Source of the DNA: a phage
Assembly (NCBI GenBank): GCA_012178725.1
Contig: GCA_012178725.1_3030.1
DNA length: 64,000 nucleotides
Reading direction: 5' to 3' (one strand)
The position numbers and the translations under genes were made by a program. The notes below the pieces were generated by a model. That model had not been told where the DNA came from and searched no databases. It saw only the letters and a list, made by a program, of their open reading frames with translations. Positions 1 through 64,000 of this stretch are shown here, in pieces. Numbering within the stretch: the first letter of the stretch is position 1; the number at the start of each line of letters is the position of its first letter.

Positions 1-990
1 TTTTCAAAAGCCTGGGATTTATTTAATACTGACTTTACTAAATTCTCTAGCGAAACCGGAACATGGGGTCCTTTATTACAGAGCATCTTTGATTCTATTG
101 ATAAAATTAAACAACTTTGGGAAGCGGGAGATTGGGGTGGATTGACAGCAGCTATTGTTGAAGGACTCGGAAGTGTTCTTTTTAATTTAGGAGAGCTTAT
201 TCAATTAGGTATGGCTAAATTATCTGCTGCAATTCTTCGAGTCATTCCTGGTATGAAGGATACCGCTGATGAAGTAGAAGGAAGAGCATTGGAAAATTTC
301 CAAAATTCTACTGGAGCATCTCTCAATAAAGAAGACCAAGAAAAAGTTGCAAATTATCAAGATAAACGAATGAATGGAGACCTTGGTCCGATAGCAAAAG
401 GATTAGATAAAATTGCTAATTGGAAAACTCGTGCATCTAATTGGATTCGTGGGGTTGATAATAAAGAAGCACTAACTACCGACGAAGAACGCGCAGCAGA
501 AGAAGAAAAATTAAAGCAACTTTCACCTGAAGAAAGAAAAAATGCTTTAATGAAGGCTAATGAAGCACGTGCCGCGATGATTCGTTTTGAAAAATATGCT
601 GATTCAGCTGATATGAGTAAAGACTCAACGGTTAAATCAGTTGAAGCTGCCTATGAAGACCTTAAAAAACGGATGGATGACCCGGATTTAAATAATTCAC
701 CGGCAGTTAAAAAAGAACTTGCTGCTAGATTTTCTAAAATTGATGCTACTTATCAAGAGCTCAAGAAAAATCAGCCTAATGCCAAACCTGAAACTTCTGC
801 TAAATCACCAGAAGCGAAACAAGTCCAGGTGATTGAAAAGAACAAAGCACAGCAAGCTCCTGTTCAACAAGCATCTCCTTCGATCAATAATACTAATAAT
901 GTTATTAAGAAAAATACTGTCGTTCATAATATGACACCTGTCACAAGCACAACTGCTCCTGGTGTATTTGATGCGACTGGGGTTAATTAA
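1..990 (+). CDS. 29: baseplate hub / tail-length determinator gp29, C-terminal part (ORF open to window start)
   Basis: Frame 1 is open from nt 1 with no stop; listed start at 142 is a TTG; position immediately upstream of gp48/gp54 as in T4 baseplate operon. Confidence 0.6.
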   Translation, partial: FSKAWDLFNTDFTKFSSETGTWGPLLQSIFDSIDKIKQLWEAGDWGGLTAAIVEGLGSVLFNLGELIQLGMAKLSAAILRVIPGMKDTADEVEGRALENFQNSTGASLNKEDQEKVANYQDKRMNGDLGPIAKGLDKIANWKTRASNWIRGVDNKEALTTDEERAAEEEKLKQLSPEERKNALMKANEARAAMIRFEKYADSADMSKDSTVKSVEAAYEDLKKRMDDPDLNNSPAVKKELAARFSKIDATYQELKKNQPNAKPETSAKSPEAKQVQVIEKNKAQQAPVQQASPSINNTNNVIKKNTVVHNMTPVTSTTAPGVFDATGVN

Positions 991-998
991 GGAATAAT

Positions 999-2093
999 AT
1001 GGCAATTGTTAAAGAAATAACTGCTGATTTAATTAAAAAGTCCGGTGAGAAAATTTCAGCCGGGCAGAGTACTAAATCAGAAGTAGGAACTAAAACATAC
1101 ACAGCCCAGTTTCCAACTGGGCGTGCTAGTGGTAATGACACTACAGGGGACTTCCAGGTAACAGATCTATATAAGAATGGATTATTATTTACTGCATACA
1201 ATATGTCATCTAGGGATTCTGGAAGTCTTAGATCGATGAGATCTAACTACTCTTCTTCATCTTCGAGTATTTTACGTACAGCTAGAAACACTATTAGTAG
1301 TACAGTATCAAAACTATCAAATGGATTAATATCAAATAATAATTCAGGAACAATAAGTAAAGCTCCTATCGCAAACATTCTTTTACCGAGATCTAAATCT
1401 GATGTTGATACATCATCACATAGATTTAATGATGTTCAAGAAAGCCTTATCAGTAGAGGCGGAGGTACTGCTACTGGTGTGCTAAGTAATATTGCTTCAA
1501 CCGCAGTATTTGGGGCACTGGAAAGTATAACACAAGGTATAATGGCTGATAATAATGAACAGATTTATACGACAGCCAGAAGTATGTATGGTGGTGCTGA
1601 AAATAGAACTAAAGTGTTTACATGGGATTTGACTCCACGTTCAACAGAAGATTTAATGGCTATTATTAATATCTATCAATATTTTAACTATTTTTCTTAT
1701 GGTGAAACGGGTAAATCTCAATATGCTGCTGAAATAAAGGGGTATTTAGATGATTGGTATCGTTCTACGTTAATTGAACCTTTATCTCCGGAAGACGCAG
1801 CTAAAAATAAAACACTATTTGAGAAAATGACATCGAGTTTAACTAACGTTCTAGTGGTTTCAAACCCGACAATTTGGATGGTGAAAAACTTTGGTGCAAC
1901 ATCTAAGTTTGATGGAAAAACGGAAATATTTGGTCCATGCCAAATACAGAGCATCAGATTTGATAAAACACCTAATGGTAACTTTAATGGATTAGCTATT
2001 GCTCCAAACCTCCCTAGTACATTTACTCTCGAGATTACTATGAGAGAAATTATCACGTTAAACCGTGCTTCTTTATATGCGGGGACTTTTTAA
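999..2093 (+). CDS. 48: baseplate tail-tube junction protein gp48
   Basis: 364 aa, same length as T4 gp48; Ser-rich; synteny 29-48-54. Confidence 0.8.
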   Translation: MAIVKEITADLIKKSGEKISAGQSTKSEVGTKTYTAQFPTGRASGNDTTGDFQVTDLYKNGLLFTAYNMSSRDSGSLRSMRSNYSSSSSSILRTARNTISSTVSKLSNGLISNNNSGTISKAPIANILLPRSKSDVDTSSHRFNDVQESLISRGGGTATGVLSNIASTAVFGALESITQGIMADNNEQIYTTARSMYGGAENRTKVFTWDLTPRSTEDLMAIINIYQYFNYFSYGETGKSQYAAEIKGYLDDWYRSTLIEPLSPEDAAKNKTLFEKMTSSLTNVLVVSNPTIWMVKNFGATSKFDGKTEIFGPCQIQSIRFDKTPNGNFNGLAIAPNLPSTFTLEITMREIITLNRASLYAGTF

Positions 2094-3058
2094 TGTATTC
2101 TTTAGAGGAATTTAATAATCAAGCAATAAACGCAGATTTCCAACGTAATAATATGTTTAGCTGCGTTTTTGCGACAACTCCATCAACTAAAAGCTCTTCG
2201 TTGATAAGTTCAATTAGCAACTTTTCTTATAATAACTTGGGCCTAAATTCAGATTGGTTAGGATTAACTCAAGGCGATATTAATCAGGGAATTACCACGC
2301 TAATTACAGCTGGCACACAAAAACTGATAAGAAAATCAGGGGTTAGTAAATATCTTATTGGTGCCATGAGTCAACGCACAGTTCAAAGTTTATTAGGCTC
2401 ATTTACAGTTGGTACATATTTAATTGACTTCTTTAACATGGCATATAACTCATCTGGATTGATGATATATTCTGTAAAAATGCCAGAGAATAGATTATCC
2501 TATGAAACTGACTGGAACTATAATTCTCCTAATATTCGTATAACTGGAAGAGAATTAGACCCTTTGGTTATTTCATTTAGAATGGATTCAGAAGCTTGTA
2601 ACTATCGTGCAATGCAAGACTGGGTTAACTCTGTTCAAGACCCAGTAACTGGATTACGTGCTTTGCCACAAGATGTCGAGGCAGATATTCAGGTTAATCT
2701 TCATGCTCGTAATGGATTACCTCATACTGCAGTGATGTTCACTGGCTGTATTCCAATATCTGTGAGTGCTCCTGAGTTATCATATGATGGAGATAACCAA
2801 ATAACTACATTTGATGTTACTTTCGCTTATAGAGTCATGCAGGCTGGAGCAGTTGATAGACAAGCTGCCCTTGAATGGCTTGAATCTGCTACTATAAATG
2901 GTATTCAAAGCGTTCTCGGAAATAGTGGAGGTGTTACTGGACTATCTAATTCGCTTTCACGACTTAGTAGATTAGGGGGAACTGCAGGAAGCATTTCAAA
3001 TATTAATACTATGACAGGAATTGTCAATTCGCAAAGTAAAATATTGGGAGCAATATAA
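2093..3058 (+). CDS. 54: baseplate tail-tube initiator gp54
   Basis: 321 aa; start overlaps gp48 stop (translational coupling); synteny. Confidence 0.8.
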   Translation: MYSLEEFNNQAINADFQRNNMFSCVFATTPSTKSSSLISSISNFSYNNLGLNSDWLGLTQGDINQGITTLITAGTQKLIRKSGVSKYLIGAMSQRTVQSLLGSFTVGTYLIDFFNMAYNSSGLMIYSVKMPENRLSYETDWNYNSPNIRITGRELDPLVISFRMDSEACNYRAMQDWVNSVQDPVTGLRALPQDVEADIQVNLHARNGLPHTAVMFTGCIPISVSAPELSYDGDNQITTFDVTFAYRVMQAGAVDRQAALEWLESATINGIQSVLGNSGGVTGLSNSLSRLSRLGGTAGSISNINTMTGIVNSQSKILGAI

Positions 3059-3062
3059 CAAT

Positions 3063-3092
3063 GGGGACCTTTCGGTCCCCATATTTTTATTT
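3063..3092 (+). terminator. rho-independent terminator after gene 54
   Basis: GGGGACC-TTTC-GGTCCCC hairpin followed by ATATTTTTATTT. Confidence 0.7.
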
Positions 3093-3377
3093 ACGGAATG
3101 AAATGAAAGCAGAAACTGAAGCAACTAAACTGTCTTCAATATAAACTTCAATTTTTACCGGAGCTTCTGACTCAAATTTACCTGTTACTACACCCTGAAA
3201 AATACTTTCAGTTTGTTCTGGCTTTGAAAAATTTTCAGAAGGAAAAATTCCGAACTTTTTATCTGTTCCAAAAATTTTAATAAATTCATCGTAAACTGCT
3301 TCATTAAAAGCATTATCAGCAGGAATAACGCCTTCAACTACAAGTTCTTGACCTAAAAAGCGCAAAGAAGATTTCAT
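3087..3377 (-). CDS. hypothetical protein downstream of alt
   Basis: 96 aa ORF with upstream early-type promoter. Confidence 0.5.
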   Translation of the reverse strand: MKSSLRFLGQELVVEGVIPADNAFNEAVYDEFIKIFGTDKKFGIFPSENFSKPEQTESIFQGVVTGKFESEAPVKIEVYIEDSLVASVSAFISFRK

Positions 3378-3395
3378 TTTGTGTTCCTCATGTTA

Positions 3396-3430
3396 TGTCA
3401 GTAAGACTACTATAACACAACATAAGGGAC
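3396..3430 (-). promoter_or_regulatory. T4-type early promoter
   Basis: Minus strand GTTTAC, about 17 nt spacer, TGTGTTATAGT extended -10; near-identical copy at 19226-19260. Confidence 0.5.
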
Positions 3431-3437
3431 TTGTAAA

Positions 3438-5495
3438 CTACATTTTGAACTTTTTAGACATTCCGTTGATGTTAACCAAAGAAGCCAAGATTTGAGAAAC
3501 TTCGTTTTCCTCTTCTTTTGATTCTTCTACAAGAAATTGATTAAATCCAGCCATTGGACGAACTTCACCAGTTTCCATTAAATGGTCGCCATCATATACC
3601 GATTCCTCTAATTGTTCAGAAGGAGGAACGATTGTACCTTCGATTAGATACTTGTTATAAGCAGTTTCTTTCATAAAGTACGTACTTACTTTATTAATCT
3701 TCAGTAAAATTCCACGCGGTAGAATAACTTCAGCTTCTGATGGAAATCCTGATAAATGACCTGGAACGATAACTTTGATTCGCTCAGCTCCTTTAATTAC
3801 CATACCCACGCTAGTTTCAGCATCTTCATTAGCATATGTAGAATGACTACCCATATGCATCAAATCTTCTGCGTCAACTGAACCTTCTCCTTCACCAGAA
3901 AATACTGCGCCGGAATCATCTAGAGCCATATAGTTTTTACCATGCTCACCGAAGATATTTGGTTTAAGAGATGTGGATACGAAGTTCTTGAAATAGAACA
4001 TTTTGTTTTCAATGTTATGACGCAAAGTTTTAAAGGTAACTTCTTGTCCGCGATAAAGCGTAGTTCCTGGAGGAAGAACTGAACCTTTAGCGAATGCAGA
4101 ATCCAACGTCTCGATGTGCTTAATAGCTCGTTCCATATATTCTTCACGGGTAGAATCTGGTTTACCCAAAAGGAACGAGTTCATTTCAACATATGAATCT
4201 GCACAATAATCTTCAATTACATCAGATTCGGCCTGAGTCAGTCCTTTTGGAGTTACTTCAGTGCTTGCGTATTCATATGCCTGGGCAGCAGATTCATTAA
4301 TCAATTTATAAATGCCATTCATGACAAATTGAATAATAGCTGTCTTTTCATCTGGCGTAGCTTTAGAACCTTTAACTAAATCATTAATAATTTTCTTAAT
4401 AACATCAAAGCTATTAGAAATATTAATGTCAGCAAGATCGCTTAAAATTTTATCAGTTTTATAATCAAAGAATTCTTTATTCTTTAAATATTCTTGAGAA
4501 CCTTGATATGTTATATCGCTCTGCAACTTGATAGATGGATCACGTAAACGTGCGTGGGCCAATGCAATATGATTTCGGAAGTTTTCTAGTTCATAATCGC
4601 TAGATTTAAAACGAGAAGCACTTCTCATACCACCGATAGCTCCTTTGCTGAAGTTTGAACCAATCTGGATAACGCCAGAGTTCATCGGACCTTCTGCTTT
4701 ATATACCGGAACTTTAGATTCAAACTCTTGATATTTCTTTGCAGCGAAGCTATCACCCTGAAGTGAAGCATCGACAGTAGAATATTGAGCTTGTGCTGCT
4801 AATCGACGACTAATTTTAGTTTTTTGAATAACAGCTTGATCCGTGCGCTTATCATTTTCTAAAGCAATAGAAGCAGCAACAGCGACAGCTTTAGGAACAG
4901 CATTACCTGTTTTAACATCTACATAAACATCACCGACCTTTGATTCAACTTTTGTGAATAACTCAGTTGAAATAGGAGGTACACCTGGAATGTCTTCTAA
5001 ATTGGCATTTTTACGGTAAACCATAATATATGCATATTTCTTATCATAGTCCCAGATTTCCTTTAAAAGAACATATCGACCTGCTCCTTTAGTACGTACT
5101 AAACGGTCAGCAATAACTTGCATTTGACGAGCAGCGCCATTTGTTTTACTCTTTAGTACACGGAATAAGCACGCGTCAATTTTATACTGCTTCATTGTTT
5201 GAAGAGCAGTATCAAAAACAGCATTAATGACGCCAATTGGATTTCCACCCAAGTTTCTAAGCTTAACCAGTGATAATTTCTCGTTGACACCTATCATTAC
5301 GATATGCATCATTTTATCGCCTGGCTTAACGTTTTTATTTGTATCACCACCAGAGGTGTATGTACAAAATCTAAATCCAGGAAGCACGCTTTCTTCGCCG
5401 GCTTGAATAGCAAAAATTTGTGGTATTTTATGCTTAGGATTTAAGTTAACAACCGGCGCCGAAGCGCCGTCAAATAATTCTGTAATAAGTTCCAT
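3438..5495 (-). CDS. Alt-like ADP-ribosyltransferase, paralog of alt
   Basis: 685 aa; N-terminal MELITELFD propeptide-like start; C-terminal R-S-E motifs (LYRGQ, FVSTSL, EAEVILPRG); central region diverged from neighbour. Confidence 0.8.
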   Translation of the reverse strand: MELITELFDGASAPVVNLNPKHKIPQIFAIQAGEESVLPGFRFCTYTSGGDTNKNVKPGDKMMHIVMIGVNEKLSLVKLRNLGGNPIGVINAVFDTALQTMKQYKIDACLFRVLKSKTNGAARQMQVIADRLVRTKGAGRYVLLKEIWDYDKKYAYIMVYRKNANLEDIPGVPPISTELFTKVESKVGDVYVDVKTGNAVPKAVAVAASIALENDKRTDQAVIQKTKISRRLAAQAQYSTVDASLQGDSFAAKKYQEFESKVPVYKAEGPMNSGVIQIGSNFSKGAIGGMRSASRFKSSDYELENFRNHIALAHARLRDPSIKLQSDITYQGSQEYLKNKEFFDYKTDKILSDLADINISNSFDVIKKIINDLVKGSKATPDEKTAIIQFVMNGIYKLINESAAQAYEYASTEVTPKGLTQAESDVIEDYCADSYVEMNSFLLGKPDSTREEYMERAIKHIETLDSAFAKGSVLPPGTTLYRGQEVTFKTLRHNIENKMFYFKNFVSTSLKPNIFGEHGKNYMALDDSGAVFSGEGEGSVDAEDLMHMGSHSTYANEDAETSVGMVIKGAERIKVIVPGHLSGFPSEAEVILPRGILLKINKVSTYFMKETAYNKYLIEGTIVPPSEQLEESVYDGDHLMETGEVRPMAGFNQFLVEESKEEENEVSQILASLVNINGMSKKFKM

Positions 5496-5498
5496 GAT

Positions 5499-7550
5499 TT
5501 ATCCTTGAACGAACTTGTAAGGCATGTTTGCAATATCTATGCAAGACGCAATAATTCCAAGAGATGATTCTACTTTCTGTTTAACATTTGATGAAACAAA
5601 TGATGCAAAGTCAACTCTATCTTCTATATCACCTGTCATTGTAACCAATTCACCAGTTTCCATTAAATGGTCTCCGTCATAGATTACCGATTCGGTGAGT
5701 TCTTCTGTGGTCATAACTTCAGCTTGAATAAGCTTGTTGTTAGTTTTAACTGTTCCATCATTGTAAGATGCATCGGTTATTTTATTAACTTTGACCATTA
5801 ATCCACGTGGCAAAATGACTTCCATTTCATTTGAAGGCGCTAAACTTCCACCGGGTAAAACAACATTGACCTTATCAGCCCCAGTAATAACCCATCCAAT
5901 TCCGACTAAATTATCGCTAGAATTAACAAGCCCTTCATCATTTTTATCGATAGAAATGTTTAGACGCTTTTCATCTGGTAAAACACCAATAGCTGAATCA
6001 GTCATCCAAGTACCAAAAATGTTTGGATATAATGATGTTGATACAAAATTTCTAAAATAAAAAACTCGATTTTTTACCAATGTTTCATATATTGAAGGTA
6101 ACATTCGCTGTGAACGATATAAAGTAATACCCTTTGGCAATCGATCACCATTTTTAAAGGCTGAATCTAAATTATCGATGGCTTGTTCTATTTCAGGTGC
6201 TGTTAAAATACTTGTACGCTCATCTGGATTATATAATCCCAAAAGAGCATTATTCATGTCTACATATCCTGAACCTACATATTCACGAATTCCGCGTTTT
6301 TGCGCTGGTGTGTATTTAGATGAATCTTTATTTTCGACTATAGAATGCAATGACCATCCAACAGTAAGAGCATATCCACGTAATTCTCTTCGAATAATCT
6401 TTGTTTTTATTGCATTCCAAGAATTTTGCACTAACTCATTATTCGCAGCGTCTTGATTTAAATGCGAATGCTTGTTAATATTTCTTTCTAACCAAGCACC
6501 TTTATATTTTTCTAAAGTATCATCGACTATAGAAGCAATAGTTTCTAAAGTTTTTATTGAAGTAATAGATTCTTTTCGTAATCTTTCTAAAGCTTTATTT
6601 TTTATTTCTGTATTAACATCAGTTTCTTTATCTTCAGGAATTATAGAAGCTTCTCTGAATGCCATTCCAGCTGTAACACTATTAAGAGCATTCTCTAATG
6701 CAAATCCTGAAGTAGAAATAACAGTTAATTCATTAGCATCAGAAATTAAAGGAGCGTCAGCAGGTTTATTTAATTCTGCTGCTGAAGCCTCAAATTTTTG
6801 AAACATCGGTGTTTCAAATCTAGAAGATTCCAATGACTGACTTTGTGCAATTGCTCTACGTGAAATTTTAACTTTAACGATTACAGCTTGGTCAGAACGT
6901 TTATCATTTTCTTGTGCAATAGATGCTGCAATTGCCTCATTTTTAGTTACTTGAGCTCCAGTATCTTTATTGATATAAACATCGCCGACTTTCGATTCAA
7001 CTTTAGTAAAGAGCTCGGTACTAATTTCCGGAACTCCTGGAATGTCTTCTAGTGATACATTTTTGCGATGTATAAGAATATATGCATACTTTTTATCATA
7101 ATCCCAGAGTTCCTTAAGAAGGACGTATCTGCCACCTGAACGACTACGGATAAGTCTATCAGCAATAACTTGAATTTGTCGAGCTTGGCCAGCAGTTTTA
7201 GACTTAAGAATACGAAGCATACAAGCATCAATTTTATACTGACGCATTGTTTGCATTGCAACAGTAAAAACTGAATTGATATAATTAATTGGGCTTGGAC
7301 CAAGACCTTTTAATTTAGCAATTGAACCTTTAGCAGTTAATGTAAAAGGAACAATATGCATCATTTTATCGCCCATTTTTAAATCACGATTAGTATCACC
7401 TCCAGATGTATAGGTACATAAACGAAAGCCTGGTTGTTCAATTGCATCATCAACATGAACTGAAAAAATTTGTGGTATTTTCTTCTTTGGATTTAAGTTT
7501 GTAATCGGAAGAGTAGTATCTTCGTCAAATAATTCTGTAATGAGTTCCAT
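5499..7550 (-). CDS. alt: Alt ADP-ribosyltransferase (capsid-packaged, injected)
   Basis: About 683 aa from second ATG (SD GAGGA spacing); R-S-E motifs (LYRSQ, FVSTSL, EMEVILPRG); late promoter upstream; synteny between 54 and 30. Confidence 0.85.
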   Translation of the reverse strand: MELITELFDEDTTLPITNLNPKKKIPQIFSVHVDDAIEQPGFRLCTYTSGGDTNRDLKMGDKMMHIVPFTLTAKGSIAKLKGLGPSPINYINSVFTVAMQTMRQYKIDACMLRILKSKTAGQARQIQVIADRLIRSRSGGRYVLLKELWDYDKKYAYILIHRKNVSLEDIPGVPEISTELFTKVESKVGDVYINKDTGAQVTKNEAIAASIAQENDKRSDQAVIVKVKISRRAIAQSQSLESSRFETPMFQKFEASAAELNKPADAPLISDANELTVISTSGFALENALNSVTAGMAFREASIIPEDKETDVNTEIKNKALERLRKESITSIKTLETIASIVDDTLEKYKGAWLERNINKHSHLNQDAANNELVQNSWNAIKTKIIRRELRGYALTVGWSLHSIVENKDSSKYTPAQKRGIREYVGSGYVDMNNALLGLYNPDERTSILTAPEIEQAIDNLDSAFKNGDRLPKGITLYRSQRMLPSIYETLVKNRVFYFRNFVSTSLYPNIFGTWMTDSAIGVLPDEKRLNISIDKNDEGLVNSSDNLVGIGWVITGADKVNVVLPGGSLAPSNEMEVILPRGLMVKVNKITDASYNDGTVKTNNKLIQAEVMTTEELTESVIYDGDHLMETGELVTMTGDIEDRVDFASFVSSNVKQKVESSLGIIASCIDIANMPYKFVQG

Positions 7551-7573
7551 CATATCCTCTCTAGTGTTTATTC

Positions 7574-7581
7574 TATTTATA
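7574..7581 (-). promoter_or_regulatory. late promoter TATAAATA upstream of alt
   Basis: Exact TATAAATA on minus strand about 25 nt upstream of alt ATG. Confidence 0.6.
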
Positions 7582-7586
7582 AAATT

Positions 7587-7604
7587 AAAGGCCCGAAGGC
7601 CTTT
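7587..7604 (-). other. intergenic stem-loop (tetraloop hairpin)
   Basis: AAAGGCC-CGAA-GGCCTTT perfect palindrome overlapping stop of upstream ORF; possible terminator or RNA stabiliser. Confidence 0.45.
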
Positions 7605-7791
7605 AATAATCTATTGGTAAGAGAGTACGATATATTTCAAACTTTGGACCTTTTTCATAGGCATCAAAAGTTTCTGTGAATTTATTATAAGCATATGCAT
7701 CTATAAATTCAATCATGATTTGTGATACAGAAGTAGAAACATCTCCACCTTCTTTTTGAGCCACGACAATTGTTTCTAAGTAAGCTTTCAT
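7603..7791 (-). CDS. hypothetical small protein between gene 30 and alt
   Basis: 62 aa ORF overlapping ligase stop. Confidence 0.4.
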   Translation of the reverse strand: MKAYLETIVVAQKEGGDVSTSVSQIMIEFIDAYAYNKFTETFDAYEKGPKFEIYRTLLPIDY

Positions 7792-9251
7792 AAACCAGTT
7801 ACCTCATGAAAATCACCAAATACATCTTCGAATGTATTAGCTTTAGTTTTATCTTCACGTAAACGAATCGCAATCGGAAGAAATAATTTAACGTAATCAG
7901 TGCGGCCATCAGATTTTAACCAACCGTTGCATTCGCACTCTAGAATTTTTCCAATATAATAATTTTGGTTTTCCATAATGCGAGTACGGTCAAGTTCATG
8001 CGATTTTACACCGGCTTTATCTTTTAAGCCTGAACCAGCATTTACTTTAATTTTTCCACACTCTGATTCAAGAATAAATCCACCCGCTTTAGTAGGGTCT
8101 TTACGGTGAGGATAAATTCCTACAATTTTTAAATCAACATCAATTACTTCTTTAAATTTATAGAGATTTTTTGAACGAGCATTTTCCCATAATCCATCGA
8201 TATTTTTGAGAATAATACCTTCAAGACCTTGGTCAATATATTTTTTATAAATTACCTTAGCTTCATTTAGGTTATTTACTACCTGGTTTTCAATTAAAAT
8301 TACTTTATCATATCCTGATGTCATTTGTTCTAGTTTAGAAAAACGTACATCATATTTTAAACGAAACGCTGGAAGACCGTATATTTCTACCAACGGGACA
8401 TAATCCCAGACCTGAAACTTCATACATTGAGCTTCTTTTTCAGAAATGGTTCCTTTTAAGGATTTATTGGCGATTCCATTAGAAGTAGTACGAGATTCCG
8501 CTACTTCGGCGAATTCTTTAGCTTTACTAATTTCAGGATAAGCATCAAAAAGAAAATCTAGGCCTTCTGGTTCCTTTTTAACTTGCTCATGGTATACCAA
8601 TTCGCCATCAATTAACACACCTTCTGGATGAATCTGGCGGGCTTCAGCAGTCATTTTGATTAACTCTTCTTTAAGAAGATCTAATCCTAGATATTCATTA
8701 CCAGCTCGTGATAAAAGACGAACATCATCTAATTCATCGCCTCGGACTTCAGCAAAACACCGAGCTCCATCAGCTTTTAACTGCGCAAAAGCTGGAAACT
8801 TGATATTCTTACTAATGCCTTTTTCATCATAAGAACTTGCCAGCATTTGAGGTTGTTCAGGAATTAAACCTGGCCAAACTTTGTTTGCAATAGATACTGA
8901 AGCACCGCATTCAAGGTCTCGCATCATAACTCGACGCAAAACTTCAACATCATCCTTTTTACCATCGGTGATATATCCAGTTAATTCCTCAATTGCTGCA
9001 TTGCCAGTTAATTTCCGAGTAGCTAACGTGAATTCAATGAAGTCAAGCATATCGGTAATAGTCAGCATTCCAAAACTCTGGGTAGCAATACCAGGTTTAG
9101 GCCATTTCTTGATATAATACTGCAACCCACGAGAATAAGTTAAACGATATACTCGTTTAAGCAATTCATTATCTTTATTCTTTTCAAGAATTGCTTGCTT
9201 CTGCTTAGTTGAACCAATAGATGCTATTTCGTTCAGAATTTTAAGAATCAT
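7788..9251 (-). CDS. 30: ATP-dependent DNA ligase gp30
   Basis: 487 aa; KADGAR adenylation motif; recognised as T4 DNA ligase. Confidence 0.95.
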   Translation of the reverse strand: MILKILNEIASIGSTKQKQAILEKNKDNELLKRVYRLTYSRGLQYYIKKWPKPGIATQSFGMLTITDMLDFIEFTLATRKLTGNAAIEELTGYITDGKKDDVEVLRRVMMRDLECGASVSIANKVWPGLIPEQPQMLASSYDEKGISKNIKFPAFAQLKADGARCFAEVRGDELDDVRLLSRAGNEYLGLDLLKEELIKMTAEARQIHPEGVLIDGELVYHEQVKKEPEGLDFLFDAYPEISKAKEFAEVAESRTTSNGIANKSLKGTISEKEAQCMKFQVWDYVPLVEIYGLPAFRLKYDVRFSKLEQMTSGYDKVILIENQVVNNLNEAKVIYKKYIDQGLEGIILKNIDGLWENARSKNLYKFKEVIDVDLKIVGIYPHRKDPTKAGGFILESECGKIKVNAGSGLKDKAGVKSHELDRTRIMENQNYYIGKILECECNGWLKSDGRTDYVKLFLPIAIRLREDKTKANTFEDVFGDFHEVTGL

Positions 9252-9517
9252 TGTTCATCCTTTAGAGTTTGGTTTACAGCTCTATTATAAATCAATTCAT
9301 CATTAAGCTCAGTCAAAGACCTGTGGTACGTGGTTCTAACTTTATTTCCTTGCATCCAGTGCTTGACGTAAATGAAACCTTGTTCTACGCATTTTTTAAA
9401 AATTCGTTCGTCTTTTTGAGCACGGAATTCTGGATTGCATCTAAAAAATTGATTTACGTGACCGTAATCACGTGTAGTATTACCTTCATTTTCATAAATA
9501 GTATGAACAACAAACAT
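9248..9517 (-). CDS. hypothetical protein (30.1-like position)
   Basis: 89 aa ORF overlapping neighbours by 4 nt. Confidence 0.5.
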   Translation of the reverse strand: MFVVHTIYENEGNTTRDYGHVNQFFRCNPEFRAQKDERIFKKCVEQGFIYVKHWMQGNKVRTTYHRSLTELNDELIYNRAVNQTLKDEQ

Positions 9518-10359
9518 TAGAATGCTCCTTGAAAAATATTATCACCACTAGTAGGTCTATTATACAAATACTCTATGCCACCAGGTTTAATATAGTTCCA
9601 TGTATGAAATGGATGCACATGATATGGATGTGTATAATATGGATGGTATGGATTTAATCCAGGAGTTCTCCAGGTAGTATTCCAACGAAAAGAATCGTTT
9701 TTAATCATCTTTTCAATTGCATCTTTTACAGCTTTTTCACTATCAAAACTTTCTTTATTTTCCTTCAATGGAAAAAGCTTATTCTCTACATCATTCCATG
9801 TATAAACTCGCTGAGCAGTTTTTGGAATACTGTCACGTTCCCCTCGAGCCATCCAATACACAGGAACACGTAATATTTCACTCGCATGATCGCAGTGATG
9901 AGCGAGATCGTCAATATAACAAATTACGTTATATTTCTCTTTTGCCTTTTTGAACAACTCTTCTTTTGAAGAATCATGACCACACATCATTACTTCTGAG
10001 AAGGCACCAGGAAAAAGAGCATTCAAATTAAATTGACGATTCAGCAGAGCGTCAATAGAATCACCCAGCGCTGTAACAGCTACAAAATTATAATCTTCTT
10101 TTAACTTGTTAATTACACACAGAGCATCTTTATATGGAGACAAGTAACGAATAAAATCTGATCGATTGTATTTTTCAATTAACTTAACACCAAGTTCTTC
10201 ATCACAATTAAAAAGTTTACCTGGAGAAATAAATTTCTCATCTTGGATCATTTTTAAAATATGTTCCAACGGAAGATTATATTTCTGAGCAAAATAAGGA
10301 AGGCCTGATTGCCAGCTTAAACATACTCCATCAATATCAGTTAAAATAGTAGGCTTCAT
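9517..10359 (-). CDS. HAD-superfamily hydrolase-like protein with His/Tyr-rich C-terminal tail
   Basis: N-terminal DIDGV (HAD motif I), later ICYIDD; C-terminus PYHPYYTHPYHVHPFHTW. Confidence 0.55.
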   Translation of the reverse strand: MKPTILTDIDGVCLSWQSGLPYFAQKYNLPLEHILKMIQDEKFISPGKLFNCDEELGVKLIEKYNRSDFIRYLSPYKDALCVINKLKEDYNFVAVTALGDSIDALLNRQFNLNALFPGAFSEVMMCGHDSSKEELFKKAKEKYNVICYIDDLAHHCDHASEILRVPVYWMARGERDSIPKTAQRVYTWNDVENKLFPLKENKESFDSEKAVKDAIEKMIKNDSFRWNTTWRTPGLNPYHPYYTHPYHVHPFHTWNYIKPGGIEYLYNRPTSGDNIFQGAF

Positions 10360-10820
10360 AGAGAGTCTCTTAATAGGTTTAACACATCAATAAATTCAGC
10401 TTCGGTTAGTATTGTATCATCTTTTGTTAGACCACTAGCCATGCTGTGCTTCAAAACTTTTCCTTTCGAGGCTTGTAATGCATCACGAAAGCCCTTGTTT
10501 TGAATCGCTGCTTCAAAATATGCATTTGTGTATAATTCTTTCCACGCTGGGGAGTATCTTGAAAACGGAACTCCAAGCCAGAAGAGGGTCCCACGGTCCT
10601 GAGCTCTAGCATAAGACCTTCCAGCTTGTTGGGCGGCAAGCCCGGATAACCCAAATATACGACGTTGTTGTTCAACATTTTTCACCTTGCATCCTTGGAG
10701 GAATCCTTCAAGACCTCCAAATTGAATATCATCCATAACGAAAGGCCATTGGGCGAAATTACTTAATGCACATGATGGCCACCTAAAATTGCTTCTAATC
10801 TCTAGCTCAGACATTTTCAA
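10356..10820 (-). CDS. NADAR-domain protein (YbiA-like)
   Basis: 154 aa; LSNFAQWP ... EGFLQGCK matches NADAR core FSNFAxWP ... EHYFQAQK. Confidence 0.65.
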   Translation of the reverse strand: MKMSELEIRSNFRWPSCALSNFAQWPFVMDDIQFGGLEGFLQGCKVKNVEQQRRIFGLSGLAAQQAGRSYARAQDRGTLFWLGVPFSRYSPAWKELYTNAYFEAAIQNKGFRDALQASKGKVLKHSMASGLTKDDTILTEAEFIDVLNLLRDSL

Positions 10821-11013
10821 TGCTTATAATTTCAACATCAGCCCAATGACCATAGTTTGGTAGACGAAATTCAACTGGCCAGTCACTGCCTTTTTCTAAT
10901 ATAATAGACTTAACTTGTGGTTCTTCGTGTTCATCAGTATATGGATTTTTATCTGTTACTTTATATGTGACCTTAATGTACTGAATTCCAAAAATCTTAT
11001 TAATTATATTCAT
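10807..11013 (-). CDS. hypothetical small protein
   Basis: 68 aa ORF in tightly packed early gene array. Confidence 0.45.
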   Translation of the reverse strand: MNIINKIFGIQYIKVTYKVTDKNPYTDEHEEPQVKSIILEKGSDWPVEFRLPNYGHWADVEIISIENV

Positions 11014-11207
11014 ACTAATTCCTTTAATCCGTAAATAGGAGATAATTCATCACCCATACGAAGGTCTTCATTTCCATCTACCCAAGAAACAATATAAGCC
11101 TCTTTTATTTGAATACCACTCCATTTAAATGGAGGTAGAACCTTAGAAATTAATCCAGGTATACCAACTCCCTTTAATTCAACAGTTTGACCTAAAAAGA
11201 ATTTCAT
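11010..11207 (-). CDS. hypothetical small protein
   Basis: 65 aa ORF, overlaps neighbours by 1-4 nt. Confidence 0.45.
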   Translation of the reverse strand: MKFFLGQTVELKGVGIPGLISKVLPPFKWSGIQIKEAYIVSWVDGNEDLRMGDELSPIYGLKELV

Positions 11208-11494
11208 TAGAACCTCATCTGAAAACCGTGCGATTTAACATTACCGCTGCCAATATCAGAAATGTTAATTTCACGCGCAATTGAAGGGTCAATGTCAATT
11301 TCGCGATTGAGTTTAGTGATAGCTAAAGTATCGCGCCCATTTACAGTACGGAACTCTAAAGGACATACTACATTAACGTAGTTTTTAATCGATTCGCTGG
11401 TAGGTTGCAAATGAGCAGGAAGGTCTTTAGGCGCCTTAGAGAAAACCACTTCACAGAAGTTTTTACGAGTATCAAAATAAGTAGTCATAAACAT
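11207..11494 (-). CDS. hypothetical protein
   Basis: 95 aa ORF with GAGGAAAA SD 7 nt upstream. Confidence 0.5.
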   Translation of the reverse strand: MFMTTYFDTRKNFCEVVFSKAPKDLPAHLQPTSESIKNYVNVVCPLEFRTVNGRDTLAITKLNREIDIDPSIAREINISDIGSGNVKSHGFQMRF

Positions 11495-11511
11495 AGTATT
11501 TTCCTCAGCAA

Positions 11512-11525
11512 GGGGCCGAAGCCCC
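11512..11525 (-). other. intergenic tetraloop hairpin
   Basis: GGGGC-CGAA-GCCCC (UUCG on minus) between two minus-strand ORFs, just upstream of SD. Confidence 0.45.
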
Positions 11526-11535
11526 TCATTTTATT

Positions 11536-11913
11536 TTAAATATCAAATTCGTTAAGAACTACATCAAAGATTGCTTCAAGATGCTCAGGTTTAGCTCTAT
11601 TACTCAGAATATGACGAATCCAAGTTTTAACCAAAAGCTTGCGATTAGCACCATTCCAGCAAGGATGAGTCCCTAAATCACGTTGACGAAAATCATCATC
11701 CAGAGCGATTTTGAAGTTTGAACCTTCCATTGTGATTGAAACCGTGATTCCATTTTCAAATCGCATATAAACGTAGTTAGGAGTCATATACTGTTCAATT
11801 TCGCATACTGATCCATTTTGATGTTTCCAAAGGCAGATAGTATCAATAGAACCTGCAATACCATTAGAAACATATTTACGTTCAAAGTTGATGTAGTTCA
11901 TTTTATTCTCCAA
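11536..11913 (-). CDS. hypothetical protein
   Basis: 125 aa ORF. Confidence 0.5.
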   Translation of the reverse strand: MENKMNYINFERKYVSNGIAGSIDTICLWKHQNGSVCEIEQYMTPNYVYMRFENGITVSITMEGSNFKIALDDDFRQRDLGTHPCWNGANRKLLVKTWIRHILSNRAKPEHLEAIFDVVLNEFDI

Positions 11914-11970
11914 GATGTTTAATTGCGGTACAGGTATATAATATCATATCCTGTACCAAAGTAAACTATT

Positions 11971-12339
11971 TTATGCAACTTTAATCCAATTATCTAAATT
12001 TAATTCACCTTTGGCTTTCATTTTTTCAATCAAGAGGTCAGCGGTAATACGACCATTTTGATACCACGTAACATCTTCAGAGTAACCAGTTTCTTTATCT
12101 TCATAAGTCTCACAACGAATTTTACCAATAATCAAAGTTTTCAATTCGTATGTATCTCCAGTAAAAAAGTTAGTTAACATTATTTTCCAAGAGAAATCAT
12201 CAGAAGGACCTTCAGGAGTCATGCAACCTACAAATTCAAATTGTTCTTTGTATAAGTGCCACTGAAGTTCTTTAGTTTCGATAGCTTTATAGCCGTCGTG
12301 ATCTTTACCTTTGATGTATGAGTTAAGATTGATTTTCAT
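11971..12339 (-). CDS. hypothetical protein
   Basis: 122 aa ORF with own early promoter. Confidence 0.5.
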   Translation of the reverse strand: MKINLNSYIKGKDHDGYKAIETKELQWHLYKEQFEFVGCMTPEGPSDDFSWKIMLTNFFTGDTYELKTLIIGKIRCETYEDKETGYSEDVTWYQNGRITADLLIEKMKAKGELNLDNWIKVA

Positions 12340-12361
12340 TTTATTCTCCTTTGTTTGTGTA

Positions 12362-12398
12362 AGATAATACTATCACAAAGGAACTATACTGTAAACAA
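12362..12398 (-). promoter_or_regulatory. T4-type early promoter
   Basis: GTTTAC, 17 nt spacer, ATAGTATTAT on minus strand. Confidence 0.5.
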
Positions 12399-12411
12399 CT
12401 TTATGCAATCT

Positions 12412-12444
12412 TTGGAAAATAAAAAAGGACTCCCGAAGGAGTCC
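12412..12444 (-). terminator. rho-independent terminator
   Basis: GGACTCC-UUCG-GGAGTCC followed by UUUUUUAUUUU on minus strand, directly after stop of ORF 12450-12668. Confidence 0.7.
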
Positions 12445-12449
12445 TCAAC

Positions 12450-12668
12450 TTATGCTTTCTGCTTACCAAAACGAGAAGCATCATCTCGAAGAACCGCACG
12501 TGCTCGGCGCATGATCTTCTCAACAGTTTGATTGATACGAGAGTTCGACCCACGCTTGTAGCCAGCGCGTTTAGAATCACCAACTTTCTTTTCAACTGCT
12601 TTCTTTGCTTTAACTTGTTTTGCCATTATAAATTCTCTTTTAAATGAAAATGCAGGACTTATTGGCAT
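12450..12668 (-). CDS. small highly basic protein (start may be internal ATG at 12626)
   Basis: Lys/Arg-rich 58-72 aa (MAKQVKAKKAVEKKVGDSKRAGYKRG...); followed by strong terminator. Confidence 0.5.
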   Translation of the reverse strand: MPISPAFSFKREFIMAKQVKAKKAVEKKVGDSKRAGYKRGSNSRINQTVEKIMRRARAVLRDDASRFGKQKA

Positions 12669-12870
12669 TGCCTGCGCAAGCCCTCAAGGGGGTACTTAGG
12701 TTTTGTATATTTACCGACAGGATAACCATAAACCCGTCATCATTCACATTCAAGAGGTACACCGTAAAACTGCCGGGGTCTTAAAACTATAATGATTCGC
12801 AAATCATTAATCAGACAGTTCGACGGCTCCTCGATTTTAGCTCACACTAAGGCAGTGAATCTCCAATAAA

Positions 12871-13119
12871 TTACTTCAGTGTTACCACAAAGTGACGAAC
12901 TGCTTTTCGTGCAGCAGAAGCCAGAGGCTTAGCATATTTAAGTTCATCTTTTTCCTGAAGCTCAGCAGCTAATGCAGTTTGAGCAGGATTCAGATGTTTG
13001 AAATAACGCAGGATTTCAAGAGCTTCGGCTTCAACATCAATAGATGCGCCATAGTTTTCGTGACCATTATTCCATGCGTTTCGTTGCAGTTCAAGAGCGT
13101 GTTGTAATTGTTTAATCAT
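12871..13119 (-). CDS. rIII: rIII lysis-inhibition accessory protein
   Basis: 82 aa; position between 31 and the 30.x block; recognised as T4 rIII. Confidence 0.8.
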   Translation of the reverse strand: MIKQLQHALELQRNAWNNGHENYGASIDVEAEALEILRYFKHLNPAQTALAAELQEKDELKYAKPLASAARKAVRHFVVTLK

Positions 13120-13258
13120 TTAAAAATTCTCGTTAGAGATTAAAACTCGGTAGTCACGTTCTTCTGAATTTCATCTTCTTTCGACAGATCTCTCAGTTGT
13201 AGACTACCACATAGAATTGTTCGGTTAACTTATTATTCCGACGCCCAATTCATATTAT

Positions 13259-13266
13259 TATTTATA
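13259..13266 (-). promoter_or_regulatory. possible late promoter (TATAAATA) in 31-rIII intergenic region
   Basis: Exact TATAAATA on minus strand; function not assessable from sequence. Confidence 0.25.
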
Positions 13267-13602
13267 TCACTTATAAAGACACGGAATAGCTTTATAATGA
13301 CAAGTAACGAATTTTTGTTTAATTTCTTTTGGCTGCTTAAGACCCAGAGCTACAAAAGGATGCGGAACATTTCGAATTTGACCAACTGGAAGAGAAGTCA
13401 AATCGCCAACTTCGCAAAAACCTTCAGGAACATCAGGACCAACAGAGTGAACTACACACAGTTCAGGAACTTCACCTTGAACACGTTTACCGATAATAAG
13501 TCCTGATTCTGTAACTTCTTCATCACCAGCTTGTGCAGGTTCAGAAACTAAAATCACATATTCACCGACAGCACGAATTGGTAGCTGTTGTACTTCAGAC
13601 AT
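13267..13602 (-). CDS. 31: gp31 co-chaperonin (GroES analogue for capsid folding)
   Basis: 111 aa from second ATG; [15 protein letters not shown] start recognised as T4 gp31. Confidence 0.9.
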
Positions 13603-13658
13603 CATTTTTCCTTTTTGTTAACAGATGAATTAATAATAACAAATAATTCTTAAAGCAT

Positions 13659-13967
13659 TTATTTACCAATAAATTGGAGCAAATGCTCAACTTTCATACC
13701 ATTAACAGAAATCAATTTGTCAATAGAAAAACCTCGCCATGCACCAAGCTCAACATCAAATACTGGAATCATGTCAGTAGATTCTTTCCGAGTAGATTCA
13801 GTCAATTTACCAGTTTGCATGGTTGGCATAAAGTCTGCATCACGAGTACCTTTCATAGTACGAATAGTACCATCAGACTTTTCAAAAACTACGTTTGAAA
13901 TACCCATGGACAATTTAGTTTTCAAAATTTCACGAATTGCTACTTTTTGTTCAGTCGTCAGTTTCAT
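13659..13967 (-). CDS. hypothetical protein (31.1-like position)
   Basis: 102 aa ORF. Confidence 0.5.
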   Translation of the reverse strand: MKLTTEQKVAIREILKTKLSMGISNVVFEKSDGTIRTMKGTRDADFMPTMQTGKLTESTRKESTDMIPVFDVELGAWRGFSIDKLISVNGMKVEHLLQFIGK

Positions 13968-14207
13968 TTATTTACCTATTACAGTTTTAATATGAGTTGT
14001 TCCACGTTCTTTAAGAGTGGAAAGCAATTTTTGGCATTTTTCTAAATCAGATTTCCAACTATACGGCCTATCAATACAAACCCATTCTGACTTATAATAC
14101 TGTTTCCATTTAGAGAAAAAATACTTCTTATACTCTACAGCAAATGAAATGTTCTCGTTAGAATAAGAACTAATTGCTGTGAGCTGTACCAAACGAAATT
14201 TCATCAT
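13968..14207 (-). CDS. hypothetical protein (31.2-like position)
   Basis: 79 aa ORF, Cys/aromatic rich. Confidence 0.45.
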   Translation of the reverse strand: MMKFRLVQLTAISSYSNENISFAVEYKKYFFSKWKQYYKSEWVCIDRPYSWKSDLEKCQKLLSTLKERGTTHIKTVIGK

Positions 14208-14785
14208 TCACCACAGAATTCGTTGATATTTTCCCAGTTTAACTTATTCAAGTTTTTCTTAGGAACATTAAACACTTCAATACCTGCATTTCGCAAAATA
14301 TCATCCCAGCCAGGTTTATTTTTGTCGTATGTTTCGCAATAAACTAGTTTTTTAATTCCAGATTGAGCTATCGCTTTTGCGCAATCCGGACATGGAGAAA
14401 GTGTTACATACATAGTAGCACCTTCAATAGAAGAACCATTTCGTGCAGCAAACAAAATTGCATTTAGTTCAGCATGAATTTCATTTTTAGATGACCATTC
14501 CGAGTGAGCGCTGCGGTGTTCTTTCGCCAAGACAAAACGATCAGTTGAACCAAACGATACGCATTCAGGCTTATGACCTTGAATGATAGTATGTTTAGGC
14601 TTGTTCAACAACCAGCCTTGTTCAGCAGCATAATCACAGCAATTCACACCACCAGCAGGTGAACCATTATATCCGGTAGAAATAATACGTCCATTCTTTT
14701 CAATTACTGCTCCTACCTTCCAGGAGCAGCATTTTGATTCTTGCGATACTAAATATGCAATTTGAAGTACTGTACTCGCTTTCAT
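14204..14785 (-). CDS. cd: dCMP deaminase
   Basis: 193 aa; HAELNA and PCPDC zinc-binding deaminase motifs. Confidence 0.9.
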   Translation of the reverse strand: MKASTVLQIAYLVSQESKCCSWKVGAVIEKNGRIISTGYNGSPAGGVNCCDYAAEQGWLLNKPKHTIIQGHKPECVSFGSTDRFVLAKEHRSAHSEWSSKNEIHAELNAILFAARNGSSIEGATMYVTLSPCPDCAKAIAQSGIKKLVYCETYDKNKPGWDDILRNAGIEVFNVPKKNLNKLNWENINEFCGE

Positions 14786-15120
14786 TTCATAATCACCAGA
14801 TAAGCAGATTTAGCAGTTTCTACACGATAAATTTCGTGACGAAGTTTAGTTATACTTTTAATAACAGAACTAATTATATTCTGCCCATCTTTAAAGCGGT
14901 TTTTCTTATCAATGAAAATTGCACCAGCCATCTTTTTGTGAAGCTCAACTGGATACTTCGTCACAATAATAGCATCATACACAGAAGGATGAATACTATT
15001 CACTAGAGTATCATTCATTAAAGTTATTCTAATGAACTGTGCTGTTTCAGAATCAAGCGCTCTATGATCGCCAGTATCATTTTCAAGACAATTATCAATT
15101 ATATCAGTTAAATTCATCAT
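14782..15120 (-). CDS. hypothetical protein
   Basis: 112 aa ORF. Confidence 0.45.
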   Translation of the reverse strand: MMNLTDIIDNCLENDTGDHRALDSETAQFIRITLMNDTLVNSIHPSVYDAIIVTKYPVELHKKMAGAIFIDKKNRFKDGQNIISSVIKSITKLRHEIYRVETAKSAYLVIMK

Positions 15121-15353
15121 AGTACGCCATACACCCTTTGTGCTTCAACTAATCCATCGAAATCCAGTTTAAGATGCGATATTTGATCGCCATCACCTGG
15201 ATTCACAATTACTAATACTGAACGAGGAGTTTCGGTAATAACACGAACCGATGTTTCAGGAAATCGTTCAGAAACCCTATTTACTAATTCCTGCGCAAAT
15301 AGTTTAACTTTTTCTTGGAATTCTTTAACAGTAATTGGTTTTTCACTTAGCAT
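15117..15353 (-). CDS. hypothetical protein
   Basis: 78 aa ORF. Confidence 0.45.
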   Translation of the reverse strand: MLSEKPITVKEFQEKVKLFAQELVNRVSERFPETSVRVITETPRSVLVIVNPGDGDQISHLKLDFDGLVEAQRVYGVL

Positions 15354-15874
15354 GTTGATCCCAGCTCCTTACTTTCAACGTTTTTAACTAATTTGACAGA
15401 AACTAATTCAGCATCTTGAGTAATCATTACCGGACCTTCTTCATACTCTTCAAGATATTCTAGAGCTTTCTTTTTAGCTTCTTCTTTCGTATCAGTTTGA
15501 GCATAGATATAAAACATACAACCAGTAATACCTACTACTTTCCACTTAATTTCTTTATCAGCTTTAATTTCAAATTTACTGACAGAATCATCTTTTTGAA
15601 CTTCTTCGAAAAAAGAATATTCTAACATATAAGCAATTGAAAATAACGGGCTAACTTTATAGGATTCGCCCATTACGTCAACAGCTTTATACCAGCAGTC
15701 ATCAATTTCGCGTTTAATGCTAATAACATTCTTTGCAGGGTCAATTTTTACTTTAAATGAATTTTCCCCAATAAACTGGGCAATTCGTTTATTAGCCCCG
15801 CAAGTTTCATTAAAAATATCTTTATATCCAGCTTTAAAGCGATAAACCTTATCTTCTTCAAACCATTCGCTCAT
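15347..15874 (-). CDS. hypothetical protein
   Basis: 175 aa ORF with upstream early promoter. Confidence 0.5.
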   Translation of the reverse strand: MSEWFEEDKVYRFKAGYKDIFNETCGANKRIAQFIGENSFKVKIDPAKNVISIKREIDDCWYKAVDVMGESYKVSPLFSIAYMLEYSFFEEVQKDDSVSKFEIKADKEIKWKVVGITGCMFYIYAQTDTKEEAKKKALEYLEEYEEGPVMITQDAELVSVKLVKNVESKELGSTC

Positions 15875-15901
15875 TTCAATTTCCTCGTTTGTTTTGGTAG
15901 A

Positions 15902-15936
15902 GCTATAATATCACAACTCTACCGTAAAGTAAACTA
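15902..15936 (-). promoter_or_regulatory. T4-type early promoter
   Basis: GTTTAC, 17 nt spacer, TGTGATATTATAG on minus strand. Confidence 0.5.
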
Positions 15937-16212
15937 TTAAATTGCTTTGAATTCTGCTGTCTGCGATTCAAAACGAATGTCGCCTTTGATAACTAACTCA
16001 GCATCAAGACCGAATACAACAATGATATGCGCTGAACCTGGATACAACGTAATTGCAATAGAATCCACTTGGTCTGGAAGCAAAGTATTCAATACATGAG
16101 TCACTTGAGCATGAATTCGAAGCTCGGCTGCGTTATCAAGCTTTTCAAACATATTATTAGCGATAATTTGACTAAACACTACTTCTACGATTTTAGAATA
16201 AGTCGGAAACAT
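15937..16212 (-). CDS. hypothetical protein
   Basis: 91 aa ORF. Confidence 0.4.
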   Translation of the reverse strand: MFPTYSKIVEVVFSQIIANNMFEKLDNAAELRIHAQVTHVLNTLLPDQVDSIAITLYPGSAHIIVVFGLDAELVIKGDIRFESQTAEFKAI

Positions 16213-16214
16213 AT

Positions 16215-16407
16215 TTACCTCACATAATTTTCTTCAAGCCAATCAATAACATCCAACGCATTATCAAAAGTTGAACCATCTACTTTGTCTTCTGTTTCAT
16301 AATCAAGAACATCTAAGCCTAATCTTCCGTTAACAATAGGCCATAGACAAAATAGATATTTCTTTTCTTTTTCAATTTTATCACAAAGACGATAAATCTT
16401 TTCTAGG

Positions 16408-16415
<8 letters not shown>
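16215..16415 (-). CDS. hypothetical protein
   Basis: 66 aa ORF. Confidence 0.4.
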
Positions 16416-17826
<1,411 letters not shown>

Positions 17827-17830
<4 letters not shown>

Positions 17831-18063
17831 TTATTTTTCTCAACCAATGATTGAATATAATCATGCAGGTCTTTAGATGCTTTACCCCACTTATTTTGAT
17901 ATTCATTTTTGAGATTAGCGCGTGATTGAGCTAATAAAACATCATTAGTTGGAGGTAAAGATTCTAATCGCTGAATCTGGCGTCCATAAATCATTGCAGC
18001 CATCTCGGATTCATAAATCAATCCTTTAAGATGTTCAAATTGATGCCATGAAATCATTTGCAT
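17827..18063 (-). CDS. hypothetical protein
   Basis: 78 aa ORF. Confidence 0.45.
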
Positions 18064-18353
18064 TTATCCTCTTTTAACTCTTGACGATAATAACATATCA
18101 TAGTTTTCTGGTCATGTACATATCGTTTTACATCATTAAGCCAAATACGAAATTCCTGGGAATCTTCAAATGGCATACCGACCCAAGCTTTACCATCAAT
18201 AACTTTAACTTGCCAAGATAGTTTAGCTTCATCATATGACTTTATCTGCACAGGCCAATTAGGATGAACTGTTTCTTTCTTTACTTCTAGAGGCTTTGTC
18301 GAACAACCAACTAGAAGACCAATAGATAATATTACTGCTGATAGTCTAATCAT
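18054..18353 (-). CDS. outer-membrane spanin-like lipoprotein (Rz1-like)
   Basis: Signal peptide with lipobox LLVGC; 99 aa; directly downstream of i-spanin-like gene. Confidence 0.55.
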   Translation of the reverse strand: MIRLSAVILSIGLLVGCSTKPLEVKKETVHPNWPVQIKSYDEAKLSWQVKVIDGKAWVGMPFEDSQEFRIWLNDVKRYVHDQKTMICYYRQELKEDKCK

Positions 18354-18703
18354 TTAGAAAGGTCCTGGATGTCTTCTGCGAACTTGTTGAAGGAGTTATT
18401 GATTTGTTTTTCAACCAATCCTGGCTTATGAGCCACCACATCCGCCTTCTTTGCGTCTTTGCGCAGTTTTTCATTTTCACGCTCAATAGCAGCAATTGCC
18501 TCACGATTTTTATTATTCATCGCATCAATATAATTATACTGAATTCGCAAATTATTTAATGCTAAGGCGTTTTCATTGGCCGTTTTTGTAATTTCAGTAA
18601 CCGATGTTTCTAATCTTTCTACCTTATTTTTTAAAATAATAGATGTTCCGCCAAATACTATTACAAGTAATAGCAAACCTGCTGTCGTATTACTTAATTG
18701 CAT
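18350..18703 (-). CDS. inner-membrane spanin-like protein (Rz-like)
   Basis: N-terminal TM helix (LLLLVIVFGGTSIIL) followed by charged coiled-coil region; 117 aa. Confidence 0.55.
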   Translation of the reverse strand: MQLSNTTAGLLLLVIVFGGTSIILKNKVERLETSVTEITKTANENALALNNLRIQYNYIDAMNNKNREAIAAIERENEKLRKDAKKADVVAHKPGLVEKQINNSFNKFAEDIQDLSK

Positions 18704-19200
18704 AAAGTTTTAATAACCTCTATAATATCGTCTTGAGAAAGACCGTTAATTAAAATATGATGTTCCGCCGGAGATTTAGAAATTTTAAAGCATGCCGCAA
18801 CATCTTCTGCCATATCCGATGCGCTACGATTTGGATTACTAATTCCAAGACGATGTTTTCCCGTTAAAGGATTAACGATGATATAGCATTTACAGCTATT
18901 GATATGAACATTAGGTTGAGTCTGATTAATGAACACTTCACAATCATACTTAGCGAGTTGATTTTCTAAAAAGACTTTCATCTCTTCAACCGCATCAGGA
19001 AGCATATCACGGGCTTGCTCAAGACGACGATTTCGATATTCTTTAATGGTCGTTTTCCGCTTGACTTGCTTAGCTAAATCTTTCTTAAGATCGGTGATAT
19101 ATCCAACTCGACGATTTCCTTTAAATACAGAAATCCCATCTGTAGTATCACCGTATGCTTCAACGACCATTTCAGTAGTAATAAGCTGCAAATCCATCAT
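18694..19200 (-). CDS. alc: Alc (blocks transcription of cytosine-containing DNA)
   Basis: 168 aa; position between rnlA and pseT block as in T4. Confidence 0.7.
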   Translation of the reverse strand: MMDLQLITTEMVVEAYGDTTDGISVFKGNRRVGYITDLKKDLAKQVKRKTTIKEYRNRRLEQARDMLPDAVEEMKVFLENQLAKYDCEVFINQTQPNVHINSCKCYIIVNPLTGKHRLGISNPNRSASDMAEDVAACFKISKSPAEHHILINGLSQDDIIEVIKTLCN

Positions 19201-19225
19201 AAAGTCCTCATGTTATGTCAGTAAG

Positions 19226-19260
19226 ATTACTATAACACAACACGAGGGACTTGTAAACAG
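19226..19260 (-). promoter_or_regulatory. T4-type early promoter (copy of element at 3396-3430)
   Basis: GTTTAC ... TGTGTTATAGT on minus strand upstream of alc. Confidence 0.5.
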
Positions 19261-19261
19261 C

Positions 19262-20849
<1,588 letters not shown>

Positions 20850-20862
20850 AATAAAATGGGCC

Positions 20863-20876
20863 TTGCGGCCCACTCC
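20863..20876 (-). other. intergenic hairpin between nrdB and denA
   Basis: GGGCC-GCAA-GGCCC (GNRA loop on minus strand) followed by AUUUUAUU. Confidence 0.4.
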
Positions 20877-22046
20877 TTAAAAGTATTTTTTAAAACTCAT
20901 CATAACTTTATCATCAACATCATTATCAATCTGTGCAACAAGGTAAGATGACAGTTCTACTTCTTGTGGCGCGGATTGAACATTATCAGAATTAAGGTAT
21001 TCACGAATCCAAGGATATGGATGTTTAACCGGAGCATCGGTAATTGGGCATGGAAGATCGCACTGTTTCATACGAGATACAGTTAAGTAATCAATAAAGC
21101 TCCACATGCTATTTGTATTTAATCCAGGAACATCACCATCTTTAAATAAATGAACTGCCCAATCTTTTTCTTGGCGGTTAACTTCCATGAAAATATCAAC
21201 TGCTTCTTGTTCACACTCTTGGGCGATTTTAACCCATTCATCACCATCAGTGCCAAGCTGAAGTTGACGAATAATATATTGGGTGCCTTTAAGGTGAAGC
21301 TGCTCATCACGTGCAATGAACTTCATAATCTTGGCATTACCTTCCATGATTTCCATGTTCTTATGGAAGTTAAAGGTACACGCGAAAGATACATAAAAAC
21401 GAATAGCTTCTAAGGCATTAATAACGTGCAAACAGAGGTAAAGAGACTTCATTAAAGCACGTTTAGTACATGCAACAACTTTGCCTAACTCTTCTTTACG
21501 AAATCCTTCTGATAAAATTCCTTCATATTCTTCTTTAGCATTTTCCCATTCACGGGTTTTAATTAGAACGTCATCATAATAGCGACCGATAGATTCAGCG
21601 CGTTTCATAATAGCTTCATCTAATACAATCTCATCAAATACCTTCGATGGATCAGTATAAAGATTTCGCATGATATGTGTATATGAACGACTGTGAATAG
21701 TTTCACTAAAAGTCCATGTAGCAACCCATGTATCAAGACTTGGGTCTGAAATTAATGACATAAGTACAGCAGATGGCGCACGACCTTGAATGCTATCCAA
21801 AAGTGATTGATACTTCAGGTTATTAGTAAAAATATTTTGCTGATACTGAGGAAGCTTATTAAACTGCGCAGAATCCATCATTAAGTTTACTTCTTCAGGC
21901 CGCCAGAAAAATGACAATTGCTTTTCGGTCAAATCTTCAAAAACTTTATGGCGTTGAATATCATAACGCGCAATACCAAGACCTGAACCAAAAAACATAG
22001 GTTCTTTTAAAACATCAACTGGATTTGTATTAAAAACTGTGCTCAT
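20877..22046 (-). CDS. nrdB: ribonucleotide reductase beta subunit, uninterrupted
   Basis: 389 aa continuous ORF with di-iron R2 features; no intron. Confidence 0.95.
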   Translation of the reverse strand: MSTVFNTNPVDVLKEPMFFGSGLGIARYDIQRHKVFEDLTEKQLSFFWRPEEVNLMMDSAQFNKLPQYQQNIFTNNLKYQSLLDSIQGRAPSAVLMSLISDPSLDTWVATWTFSETIHSRSYTHIMRNLYTDPSKVFDEIVLDEAIMKRAESIGRYYDDVLIKTREWENAKEEYEGILSEGFRKEELGKVVACTKRALMKSLYLCLHVINALEAIRFYVSFACTFNFHKNMEIMEGNAKIMKFIARDEQLHLKGTQYIIRQLQLGTDGDEWVKIAQECEQEAVDIFMEVNRQEKDWAVHLFKDGDVPGLNTNSMWSFIDYLTVSRMKQCDLPCPITDAPVKHPYPWIREYLNSDNVQSAPQEVELSSYLVAQIDNDVDDKVMMSFKKYF

Positions 22047-22099
22047 AAATTTTCCACTTAGTTAATAGATAGTGACTCGTCCCCATGAGTCAAATTATA

Positions 22100-24364
22100 T
22101 CATAATTTACAGGATGAACAATCTTCAGCTTTTGGAGTTTCTATTTCATAATCATCAGTACCAGAACCATCTCGGGTATTATGATAATAGAAATTTTTTC
22201 CACCAAAGTACCAAAAATACAAAAGGTCATCAATCATTATTGACATTGGAACCTTTCCTTTTGGAAAAATCTGCGGGTCATAATATGTATTTGCTGAAGC
22301 TGATTGACATACCCATTTAAGCATAATAGCTACTTGCGTAAGATAAGGTTTATTACCTTTCTTAGCTAATTTCCATGTATAATCATAGAGGTCTATGTTA
22401 TGCTCAATATTGGGCACGACCTGATTAAAGGAGCCCTCTTTTGATTCTTTAACAGAGACTGGTCCACGTGGAGGCTCGATACCGTTTGTACTGTTAGATA
22501 CCTGACTGGACGATTCACAAGGCATCAACGCGGATAAAGTAGAATTTCTAATTCCATGCTGTTTGAGTTCAGATCGAAGTTCGTCCCAATCACACACGTA
22601 GTTGGGCGCAGCGATTTGGTCAATCTTTTTATTGTACCAGTCGATAGGTAATTCGCCTCGAGACCAACGAGTGTCTGAATAATATTCGCAAGGTCCTTTT
22701 TCTTTGGCGAGCTTAATGGATGCTTTAATGAGTCCATACTGTAATCTCTCAAATAGTTCATGTGTTAAATCGTTAGCATCTTCATAAGAAGCAAAGTTAC
22801 TTGCCAGCCAAGCTGCATAGTTGGTAACACCTACGCCAAGGTTACGACGCTTTTTAGCTTTTTCTGCTTCAGGAACTGGATATCCTTGGTAATCCAACAG
22901 ATTATCAAGAGCACGAACTTGAACTTCTGCCAATTCATTAATTTTATCTTGGTCTTGCCAGTCAAAATTATCTAATACGAATGCAGAGAGAGTACACAAT
23001 CCAATTTCAGCATCAGGACTATTCACATCATTTGTTGGAATAGCAATTTCACAGCACAAGTTACTCTGACGAATAGGTGCCTTTTCACGAATAAACGGAG
23101 TATAGTTATTCGTATTATCAATGAACTGTACATAAATCCTTGCTGTTCCTGAACGTTCAGTCATGAGCAATTCAAATAGTTCACGGGCTTTAATACGCTT
23201 TTTACGAATATTAGGGTCTTTTTCTGCTGCTTCGTATAATTCACGGAAACGGTCTTGGTCTTTAAAATAAGAATAATAAAGCTCTCCACCCATTTCATGC
23301 GGACTGAACAAAGTAATGTAATCGTTCTTTCCGAATCGTTCCATCATCAAATCATTCAGCTGAACACCATAATCCATATGACGAATTCGGTTTTCTTCTA
23401 CGCCTTTGTTATTTTTCAAAACGAGAAGATTTTCAACTTCCAAATGCCAAATAGGATAATAAGCAGTAGCAGCGCCGCCACGAATTCCACCCTGTGAACA
23501 TGATTTAACTGCAGTCTGAAAATGTTTCCAAAAAGGAATAACACCAGTATGGCGTACTTCACCCATGCCAATCTTAGAACCTTCGGCACGAATCATACCA
23601 ACGTTAATACCAATTCCAGCTCGTTTGGAAATATATTCAACAATTGAAGCAGAAGCCTTATTGATAGACTTCAGCGAATCACCTGCCTCAATAACAACAC
23701 ATGAACTAAATTGCCGAGTCGGAGTACGGCAACCAGCCATAATAGGAGTTGGCAATGAAATCTGTCGAGTAGATACTGCTTCATAAAAACGAATAACATG
23801 TTTTAATCTGTCAACAGGTTCATCTTGATGCAATGCCATTCCAATAGTCATAAATGCAAACTGCGGAGTTTCATAAATTTGACCAGTGGTTTTATCTTTA
23901 ACGAGATATTTTTCTTTTAATTGCATCGCCCCGGAATAAGTAAATTCCATATCCCGCTCGTGCTTAATTTTTGATTCTAAAAATGTAATTTCTTCTGCTG
24001 AATATTTTGACAACAATTCAGGGTCATATTTACCTTCATTTACGCAGTAAGAAATATGGTCAATAAATGAACGCGGTTCATATTGTCCGTAAACATGCTT
24101 ACGAAGAGCAAACATTAAACAGCGTGCAGCTACGTATTGATAATCAGGCTCTTCAACTGAAATAGAATTCGCAGCAGCCTTAATGACAATAGTCTGAATG
24201 TCATCAGTTGTCATTCCATCACGGAGATAAGATTTAATATTTTCATATAATTCATAAGGATCTACTGATGTTCCCTCAGCTGCCCAAGATAAAACTTTAA
24301 TAATTTTTTGTGGGTCAAAGCTCTGAGAAACACCACTACTTTTGATAACATTAATTAATTGCAT
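22100..24364 (-). CDS. nrdA: ribonucleotide reductase alpha subunit
   Basis: 754 aa; ATP-cone N-terminus, catalytic Cys and C-terminal CSSCKL tail. Confidence 0.95.
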   Translation of the reverse strand: MQLINVIKSSGVSQSFDPQKIIKVLSWAAEGTSVDPYELYENIKSYLRDGMTTDDIQTIVIKAAANSISVEEPDYQYVAARCLMFALRKHVYGQYEPRSFIDHISYCVNEGKYDPELLSKYSAEEITFLESKIKHERDMEFTYSGAMQLKEKYLVKDKTTGQIYETPQFAFMTIGMALHQDEPVDRLKHVIRFYEAVSTRQISLPTPIMAGCRTPTRQFSSCVVIEAGDSLKSINKASASIVEYISKRAGIGINVGMIRAEGSKIGMGEVRHTGVIPFWKHFQTAVKSCSQGGIRGGAATAYYPIWHLEVENLLVLKNNKGVEENRIRHMDYGVQLNDLMMERFGKNDYITLFSPHEMGGELYYSYFKDQDRFRELYEAAEKDPNIRKKRIKARELFELLMTERSGTARIYVQFIDNTNNYTPFIREKAPIRQSNLCCEIAIPTNDVNSPDAEIGLCTLSAFVLDNFDWQDQDKINELAEVQVRALDNLLDYQGYPVPEAEKAKKRRNLGVGVTNYAAWLASNFASYEDANDLTHELFERLQYGLIKASIKLAKEKGPCEYYSDTRWSRGELPIDWYNKKIDQIAAPNYVCDWDELRSELKQHGIRNSTLSALMPCESSSQVSNSTNGIEPPRGPVSVKESKEGSFNQVVPNIEHNIDLYDYTWKLAKKGNKPYLTQVAIMLKWVCQSASANTYYDPQIFPKGKVPMSIMIDDLLYFWYFGGKNFYYHNTRDGSGTDDYEIETPKAEDCSSCKL

Positions 24365-24494
24365 AAGTCCTCAACTTGAAAATCGTCTTTAAACAATCGG
24401 TTAACTATATGAGCTATTATATCACCATGACACGGCTTTGGTTTACATGTGCATCCTAGCCTCATTCCACGTAAAGGCTCTAAATGTGCTTTAG

Positions 24495-24680
24495 TTATTT
24501 CTCCGGATTTAATTCGACGTATAAATCTTTTTTGAATAATTCAATGGCAGCCTCCCGGCTGCCAGCATCTTTACCGACGTAATTTCCCCAAAATGTACCA
24601 CGGTGAATATTAACATCAAAGTCGGATTTATATTTATTCACTACCCGACATAGACGGCCCGCGCGGTGATAATTCGGCAT
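24495..24680 (-). CDS. hypothetical small protein
   Basis: 61 aa ORF between td and nrdA. Confidence 0.4.
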
Positions 24681-24897
24681 ATTGTTTTTCCGTTAAAACA
24701 GTAATATCATAATAACAGTCAGAAGAAATTTTAATGGTGGAAACTTTATTATCAAAATACTCACGGGTCATTTTATGAGTATAATATTTTTTGCCATAAA
24801 TGATAATAGGCTGATTTGGTCCTGGAACTTCTAACTCGCTTGGGTTAGGAAGTGTAAAAAGAACTGCACCAGAAGTATCTTTAAATCGTAAAATCAT
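24634..24897 (-). CDS. hypothetical small protein
   Basis: 87 aa ORF between td and nrdA, overlaps previous ORF in another frame. Confidence 0.4.
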
Positions 24898-24920
24898 AAA
24901 TCCTCACAATTAAATTAAAA

Positions 24921-25780
24921 TTACACCGCCATCTTTCCTTTAATTGGCGGGTGAGATACATAGTCGTTAAGAACAAAATTATGCGGCTTTGCGAATTGAC
25001 TCAACCAAAATACCTGTGATTCTGTGTCCCATTCATCAAATTCATCTGGGAATTTTAATTGTAATTCGCATAAATCCATAGGTTCACGACGCAAAATTTC
25101 TTTACATTGTTCTACGTGATTCATATAGATATGAGTATTACCGCCAGAAAATATCAAATCTCCCGGAATAAGATTACATATCTTAGCTACAATATGAACT
25201 AACGCAGCATATGATGCAATATTAAATGGAAGACCGAGGAAAACATCTACTGATCGTTGATACCACTGAAGGTCAAGGTATCCATTACGAACATTAAATT
25301 GATAGAACATATGACAAGGTGGTAATGCCATCTGCTTGAGTTCAGTTGGATTCCATGCTGAAATAATTTGACGCCTATCATTTGGCAGTTTTTTAATACG
25401 ATCAATAACTTCTATAATTTGGTCTACACCACCAAAATCACGCCACTGTTTTCCATAAATTGGACCAAGTTCACCGCTATGGTATCCTAAATCTTTTGCT
25501 TGATTTTCGTAATTTTCATCCCAGACTGTTTTGCCTTGAATTAATGAATCATGTTGAATTAATCGCAAATCATTGACATTTGTGCTTCCTGATAAAAACC
25601 ATATTAGCTCAGCAATGCATGCATTCCAGGCGAGCTTTTTAGTTGTTACTGCAGGAAAACCTTTGGTTAAATCCCAACGCAATTTAGTACCGAACAAAGC
25701 AATTGTTCCTGTGCCCGTTCGGTCATCGGTTTCATAGCCATTTTCAAAAATGTCTTTAATTAAATCTTGGTATTGTTTCA

Positions 25781-25781
<1 letters not shown>
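24921..25781 (-). CDS. td: thymidylate synthase, uninterrupted
   Basis: 286 aa from MKQYQDLIKDI; conserved ThyA core (PPCH motif); no intron. Confidence 0.95.
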
Positions 25782-26809
<1,028 letters not shown>

Positions 26810-26825
<16 letters not shown>

Positions 26826-27169
26826 TGAAAAGAGCTAGAAGCAAATCCGCTATCTTTAATCATTTTAACTAAAGTTACCATTCCTCTGTTAACTGCTTGT
26901 GCGATTTCATCAAAAACTTCATCACTATCACCATAAAGATCACTAAAAAGTTCTAACACGTTCTTCTGAACTTTTAATTTACAGCCAACAAATTCGCCTA
27001 CAGTAAATTCGTTTCCGCCAATTCCAGCGTAAAACGTAATTACACCAGTTAATGGTCTTTCACTAGAACATAGGTCGTGTGATAAATTAATATAAGCCGT
27101 CCCGGGTGCAGTTTTAAGTTGGCAACGAATACTTACTCGAGCAATTCCAGCTACACGAATGTCAGACAT
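26810..27169 (-). CDS. hypothetical protein
   Basis: 119 aa ORF. Confidence 0.45.
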
Positions 27170-27179
27170 AATATTTTCC

Positions 27180-27422
27180 TCAAACAGACTTTTTCACAAT
27201 TTTCCAATCAGTTTTAAACTGATCGACGTCAGAATGATAAATCCAGAATCCTGCGCTTTCTCCATCTTCATAAAGAGGACATCCATCGCATTCATCTTCC
27301 CATCCCATATCACGTAAAAGATGTTCAGCTTTTTCAACGAGCTCAGAATCTTTACCGATGATATTAAAATACCATTTACCTCTAACTTCTGAATCTTTGA
27401 TGCTCTGACGTTGTAATCTCAT
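27180..27422 (-). CDS. hypothetical protein
   Basis: 80 aa ORF. Confidence 0.45.
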   Translation of the reverse strand: MRLQRQSIKDSEVRGKWYFNIIGKDSELVEKAEHLLRDMGWEDECDGCPLYEDGESAGFWIYHSDVDQFKTDWKIVKKSV

Positions 27423-27457
27423 TTTATTCTCCAGTTATTTGGTAACTCAGTATGGGA

Positions 27458-27490
27458 CCATTATATCATAGCCCCATTTAGTTGTACACT
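27458..27490 (-). promoter_or_regulatory. T4-type early promoter
   Basis: GTGTAC ... TGATATAAT on minus strand. Confidence 0.45.
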
Positions 27491-27495
27491 ACTTT

Positions 27496-27873
27496 TTACT
27501 GAATATCAAAAGTTGCTTTAATCAGTGCAATGACTTCTGCCGCATTTTTATGATTTACCTGTACATGAATGGTTTGAGTATCATCAACATCATCAGAAGC
27601 ATCGCTATCAACTTCCAGGAAGTGACAGAATTCCCATTCAGCGAGTTCAAAGTACTCATCATCATCACTCATACTATTCAGGATGGTGCCATCTTTCATT
27701 TCAACTTTTTCAACAAAATAATCACCTTCAATATAACACATATCCAGGACTTTGAAGGAACTGCCATGTTGTTCCATCAACTTGACCATGCACGAATTAG
27801 CATCAGGATTACCAGCGATGAATCGTTTTTTTGCAGCAGGGTCTAATACGTAAAATTTACCAGTTTCCATCAT
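27496..27873 (-). CDS. hypothetical acidic protein, paralog of 27932-28312
   Basis: 125 aa; shares architecture and C-terminal motif with neighbour. Confidence 0.5.
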   Translation of the reverse strand: MMETGKFYVLDPAAKKRFIAGNPDANSCMVKLMEQHGSSFKVLDMCYIEGDYFVEKVEMKDGTILNSMSDDDEYFELAEWEFCHFLEVDSDASDDVDDTQTIHVQVNHKNAAEVIALIKATFDIQ

Positions 27874-27899
27874 TTTAATTTCCTCATGTAGTTGATAAG

Positions 27900-27934
27900 G
27901 CTATAGTATCATTACCATAGCCCGTTGTAAACTA
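27900..27934 (-). promoter_or_regulatory. T4-type early promoter
   Basis: GTTTAC, 17 nt spacer, ATACTATAG on minus strand. Confidence 0.5.
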
Positions 27935-28312
27935 CTTTTTGAAAGTTTTTCGCAAAAGTTCAATGATTTCATCTACATTGTTTTCGTCAACAATGCAGTG
28001 AATTTTTGTTACGCCAGAAACCGGGTCTTTGACTTCATCTTTTTCAGAAGTCGGTTCTTTATACTCACGAAAACAATGAAATTCGTCTTCGCAAATTTCT
28101 AAAAGTCTATCTTTGAGGTAAAAATGTTTTCCATTTGCGCATTCAATGTGTTTTACTGCTTTATATCCATTAGCGACGGAAACTTCTTTAACTTCAAACC
28201 ATCCGCCATTCTCTCGAATGGCTTTAACTATTGATGAATTAGAACGTGGGCTATAATTAATAAATGTATCAATAAGTCTTGGAACAAGTTCATACTTTCT
28301 ACCAGTATACAT
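27932..28312 (-). CDS. hypothetical protein, paralog of 27496-27873
   Basis: 126 aa. Confidence 0.5.
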   Translation of the reverse strand: MYTGRKYELVPRLIDTFINYSPRSNSSIVKAIRENGGWFEVKEVSVANGYKAVKHIECANGKHFYLKDRLLEICEDEFHCFREYKEPTSEKDEVKDPVSGVTKIHCIVDENNVDEIIELLRKTFKK

Positions 28313-28330
28313 AATGTTTCCTCATTTTAA

Positions 28331-28346
28331 TAGGGGCTTGATAGCC
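28331..28346 (-). other. intergenic hairpin
   Basis: GGGGCT-TGAT-AGCCCC immediately after stop of ORF 28356-28646. Confidence 0.4.
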
Positions 28347-28355
28347 CCTTAATAA

Positions 28356-28646
28356 TTATTGTTCGATCAGTCCCATGTAAAATTCTGCGTCTTCAGAATC
28401 CATGCCATCGCAATATTCATTAGCCATAAAGCGGGTGAGGTCTTCAAGAGGACCTTCAATAACGATTTGAATACTCCAAAACTTAGAATCTTGTACGCTT
28501 GTGATACTAAGTTCAGGATAACGATTACGAATAATTTCTTCGATATATTCAAAATCAACGATGTCAATATCAACTTTAGCCATATTATTTTCCTCTTTAA
28601 TTATTAGCAGTATTGCCGATAGTTTTATAGTACCATGGAAGGACAA
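28356..28646 (-). CDS. hypothetical acidic protein
   Basis: 96 aa ORF. Confidence 0.45.
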
Positions 28647-28658
28647 GGATGTAAACAG
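28622..28658 (-). promoter_or_regulatory. T4-type early promoter with A/T-rich upstream element
   Basis: GTTTAC ... TGGTACTATAAAA on minus strand; upstream AAAATTTTTCACAAAAC shared with 45301-45330. Confidence 0.5.
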
Positions 28659-28671
28659 TTTTGTGAAAAAT

Positions 28672-28705
28672 TTTTAAAATAAAAAAGGGGACCCTAGAGG
28701 TCCCC
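28672..28705 (-). terminator. rho-independent terminator downstream of gene 32
   Basis: GGGGACC-UCUAG-GGUCCCC followed by UUUUUUAUUUU on minus strand. Confidence 0.7.
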
Positions 28706-28727
28706 AATTAATTAGTAATATAATCTA

Positions 28728-29636
28728 TTAAAGGTCATTCAAAAGGTCATCCAGGTCCGTGTCATCAGCACTAGATGAACTGCCAGAGCTTGAGCTCATA
28801 AAATCATCTTCAGTTTTTGTATTGAAGTCATCAACATTGAATGCATCCAAATCATCAGCAACTTTATCAGCTTTCTTAGCAGCAGTTGCAGCGGCACCGC
28901 CCATCACAGCAGTTCCCATAACTTGACCGAATTTAGTGCTCAGTTCTTCAAATGATTTGAATTTATCTTTAGAAGTCATTTCAGAAAGGTCAACCATTTG
29001 TTCGAACAGTTCTTTCTGGAAAGATTCATCGTCAATGTTTGGAATAGCAGATTGATTCAGGAATTTAGATTCATCGTAGTTACTAAATCCAGAAACCTGT
29101 TTAACTTTCAGTACAAAGTTAGCACCTTCCCACGGACAAGTTACATCAACCGGAGTTTCACCCATTTCAACATCAACCGCAATCATCGCGTTGATTTTAT
29201 CCCAGATTTTCTTACCGAAACGATATTTAAATACTTTACCTTCATTTTCTGGAGCAGCTGGGTCTTTTACTACAAGAATGTTAGCCCAGTAAGAAGTTTT
29301 ACGTTTAACAAGACCGTACTCTTTATTGTCAGTGTTGTACAAATCATTTTTACTGATGTACTGACATACTGGACAAGAATCGTAATCACCGTAGGTAGAT
29401 GAGCATGTTTCGATATACCATTTACCATTTTTCTTGAAACCGTGATTTACAAGAAGTGCGAATGGTGCTTGTTCATCATTTTTAGACGGAAGAAAACGAA
29501 TTACTGCTTGACCGTTACCCGCATTGTCGAGTTTCAGTTTCCACTCGCCTTTATCTTCAGAAGAAAAACCACCTTTATTTCCAGCCAGTTTAGCCATTTG
29601 CGCAGCGAGTTCAGCAGTAGATTTACGTTTAAACAT
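28728..29636 (-). CDS. 32: single-stranded DNA-binding protein gp32
   Basis: 302 aa; zinc-binding Cys/His cluster; acidic Ser/Asp-rich C-terminal tail. Confidence 0.95.
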
Positions 29637-29715
29637 TTTTATTTCCTTTTTAATTTAATTAACAGTTGGTGCTATGACGATGTATGACCTCATAGCTGGT
29701 CAGTGAGATAATTAT
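29637..29715 (-). promoter_or_regulatory. gene 32 5' leader (autoregulatory translational operator region)
   Basis: A/U-rich UUAAAUUAAA repeats directly upstream of ATG on the minus strand, preceded by structured sequence, as described for T4 gene 32. Confidence 0.45.
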
Positions 29716-29719
29716 AATC

Positions 29720-29727
29720 TATTTATA
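29720..29727 (-). promoter_or_regulatory. late promoter TATAAATA upstream of gene 32
   Basis: Exact TATAAATA on minus strand about 85 nt upstream of gene 32 ATG. Confidence 0.4.
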
Positions 29728-29735
29728 ATAAGCAA

Positions 29736-30389
29736 TTAATACTTACAAGATTTCACAGTTTCAATGAAAACATTTTTAGCTTTCTGTGAATCAATATTTA
29801 AAATTTTTCTATAAGCCTTTAACTTTATAGAATAATTATTCCAGACTAAATTATCAGTCTGTTCATCGTGTTTATCAATTATATTTAAAAACGAATCAAG
29901 CAAGATAAACGTCTCAAACGAAATTATGTTCGATTGCAGAAGTTTAAAAATATAACTTGACTGAACCTTTGGATTATATTCAAAGATTTCTTTAAAAGCA
30001 GAAACTTCAACTTTTTTACTAAAATAGTAAATGTTGCGAATATCTTCTTCAAACTTAAATTTAATTTGCTTTAAGCGTCCGATATATTCACGATAAAACA
30101 CAAGTGCATCAGCGTCAGAGATGTCACCAATCCAAGCATCTTGGTTAGCAACCAAATTGCTTATAAAGATTAAAGCAAGTTCCTTTAATTTATATTTTTC
30201 TGATAACTTCTGGAAAAAATACTTATCCCTTCGCTTTTGATAAGCGGCATCAGACACCCGCATGCACCAGTTATACTTAATAACATCATACTTTCCATTC
30301 ATATGCTGTTTTATCATTAAGTATAATTTATAAACTGATTTACCATCAATGTATCTTTCACCACCAGCAGGCATGCGGAGTTTAATCAT
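29736..30389 (-). CDS. 59: gp59 helicase-loading protein
   Basis: 217 aa; basic; synteny 32-59-33. Confidence 0.9.
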   Translation of the reverse strand: MIKLRMPAGGERYIDGKSVYKLYLMIKQHMNGKYDVIKYNWCMRVSDAAYQKRRDKYFFQKLSEKYKLKELALIFISNLVANQDAWIGDISDADALVFYREYIGRLKQIKFKFEEDIRNIYYFSKKVEVSAFKEIFEYNPKVQSSYIFKLLQSNIISFETFILLDSFLNIIDKHDEQTDNLVWNNYSIKLKAYRKILNIDSQKAKNVFIETVKSCKY

Positions 30390-30733
30390 AGTAGAAAATC
30401 TAATGTATTAGTTTTTTCACAACGAACAACAGAAGGACGTAAAAGATTTTCGTCAATGGCTTCTGACTGAATTTTTTCAATTATACCCGAAGGAATAAAT
30501 TTAGCAAATTGAGTTTCAGGAATAGAATTTTCTTCTAAGAATGCTGTTGTAGCTTCAAGATAACTCATTCCAAACTCTTCTACCATTTTTTCAATAATAA
30601 ATCCGTTTTCTTGACGATCAAGAAGCTTTGCTATTTCATCCTTTTCTTTCTTGATTGAAAGTTCTTTTTCTGAAAGACCGGTCTCATCGACCGGACGAAT
30701 ATCATTTAGAGAAAACTGTGTCATAAAGTTCAA
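30386..30733 (-). CDS. 33: gp33 late-transcription co-activator
   Basis: 115 aa acidic protein; overlaps gp59 start by 4 nt. Confidence 0.8.
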   Translation of the reverse strand: MNFMTQFSLNDIRPVDETGLSEKELSIKKEKDEIAKLLDRQENGFIIEKMVEEFGMSYLEATTAFLEENSIPETQFAKFIPSGIIEKIQSEAIDENLLRPSVVRCEKTNTLDFLL

Positions 30734-30971
30734 CTACCTCTTCGGTTTCAGCTTCAAACACATCACGGTTATCTTTATGATACAAAGCTAATAGACGATT
30801 AAACATCTTACCATCAACGCCAAGTTCATCTTTGGCACGAATTCGAATATCTTTAATCAGTTCATTATAACCGGAAATTTTCAGTTTATGATCAGATGCT
30901 TCTTTAATAAATTTAGCCAAGTCTTCGCCGTGGATAGCTTCATCAAATTCAACCATTTCTTTTTTAGCCAT
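30702..30971 (-). CDS. dsbA: DsbA double-stranded DNA-binding protein
   Basis: 89 aa; position between rnh and 33. Confidence 0.8.
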   Translation of the reverse strand: MAKKEMVEFDEAIHGEDLAKFIKEASDHKLKISGYNELIKDIRIRAKDELGVDGKMFNRLLALYHKDNRDVFEAETEEVVELYDTVFSK

Positions 30972-30979
30972 TATTCACC

Positions 30980-31897
30980 TCAAAATTCATTAATGCTATT
31001 AGTTAATTTAGAAAGACCCGCTTTTACAAAATATGAATAAATTTTGCCACGCGGTGGTAATTTATATGAATTATAGTAATTCACAATGTTTGAAGCAATA
31101 TTATCAGGAATATAATCAAAATCAATTAAAACTAAATTTTCTTTATAACGATTATATTCAGATTCTGTGAGAAGCACCTTAGCTTGCTCACGGTCATTAG
31201 CAATAGCTTCAACGATTGAAGTTTTCATTGAAGGAGTTCGTTCACCTTCAACTCTAGTAAACCAAAAGTCAGATCGTACTTTAACTGAAGCAACGTTATC
31301 CTTTTTGTCGCCTTTAAGGATTTTAGTCATACAGTCAATTTCAGCAGAACCGCTTTTAATTTTAACCCATTTCTTATGCATCGGTGACCATTGCTTAACA
31401 TTTGGATATTTGTGAAGCTGAGTGAAGTCACCATCCGATGAAATGATCAAAATCTTATGTCCTTCTAAAGAGAACTTTTTAACAAGAACAGCAATGTGGT
31501 CATCTGCTTCATACTTATCAATATCCATAACAATGTATGGCATATAAGCTTTCAATTCATCTATAACTTTATGACTGGATTCAAAATAACCTTCCCAGTC
31601 CCAAGTAGATTCTTCTCGTGCTTTTCCACGGTTTTTCTTGTAATAATACGCGAAATCACGACGCCAGTATCCAGATTTCGCGTTATCAATACACAGTACA
31701 ATTTTAGTGTATCCAAGCGTTTTTGCTTTTTTGACATTAAACTTAATTGAGTTCAATATCAAATGACGAACCATTGATAAATTAATTTTTTCTTTATCTG
31801 GGAAGTTTACCAGAGCAGTTGAAAGCGCAATTTGACTAAAGTCAATAAAGCAAATTCCTTCTTTGTAATCTTCATCCAGCATCATTTCTAAATCCAT
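30980..31897 (-). CDS. rnh: RNase H (5'-3' exonuclease / flap endonuclease)
   Basis: 305 aa from MDLEMM; FEN-family acidic clusters (ISSDGDF). Confidence 0.9.
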   Translation of the reverse strand: MDLEMMLDEDYKEGICFIDFSQIALSTALVNFPDKEKINLSMVRHLILNSIKFNVKKAKTLGYTKIVLCIDNAKSGYWRRDFAYYYKKNRGKAREESTWDWEGYFESSHKVIDELKAYMPYIVMDIDKYEADDHIAVLVKKFSLEGHKILIISSDGDFTQLHKYPNVKQWSPMHKKWVKIKSGSAEIDCMTKILKGDKKDNVASVKVRSDFWFTRVEGERTPSMKTSIVEAIANDREQAKVLLTESEYNRYKENLVLIDFDYIPDNIASNIVNYYNSYKLPPRGKIYSYFVKAGLSKLTNSINEF

Positions 31898-31927
31898 ATG
31901 AACCTCGTTCAATTAGTGAGATTTCTA

Positions 31928-31958
31928 TTATATACCATCCAAATCTTAAAGTAAACAA
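31928..31958 (-). promoter_or_regulatory. T4-type early promoter for rnh
   Basis: GTTTAC ... GGTATATAAT on minus strand in divergent region. Confidence 0.5.
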
Positions 31959-31959
31959 G

Positions 31960-31967
31960 TATAAATA
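31960..31967 (+). promoter_or_regulatory. late promoter TATAAATA for gene 34
   Basis: Exact TATAAATA 34 nt upstream of gene 34 ATG. Confidence 0.65.
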
Positions 31968-32001
31968 CTTATTATTGAAAACACAATAGGAGCCCGGGAG
32001 A

Positions 32002-35000
32002 ATGGCCGAGATTAAAAGAAAGTTCAGAGCAGAAGATGGTCTGGACGCAGGTGGCGATAAAATAATCAACGTAGCTTTAGCTGATCGTGCCGTAGGAACT
32101 GACGGTGTTAACGTTGATTACTTAATTCAAGAAAACACAGTTCAACAATACGATCCAACTCGTGGATATTTAAAAGATTTTGTAATCATTTATGATAACC
32201 GCTTTTGGGCTGCTATAAATGATATTCCAAAACCAGCAGGAGCTTTTAATAGCGTACGCTGGAGAGCGTTACGTACTGATGCAAACTGGACAACTGTTTC
32301 ATCAGGACCTTATCAATTAAAATCGGGTGAATCAATTTCAGTTGATACTGCAGCTGGTAATGACATTACATTTACTTTACCATCTACCCCAATTGACGGT
32401 GATACTATCGTTCTCCAAGATATTGGAGGAAAACCTGGAGTTAATCAAGTTTTAATTACAGCTCCGGTACAAAGCATTGTAAATTTTAGAGGTCAGCAAG
32501 TACGTTCAGTACTAATGACTCATCCAAAATCACAGATAGTTTTAATTTTTAGTAATCGTCTGTGGCAAATGTATGTCGCTGATTATAGTAGAGAAGCTGT
32601 AGTTGTAACGCCTGCGAGTCTCTATCAGGCGCAATCAAACGATTTTATCGTACGTAGATTTACTTCTGCTTCAGCAATTAATATTAAACTTCCAAGATTT
32701 GCCAATCATGGCGATATTATTAATTTCGTTGATTTGGATAAATTAAATCCTCTTTATCACACAATTGTTACTACATATGATGAAACAACTTCAGTACAAG
32801 AAGTTGGAACTCATTCCATTGAAGGTCGTACATCGATTGACGGTTTCTTGATGTTTGATGATAATGACAAATTGTGGAGATTGTTTGACGGGGATAGTAA
32901 AGCACGTTTACGCATTATAACAACTAATTCTAATATTCGTCCAAATGAAGAAGTCATGGTATTTGGCGCGAATAATGGAACAACCCAAACAATTGAACTT
33001 CAGCTTCCGACTGATATTTCTGTTGGTGATACTGTCAAAATTTCCATGAATTACATGAGAAAAGGACAAACAGTTAAAATCAAAGCTGCCGGTGAAGATA
33101 AAATTGCTTCTTCAGTTCAATTGCTGCAATTTCCAAAACGTTCAGAATACCCACCTGAAACTAAATGGGTGACTGTTCAAGAATTAGTTTTTAATGGCGA
33201 AACCAATTATGTTCCAGTTTTACAGCTTGCTTATATCGAAGATTCCGATGGAAAATATTGGGTTGTACAGCAAAACGTTCCAACTGTAGAAAGAGTAGAC
33301 TCTTTAAATAATTCTACTAGAGCAAGATTAGGCGTAATTGCTTTAGCTACACAGGCTCAAGCTAATGCTGATCTAGAAAATTCTCCACAAAAAGAACTGG
33401 CAATTACTCCAGAAACGTTAGCTAATCGTACTGCTACAGAAACTCGTAGAGGTATTGCAAGAATAGCAACAACTGCGCAAGTAAACCAGGATACCACATT
33501 CTCTTTTGCAGATGACCTTATCATCACTCCTAAAAAGTTGAATGAAAGAACTGCTACAGAAACTCGTAGGGGTGTCGCTGAAATTGCTACGCAGCAAGAA
33601 ACTAATACAGGAACCGATGATACTACAATCATCACTCCTAAAAAGCTTCAAGCTCGCCAAGGTTCTGAATCATTATCTGGTATTGTAACCTTTGTATCTA
33701 CTGCAGGAGCTACTCCAGCTTCTAGCCGTGAATTAAATGGTACGAATGTTTATAATAAAAACACTAATAATTTAGTTGTTTCACCTAAAGCTTTGGATCA
33801 GTATAAAGCTACTCCAACACAGCAAGGTGCAGTAATTTTAGCAGTTGAAAGTGAAGTAATTGCTGGACAAAGTCAGGAAGGATGGGCAAATGTGGTTGTA
33901 ACGCCAGAAACGTTACATAAAAAGACATCAACTGATGGAAGAATTGGTTTAATTGAAATTGCTACGCAAAGTGAAGTTAACACAGGAACTGATTATACTC
34001 GTGCAGTCACTCCTAAAACTTTAAATGACCGTAGAGCAACTGAAAGTTTAAGTGGTATAGCTGAAATTGCTACGCAAGTTGAATTCGACGCAGGCGTCGA
34101 CGATACTCGTATCTCTACACCATTAAAAATTAAAACTAGATTTAATAGTACTGATCGTACTTCTGTTGTTGCTCTATCTGGATTAGTTGAATCAGGAACT
34201 CTCTGGGACCATTATACCCTTAATATTCTTGAAGCAAATGAGACACAACGTGGTACACTTCGTGTAGCTACACAGGTCGAAGCTGCTGCAGGAACATTAG
34301 ATAATGTTTTAATAACTCCTAAAAAGCTTTTAGGTACTAAATCTACTGAAGCGCAAGAAGGTGTTATTAAAGTTGCAACTCAGTCTGAAACTGTGACTGG
34401 AACGTCAACAAATACTGCTGTATCTCCAAAAAATTTAAAATGGATTGTGCAGAGTGAACCTACTTGGGCAGCAACTACTCTGATAAGAGGTTTTGTTAAA
34501 ACTTCATCTGGTTCAATTACGTTCGTTGGTAATGATACAGTAGGTTCAACACAGCCATTAGAATCATATGAGAAAAATGGTTATGCAGTATCACCATATG
34601 AATTAAACCGTGTATTAGCAAATTATTTGCCGTTAAAAGCAAAAGCTGCTGATACAAATTTATTGGATGGTCTAGATTCATCTCAGTTCATTCGTAGGGA
34701 TATTGCGCAGACAGTTAATGGTTCACTAACCTTAACCCAACAAACGAATCTGAGTGCCCCTCTTGTATCATCTAGTACTGCTACGTTCGGTGGATCAGTT
34801 TCAGCAAATAGTACATTAACTATTTCTAATACTGGAACAGCAACTCGATTGATTTTTGAGAAAGGACCTCAAACTGGAACAAACCCAGCCCAAACGATGA
34901 CTGTTAGAGTGTGGGGAAATCAATTTAGTGGGGAATTAGATACAACACGTTCTACCGTATTTGAAGTTAGTGATGAAACATCTAGTCATTTTTATTCTCA

Positions 35001-35871
35001 GCGCAATAAAGCCGGAAATATAACATTTAATATCAACGGTACAGTAACACCGATAAATGTTAATGCTTCAGGAACATTGAATGCAAATGGCGTAGCAACA
35101 TTTGGTAATTCAGTCACTGCAACTGGTGAAATTATTTCTCGAAGCGCAAATGCTTTCCGTGCTATTAACGGAAATTATGGTTTCATTGTTCGCAACGATG
35201 GATCAGTAACGAATTTTATGCTTACTGCATCGGGTGATCAGACTGGTGGATTCAATGGATTACGTCCTTTAGCTATCAATAATGCATCTGGTCAAGTAAC
35301 AATTGGCGAAAGTTTAATTATTGCCAAAGGTGCTACTATAAATTCAGGCGGTTTGACTGTTAACTCGAGAATTCGTTCTCAGGGTACTAAAACATCTGAT
35401 TTATATACCCGTGCACCAACATCTGAAACTGTAGGATTCTGGTCAATTGATATTAACGATTCAGCCACTTATAACCAGTTCCCGGGTTATTTTAAAATGG
35501 TTGAAAAAACTAATGAAGTGACTGGACTTCCATACTTAGAACGTGGCGAAGAAGTTAAATCTCCTGGTACACTGACTCAGTTTGGTAACACACTTGATTC
35601 GCTTTACCAAGATTGGATTACTTATCCAACGACACCAGAAGCGCGTACTACTCGCTGGACACGTACATGGCAGAAAACCAAAAGCTCTTGGTCAAGTTTT
35701 GTTCAGGTATTTGACGGAGGTAACCCTCCTCAACCATCTGATATCGGTGCTTTACCATCTGATAATGCTACAATGGGGAATCTTACTATTCGTGATTTCT
35801 TACGAATTGGTAATGTTCGCATTATTCCTGACCCAGTGAATAAAACTGTTAAATTTGAATGGGTTGAATAA
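32002..35871 (+). CDS. 34: long tail fibre proximal subunit gp34
   Basis: 1289 aa (T4 length); internal ATETRRG...IATQ...ITPKKL repeats. Confidence 0.95.
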   Translation: MAEIKRKFRAEDGLDAGGDKIINVALADRAVGTDGVNVDYLIQENTVQQYDPTRGYLKDFVIIYDNRFWAAINDIPKPAGAFNSVRWRALRTDANWTTVSSGPYQLKSGESISVDTAAGNDITFTLPSTPIDGDTIVLQDIGGKPGVNQVLITAPVQSIVNFRGQQVRSVLMTHPKSQIVLIFSNRLWQMYVADYSREAVVVTPASLYQAQSNDFIVRRFTSASAINIKLPRFANHGDIINFVDLDKLNPLYHTIVTTYDETTSVQEVGTHSIEGRTSIDGFLMFDDNDKLWRLFDGDSKARLRIITTNSNIRPNEEVMVFGANNGTTQTIELQLPTDISVGDTVKISMNYMRKGQTVKIKAAGEDKIASSVQLLQFPKRSEYPPETKWVTVQELVFNGETNYVPVLQLAYIEDSDGKYWVVQQNVPTVERVDSLNNSTRARLGVIALATQAQANADLENSPQKELAITPETLANRTATETRRGIARIATTAQVNQDTTFSFADDLIITPKKLNERTATETRRGVAEIATQQETNTGTDDTTIITPKKLQARQGSESLSGIVTFVSTAGATPASSRELNGTNVYNKNTNNLVVSPKALDQYKATPTQQGAVILAVESEVIAGQSQEGWANVVVTPETLHKKTSTDGRIGLIEIATQSEVNTGTDYTRAVTPKTLNDRRATESLSGIAEIATQVEFDAGVDDTRISTPLKIKTRFNSTDRTSVVALSGLVESGTLWDHYTLNILEANETQRGTLRVATQVEAAAGTLDNVLITPKKLLGTKSTEAQEGVIKVATQSETVTGTSTNTAVSPKNLKWIVQSEPTWAATTLIRGFVKTSSGSITFVGNDTVGSTQPLESYEKNGYAVSPYELNRVLANYLPLKAKAADTNLLDGLDSSQFIRRDIAQTVNGSLTLTQQTNLSAPLVSSSTATFGGSVSANSTLTISNTGTATRLIFEKGPQTGTNPAQTMTVRVWGNQFSGELDTTRSTVFEVSDETSSHFYSQRNKAGNITFNINGTVTPINVNASGTLNANGVATFGNSVTATGEIISRSANAFRAINGNYGFIVRNDGSVTNFMLTASGDQTGGFNGLRPLAINNASGQVTIGESLIIAKGATINSGGLTVNSRIRSQGTKTSDLYTRAPTSETVGFWSIDINDSATYNQFPGYFKMVEKTNEVTGLPYLERGEEVKSPGTLTQFGNTLDSLYQDWITYPTTPEARTTRWTRTWQKTKSSWSSFVQVFDGGNPPQPSDIGALPSDNATMGNLTIRDFLRIGNVRIIPDPVNKTVKFEWVE
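33360..34460 (+). repeat. tandem degenerate coding repeats within gene 34
   Basis: Repeated peptide modules (RTATETRRGIARIAT / RTATETRRGVAEIAT / ESLSGIAEIAT / TQRGTLRVAT ... ITPKKL) seen in translation. Confidence 0.7.
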
Positions 35872-35879
35872 GAGGTATT

Positions 35880-36995
35880 ATGGAAAAATTTATGGCAGAG
35901 TTTGGACAAGGATATGTCCAAACGCCATTTTTATCGGAAAGCAATTCAGTAAGATACAAAATAAGCATAGCGGGTTCTTGCCCGCTTTCTACAGCAGGAC
36001 CATACGTTAAATTTCAGGATAATCCTATCGGAAATCAAACATTTAGCGCAGGCCTTCATTTAAGAGTTTTTGACCCTTCCACCGGAGCATTAGTTGATAG
36101 TAAGTCATATGCTTTTTCGACTTCAAATGATACTACATCAGCTGCTTTTGTTAGTTTCATGAATTCTTTGACGAATAATCGAATTGTCGCTATATTAACT
36201 AGTGGAAAGGTTAATTTTCCTCCTGAAGTAGTATCTTGGCTAAGAACCGCCGGAACGTCTGCTTTTCCATCTGATTCTGTATTGTCAAGATTCGACGTAT
36301 CATATGCTGCTTTTTATACTTCTTCTAAAAGAGCTATTGCATTAGAGCATGTTAAATTAAGTAATAGAAAAAGCACAGATGATTATCAAACTATTTTAGA
36401 TGTTGTATTTGACAGTTTAGAAGACGTCGGAGCTACCGGGTTTCCAAGAAGAACGTATGAAAGTGTTGAGCAATTCATGTCGGCGGTTGGTGGAACTAAT
36501 AACGAAATTGCGCGTCTACCAACTTCAGCTGCTATAAGTAAATTATCTGATTATAATTTAATTCCTGGTGATGTTCTTTATCTTAAAGCACAGTTATATG
36601 CTGATGCTGATTTACTTGCTCTTGGAACTACAAATATATCTATCCGTTTTTATAATGCATCAAATGGATATATTTCTTCAACACAAGCTGAATTTACTGG
36701 GCAAGCTGGGTCATGGGAATTAAAGGAAGATTATGTAGTTGTTCCAGAAAACGCAGTAGGATTTACGATATATGCACAAAGAACTGCACAGGCTGGTCAA
36801 GGCGGCATGAGAAATTTAAGCTTTTCTGAAGTATCAAGAAATGGCGGAATTTCAAAACCTGCAGAATTTGGCGTCAATGGTATTCGAGTTAATTATGTCT
36901 GTGAATCCGCTTCACCTCCGGATATAATGGTACTTCCTACACAAGCATCGTCTAAAACTGGTAAAGTGTTTGGACAAGAATTTAGAGAAGTTTAA
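35880..36995 (+). CDS. 35: long tail fibre hinge protein gp35
   Basis: 371 aa; synteny 34-35-36-37. Confidence 0.85.
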   Translation: MEKFMAEFGQGYVQTPFLSESNSVRYKISIAGSCPLSTAGPYVKFQDNPIGNQTFSAGLHLRVFDPSTGALVDSKSYAFSTSNDTTSAAFVSFMNSLTNNRIVAILTSGKVNFPPEVVSWLRTAGTSAFPSDSVLSRFDVSYAAFYTSSKRAIALEHVKLSNRKSTDDYQTILDVVFDSLEDVGATGFPRRTYESVEQFMSAVGGTNNEIARLPTSAAISKLSDYNLIPGDVLYLKAQLYADADLLALGTTNISIRFYNASNGYISSTQAEFTGQAGSWELKEDYVVVPENAVGFTIYAQRTAQAGQGGMRNLSFSEVSRNGGISKPAEFGVNGIRVNYVCESASPPDIMVLPTQASSKTGKVFGQEFREV

Positions 36996-37000
36996 ATTGA

Positions 37001-37026
37001 GGGAGCCTTCGGGTTCCCTTTTTCTT
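37001..37026 (+). terminator. hairpin with U-run after gene 35
   Basis: GGGAGCC-UUCG-GGUUCCC followed by UUUUUCUU. Confidence 0.55.
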
Positions 37027-37034
37027 TATAAATA
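37027..37034 (+). promoter_or_regulatory. late promoter TATAAATA for gene 36
   Basis: Exact TATAAATA 24 nt upstream of gene 36 ATG. Confidence 0.65.
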
Positions 37035-37057
37035 CTATTAAAATAAAGGGGCATACA

Positions 37058-37735
37058 ATGGCTGATTTAAAAGTAGGTTCAACAACTGGAGGCTCTGTCA
37101 TTTGGCATCAAGGAAATTTTCCATTGAATCCAGCCGGTGACGATGTACTCTATAAATCATTTAAAATATATACAGAATATAATAAACCACAAGCAACTGA
37201 TAACGATTTCGTTTCTAAAGCATCAGGTGGCACATATTTAAACAAAGTATCATTTAATGCAGGTGTACAAATCCCGTTTTCTAAAGACGGCGTAATTCAA
37301 ACAGGGAACATTAATGGTATTTTTCCTGGAGTTGATGATGGGGCCGATTTTACAGCAAACAACCTAGATATCGTTTCTTGGTATGGTGTTGGATTTAAAT
37401 CTTCATTAGGTAATTCAGGATATACGATATCCATTAATACTCGTACAGGCACAATTAATACTAAAGGCGGTGTTTACGCCTCTGGACAAGTTCGTTCAGA
37501 CATGGCTGCACCTGTTGCGGTTAACGATCTTACTCGTAAAGATTATGTTGATGGAGCAATAAATATTGTTACAGCAAACGCAAACTCTAGGGTATTACGC
37601 TCTGGAGACACTATGACAGGAAATTTAACTGCGCCAAACCTTTTTTCACAGAATCCTGCATCTCAACCCTCACATGTTCCACGATTTGACCAAATTGTTA
37701 TTAAGGATTCTGTTCAAGATTTCGGCTATTATTAA
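37058..37735 (+). CDS. 36: long tail fibre distal small subunit gp36
   Basis: 225 aa; synteny. Confidence 0.85.
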   Translation: MADLKVGSTTGGSVIWHQGNFPLNPAGDDVLYKSFKIYTEYNKPQATDNDFVSKASGGTYLNKVSFNAGVQIPFSKDGVIQTGNINGIFPGVDDGADFTANNLDIVSWYGVGFKSSLGNSGYTISINTRTGTINTKGGVYASGQVRSDMAAPVAVNDLTRKDYVDGAINIVTANANSRVLRSGDTMTGNLTAPNLFSQNPASQPSHVPRFDQIVIKDSVQDFGYY

Positions 37736-37743
37736 GAGGACTT

Positions 37744-40700
37744 ATGGCTACTTTAAAACAAATACAATTTAAAAGAAGCAAAACTGCAGGAGCACGTCCT
37801 GCCGCTTCAGTATTAGCCGAAGGTGAATTGGCTATAAACTTAAAAGACCGTGTACTTTTTACTAAAGATGACCAAGGAAATATTATTGATCTGGGTTTTG
37901 CTAAAGGCGGTAGTATTGACGGGAATGTTATTCATACAGGCAATTATAACCAAACTGGCGATTATACTTTAAATGGCGTCTTCACTCAGACTGGTAATTT
38001 TAATTTAACTGGTATTGCTCGAGTAACTCGCGATATTATTGCCGCTGGGCAGATTATGACTGAAGGCGGAGAACTTATTACAAAAAGTTCAGGTACAGCG
38101 CATGTTCGTTTTTTCGATGGCAATAGTCGCGAACGTGGAATCATTTATGCCCCGGCTAATGACGGTTTAACTACACAAGTACTTAATATCAGGGTTCAAG
38201 ACTATGCCGCTGGCAGCGAAAGCACTTATGCATTTTCAGGCAGTGGCCTATTTACTTCACCTGAAGTATCAGCATGGAAATCTATTTCGTCTCCACAAAT
38301 TCTGACCAACAAAGTCATTACTAATAATAAATCTACGGGTGATTATGACATCTATTCGATGGCAGACAATGTTCCATTGTCTGAAAGCACTACTGCTATT
38401 AATCATCTTCGTGTCATGCGTAATGCCGTTGGTTCTGGTATTTTCCATGAAGTTAAAGATAATGATGGAATAACTTGGTATGCAGGTGATGGACTTGACA
38501 CCTATCTTTGGTCATTTACTTGGAGCGGCGGAATTAAATCAAGTCACTCAATTTCTATTGGTTTAACATCTGGTAGTAAAGATTATTCAATATTAGGACC
38601 ATCTAGTATTGCTTTAGGAGATAATGATACTGGATTTAAATGGCATCAAGATGGATATTATTTTAGCGTTAATAATGGAACAAAAACGTTTTTATTTAGT
38701 CCTAGCGAAACAACTAGCCTAAGAAAATTTGTAGCTGGATATTCTACTAACGGAACCGATTTAACTACTCCTCCAACTGAAAATTATGCTCTTGCTACTG
38801 TCGTGACATATCACGATAATAACGCGTTTGGAGATGGTCAGACTCTTTTAGGATATTATCAAGGCGGTAACTATCATCACTATTTCCGCGGCAAGGGTAC
38901 TACAAACATTAATACTCACGGCGGTTTGTTAGTTACTCCTGGTAATATTGACGTTATTGGTGGTTCTGTTAATATTGATGGTAGAAATAATGCTTCTACA
39001 CTGTTGTTTAGAGGTAACACAACTGGTAGTAGTTCAGTTGATAATATGACAATTTCCGTTTGGGGCAATACGTTTACTAATCCTAGTGAAGGCACCCGTA
39101 AAAATGTCATGGAAATTTCTGACGCAACTAGCTGGATGAGTTATATTCAAAGACTTACTACTGGTGAAGTAGAAATGAACGTTAACGGTTCATTTGAATC
39201 ATCCGGTGTTACTGCTGGAAATAGAGGAGTTCACACAACAGGCGAAATTTCATCTGGAGCAGTGAATGCTCTTCGCATTTGGAATGCAGATTATGGAGCT
39301 ATTTTTAGACGTTCAGAAGGTAGTCTTCATATTATTCCAACTGCTTATGGTGAAGGCAAAAATGGTGATATCGGTCCACTTCGTCCATTTAGTATTGCTT
39401 TGGATACTGGTAAGGTTGTTATTCCAGATTTAGAATCAAGTTATAACACGTTTGCTGCAAATGGCTACATTAAATTTGCTGGTCATGGCGCTGGCGCTGG
39501 TGGTTATGATATTCAGTATTCACAAGCTGCTCCTATTTTCCAAGAAATTGATGACGACGCTGTAAGCAAATATTATCCTATTGTTAAACAGAAGTTTCTA
39601 AACGGTAAATCCGTTTGGTCTTTAGGTACTGAAATTAATTCGGGTACATTCGTTATTCATCATCTGAAAGAAGATGGATCGCAGGGCCATACATCTCGTT
39701 TTAATCAAGACGGTACTGTTAACTTCCCGGATAACGTTCAGGTCGGCGGCGGTGAAGCTACTATTGCTCGTAATGGTAACATCTGGTCTGATATCTGGAA
39801 AACGTTTACTTCAGCAGGCGACGTAACTAATATTCGCGATGCTATTGCTACTCGCGTTGCCAAAGAAGGCGACACGATGACCGGCACTCTTTGGATTAAT
39901 AAAGATGCCGCTGGAATAGTTCTTAATCCTCCTTTGACCAGTGATTCATCATTTATTCGTTCTGATACGGCCGGGGCCAATAATTGGTATATTGGTAAAG
40001 GCGGTGCCGACAATGGTCTAGGTTTTTACAGTTACATTACACAAGGCGGTGTATACATAACAAATACCGGTGAAATATCGCTTTCTCCTCAAGGACAAGG
40101 AACATTTAATTTTAATAGAGACCGCCTTTATATAAATGCTAGTCAATGGGTTGCACATAAATCTGGCGCTTGGGGCGACCAATGGGGCTTAGAAGCTCCT
40201 GTATTTGTGGATTTTGGTAGTGTCAGTAATGACTGCTATTATCCTATTATTAAAGGAAAATCTGGTATTACTAACGAAGGATATTTTTCCGGCGTAGATT
40301 TTGGTATGCGACGCATTACTAATACATGGGCACAAGGTATTATTCGTGTAGGTAATCAGGAAAACGGTTCAGACCCACAAGCCATCTATGAATTCCACAG
40401 TAACGGTACTTTTTATGCCCCTAGCCTACTTAAGAGCAACAGAGTATCAGCAGGTGGCGGTGACCCTGTATGGGCCGGGCCATGTATTGTTCTTGGCGAT
40501 AATGACACAGGTCTAGTTTGGGAAGCAGATGGTATTTTCAACGCATATGCAAACGGCCAAGGTGTATTCAGTTTTAGAGCTGGTCTCGCACAAACATTCG
40601 GTAACGTAGCGTTAAACGTTAACGCAGGTATGTATGTTCGTGATAACATTGATGTTAACGACGTTTATATCCGTTCTGATATTCGTTGTAAGTCAGAAAT

Positions 40701-40995
40701 TAAGCTTATTAAGAACGCTCAAGAGAAATCTAAACTCTTAGGCGGCTATACTTATCTGCTTAAAAACTCTGTTACAGACGAAGTTAAACCATCTGCAGGT
40801 TTAATTGCTCAGGAAGTTCAAGAAGTATTGCCTGAACTTGTTTCTGAAGATAAAGAGACCGGACTGCTTCGTTTGAACTATAACGGTATTATCGGTTTAA
40901 ATACTGCTACAATCAACGAGCATACAGATGAAATCAAGGAATTGAAATCTGAAATTGCCGAATTGAAAGCATTAATTAAATCATTGATAAAATAA
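37744..40995 (+). CDS. 37: long tail fibre distal subunit gp37 with C-terminal intramolecular-chaperone-like domain
   Basis: 1083 aa; Gly/Thr/Asn-rich fibre sequence; C-terminal region (SDIRCKSEIK ... GLIAQEVQEVLPELV ... coiled coil) resembles auto-cleaving chaperone domains. Confidence 0.9.
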   Translation: MATLKQIQFKRSKTAGARPAASVLAEGELAINLKDRVLFTKDDQGNIIDLGFAKGGSIDGNVIHTGNYNQTGDYTLNGVFTQTGNFNLTGIARVTRDIIAAGQIMTEGGELITKSSGTAHVRFFDGNSRERGIIYAPANDGLTTQVLNIRVQDYAAGSESTYAFSGSGLFTSPEVSAWKSISSPQILTNKVITNNKSTGDYDIYSMADNVPLSESTTAINHLRVMRNAVGSGIFHEVKDNDGITWYAGDGLDTYLWSFTWSGGIKSSHSISIGLTSGSKDYSILGPSSIALGDNDTGFKWHQDGYYFSVNNGTKTFLFSPSETTSLRKFVAGYSTNGTDLTTPPTENYALATVVTYHDNNAFGDGQTLLGYYQGGNYHHYFRGKGTTNINTHGGLLVTPGNIDVIGGSVNIDGRNNASTLLFRGNTTGSSSVDNMTISVWGNTFTNPSEGTRKNVMEISDATSWMSYIQRLTTGEVEMNVNGSFESSGVTAGNRGVHTTGEISSGAVNALRIWNADYGAIFRRSEGSLHIIPTAYGEGKNGDIGPLRPFSIALDTGKVVIPDLESSYNTFAANGYIKFAGHGAGAGGYDIQYSQAAPIFQEIDDDAVSKYYPIVKQKFLNGKSVWSLGTEINSGTFVIHHLKEDGSQGHTSRFNQDGTVNFPDNVQVGGGEATIARNGNIWSDIWKTFTSAGDVTNIRDAIATRVAKEGDTMTGTLWINKDAAGIVLNPPLTSDSSFIRSDTAGANNWYIGKGGADNGLGFYSYITQGGVYITNTGEISLSPQGQGTFNFNRDRLYINASQWVAHKSGAWGDQWGLEAPVFVDFGSVSNDCYYPIIKGKSGITNEGYFSGVDFGMRRITNTWAQGIIRVGNQENGSDPQAIYEFHSNGTFYAPSLLKSNRVSAGGGDPVWAGPCIVLGDNDTGLVWEADGIFNAYANGQGVFSFRAGLAQTFGNVALNVNAGMYVRDNIDVNDVYIRSDIRCKSEIKLIKNAQEKSKLLGGYTYLLKNSVTDEVKPSAGLIAQEVQEVLPELVSEDKETGLLRLNYNGIIGLNTATINEHTDEIKELKSEIAELKALIKSLIK
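40670..40995 (+). other. C-terminal intramolecular chaperone (peptidase S74-like) domain of gp37
   Basis: Motif pattern S-D-I-R-x-K ... G-Y ... IAQEVQ ... LPELV followed by heptad-like ELKSEIAELKALIKSL. Confidence 0.5.
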
Positions 40996-41000
40996 TAAAA

Positions 41001-41014
41001 GGGCCTTCGGGCCC
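41001..41014 (+). other. intergenic UUCG hairpin between genes 37 and 38
   Basis: GGGCC-UUCG-GGCCC followed by GGAGG SD and gene 38 ATG. Confidence 0.5.
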
Positions 41015-41025
41015 TGGAGGTTTTT

Positions 41026-41805
41026 ATGGCAGTAGTAGGAATTCCTGGTTGGATTGGGACTTCAGCCGTCGCTGAAACAGGCCAGCGCTGGATGTCAGCG
41101 GCCTCTAGAGAATTGCGTCTAGGGAACCCATCTTGGATGTCACAATTCGCTGGACGCTCAAGAGAAATTATTCACACGCTTGGAGCAGACCATAACTTCA
41201 ATGGTCAATGGTTTCGTGACCGTTGTTTTGAAGCCGGCGGTGCTCCTATAGTGTTTAATATCACAGGCAACTTAGTATCATATTCTAAAGACGTTCCTTT
41301 ATTCTTCATGTATGGTGATACTCCTAACGAATATGTTACTTTGAATATTCATGGTGGTGTTCATATGTGGGGCCGAGGTGGTAATGGTAGCGTAAATGGA
41401 AGCCCAGGCACTAATGGTGGCGACGTAATCCAAAATGATATTGGTGGACGACTTCGTATTTGGAACTATGGCGTTATTGCATCAGGCGGCGGCGGTGGTG
41501 GTGCAGTGTCATTACAGAATAGCTGGGCACCAAATGCTACAGCAGGTGGCGGTGGTGGTAGACCGTTTGGCATCGGCGGAGGCGGCGTTAATTGGCCGGG
41601 TGGTAATGCTAGTTATGACGCGCCTGGCGGTGCCGGTTACACTTCCCAATTCGGCGGAGGCAATGGCGGTGATGCTGGAGGTCGGGGTGGAGATGGATGG
41701 GGTAATCACTTATCTAGATCCGGCGGTGGTGCTCCAGGTAGAGCGGTATTCGGTTCTTCACCATCATGGGGTGCAACAGGCACGATCTACGGTTCCTGGA
41801 TTTAA
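41026..41805 (+). CDS. 38: tail fibre adhesin gp38 (T2-type, glycine-rich motifs)
   Basis: 259 aa; multiple poly-Gly motifs (GGGGGGA, GGGGGR, GGGGV, GGGNGG) separated by short variable segments; directly after gene 37. Confidence 0.85.
41380..41740 (+). repeat. glycine-rich motif repeats (GGY codon runs) in gene 38
   Basis: ggcggcggcggtggtggt-type runs visible in DNA. Confidence 0.7.
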
Positions 41806-41824
41806 ATGGTAATACCTCTCAGCA

Positions 41825-41832
41825 TATAAATA
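41825..41832 (+). promoter_or_regulatory. late promoter TATAAATA for holin gene t
   Basis: Exact TATAAATA 19 nt upstream of t ATG, followed by AGGAGGG SD. Confidence 0.65.
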
Positions 41833-41850
41833 TCCTTAAAAGGAGGGTCT

Positions 41851-42507
41851 ATGGCAGCACCTAGAATATCATTTTCGCCCTCTGATATTCTATTTGGTGT
41901 TCTAGATCGCTTGTTCAAAGATAACGCTACCGGGAAAGTTCTTGCTTCCCGGGTAGCTGTCGTAATTCTTTTATTTATGATGGCGATTGTTTGGTATAGG
42001 GGAGATAGTTTCTTTGAGTACTATAAGCAATCAAAGTATGAAACATACAGTGAAATTATTGAAAAGGAAAGAAATGCACGCTTTGAATCTGTCGCCCTGG
42101 AACAACTCCAGATAGTTCACATATCATCTGAGGCAGACTTTAGTGCGGTGTATTCTTTCCGCCCTAAAAACTTAAACTATTTTGTTGATATTATAGCATA
42201 CGAAGGAAGATTACCTTCAACAATAACTGAAAAATCACTTGGAGGATATCCTGTTGATAAAACTATGGATGAATATGCAGTTCATTTAAATGGACGTCAT
42301 TATTATTCTGACTCAAAATTTGCTTTTTTACCAACTAAAAAGCCTACTCCCGAAATAAACTACATGTACAGTTGTCCATATTTTAATTTGGATAATATCT
42401 ATGCTGGAACAATAACCATGTACTGGTATAGAAATGATCATATAAGTAATGACCGCCTTGAATCAATATGTGCTCAGGCGGCCAGAATATTAGGAAGGGC
42501 TAAATAA
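41851..42507 (+). CDS. t: holin
   Basis: 218 aa; single N-terminal TM segment (VAVVILLFMMAIVWY) and large periplasmic domain. Confidence 0.9.
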   Translation: MAAPRISFSPSDILFGVLDRLFKDNATGKVLASRVAVVILLFMMAIVWYRGDSFFEYYKQSKYETYSEIIEKERNARFESVALEQLQIVHISSEADFSAVYSFRPKNLNYFVDIIAYEGRLPSTITEKSLGGYPVDKTMDEYAVHLNGRHYYSDSKFAFLPTKKPTPEINYMYSCPYFNLDNIYAGTITMYWYRNDHISNDRLESICAQAARILGRAK

Positions 42508-42780
42508 TTATTTGTTTGTATACATTTCTAAATATCTATATACACCCTCAAAACCCTCGTTGAATTCGTCGATGAGGGTTTTCTTATCTTCTTGAGTTAA
42601 TTCAGAAACAATTTTACGGAATGAATTCTGATTTAATTTTCTACCTTCATGCGTTACTCCAATCTCATTCAGAAATGCAATAAAATTAGCACGATTCTCA
42701 ACAATATCTTCTCTGGAAAATTTAATCAAAATAGACGCAACAGTAATAATTTCACGAACTGTATCAATGTTTTTATTCAT
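42508..42780 (-). CDS. asiA: anti-sigma70 factor AsiA
   Basis: 90 aa; recognised MNKNIDTVREIITVASILIKFSRED start. Confidence 0.9.
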   Translation of the reverse strand: MNKNIDTVREIITVASILIKFSREDIVENRANFIAFLNEIGVTHEGRKLNQNSFRKIVSELTQEDKKTLIDEFNEGFEGVYRYLEMYTNK

Positions 42781-42792
42781 TAACTATACCAC

Positions 42793-42945
42793 TCAATTAG
42801 TTGACTTTGTTATAATATCATCAGACGCTTGATTTGTAAACTGGTCTGTGTTATTTTCTTCAAAAATTTTTTCTGCGAATTCCTTGAACGACTCACGTTC
42901 CTGAGCTACATTGTGCTCGATTACCTTTTCAAGATTATGACTCAT
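42793..42945 (-). CDS. hypothetical small acidic protein between arn and asiA
   Basis: 50 aa ORF found by manual translation (MSHNLEKVIEHNVAQERESF...); ATG overlaps arn stop (ATGA); contains the asiA early promoter. Confidence 0.35.
   Translation of the reverse strand: MSHNLEKVIEHNVAQERESFKEFAEKIFEENNTDQFTNQASDDIITKSTN
42813..42842 (-). promoter_or_regulatory. T4-type early promoter for asiA
   Basis: GTTTAC, about 18 nt spacer, TATTAT on minus strand. Confidence 0.45.
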
Positions 42946-43220
42946 TCGAAATAATCTTCAATTTCGTAATCATGGACATAAATCATTATAGTTTTTAATA
43001 CATCATCAATACTTTTTCCTGGAGCTGGAATTACGTAAAAATATCCTGCTTTTGAGAGGTCTTTATAAGTTCCAACCAAGAAATCATTATTCTCGAGATG
43101 TAATTCTTCAACTAATTCATTAACAATTGAATGGTATAAATTTGGTAGAAACTTATATAGCTTTTCTAGAGTATCAATTTTGATTGTGTATTGAACCACG
43201 GACTGAGAATCAATAATCAT
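42942..43220 (-). CDS. arn: Arn anti-restriction (McrBC inhibitor) protein
   Basis: 92 aa acidic protein at the T4 arn position. Confidence 0.75.
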   Translation of the reverse strand: MIIDSQSVVQYTIKIDTLEKLYKFLPNLYHSIVNELVEELHLENNDFLVGTYKDLSKAGYFYVIPAPGKSIDDVLKTIMIYVHDYEIEDYFE

Positions 43221-43303
43221 AGACCTTCCCCTTATGTTTCTGTTTGCGATTAGATTCTTTAAACGCTTTCTTCTTATCCTTATGAACAGAAGCTTTATTA
43301 AAA

Positions 43304-43522
43304 TTATGTTTTGCGACTAAATTGTTCATAGTGCTGAATTACCTCTCTTAAGCATTTACATGTGAATGAAAACTTTTTAGCTACACCACATTCAAATATA
43401 TGTTCTCTTAAATCACGTGTATCGGTATATCCCATCTCAACAATAAAATGCCGTATTAGATTTTTATCTTTATCATTGAGAGAATTAAAATAATCAGATT
43501 TTGAATTAATTTCCCTGGCCAA
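43304..43522 (-). CDS. hypothetical protein
   Basis: 72 aa Cys-containing ORF. Confidence 0.45.
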   Translation of the reverse strand: MAREINSKSDYFNSLNDKDKNLIRHFIVEMGYTDTRDLREHIFECGVAKKFSFTCKCLREVIQHYEQFSRKT

Positions 43523-43802
43523 ATTGAATCACCTTCAGTTGACGTTTTAGCTCTTTTATCATCTCTTCGTTCATCGCAATATAAAGATCGCGTAAAGCAG
43601 GTTTTAGCATTCCATTTACTGGAGAACTAAATGGGCACACATAATCTTTTCCTACAAGCTTTTTAGTTAATTCCATATCACAGAACTGAAATGCCGGTTC
43701 ATTGGCATAAATTCCCCAATTAGTTGACATCATTTTATTGGCATATTCCAACGCCTGGATTTGATTCATAATTCCATCAATTTGAAACTTTTTAATATTC
43801 AT
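43506..43802 (-). CDS. hypothetical protein
   Basis: 98 aa ORF. Confidence 0.45.
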   Translation of the reverse strand: MNIKKFQIDGIMNQIQALEYANKMMSTNWGIYANEPAFQFCDMELTKKLVGKDYVCPFSSPVNGMLKPALRDLYIAMNEEMIKELKRQLKVIQFGQGN

Positions 43803-44263
43803 TAGTAAAGGTCCTCAGAGTAAAGTTCTTTTTCACTACCACCACGTTCAATACGTACTTGTCCAGCGTAAGTTGCAATAATCATTGCTTCTTCACGTGT
43901 CCAATAATTACTATATTGGTCAATAAATCCTTGGTCATCATCGCAAACTTGCTGAGTAACTAATTGAGGTTTAACTACATCTAAAACTTCTGCCATATCT
44001 TTAGAATAATGACGAGCACCTGGAATAATAAGAGTTCGTCCATCTTTTAATTTAAAACGATTGGCTGCGCAAACAATCCGTCGTTGATACTTTTGGTTTT
44101 CATCCCAATATGCAGTCTGCCAACAGATTTCAGGAACTTCTTTCAGAATATCTTCTTCTGTGCATTTATAACCATGCGCTTTAAATTTTTCAACAAGACT
44201 TTCTGGAGTCTCACGAGATAAAGGAACATTCAGCATTTTTAAACGATTAATAAATGGGTTCAT
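43802..44263 (-). CDS. hypothetical protein
   Basis: 153 aa ORF. Confidence 0.5.
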
Positions 44264-44589
44264 TTAAACCATCCTTTAATACGCTGCCACAAAGTTTTCT
44301 GTTGAGCTTTGTTAACACCAATTGAACGAATAACTGGTTGAGATTCCTGGAATTCTTTATAATCAGCAAGGTAAATTTCGTAAGCTGCATCCGTAAATGA
44401 ACTTATCGCTGCCATAAAATTATTGCGAATACCTACTGGAGCATCTTTACTTTCACGAATAATCATGTATTTACCAGTCTTAATCTTTACGATAGTTCCA
44501 AGATAAGCTCCATGGTACCAGATGTCCCATCCCTCTTGAGTGGGTTCTGCGCAACGACGAAGTTCATTGACAATTTCTAACTTGTTCAT
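44260..44589 (-). CDS. hypothetical protein
   Basis: 109 aa ORF. Confidence 0.5.
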
Positions 44590-44599
44590 TATTTATTCC

Positions 44600-45235
44600 T
44601 CACAGTTCAGATGCTACAGTGATTACAGCTTCAATGTTTTCTGCCGAGCGTTTAATGTCAAGATACACATTACCGTTTTTAGCGATTTTACATGACATTC
44701 CGATGTCAGTAAATTTCTGAATATGATGTTCCATCATTTTGTATCCAAAAATTCGCATATTTCCATTATTGTTAATTTCAAAATTACGAATTCCGTGAGT
44801 ACGTTTTTCTAAAATAGCGAGATAGTTACTGCGATAAGTTTCAACCTTTTTAAGAACAAATCCATTTTCATCTAAAAGTTTTAACATGAGGTCTTTATCT
44901 TCTTCCATATCAGAAGTAATTTCACGAGCTTTACGAGTTGCTCGTTTTTTCAGTAGTTCCGGAGCATTTTCCTGTGCATATAAAGTTGCTGCGTTTGAAA
45001 TAATATCCTGAGCTTCACCTGTAATGATTAATCCATCACCAGATTTCTCCACCAGGCCTTTTTTAATCAATACCCCAATATTACTATTAACTACTGCGTT
45101 ACCTAAATCTGGATGTACCTCACGAACTTCTACAGCTGTAATGAAATCTTTCTTAGCAATGGTAATTAAAATCGCAGCAGTTTTTTCATTCAGAACATCG
45201 TTAGAAGCTTTGATGATATAAGTTACTTTAGACAT
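44600..45235 (-). CDS. motA: MotA middle-transcription activator
   Basis: 211 aa; recognised as T4 MotA. Confidence 0.9.
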   Translation of the reverse strand: MSKVTYIIKASNDVLNEKTAAILITIAKKDFITAVEVREVHPDLGNAVVNSNIGVLIKKGLVEKSGDGLIITGEAQDIISNAATLYAQENAPELLKKRATRKAREITSDMEEDKDLMLKLLDENGFVLKKVETYRSNYLAILEKRTHGIRNFEINNNGNMRIFGYKMMEHHIQKFTDIGMSCKIAKNGNVYLDIKRSAENIEAVITVASEL

Positions 45236-45273
45236 TTTCTAATCTCCGTAATTCTGTATCAGTAGTTGATAGT

Positions 45274-45308
45274 TGTATAGTACCACAGTATGCTTTGGTT
45301 GTAAACCG
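45274..45308 (-). promoter_or_regulatory. T4-type early promoter for motA
   Basis: GTTTAC ... TGGTACTATACAACT on minus strand. Confidence 0.5.
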
Positions 45309-45320
45309 TTTTGTGAAAAA

Positions 45321-45357
45321 ATTTTTAAAATAAAAAAGGGAGAGCCTCGGCTCTCCC
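45321..45357 (-). terminator. rho-independent terminator
   Basis: GGGAGAGCC ... GGCTCTCCC hairpin followed by UUUUUUAUUUU on minus strand. Confidence 0.65.
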
Positions 45358-45360
45358 TAA

Positions 45361-45508
45361 AATTACTGCATGACTGTGATAACTGTCATGATAACACGTT
45401 GAATTCCGAACGCAAGAAGACCTCCTGCTATGGCTGGAACAACGCCTAAACCCGCCAGTAAAATGCTACCAGATACTAATGCAGCGCTTGTAATACCAAT
45501 GAATGGAC
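45361..45508 (-). CDS. small hydrophobic membrane peptide
   Basis: 49 aa ORF by manual translation (MSPFIGITSAALVSGSILLAGLGVVPAIAGGLLAF...) immediately downstream of gene 52. Confidence 0.4.
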
Positions 45509-46837
45509 TCATTTGATTTCCTCTAAATCTTTGGTGTATTCGGTAACTACATCAGTAGTTTTCCAATATTCGTTTTCTTCTTTTTTAGCTTTAGCTTCTT
45601 CAGCAAGTTTCTTTGCTTCATCGGAAGTCATATGAAAAATATTCATTCCAACTAGTTTATCAACATAAGAAGAATACATATCGATTTTCGAAAGTTCTTC
45701 GGTCAGTTCTTTACGAGTTTTACCCTGTACAACAATTTCACCTGAAATTACTTTCTTAATGAAATGTGCCTTGGCAAAGGCTAAACGAAAAGCTGACTCA
45801 GTTTCTTTGATTTTGTTATCAATTCGTTTTTGGACATAAGTTTTACGAACTTCAACAAAGTCTTTAATTAAATCAACTACGTTATCGTAAACTTGTAGTT
45901 TTCCTTTCTCATTAATAACCGTAATATTCTGAGAACGACGCTCAATCAACCCGAAGTCTTTCATAATTTTTGCGTGGCGTTCTTCTTCATTATCGCTCAA
46001 AGAATATTCTTTACGGAATTTAACTTTGAATCCAAAACCGTGCTCACCGCAAGCATCATCCCATGTAATGAAGCCTTTATCTTCAAGTGGGTCTAAAATT
46101 TTACTCACATAAGTTTCACGATCATACTTATACGGAATCTCAGTGATATGCATTTGAGTTCGTGAAGTAAACTTATATGTTCCACGAATTTCATATTGCC
46201 CATCAATTTCAACGACTTCACCACGAAATTCTGGGAATTCTACCTTCGGTTTAGTTACTTTCTTTCCTTGAAGAGCTTGCAGTACAGCTTTCTTAACAGA
46301 AGAAACACTATGAGGAAGAATGTAAGTTGCATAACCAGTTGCAATACCGGAAACACCATTAAGAAGAACAGTAGGAATAATAGGCAAATAGAAAGCAGGC
46401 GGAATGTGTTCTTTATCTTGATGTACCGGAGCATATTCAGTATCTTTATATACGTTATAGAAATTTTTACTTACACGAGCAAAAATATAACGACTTGCTG
46501 CTGCTTTTTGGACGGTACGAGAACCAAAGTTTCCTTGACCATCTAACAGAGGAAAGTTATTATTCCAAGTGTTAGCCATCAAAGCACCTGCGTCTTGCGC
46601 AGAGTTTTCACCATGATGATATCCAAGGTCCGCTACACCGCCTGCGATAGAAGCGAGTTTGTGAAACTTATCTTTATTTCCTCGTGCCAAATCAAGAGCT
46701 CGAGCAATAACAAATCGTTGAACTGGCTTAAATCCATCAATCATATTTGGAATGGCACGATTTTCAACCGTGTACATAGCATAAGCCAATGCTTCATTAT
46801 CAATGATACTTTTTAAATCGCGATTATTCAGTTGCAT
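45509..46837 (-). CDS. 52: DNA topoisomerase II medium subunit (GyrA-like)
   Basis: 442 aa; recognised as T4 gp52. Confidence 0.95.
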   Translation of the reverse strand: MQLNNRDLKSIIDNEALAYAMYTVENRAIPNMIDGFKPVQRFVIARALDLARGNKDKFHKLASIAGGVADLGYHHGENSAQDAGALMANTWNNNFPLLDGQGNFGSRTVQKAAASRYIFARVSKNFYNVYKDTEYAPVHQDKEHIPPAFYLPIIPTVLLNGVSGIATGYATYILPHSVSSVKKAVLQALQGKKVTKPKVEFPEFRGEVVEIDGQYEIRGTYKFTSRTQMHITEIPYKYDRETYVSKILDPLEDKGFITWDDACGEHGFGFKVKFRKEYSLSDNEEERHAKIMKDFGLIERRSQNITVINEKGKLQVYDNVVDLIKDFVEVRKTYVQKRIDNKIKETESAFRLAFAKAHFIKKVISGEIVVQGKTRKELTEELSKIDMYSSYVDKLVGMNIFHMTSDEAKKLAEEAKAKKEENEYWKTTDVVTEYTKDLEEIK

Positions 46838-46838
46838 A

Positions 46839-46982
46839 AATTTACCATACTAGTGAATGTAGTGCCATAATAACATCAGAAATGAAAAGCACGACTTGAA
46901 TTAATCCGAACATTACTCCATAATATAGTGCTACTAATAAAGTAGCAAGGGCTAATGAATAGCCCAAGATTTTCTTAATCAT
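46839..46982 (-). CDS. small hydrophobic membrane peptide
   Basis: 47 aa ORF by manual translation (MIKKILGYSLALATLLVALYYGVMFG...); ATG overlaps ac coding end. Confidence 0.35.
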
Positions 46983-47133
46983 TAGTAGATAACAACACAA
47001 ATGTTAAATATGCACACATACCCTGGGCTAAAGCTTGCGAAAACACGCTGCTGGCATCAATACAGATAGTTAAAACACATGCTACTATCCAACAAATAAA
47101 TGAAATAACTCCTAATAATTTTGCAATATTCAT
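46975..47133 (-). CDS. ac: Ac-like small membrane protein (acriflavine sensitivity)
   Basis: 52 aa hydrophobic ORF by manual translation (MNIAKLLGVISFICWIVACVLTICID...); position between stp and 52. Confidence 0.5.
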   Translation of the reverse strand: MNIAKLLGVISFICWIVACVLTICIDASSVFSQALAQGMCAYLTFVLLSTND

Positions 47134-47140
47134 ATTTTCC

Positions 47141-47221
47141 TCACTGGCGTCCGAAGACGCCTTTAGTTTTAAGATTATTACGATAGAACTGCATCACATG
47201 TTCGTTATGGAAATTACTCAT
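47141..47221 (-). CDS. stp: Stp peptide (26 aa, activator of host PrrC anticodon nuclease)
   Basis: Manual translation gives [26 protein letters not shown], matching the T4 Stp sequence as I recall it; ATG overlaps ndd stop (TAATG). Confidence 0.85.
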
Positions 47222-47679
47222 TAATATGCCTGCAAAACAAATTTAAAGTTATCAGCCAACATACGGTTCATTTCTTCAAGTGTTTGATACTCAGAATGAT
47301 GATTACGAGTAAACGCCAAAGCTAACTGACCTTTACCAAATCCTGTCGTCAGAGGTTTCATCTTAGAAGCAGGCAGATAAAATACTGTGTATGGAACATT
47401 GTTATTTGCAATAGTACGTGCAAGCTGAGACCGACGTTGACGAATATGACTTAGAACTGCACTGAATCCTTGCTTAGAACGCTGATTACCTACATAAAAT
47501 CGTGCAGACACACATGGATTACTAAATGGACGACCATCTAATTTACTTACTAAAAAGTAAAATCCAGGTTTAGATAAAATGTCTTTATGCGGAGTTCCCA
47601 AAAACCATTCACCGCCCTTGATTGTGCCAATAACAGTTGCGCCTGCATTATTCAGATCAGTAACAGTCATGTATTTCAT
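47221..47679 (-). CDS. ndd: Ndd nucleoid disruption protein
   Basis: About 152 aa from [19 protein letters not shown]; recognised as T4 Ndd. Confidence 0.85.
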
Positions 47680-47739
47680 ATTAATTTCCTCTAAATTATT
47701 TTCTACTCCAAGGCCGCATGAATACACGCGGCCATTAAA

Positions 47740-47955
47740 TTAATCGTCGCAGTCGACGCTCAATTCCCAAAACTCTTCTACGGTATAAGTTTCAATATCA
47801 TTTTCAATACAGAAACGTTCATTACTATTGTTTGCTAAAGTAGCGTTAACTGTCATTTTCTCGCTGGTACTCTTAAGAGGTGAAATACGAATTAACTGAT
47901 CACCGTTATCTAAACAAAAAATTTCACCAACTTTTACATCTTTAAAACTTTTCAT
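47740..47955 (-). CDS. hypothetical small protein
   Basis: 71 aa ORF. Confidence 0.45.
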   Translation of the reverse strand: MKSFKDVKVGEIFCLDNGDQLIRISPLKSTSEKMTVNATLANNSNERFCIENDIETYTVEEFWELSVDCDD

Positions 47956-48070
47956 AATTCACCTCAAGGAGTATAAAATCCGAATGCAGTTGTTGACCAT
48001 CCCATCCAGTATGGGAAATTTGCACCAATGTAAAACATAAGAATATAAAACCAACCGCTCAGCAAATTCA

Positions 48071-48289
48071 TCATTTTACACCGTTCCAAATTGTTTCAAC
48101 CACGGATTTTAAGCCATTTTGATGAATGTCCATTCCAACTACCGCCATCAAATAGATTCCAACTACAACTGAACCTAAGGCAAAAATCAGCATGAAAATG
48201 AATAAAGCCGGAAAAATATTATCGAAAAACCATTCAATAAATGTAAAAGCACTGCGTTTACGCTTCATATTTTCCTCACATAAATCCAA
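48071..48289 (-). CDS. small membrane protein (start uncertain)
   Basis: Hydrophobic core FPALFIFMLIFALGSVVVGIYLMAVVG. Confidence 0.4.
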   Translation of the reverse strand: MDLCEENMKRKRSAFTFIEWFFDNIFPALFIFMLIFALGSVVVGIYLMAVVGMDIHQNGLKSVVETIWNGVK

Positions 48290-48389
48290 AGTAAACGTTT
48301 AATACATCAATCATTAAAACGATTGGGAATATACTCAAAACAACTAAAATTATAATTATATTCCATATAGCTTTAATAATCTTTTTCAT
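48276..48389 (-). CDS. small hydrophobic peptide (37 aa)
   Basis: MKKIIKAIWNIIIILVVLSIFPIVLMIDVLNVYFGFM from ATG at 48389 with GGAGGAAC SD. Confidence 0.4.
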   Translation of the reverse strand: MKKIIKAIWNIIIILVVLSIFPIVLMIDVLNVYFGFM

Positions 48390-48413
48390 TTTGTGTTCCT
48401 CCGTGGTTGATAG

Positions 48414-48450
48414 GGTAATAATACCACAGAGGAACAGTCTTGTAAACAAC
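48414..48450 (-). promoter_or_regulatory. T4-type early promoter
   Basis: GTTTAC ... TGTGGTATTATTAC on minus strand. Confidence 0.5.
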
Positions 48451-48693
48451 TTTTTTAAAAATATTCGTAATAAATGTGAATACCAATCACTACTGCCGAA
48501 ACTTGCGCAACCCACCACGCACAAGCAATAAGTACAGAATTAAAAATTTTCATAATAACCTCATCACAAAAGTAAATGTTAAACAAATTACTGGAATACT
48601 AATTAACCAAACAAAACACCACCACAATGAACTCATAGTTCAATCTCAGCGATTTTCATTTTATTCTCCAAATCTGTATCAGTATTTGATAGT

Positions 48694-48728
48694 TGTATAG
48701 TACCACGGTCCTTGTGGTATGTAAACCA
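48694..48728 (-). promoter_or_regulatory. T4-type early promoter (near-copy of motA promoter)
   Basis: GTTTAC ... TGGTACTATACAACT on minus strand. Confidence 0.5.
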
Positions 48729-48741
48729 TTTTGTGAAATTT

Positions 48742-49299
48742 TTAAATGGAAAGATACCATCCATTGTAGTTGCTTTTTCTTACAACCTTACGAAGGTCTT
48801 CTCTATCACCGATGAACTTCGGAGTGTACTGGATGACACCTGGATGAATTTCTTTAGTGTTGAATATAATTATACAGTCCGCGACCTGGTGATTTAGAAT
48901 GGGCCCTAGATTTATTCCAGAACCATATGGATACTCTCCGCTGCATCCTGTTGTTACAGAAATCCAACGTGAGTCAGTTTGATGTGTCTTAACTTCTACA
49001 CGGAGCCCGCAATATTTTGGATGTGCTAAAACATCCCATGCATATGTGTACGGATCATTGACATCTTCTTGGCCTTTATTGACATATCCGCTTAGCCAAT
49101 CTGCTACAAAAAACTCTGCGTACACAGCGATACGGCATCTTTCGATAACTTCTGTCTTATCCTGATTTGGGTTTTGTTTTAAAGAGTATCTTGCAGTATC
49201 AGCAATTTTGACCTTCATTTCACCAGTCAAGTCACTGTTCGATAGGGTAAATGTCGGAATCTGAAATAGTCTCTGTAGCCCCGGATTCGTTTTCTGCAT
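48742..49299 (-). CDS. denB: endonuclease IV (DenB)-like protein
   Basis: 185 aa; position adjacent to rIIB as in T4. Confidence 0.7.
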   Translation of the reverse strand: MQKTNPGLQRLFQIPTFTLSNSDLTGEMKVKIADTARYSLKQNPNQDKTEVIERCRIAVYAEFFVADWLSGYVNKGQEDVNDPYTYAWDVLAHPKYCGLRVEVKTHQTDSRWISVTTGCSGEYPYGSGINLGPILNHQVADCIIIFNTKEIHPGVIQYTPKFIGDREDLRKVVRKSNYNGWYLSI

Positions 49300-49344
49300 T
49301 TAAACTTTCCTTTATGTCGGAATCACTGATATTCATATAATAAA

Positions 49345-49370
49345 TCATAAAACAAAAGGGCCGAAGCCCT
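49345..49370 (-). terminator. hairpin with U-run
   Basis: AGGGC-UUCG-GCCCU followed by UUUUGUUUU on minus strand after ORF 49375-49569. Confidence 0.5.
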
Positions 49371-49374
49371 TATT

Positions 49375-49569
49375 TTATTTGAATTGTGCAATTCTTTTCT
49401 CTAGACATTCAGCATAAGATTTCATTGAGATGAACTGTGAAAGCAGCAGTTCTTGCTCAACTGCACTAACCGTTAGAAACTTTGTGCTTTCTAAAAATTT
49501 GCTCAGTGCATTAATTTTGAGCATTAATTGATCGTATTCTTCTTTTACTCGTGCTTGATAACCTAACAT
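49375..49569 (-). CDS. hypothetical small protein between rIIB and denB
   Basis: 64 aa helical ORF. Confidence 0.45.
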   Translation of the reverse strand: MLGYQARVKEEYDQLMLKINALSKFLESTKFLTVSAVEQELLLSQFISMKSYAECLEKRIAQFK

Positions 49570-49597
49570 AATTTTCCTTAGTTAAGGGCCGAAGCCC

Positions 49598-50536
49598 TTA
49601 TTTAAATTGTTCAGTAACGTCTTCAACTACTTCATATTGGCAGGTACGCATTTTAGCATCATTGTAATCAATCGGAATTGATACTACATCACGTGGATGT
49701 ACTTTAACTTTTACAACTCGGCTGGTTGAACTGCCAAAGTGACGAATATAAGATTTAGAACACACATGCAGACCACGAGAACAAGTTTGTGTATCATCGT
49801 CATTCACACGAGTACGCGGCATTTTAACTACTTTACCAGGACTGTTATCAAAGGTATTTGAGTGACAGTCAAAGTAATTGCTGCGAACTACTTTCCAAGC
49901 ATAGAAGTAACCATCTTCTGTAATTTCAATATCGTTTGCTACCAAGAAATCAAAAAGTCGAGATACCGCTTTCTGGCTTGGGTTTTCCAGCAGATTTTCC
50001 AAGAACGGAAAATAAAATTCAAAGTTTTCGCCTTTTTCCATCGAATCAAGAATACGATCAACCAAACCAGACCGCAATTCAATATTTTGATAGAATAAGC
50101 TTCCACCTTCAATTCGAACATCACCGGAAATATATTTTTCAACAGCGCGACGAACATTAATTTTTTGTGCCGCTTCTTCCAACTTATCCGCTACAAGCAG
50201 ATTAAGAATTTCCTGGAAGTTTGAATGAGTATTAGGAGTTGCGTTATAAGTTACACCGTCAACAGTAATTGAAATGAATTTTTTAGATGCATTCCAAATA
50301 ATGTCAGATTTAGCAACTGGAGCAATAACTGCATCGCTATTAACTTTAACTGTAATATCACCACTAATAGTAACTTTAGGGCGTTTAGCTTCTTCAGCAT
50401 TTTTCAAAACACGACGGATTGTGTCAACCGATACACCTTGCCAATCAGCCAATTCCTGTTGAGTGTAATTACCACTTGAATACAGTTTAACAATTTCAGC
50501 TTGTTCGTTTTTGGTCAGGCATTTAATATTGTACAT
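49598..50536 (-). CDS. rIIB: rIIB membrane-associated protein
   Basis: 312 aa; MYNIKCLTKNEQAEIVKLYSSGNY start recognised. Confidence 0.95.
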   Translation of the reverse strand: MYNIKCLTKNEQAEIVKLYSSGNYTQQELADWQGVSVDTIRRVLKNAEEAKRPKVTISGDITVKVNSDAVIAPVAKSDIIWNASKKFISITVDGVTYNATPNTHSNFQEILNLLVADKLEEAAQKINVRRAVEKYISGDVRIEGGSLFYQNIELRSGLVDRILDSMEKGENFEFYFPFLENLLENPSQKAVSRLFDFLVANDIEITEDGYFYAWKVVRSNYFDCHSNTFDNSPGKVVKMPRTRVNDDDTQTCSRGLHVCSKSYIRHFGSSTSRVVKVKVHPRDVVSIPIDYNDAKMRTCQYEVVEDVTEQFK

Positions 50537-50547
50537 AATTTTCCTTA

Positions 50548-52725
50548 TTAGGCCGCAAGGGCCTTCATAGTTTTAGCGATTTGGGAAACTTCATCATCAC
50601 TTAAAGAGTTGCGATAACCGATGAAGTCGGAAACAATACGGAATTTCTTGGTAAACTCAGCAACCATTTTATCACTGTTTTTTGAAGCATTATTTGATAA
50701 TACATCAAAAAGATTAGTTACTGTCCAGATGTCATGACCGATGGTATCTTTTCCACCATTAAAATATACACCGCGCAATGAACTAACTATATTAGCGAGT
50801 CGTGTATATTCTTCAGAAACTTCATCTGTACTGAAGTACTTCATCATAAAATCTAGTTCAGGATACTTGATAATTTTATCAATATATCGTTGAGCTGAAC
50901 TTGAATAACCTACGTACTTATCATAATCTACATCATCAAAAGCATCTACATATAAATCACGCAAAGCTTCAAAAATACATTGGCACTGACCGAGTTCTTT
51001 TACCTTTTTCTGTAAAAGCGGACGAATAACATAAAATTCATTAATGCCAATAAGATTAGCCATACGAATCAAAATATTCATAGATGGATGACAAAGAGAT
51101 GTAGTACCATCCATAGAGAAAATATCAGAACGATGCATATACGCTACATAACCAGTAATTTCATCTGCTTCTGATGTGAGCGTAAATAGTTCCTCTTTTT
51201 CCCATCGCCCATCTTTAATTTCAAATTTAAATGCTGTAGCAGCTTTAGGACGAGGAGCTTTACTTTTAACTACCTTTGGAATATAGCTTTTAACTAAAGC
51301 TTCAATTTCTGACAAATAATGAATGTTAACTTCATCACTTTCAAACATCGCCATAATATCAGGAAGTAAATCAATCTGCGATTCTACTTCCGGATTAATA
51401 AACAGAAGACGCTCATTGTGATGAATATTCAAAGTGTTATTAAATTCACTATCATCTAACGCGTGTGCTAATCCACGGACAATATTAACACGATTTTTAA
51501 TATTATCAATAACGATATTAATTTTTGTTGCATTAATACCAAACAGACGATAACTTGATGCAACGGCTGAAGTTTCATGACTTTGCTTAATGCGCTTCAG
51601 TCGAGGGTCAAGATTTACTTCATACACAACTCCTGCATTACATAACTTACTATCAGGTTCAAACATGCTTTGCATCTTCTTATATGACAGATTTTTAGTC
51701 GTAAATTTGACTGAATTACTAATCATATAATCTCGAGCAGAATATCCCATCTTCATCAATTCACGATATGTGTGACGAGGAGATGTAGATTCTTTAAATC
51801 GTTTTACATCTTCATTAAATGCTTTCTCACTGAGTTCTTTAACTCGTTCAATAATATTTTTACGAGTGCGATCATCCAGTGAAAGAGCCTCGCGAGATGG
51901 AGCAATATCAAGTGAACCCATTGGAAACTTAATGTAATTCACTTCATTGCGAATGCTTAGCCAGTTACGGTCTCTAATAACACCATCGATAGGATAAACA
52001 ATACCGCCATAGATAGCATACAATCCGCCGCGATCAGGCCAGTATCTTTCTGGATTTACACCGTAATAGTCATCAAAATCTGGAAAATAATCAATTTCGC
52101 GGTCAAGACCATTAATGATAGCCAAATCTTTGAATGGTCGCATGATATAAGAAACTTCATAAGCAAAGTTTCTAAAGTCTTTTTCTTCAACTGGAACTAC
52201 AATTTCAATACCAGTTTTATCATCTGGACCCATTTCTTTTACGAATGTAGGTTTAATCTGTGGACCATCACCATCCATATAAGCTACATAACCACGAATT
52301 TCACCTTTATGATACGAAGTAATACTAAATGTATCAGTATAACTAAACGGAGATTTAGAACCTAAACCAAATCCGCCAATGAAATCGTTAGATTCAGCCT
52401 TAGATGAACTGAAGTATGAATTATACAACCCAGGAGAATTATCATCACCTTGAATATCAAAATCACTCATACCCGGACCAAAATCTCGACAAACAAATCG
52501 TGGGTCTAAACGTCCAGGAATTTGTATGATAAATTTTTCAGGATTTCCATTAAGTGCATGAGCATCAATCATGTTAGTAATCAATTCACGGACTACTGCG
52601 CGAATCTTGTTTGTATACAAATCAGATGATAGAATTTTAAATACTTTAGGATTTGCTGCGATGCTAAATGCTTTTGATTTAGAACCATTACCAAGAATTG
52701 TTTCTTTTTCAGTGGTGATAATCAT
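50548..52725 (-). CDS. rIIA: rIIA protein
   Basis: 725 aa (T4 length); ATPase-like N-terminal region. Confidence 0.95.
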
Positions 52726-52735
52726 AATTTCCTCA

Positions 52736-52939
52736 TTAATTCATATTACGTTTAATAACTTCGGCAACTTCTAGTAGTTCATCTTTAGTTGCAGTGTCGG
52801 ATTGAATTTTATCTCTAATATCTTTAAAGCGGTTTTTAAATTCTTCGGCTTCTCCCATATCGAAAAAGCGTTGAATGATTCTATATTCTCGATGAACTGC
52901 TTTATCAAAAAGTTCTAAATTTACTTTATATGATTTCAT
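52736..52939 (-). CDS. hypothetical small protein (rIIA.1 position)
   Basis: 67 aa ORF. Confidence 0.5.
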
Positions 52940-52993
52940 TTCAATATCCTCATTTGCCCAATTAATTATACCACATCCTTGTGGTAAAGTAAA

Positions 52994-54814
52994 CTACTGG
53001 CTCATCCATTCTTTACGAAGGTCAGCATTATCTCCCATGAGCATTTCAAAAAGCTCTTTCCAGTTCTCAGGAAGTTTAACAACATCATATACTGGATTTT
53101 GAATCATCTCACGATATTCAGATTTTTCCAAAGAGCCAAGTCCTTTAATATAACGGATGCTATGTTTAGGTAGAGCATCTTTGGCACTCTCATATTCAGC
53201 GACTGTATAAAACCATTCTTGTTTTTTACCGACCTGAGCGATGATTACAGGAGTTTTGACAAAGCGAATTCGTCCTTGCTCAAACAGTTCTGGCCAATTA
53301 CTAAAAAATCCAAGAAGAGAAGGATAAATGCTTCCTAGACCATCATGGTCAGCATCAGTCATAATAGCAATATTATGATAATTCAAGTTTTCAGCTTTTT
53401 CACCAAGAACTAGACCAGTGATTGCGCAAATATCAAACAGTTCTTTGTTTTTAAGCATATCTGCATAAGACATACCCCAGCTATTAAGAACTTTACCACG
53501 CAATGGATAACCACCGTGAAGTTCTTTATCACGAACATCAATAAGATATCCGATAGCAGAATCACCCTCAGTCAAGAAAAGAGTAGTGTCAGCATCTTTA
53601 CCGCAAAGATTCGCTTTGATATGTTTATGAACCTTAGCTTTAGAAGCCTTTTTAGCTGCTTTAGTTTCTGCTGCTTTTTCTGCCGCCAATTTACGAGCCA
53701 AAGCAGCTTCAATAATCGGCATTAGAATTGCTTCATTATTTAGAATAGCACGTGAAATCTTTTTAGCATCAAGTTGAATATGACTACGGATTTCACCAAA
53801 TGGAGAAGTCAAACGCTCTTTAGTTTGAGAATCAAATCGCATGTTTTTCATATCACGAACAAACATAACGATAGTCAAACATTCTTTGACACGCGCTTTG
53901 GTTACATCAATTTTGAACTTACGTTTGATTTGTGGAATAAGGTCTTCACAAATATCATCCATAACACAGTCAATGTGATGGCCACCATTCTTAGTATGAA
54001 TGTTATTCACATAAGTTAATTGACGAAAACCATCCGGTGAACGACCAACTGCAATAGAACAATTTTCTTGTTCTTGAACGATAGCATGCTCATCATATTG
54101 GCGTGCATATTTCTTAAAATTACCCTGAACCTTTTTACCATTAAAGGTAAATTGAATATCAGGATAAACAACAGCAAGTGTCTGGAGACGATCTAGTGTA
54201 ATGTCAAGATAAACTTGGGACAGCTCATTAGTTTCAAATGACATAAAATCAGGAATGAAAGTAACACGAGTTCCTTTCCATTTTCCTGGAATAGTTTCCC
54301 ATGATTTATTTTCCATGCCATTTGAACAACGAACTACAATATTATTTTGACCATCGCCAGTTTCACCAACAAACATCACAGAAAAAATGTTAGTTAAACT
54401 AGAACCAACACCGTTCATACCGCCGGTGACGCGTTCTTTATCATCACCGAAGTTACCACCTGCTTTTGGAATAGTCCATGCAGCAACAGGACCAGGAATT
54501 TCTTCACCGGTAGGTGTTTTAACCATCGCTTGTGGAATACCGCGACCGTTATCTTCAACTGTTACTTGATTGTTTTTAATAGTAACGTTAATTTTATTTG
54601 CGAATTTAAACTTAGTACGAATACCTTCATCTACTGAGTTATCGATAATTTCATCAATAAGCTTAACAAGACCAGGTACATACTGAACACTTTCCCATTT
54701 ACCAAACAGAAAGCGCTCATGCATTTCATTAGCAGAAGAACCAATGTACATGCCGCTACGCTTTTTGATATGTTCAATATCGCTCAGAATTTTAATTTCA
54801 TTCTTAATCATCAC
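52994..54814 (-). CDS. 39: DNA topoisomerase II large subunit (GyrB-like), unsplit 39+60 form
   Basis: 606 aa; GHKL ATPase region plus Toprim motifs (EGDSA, MTDADHDG) in one ORF. Confidence 0.9.
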   Translation of the reverse strand: MMIKNEIKILSDIEHIKKRSGMYIGSSANEMHERFLFGKWESVQYVPGLVKLIDEIIDNSVDEGIRTKFKFANKINVTIKNNQVTVEDNGRGIPQAMVKTPTGEEIPGPVAAWTIPKAGGNFGDDKERVTGGMNGVGSSLTNIFSVMFVGETGDGQNNIVVRCSNGMENKSWETIPGKWKGTRVTFIPDFMSFETNELSQVYLDITLDRLQTLAVVYPDIQFTFNGKKVQGNFKKYARQYDEHAIVQEQENCSIAVGRSPDGFRQLTYVNNIHTKNGGHHIDCVMDDICEDLIPQIKRKFKIDVTKARVKECLTIVMFVRDMKNMRFDSQTKERLTSPFGEIRSHIQLDAKKISRAILNNEAILMPIIEAALARKLAAEKAAETKAAKKASKAKVHKHIKANLCGKDADTTLFLTEGDSAIGYLIDVRDKELHGGYPLRGKVLNSWGMSYADMLKNKELFDICAITGLVLGEKAENLNYHNIAIMTDADHDGLGSIYPSLLGFFSNWPELFEQGRIRFVKTPVIIAQVGKKQEWFYTVAEYESAKDALPKHSIRYIKGLGSLEKSEYREMIQNPVYDVVKLPENWKELFEMLMGDNADLRKEWMSQ

Positions 54815-54838
54815 TTATCCTCGTTTGGTTTCGGGAAT

Positions 54839-54863
54839 ATTATACTCCGGTAATCATAAAGCT
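54839..54863 (-). promoter_or_regulatory. candidate MotA-dependent middle promoter for gene 39
   Basis: AGCTTTA (MotA-box-like, one mismatch to TGCTTTA) 12 nt upstream of TATAAT on minus strand. Confidence 0.4.
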
Positions 54864-54880
54864 AAAGGCCCGAAGGCCTT

Positions 54881-55141
54881 TTATTTAAAACGGATAGTCG
54901 AATCCTTGAAGAATAGACCAGAACATACGGTTCCTTCTACTTTCTGCCCGGTAGGTCCAATAGCGCGAAATCCAGTATGTTGGAAATCATTTTCAGAGCA
55001 ACCGAACCAATTGTATCCAGTGATTTCAATATTAGTAAAACCGCTTGATGACAAAATTTTGGTTGCATTATCAGCATCAGTACATCCTGCTAAAGACACT
55101 GCTAATACTAATGCTGCGATAGAACGATTAATATATTTCAT
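54881..55141 (-). CDS. small lipoprotein
   Basis: MKYINRSIAALVLAVSLAGC signal peptide with lipobox; about 86 aa. Confidence 0.55.
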   Translation of the reverse strand: MKYINRSIAALVLAVSLAGCTDADNATKILSSSGFTNIEITGYNWFGCSENDFQHTGFRAIGPTGQKVEGTVCSGLFFKDSTIRFK

Positions 55142-55145
55142 AATT

Positions 55146-55517
55146 TCACTCAAATTTAATGGCTTGAAGAAGACTAATAATTCTCAAGCGACTTCTTTCA
55201 TCTTTAACTGTAAAAGAAAGAGGGTCACCAGATTTCATAGTGATGGTGCATCCAAAATCAAAATCTTCTGTAACTTCTTCGAAGAAGTCAAATTCTTCAT
55301 CATAAATTAGAACATTACTCTGAAAGCTGTGAAGAATTTTTCCATCATTTCCAGATGCTGTACTAATCATTGTAACATTATGACCTTTCATATCTTCAAC
55401 GATAAATTCGCTTGTAGATATTACTGCATTAATAGAACCGTTCCTATGAATAGCAGAAAATAGATATTTCTTTTCTTCACCTTCGCGAACACGATATTTC
55501 TTACCGATTTTAAACAT
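55146..55517 (-). CDS. hypothetical protein
   Basis: 123 aa ORF. Confidence 0.5.
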   Translation of the reverse strand: MFKIGKKYRVREGEEKKYLFSAIHRNGSINAVISTSEFIVEDMKGHNVTMISTASGNDGKILHSFQSNVLIYDEEFDFFEEVTEDFDFGCTITMKSGDPLSFTVKDERSRLRIISLLQAIKFE

Positions 55518-55519
55518 AA

Positions 55520-55696
55520 TTACCCTTTAAGTAAGTCGTAAAATCCACCATTCACATGCTTAGGAGCAGAAGGCCGACGAGTAGACAAACGATGACATTT
55601 AGGGCAAACATCATTTTCTCGTTCAGAAATCTTTTTAATTTTTTCATATTCATGCCCGCAATCTTCGGATTGGCATTTATAATCATACATTGGCAT
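55520..55696 (-). CDS. FmdB-family zinc-ribbon microprotein
   Basis: Manual translation MPMYDYKCQSEDCGHEYEKIKKISERENDVCPKCH... ; matches MP-Y-Y-C..CG..FE ... CP.CG signature. Confidence 0.5.
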   Translation of the reverse strand: MPMYDYKCQSEDCGHEYEKIKKISERENDVCPKCHRLSTRRPSAPKHVNGGFYDLLKG

Positions 55697-55698
55697 AA

Positions 55699-56124
55699 TT
55701 ATTCCTTAAAGTGTGCTTTCAACATCTGATACAAGGACCATGCCTGTTCATTATTTTCAATAGTAACTTTCATGACCGGGAATTCTGTGAAATCTTCTAT
55801 TTGTTCTTGCTCTTTCTCTTCCTGCTCTTGCTCTTCAGCTGCCTGGTATGGATTTTCAACTTCATCAAAGAACCCAGCTTCGCTAGTAGAAAGCCAGATA
55901 AAGTTTTCGTCAAGGATATCACCATGTGTTGCATATCCAACTGTGCCAGTAGATGTCACAATTTTAGTAGGACGACCAAGATGGTCAACATCTAAAATTT
56001 TAAAAGGATGCATACCTAAACGGCGCGCATAGATTCCGTTATCAGTATGATCTTTAATAAAATTTTCTTGAGCTTGTTTATTTTTAAATTGATACCATTT
56101 ATTAACTTCAAATTTAATAGCCAT
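55699..56124 (-). CDS. goF: GoF-like protein (assignment by size and position)
   Basis: 141 aa; position between 39 and motB. Confidence 0.45.
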
Positions 56125-56339
56125 TAATAAGTTTCCTTCCAGTAAGTTGTGCCATCTTCAGTAATTTCACGAAATACACCGTAAATTGGTTGTTTATCAC
56201 CAACCTTTTCATACACATAAACCGAAGTCAAGTGAGTAAACTTAACGGTATGTTCTTTTTGAACTACTACCAAATCTGGATCGAATAGTACATCTTCAAA
56301 TTCGTCATTAGTGCAATTCTGAACAATTTTACGTTTCAT
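56124..56339 (-). CDS. cef: Cef-like small protein (assignment by size and position)
   Basis: 71 aa. Confidence 0.4.
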
Positions 56340-56352
56340 TACAATTTCCTCA

Positions 56353-56634
56353 TTAATTGAACAGTGGAGCGATGCGTTTCAGAAGAGTAGCAGCACCTTT
56401 AGCGAATTTTACATCATGAAAAACAGTTTCTTCTTCCGTTACAACACGAGCTTTAATGTTTTCACAATCCCAATTTTTGCGAACAATCTTCAAAAGCTGC
56501 AGTAAATCTTTACATTCAGCAATATCGATAACACATCCACGAGAATCTTCCATTATCGCACGATAACCGTAAGCCATACCATAATCATTGAAAGATTGCT
56601 CGATGATAATTAAATTTTCCATTTTATTCTCCAA
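56353..56634 (-). CDS. hypothetical protein
   Basis: 93 aa ORF. Confidence 0.45.
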   Translation of the reverse strand: MENKMENLIIIEQSFNDYGMAYGYRAIMEDSRGCVIDIAECKDLLQLLKIVRKNWDCENIKARVVTEEETVFHDVKFAKGAATLLKRIAPLFN

Positions 56635-56719
56635 GTTGTTTTCTGTATCAGTAGTTGATATTGATATAGTACCATAATCAACTACTGATGTATATAGTTT
56701 TATGAAAAAATTTTAAACT

Positions 56720-57211
56720 TTATGCATAGCGAGCTTTGCTATAGTGTTTAATCCAACTTTCAGGAATGACTTTGTATGTTCCTAAAAATACCGCGTTGTA
56801 TAACTTAACGCCATCTTCTACCCATTGATCAGTAATGTATGCACACATAGCGCGAGTACGGTTAACAACACCTTCCTCACCTTCAGTAAATTCAAACTCA
56901 TAAGGAGCAACGAACTTAATAGCCTGACCGAGTTTCCACTTAAAGTCTACACCTACATGCGAAGTATCAATCGTTTCAATTCCTTTAGCGGGAACAGCTT
57001 TCAAAAACGCAGGCTCAAGAAATTTCCATCGAACATAACCAAACTGAGGTTTAGACATTCCATCTTTAGGAATGATACGCACTTTTACTTCAGAATCTTC
57101 ATCTTTAACACCATGTTTAAGCTGAATGCTTACGACTTCAACCAATTTTCCTGCTGCTTTAGAACGGGATTTATCAGATACACGAGCAATTTCACCGATA
57201 TTAATATTCAT
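56720..57211 (-). CDS. motB: MotB-like protein
   Basis: 163 aa; position between goF/cef block and dexA. Confidence 0.55.
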   Translation of the reverse strand: MNINIGEIARVSDKSRSKAAGKLVEVVSIQLKHGVKDEDSEVKVRIIPKDGMSKPQFGYVRWKFLEPAFLKAVPAKGIETIDTSHVGVDFKWKLGQAIKFVAPYEFEFTEGEEGVVNRTRAMCAYITDQWVEDGVKLYNAVFLGTYKVIPESWIKHYSKARYA

Positions 57212-57284
57212 AATTATCTCTCACTTGTTAAAAAGATTTTATACTCCGCAGGACCATTATACTCTGGTCCCAAGAGTTTGTAAA

Positions 57285-57785
57285 CTAGCTTACACGAACA
57301 TTAATCACTGCGCTGCGAGGAACTACAGAGTACTCTCCAGCATGAACTACGTTCAGAAGTTCAACACCATCTTCAATCCACTGATCAGTTACCCAACCGC
57401 CAATCGGATTCGCGAATGGACGACGAATATAAACTGCCTTACACAACAAATCAGTCGGGTCTTCAATTTTTTCAACTGGTGTTACATACATAGAAACTAA
57501 ATCCATATCAATATGGGATTTTTCTTGTTCTTCTTTTTCAATTTCTGTCAATAAATTGAAATCTTCTTCATAGATGATGAATGATGATACCCTTCCATAA
57601 TAGTTTCTAATTTCCATGTACACTGTACCAATGAGAATTCCGCTATTAACACTAATAACAGTAAAAGGATATCCGCCAGTTGTACCAAGAAGTTCCCAAA
57701 ACTTGCTATCAGTCGTATTCGACATTGTCTGGAAATCAATTTCAGATGGTTTTTTCATTTGATACGTAGTATTAATTTTAATCAT
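57285..57785 (-). CDS. paralog of MotB-like protein
   Basis: 166 aa; C-terminal WVTDQWIEDGVELLNVVHAGEYSVVPRS resembles YITDQWVEDGVKLYNAVFLGTYKVIPES of neighbour. Confidence 0.5.
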   Translation of the reverse strand: MIKINTTYQMKKPSEIDFQTMSNTTDSKFWELLGTTGGYPFTVISVNSGILIGTVYMEIRNYYGRVSSFIIYEEDFNLLTEIEKEEQEKSHIDMDLVSMYVTPVEKIEDPTDLLCKAVYIRRPFANPIGGWVTDQWIEDGVELLNVVHAGEYSVVPRSAVINVRVS

Positions 57786-57794
57786 AATTTTCCT

Positions 57795-58346
57795 TTAATC
57801 TAAGGTAATAAAGCCTTTTAATTCGGCATGCGATTTGCGAAACATTACTTGATGCCCACCAATGATAACTTGATCATCTGGCACTTCATAAATCGCAATG
57901 TACATTCCACGATCTTTTAAGTCTTCACGCTCTTCTCGAGTAAACCATCTCATTATATCATATTCACTAGCGAAAGCAAAATGATATAATGCAATAAACC
58001 ACAATGGAATATAATTTTCAATTCGTGAATAATCTTTATTCCATTTAGTTTTAATAGCATCATTAGCATTTTCAACTAATAACTTATCATCGTGCGGAAT
58101 AGGAATACTTTCATGACTTTCATAATTATCGCTATGATGATGAAATGACGATGAATTAATACCGCAAAATTTTAGCCAAGTTCGAGTTTTCATAGAATCA
58201 AATCCACGATAAGGAGTTGATTGAACACATAACTCTTGCCTAATTTTCATTATACCACTATCATCATTTAATGCGCTAAACGATGATTCAACACGATAAA
58301 TTTTCATTTTATTATCCTCAGTAGCTATGGTGTTATAATACCACAA
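57795..58346 (-). CDS. hypothetical protein
   Basis: 183 aa ORF. Confidence 0.5.
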   Translation of the reverse strand: MWYYNTIATEDNKMKIYRVESSFSALNDDSGIMKIRQELCVQSTPYRGFDSMKTRTWLKFCGINSSSFHHHSDNYESHESIPIPHDDKLLVENANDAIKTKWNKDYSRIENYIPLWFIALYHFAFASEYDIMRWFTREEREDLKDRGMYIAIYEVPDDQVIIGGHQVMFRKSHAELKGFITLD

Positions 58347-58370
58347 CTGACCGAGGAAGTAAACAACTTT

Positions 58371-59054
58371 TTATCGTTTAGTTGGAAGAGATAGAGGATC
58401 GCATTCTTCCTCTGATGGAGCGTCTTCTAGACCCATAGCGTATCGCAAAGCATACTTCATCATCAGGATGTCTTTCGCACAGTCATGAATAGAATCATGT
58501 GCAACGAATCCATCTAAAGTTCCCTTTGGAAGAGGACATGTGGTCATATCACGAACAAGCAGAAGTGCTTCAATTCTGGTACGAATATCACGCTGATTCC
58601 AGAATTTACACGGTTCTAACTTAAATGTGTCAAGCTCATTCTCAGAAACACCATTAAGACGTTGAATATCACGAATGAGATCGACTAAAATTGGAAAATC
58701 AAACGACATTCCACGGCACCAGCCTTGAGATTTCCAAGGATCGATATTATGCGCATTGATGTAATCATTAAATTTTGCAATACCATCGATAGTGCTTACA
58801 TCTTCATCTGATGGTGCAATATTTTTTCTAGCTTCAGGTGATTGATTTTTCCACCATTCGATAGTGCTTTTAGTAAAAAGACGATGTCCTTTTTGGCTTT
58901 TTAAATCAAATTTGATTTTAATGCCGCGTGAAACTAATTCATCAAATGTTTCAACAACTTCCGGGTTAGGGTCAAAAGCAATTACAGCCAAATCAATAAC
59001 AGCTGCTTTTTCACCACTTCCCATCGTTTCAAAATCTATAATAAAATCAAACAT
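58371..59054 (-). CDS. dexA: exonuclease A (DEDD 3'-5' exonuclease)
   Basis: 227 aa; N-terminal FDFETMG acidic exonuclease motif. Confidence 0.85.
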   Translation of the reverse strand: MFDFIIDFETMGSGEKAAVIDLAVIAFDPNPEVVETFDELVSRGIKIKFDLKSQKGHRLFTKSTIEWWKNQSPEARKNIAPSDEDVSTIDGIAKFNDYINAHNIDPWKSQGWCRGMSFDFPILVDLIRDIQRLNGVSENELDTFKLEPCKFWNQRDIRTRIEALLLVRDMTTCPLPKGTLDGFVAHDSIHDCAKDILMMKYALRYAMGLEDAPSEEECDPLSLPTKR

Positions 59055-59311
59055 TAAATTTTCCTTGCTAAATCGCGAATTTGACCTACAGTATAGTCTT
59101 GAATATAAACTTTATTGATAGGCTCATCAATAAATTTTGCCATAGATTCAATGTCTTTTTGTATTTCTTCAAGACTGTATACTATCTTTAAAGCTTTTTC
59201 GCGAATAGTAATATTTTCAGGACCCTGATTTTCTTTAATGACAGCTTTAACATTTGCCATAAGAGATTTAAATTGGTACCAACTTAATTCAATCATTAAT
59301 AATCGCCTCAT
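59054..59311 (-). CDS. hypothetical protein, paralog of 59289-59549
   Basis: 85 aa. Confidence 0.45.
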   Translation of the reverse strand: MRRLLMIELSWYQFKSLMANVKAVIKENQGPENITIREKALKIVYSLEEIQKDIESMAKFIDEPINKVYIQDYTVGQIRDLARKI

Positions 59312-59549
59312 AAAGATAGCTAATTTCGCCTAAAACATAATCATTAATTGTAACAGTTTTCACTTCACCGCAAAAGAATTCTAACGCAATTAAATCTCGT
59401 TCAATTTCTTCTAATTGAAGCATCAACTTATTAGATTCAATTTTTACAGTTTCACGATTTTTACCATGAGCAATTTCATAAATTTCGCTAATTTTATCCT
59501 GAAGAAAATAAAACTGATCTTTAGTTATTTCCACGAATAGCTTCCTCAA
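59289..59549 (-). CDS. hypothetical protein, paralog of 59054-59311
   Basis: 86 aa. Confidence 0.45.
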   Translation of the reverse strand: MRKLFVEITKDQFYFLQDKISEIYEIAHGKNRETVKIESNKLMLQLEEIERDLIALEFFCGEVKTVTINDYVLGEISYLYEAIIND

Positions 59550-59588
59550 ATTTAATCAATAATTTACAGACACTTTCATCTAGTGTAA

Positions 59589-59780
59589 TTACCGTATCTG
59601 TATTACTGTGATATGATTGTTTTCAATTCGTTTAATTGCTAATATAGTATCACTTATAAGATAAAGCTTATGAAGGAGCTCAGCTCCTGTTACCATAACA
59701 TTAAGATTATCTTGCTTATTAGTATGCTTCCTTATACCATCTATTAGACGATTTAAATATTTTGAATTGATGTTAATCAT
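59589..59780 (-). CDS. hypothetical small protein
   Basis: 63 aa ORF. Confidence 0.4.
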   Translation of the reverse strand: MININSKYLNRLIDGIRKHTNKQDNLNVMVTGAELLHKLYLISDTILAIKRIENNHITVIQIR

Positions 59781-59786
59781 ATATCC

Positions 59787-61106
59787 TCACACATAAAACA
59801 CATCATAACGACCACGAGTGACACCAACATAAAGAAGCTGCTGAGCTAATTCAGCATCTGCATAATGAATACAAGGCGTATAAATGAAAGCACGGTCTAC
59901 AGACATACCCTGCGCTTTATGGAATGTTGATGCAGGAAGTGCTTTCACTTTACTAAACTGTGATTTAGCATCCCAAAAATCGCTCCACGGAGCTTTTCCG
60001 CCTTTGTTCCAATTTTTATAAGTTTCTGCTGTTTTACCTAAAAATAGGTTAAACTTATACAATTCTTCATCAGATGAAATTATTTTAATCTTTTCACGAT
60101 AATATTCATCATCGCCATAAGTTTCTACTGTTAAATCCCAATGACGAATTAAGTATTCCCCAGAAACACCACGAGCTTTAACAAACGTTGATGTATACTC
60201 TGCTTCTATAATACGAACTAATTGTCCGTTATTAAAAATAATTTCTGACACAGGCTTTCCATCAATTTTATATGTTTTAATTAATGGTTCCTGCATTACA
60301 ATAATTTCACCGACAATAAAATCTTTATCAGTTTCAAAAATCTTTTTACGAATGATGTTATTTAACTTGTCAACAGATTTATTCGTAAATGCCATTACGC
60401 GATTTTCAAACAAATCATCTAGTGATTTTACGATTGAAAAATAATTTACCATAAAATCGCGTAAAGCAGTATCACCAGTAAATCCACGTACTCCATGCCC
60501 GTCAACAACTTTGTCATAAATCCACTTACCGTTGCGAACGTCAGTAGCTACATCAATAATAGGAGCATTACTGCGTTTAACTTCAGTGAGTTCACACTGA
60601 TAAAAATCTTTATGTGTAAAGAATGGACTGATATAAGCAGTATTTTCTCCTGGGTCAACAGGTCTAATTTGCTTATTATCACCTATTCCAATTATAGTAC
60701 ACCACGGCGGGATAGTTGAAAGCAGAATTTTAAATAGCTTTCTATCATACATTGACACTTCATCGCAGATTAATACCCTGCATTTAGCTAAATCTGGTAC
60801 TTCCTTCTGCTCAAAAAGAACGTTTTCTTCATATGTTACTGGGTTAATTTTAAGAATACTATGAATAGTACTTGCTTCTTTCCCTGATAGTTTTGAAAGA
60901 ATCTTTTTAGCTGCATGAGTAGGAGCTGCTAAAATAATACCAGTTTCACCCGTAGATATTAAAGCTTCAATGATGAATTTGGTAAGAGTAGTCTTACCGG
61001 TGCCAGCAGGTCCATTAATAGTTACATGATGTTTCTTTTCTTTAATAGCCTTCATAACAATGTTAAAGGCATTTTTCTGGCCTTCGGTCAAATCATCAAA
61101 TGTCAT
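59787..61106 (-). CDS. dda: Dda SF1B DNA helicase
   Basis: 439 aa; Walker A GPAGTGKT; recognised as T4 Dda. Confidence 0.95.
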   Translation of the reverse strand: MTFDDLTEGQKNAFNIVMKAIKEKKHHVTINGPAGTGKTTLTKFIIEALISTGETGIILAAPTHAAKKILSKLSGKEASTIHSILKINPVTYEENVLFEQKEVPDLAKCRVLICDEVSMYDRKLFKILLSTIPPWCTIIGIGDNKQIRPVDPGENTAYISPFFTHKDFYQCELTEVKRSNAPIIDVATDVRNGKWIYDKVVDGHGVRGFTGDTALRDFMVNYFSIVKSLDDLFENRVMAFTNKSVDKLNNIIRKKIFETDKDFIVGEIIVMQEPLIKTYKIDGKPVSEIIFNNGQLVRIIEAEYTSTFVKARGVSGEYLIRHWDLTVETYGDDEYYREKIKIISSDEELYKFNLFLGKTAETYKNWNKGGKAPWSDFWDAKSQFSKVKALPASTFHKAQGMSVDRAFIYTPCIHYADAELAQQLLYVGVTRGRYDVFYV

Positions 61107-61414
61107 CGTAAATTCCCTGCAATTGGTATACTAACAATACGCCCAGTATCTAAAATTCGCTGATATAATCTTTGTGTGTCTACGTCAGGCTTAACATGTT
61201 TAACTTCTATTTTATTAAACCAAAACTTACGTGGAGTCTCAACTAATCTTGGAATTCCCTTACCTAAAGCTAGTCGATACTGTTCTTTAAGAGTAGTAAA
61301 TACTTTATCAGCAATCTTCCATTCAAAAAATACAGCAGGACGATGTTCATCAAGCGGAACTGGCGCCGTAAATCCGTCTTTGTCTCGGTAAACTATCGCA
61401 TATACATAAACCAT
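61103..61414 (-). CDS. hypothetical protein
   Basis: 103 aa ORF overlapping dda start by 4 nt. Confidence 0.5.
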   Translation of the reverse strand: MVYVYAIVYRDKDGFTAPVPLDEHRPAVFFEWKIADKVFTTLKEQYRLALGKGIPRLVETPRKFWFNKIEVKHVKPDVDTQRLYQRILDTGRIVSIPIAGNLR

Positions 61415-61415
61415 A

Positions 61416-62162
61416 TTATCCTCGGATAAGTTTAAAAATTGAACAATTTAGCGGGTATCCTCTTTTCAGTTTAAGTTTATCAATAAAAGACAAGTTTTGA
61501 TACCGCTCTACACCTTGAATAATTTTATCACACATATCATATTGCATTTCTGCTTCTGACAACTTTTTCACAATTTTCCAATCCGAGCCTTTAAGAAGAA
61601 CGTTCAGTTTAACAACTTCAGCGCCTTCTGCTATGCGAGAACCATCAATACGAGCTTTAAGTGCTATAATCCTTAGCTTAATGTCAGAGGTCTGTTTTGA
61701 TTTAGAAAGCTGAGAAATGTGTTCAATTCGATTTTCACGTTTTTTCTGTATAGCTTTAATTTGATTATAAGTCTTTTTGATTTTAGCCCATTTCTTTTCA
61801 TCTAAATTTAGTTTATGAACTTTTTTCGCAGATGAACGACCAATTCGCAAAGCAAATAAATCCCGTTTTTCAATTAACTCCTCTAAAGTATAATCAGAAC
61901 GAAATGTATTATACTTTTTCTTTACTGCAATAACATTCCCTTTAATGTATCCAACGTTATTATCAAAACGTTCTAATGATAATTTCTCTCCTTCAATACG
62001 ATTATCAAAAGGTTCTCCCGAGTAAGCACAAACTTTTTGATCTAAAATGTTCTTAATGTAATTGAAGTCTAAGTTAAAATCTTTAGAACGTCTTTTTGCA
62101 GATGCCTGAGTATGCTCTAAACGACGTTTAATTTTACGAATTTGGTTATTAGACAGCTTCAT
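61416..62162 (-). CDS. Srd-like basic protein (assignment by position)
   Basis: 248 aa, Lys/Arg-rich; position between dda and modA. Confidence 0.45.
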   Translation of the reverse strand: MKLSNNQIRKIKRRLEHTQASAKRRSKDFNLDFNYIKNILDQKVCAYSGEPFDNRIEGEKLSLERFDNNVGYIKGNVIAVKKKYNTFRSDYTLEELIEKRDLFALRIGRSSAKKVHKLNLDEKKWAKIKKTYNQIKAIQKKRENRIEHISQLSKSKQTSDIKLRIIALKARIDGSRIAEGAEVVKLNVLLKGSDWKIVKKLSEAEMQYDMCDKIIQGVERYQNLSFIDKLKLKRGYPLNCSIFKLIRG

Positions 62163-62285
62163 ATTTTTCTCACATCTTACGGACGGTTAACTACTTATAC
62201 TATAACATTTTTACTTCAGCTTGTAAACAACTTTATGTAAAAATGCTTTAAAAATTTCATGGTATAATGAATCTAAGTCCTTCCA

Positions 62286-62888
62286 TTATAGATTAAATCC
62301 TTCAAAATCAAGAGTATAGATAGTGTATGTTGAATACTTTTTGTACTCATATCTATCTGCAATTCTAAATACACTTCCAGCTGGTATCATTACTTCTTGT
62401 TCATCTGAAACTAATTCCATATTACGATAACGATGGCTATCCGGAAACTTAAAGTTTGGATTGTATTCTTTACAGCGCAGAGCTTTTATAGCATACTCCT
62501 GGAAATTGAATACCATAGGAGCTTTGAATTCAAAAATAACTTGTGTGTTATACTCTAAACCAGAAGCAAAATGTAGAGCTATATTTTTATCATATGAAGC
62601 TGATACGACTTTATCAAATGTAATAATATCAATTCCTTGATTTAACACCTGCTTAGTCTCAGCTGGAACACCTCTCCAAAGAGGTTTATCGTTTGGAACC
62701 AAACGAGATTTGATTATTTCATTTAACCAAGTATGGTCATCTGGCTTATTAGTAATACAATGAATTAAAAGTTCAATTTCAGATAAATTAAACCCTTCAG
62801 AAAGTAATTCTTCACGAATAGAAGCACGCACCGATGCATCCATTGATTTTATTTTAAAATCTTTTAGTTGCATTACTGAGTATTTCAT
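62286..62888 (-). CDS. modA: ModA ADP-ribosyltransferase
   Basis: 200 aa; R-S-E motifs (LWRGV, VVSASYD, EQEVMIP). Confidence 0.85.
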   Translation of the reverse strand: MKYSVMQLKDFKIKSMDASVRASIREELLSEGFNLSEIELLIHCITNKPDDHTWLNEIIKSRLVPNDKPLWRGVPAETKQVLNQGIDIITFDKVVSASYDKNIALHFASGLEYNTQVIFEFKAPMVFNFQEYAIKALRCKEYNPNFKFPDSHRYRNMELVSDEQEVMIPAGSVFRIADRYEYKKYSTYTIYTLDFEGFNL

Positions 62889-63508
62889 TCAACTACCTCA
62901 ATATCATAAACTTTAAATGTTCCAAATGAATCGTGTAATTTTTCTTTTGAAATAGAAGTTATTCTATACTTTCCAATTGGAATCATCCATTCTTGTTCAC
63001 GCACAATCATCATTAAGTTATCAGTACGCTCTGAATCTAATCCATCAGTATCTTCATACGTGTACTTAAACTCAGTATTAGGAGAAGAAAGTATAATATC
63101 GCTGATATGGTCAGAATAATTAAAAGCTTTATTAGTTTTTAAGCGAAGTATTATTTTAGTAAAATATTCAGCATAAGAAAAAGAACATGCTGTGAGCAAA
63201 CTAGTAGTAAATGAATCTACTCTATTCGTTGAAAACACTTCTCCAACTTGTAAATCTTTAATAAGTTCTTCTGTTGATTTTGATATACCACGATATAGCT
63301 GATAAGGAGATTTAGTTAAATGCTTTTTAATGATTTTATTCAACTGCCTATGAAGAGCTTCATTCTTTTTGGCTTCCATACATTGCCAAAGAATTGACTG
63401 TTCAAAGTCAGTAAATTTTTCACAGACCTTTTTATACATATCATATTGAAAATCAACGCTTTCAGCTTTTATAGATAACTGTTCAACATCTGCAAGATTA
63501 ATAATCAT
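62885..63508 (-). CDS. modB: ModB ADP-ribosyltransferase
   Basis: 207 aa; R-S-E motifs (LYRGI, FTTSL, EQEWMIP); overlaps modA start by 4 nt. Confidence 0.85.
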   Translation of the reverse strand: MIINLADVEQLSIKAESVDFQYDMYKKVCEKFTDFEQSILWQCMEAKKNEALHRQLNKIIKKHLTKSPYQLYRGISKSTEELIKDLQVGEVFSTNRVDSFTTSLLTACSFSYAEYFTKIILRLKTNKAFNYSDHISDIILSSPNTEFKYTYEDTDGLDSERTDNLMMIVREQEWMIPIGKYRITSISKEKLHDSFGTFKVYDIEVVE

Positions 63509-63575
63509 GATAGCCTCCGTATACTTCAGAAGCTATCATATCATTGTTAGAAAGGAAAGTAAACAACTTTTTGAA

Positions 63576-63758
63576 TTATTTTGCCCAGGGAGCCCAAGGC
63601 GGAGGGTCAAGATGGTATGAAGCTAGTTCTTCTAGAAGAGCATCTGGGGCTTCAATTCCATAATTCTGTAATACTATACGGTACTCTTTCTTATAATCAC
63701 TAGAATCATTCTGGATATTCGTAGAATGATTATCTTCTAACATCTCAAATAAATCCAT
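63576..63758 (-). CDS. hypothetical small protein
   Basis: 60 aa ORF. Confidence 0.4.
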   Translation of the reverse strand: MDLFEMLEDNHSTNIQNDSSDYKKEYRIVLQNYGIEAPDALLEELASYHLDPPPWAPWAK

Positions 63759-63766
63759 ATTAATTC

Positions 63767-63961
63767 CTAGCGATAAAAACCAAAGTGACGATTAGCTTCA
63801 ACAATCTTTCTTTCTTCTTCAGACATTCTCCAGCGTAGTCCAACATCAAAATGAGCCCAGACCATCCTAACAAATGCATTTATATCTTTAATATCTTCAA
63901 TAATGAATGTTTTACTTTTAAAAGGTTGACTCGCTAATTTAACTTTATCGTCTTCAAACAT
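63767..63961 (-). CDS. hypothetical small protein
   Basis: 64 aa ORF. Confidence 0.4.
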   Translation of the reverse strand: MFEDDKVKLASQPFKSKTFIIEDIKDINAFVRMVWAHFDVGLRWRMSEEERKIVEANRHFGFYR

Positions 63962-64000
63962 GTCAAAAAGACCATATTCATGAGCTCTTTTATAGCCTTT

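Follow-up and report, generated by a model that had tools for sequence, protein, structure and literature searches.

A 58-codon minus-strand gene of a T4-like phage is assigned as the orthologue of T4 gene 39.2 (NwgI) and encodes a predicted zinc-ribbon protein likely to act on the host GroEL/GroES chaperonin

The product of bacteriophage T4 gene 39.2 was given the name NwgI by Ang and Georgopoulos (Genetics 190:989, 2012; PMID 22234860). The senior author's own account describes Gp39.2 as a 58-amino acid peptide that modulates GroES/GroEL, with genetic and biochemical studies suggesting that it moves GroEL to an open conformation that binds the host or phage GroES co-chaperones; according to the same account, certain groEL mutant hosts that support wild-type T4 fully prevented the growth of a 39.2 deletion (PMC5153855). 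The summary of Gp39.2 given in a later T4 paper matches this description (PMC4396842). Another small phage protein that adapts the host GroEL to phage folding needs is T4 Gp31. The two are unrelated: Gp31 has the Cpn10 fold and takes the place of GroES as the lid that caps GroEL, whereas Gp39.2 is a zinc ribbon reported to alter the conformational equilibrium of GroEL. The third point of comparison is the FmdB family of zinc ribbons, whose nominal regulatory role is unproven, while the phage subgroup has an experimentally supported role related to the chaperonin.

The window analyzed here is a stretch of 64,000 nucleotides of phage DNA (contig GCA_012178725.1_3030.1 of GenBank assembly GCA_012178725.1). 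The ORF listing contains a 58-codon ORF, running from ATG to TAA, at exactly 55520–55696 on the minus strand. Its translation, MPMYDYKCQSEDCGHEYEKIKKISERENDVCPKCHRLSTRRPSAPKHVNGGFYDLLKG, is the same as the peptide quoted in the first-pass annotation, while translation of this interval on the plus strand is broken by a stop codon and differs from the quoted protein. The 1.6 kb surrounding the ORF shared 98.8% identity with Escherichia phage JY01 and over 96% with many T4-like phages, and we assign the window to a Tequatrovirus (T4-like) genome. In annotated relatives, the minus strand carries gene 39 (for the large subunit of topoisomerase II), followed by 39.1, a hypothetical ORF, 39.2, goF, cef and motB, and the gene order around the ORF in the window matches that of phages PP01, T4 and T4T.

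When the 58-residue protein was aligned with Gp39.2 of re-sequenced T4 (MT984581), 47 of the 58 residues (81%) were identical, with no gaps and an E-value of 5e-37. The four cysteines are found at matching positions, and there is no difference over the C-terminal 16 residues. The 11 substitutions, at residues 3, 11, 14, 15, 27, 28, 33, 38, 39, 41 and 42, cluster at 11–15, 27–28, 33 and 38–42. The gene also occupies the same slot as its T4 counterpart, directly downstream of goF and before the gene 39 topoisomerase cluster, in equal orientation. By sequence and position, the ORF at 55520–55696 is thus identified as the orthologue of T4 gene 39.2 (Gp39.2, NwgI). The annotation of this interval as the 39.2 CDS (58 aa plus TAA) draws on the ORF listing, the Pfam and TIGRFAM matches, the identity to T4, the dN/dS ratios and synteny. 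A tblastn search yielded matches to 39.2 in 886 phage records, at least 216 of which encode the identical protein. The gene adjoins the topoisomerase gene also in the genera Krischvirus (ECD7) and Karamvirus (CkP1), where the identity is 44–50%.

The first-pass annotation had presented the ORF as a micro-ORF lying between two annotated ORFs and missed by the ORF track. There is indeed a 58 aa ORF between ORFs at this place, and it is real, on the minus strand, but it is not a new gene. The same ORF is annotated in hundreds of phage genomes, where it is called gp39.2, "zinc ribbon domain protein" or "FmdB-like transcriptional regulator", and the function of its T4 orthologue has been published; as a discovery it carries little weight. 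Its absence from the ORF track is probably an effect of a 60 aa length cutoff. ORF tracks with such a floor lose real, functional phage micro-proteins.

The neighborhood differs from that of T4 in one respect. Between 39.2 and 39.1, the window has an additional ORF of 123 aa (55146–55517, minus strand), which is also present in PP01 and many other relatives, but not in T4. This ORF matches phrog_622 (E = 2e-28), the PHROG to which goF also belongs, but in a pairwise comparison with goF it showed only 21% identity (E = 0.21). We therefore interpret 39.2 as being flanked by two distant paralogues of the goF family. Further along, the large subunit of topoisomerase II is encoded by a single ORF of 606 aa (52994–54814, minus strand). 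In T4, the large subunit is split into gene 39, a mobA remnant and gene 60, which contains a 50-nt translational bypass. The phage thus has neither the split gene nor the bypass of T4.

Against Pfam Zn_ribbon_8 (PF09723), the 39.2 protein scored 45.7 bits, with a cut-off (gathering score) of 34.4, and against NCBIfam TIGR02605 (FmdB family zinc ribbon; CxxC_CxxC_SSSS) it scored 44.9 bits, with a cut-off of 31.3. It also matches PHROG 1076. The protein begins with MPMYDYKC, fitting the MPxYxYxC of the family at the initiator methionine, and has two putative zinc knuckles: the first, C8-QSED-C13 (Cx4C; codons 8–13), at 55658–55675, and the second, C31-PK-C34 (CxxC; codons 31–34), at 55595–55606, both on the minus strand. 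The spacer between C13 and C31 is exactly 17 residues, which is the norm for the family. The start, the 17-residue distance between the knuckles, the small size and the above-threshold scores are those of FmdB proteins; the protein differs from them in the Cx4C first knuckle, which is CxxC in the canonical form, and in having a short GGFY tail instead of a low-complexity Ser/Gly-rich one. The first-pass annotation had named the FmdB-type zinc ribbon correctly, as the two HMMs show, but had given its signature as CxxC...CxxC, which does not fit the first knuckle, C8-x4-C13.

How common this variant is could be seen when 1.84 billion representatives were searched exhaustively with HMMER. This gave 155 relatives at E ≤0.001, nearly all of which are proteins of 50–130 aa. 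Among the 133 small relatives with a scorable four-Cys pattern, the spacing within the first knuckle was two residues in 77, four in 45 and one in nine. Cx4C is therefore a common variant of the family, seen in roughly one of every three relatives obtained. In a family alignment of 107 sequences, C34 was invariant, and M1, P2, Y4, Y6, C8, C13, C31 and P32 were at least 90% conserved. The metal-ligand positions are kept in the relatives of 39.2, except for a Cys-to-His change in one genus, Krischvirus, and we infer that the protein binds zinc through C8, C13, C31 and C34. In gp39.2 of the Krischvirus ECD7 (positions 1801–1974 of the extracted locus), the second metal ligand is a histidine (C-EE-H), which would also allow zinc to be bound, and in this orthologue and several metagenomic relatives, C-x-x-H-G takes the place of the C-x(2-4)-C first knuckle. 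These His-bearing versions would be Cys3His sites.

A structural model of 39.2 was generated with AlphaFold2. With a shallow alignment of seven close relatives, obtained by a word-indexed search, the model was unusable (pLDDT 48.5), and the 107-sequence HMMER alignment was used instead, giving a pLDDT of 83.4 overall and ≈90 for residues 1–40. The predicted structure consists of four short strands, at residues 3–8, 16–20, 28–30 and 37–40. Fold searches with this model gave weak, non-significant matches, every one of them to a generic zinc-ribbon module, among them RPB12, a subunit of RNA polymerase, and RbpA, a protein that binds sigma. A sequence search of the PDB returned no solved relative of 39.2, only a chance match to bL31 (E = 0.78). 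The assignment to the FmdB-type zinc-ribbon family is supported by the two curated HMMs, both above threshold, together with a model whose weak fold matches are to zinc ribbons only.

The C-terminal tail, residues 43–58 (SAPKHVNGGFYDLLKG), which contains the GGFY motif, is encoded together with the stop codon at 55520–55570 (minus strand) and is the part that is identical to T4. AlphaFold confidence was lower here, about 67–70, and the model suggests that the tail is flexible. A GGFY-type motif is kept in relatives with 39–51% identity. Of 145 small proteins representing the family, 43 also have it, and the motif is therefore characteristic of a broad subfamily and did not originate as a novelty of phages.

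The sequence thus fits a protein with an N-terminal zinc ribbon (residues 1–40, with C8, C13, C31 and C34 as ligands) and a conserved, presumably flexible GGFY tail. We consider it highly probable that the ORF is a T4 39.2/NwgI orthologue with this architecture that acts on the host GroEL/GroES. The protein would be translated from an early transcript of the minus strand, shared with goF and cef, and, by orthology with T4, would act on the host chaperonin, moving GroEL toward an open conformation able to bind GroES or the phage's own Gp31. The result would be that GroEL-dependent folding of phage proteins keeps working where the host GroEL is suboptimal. A Gp31, a GroES-like co-chaperonin, is encoded in the window at 13270–13602 on the minus strand (Cpn10, 30.8 bits, with a cut-off of 21.1), and its sequence is 100% identical to the T4 Gp31 probe. 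The presence of Gp31 argues that this phage depends on the host GroEL as T4 does.

By analogy, the copy in the window, 81% identical to T4 Gp39.2, presumably acts on GroEL in the same way. The gene was reportedly first selected by Ang and Georgopoulos from phage RB69, and the homologues from T4, RB43 and RB49 are said to have behaved alike. If this is right, it is very likely that the function is conserved at 81% identity.

The first-pass annotation had placed the gene in the early region, which agrees with T4 RNA-seq data, where the 39.2 mRNA was classed as early (PMC9697503, Table S2); these data are for T4 only. When the window was scanned for MotA-box middle promoters, there were none in the vicinity of 39.2. 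A sigma-70 scan of the same surroundings gave only generic matches, no better than in shuffled sequence, and for this reason no promoter was assigned to the gene.

A wider reading is that the small FmdB/Zn_ribbon_8 proteins of bacteria and phages are generally GroEL modulators and not transcription regulators, the phage 39.2 being a captured, streamlined copy. These numerous proteins share the core MPxYxYxC...CPxC, often with a GxGF/W-Y tail. In that case, the substitutions relative to T4 at residues 11–15, 27–28, 33 and 38–42 would tune the allele in the window to other variants of the host GroEL. We consider this reading improbable.

Another explanation is that 39.2 is a regulator of transcription or nucleic acids, whose zinc ribbon binds host DNA, RNA or RNA polymerase early in infection, as the first-pass annotation had proposed. 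PHROG and RefSeq labels read "FmdB-like transcriptional regulator", the neighbors goF, cef and motB act on RNA or transcription, RPB12 and RbpA are among the weak fold matches mentioned above, and the T4 transcript is early. The label, however, is an unverified name that goes back to a gene-neighborhood inference made in 1996 from a gene next to formamidase, and we know of no experiment on any member of the FmdB family that backs it. The sole experimental work on the 39.2 orthologous group points to GroEL, T4 Gp39.2/NwgI having been characterized as a GroEL/GroES modulator. The widespread label contradicts this evidence and is misleading for the 39.2 group. The proposal of a host nucleic acid or RNA polymerase target thus found no support, and we would give a regulatory function only a very slim chance.

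We place about equally little faith in a third possibility, namely that 39.2 is a small adaptor with a zinc ribbon and that its main natural target is not GroEL but, for instance, another host protein or a defense system. The effect on GroEL would then be secondary and apparent chiefly when the protein is overexpressed or the host is a mutant. The published phenotypes do come from mutant groEL/groES backgrounds, the family occurs widely among bacteria and phages and has been assigned no function, and the substitutions relative to T4 cluster at surface-like positions (11–15, 27–28, 33 and 38–42), as they might in an evolving interface. A search of defense-system models with the 39.2 protein, however, gave no match, and nothing points to another partner, while according to the senior author's account both biochemical and genetic data support the effect on GroEL (PMC5153855). 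Modulation of GroEL/GroES is thus the function that we prefer for 39.2.

The evidence that the ORF is a gene at all is of a different kind. In this AT-rich DNA, a 58-codon open frame is expected by chance at about 1.2% of start positions, and many spurious ORFs of about this size are listed nearby. The length by itself is therefore unremarkable, and the status of 39.2 as a gene rests on other evidence. A Shine–Dalgarno sequence, AAGGA, can be read at 55703–55707 on the minus strand, 6 nt upstream of the ATG and within the final codons of goF, which ends in a TAA at 55699–55701. We infer that it serves as the Shine–Dalgarno of 39.2. The upstream context, ctttaaggaataatt, is kept in close (Tequatrovirus-type) relatives. 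Both junctions of 39.2 with its neighbors have the form TAAttATG, and tight packing of this kind is typical of the early gene clusters of T4.

Selection was analyzed on 19 sequences: the window and the DNA of 18 other distinct orthologues, for which IMG/VR loci and re-sequenced T4 were the sources. Compared with its relatives, 39.2 had a dN/dS of 0.03–0.14 wherever dS was unsaturated, and variable sites were distributed over codon positions 1, 2 and 3 as 11, 7 and 39, respectively, showing that the gene is under strong purifying selection. None of the 19 sequences had a stop in the 39.2 frame, but stops were present in the five remaining frames. Two overlapping ORFs, one of 44 aa on the minus strand and one of 57 aa on the plus strand, were rejected as coding, since their frames have stops in relatives and the pattern of variation fits the 39.2 frame only.

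The 58-codon ORF is thus a real gene. That it might instead have arisen by chance, or be a non-coding spacer separating goF from the gene that follows, with a coincidental likeness to a zinc ribbon, is suggested by its unremarkable length, the similar-sized spurious ORFs nearby and the failure of one T4 proteome study to detect the protein. Conservation and selection already exclude this and leave it practically no probability, given the dN/dS and codon-position pattern, the frame open in all 19 orthologues, two HMM scores above curated cut-offs, the Shine–Dalgarno kept in close relatives, the matches in 886 phage records and the published phenotype of the T4 deletion.

The proteome result itself has to be read with the reference sequence in mind: Gp39.2 is a very small protein, and the search in which it went undetected used a 45 aa reference entry (PMC9697503). 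Both RefSeq NC_000866 and AF158101 annotate T4 39.2 as 45 aa. When the DNA sequences were aligned, the legacy T4 record was found to have an extra T and several other differences, so that the C-terminal GFYDLLKG runs on out of frame. The re-sequenced T4 isolates (T4T, KJ477684-6, MT984581, OL964735 and others), in contrast, all encode an intact 39.2 of 58 aa, in agreement with the "58-amino acid peptide" of the published account (PMC5153855), and they differ from the old reference by ≈4% over 341 bp. Since all re-sequenced isolates are intact and the published peptide has 58 residues, the 45 aa version most probably reflects old sequencing errors in the legacy record, which are probably still spreading into UniProt and proteomics databases. 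With an entry of this kind, a proteomics search can overlook the protein.

The affected legacy stretch is the 39.1-39.2-goF junction. The part of NC_000866.4 that corresponds to 55500–55730 of the window (3560–3900 in the extracted locus) shares only 95.9% identity with each of the re-sequenced T4 isolates. Gene 39.1 also differs in length between the records, with 65 aa in the legacy T4 reference and 86 aa in the re-sequenced ones.

Shortened versions of 39.2 have been deposited for other phages as well. The 47 aa proteins annotated as 39.2 in Shigella phage vB_SsoM_113 and Salmonella phage Manna go into the −1 frame after residue ≈32 (…NVIVCLLVGLLLLSM). These look like frameshift errors of assembly rather than real variants. 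In the record of vB_SsoM_113, full-length 39.2 is matched by tblastn in two separate pieces.
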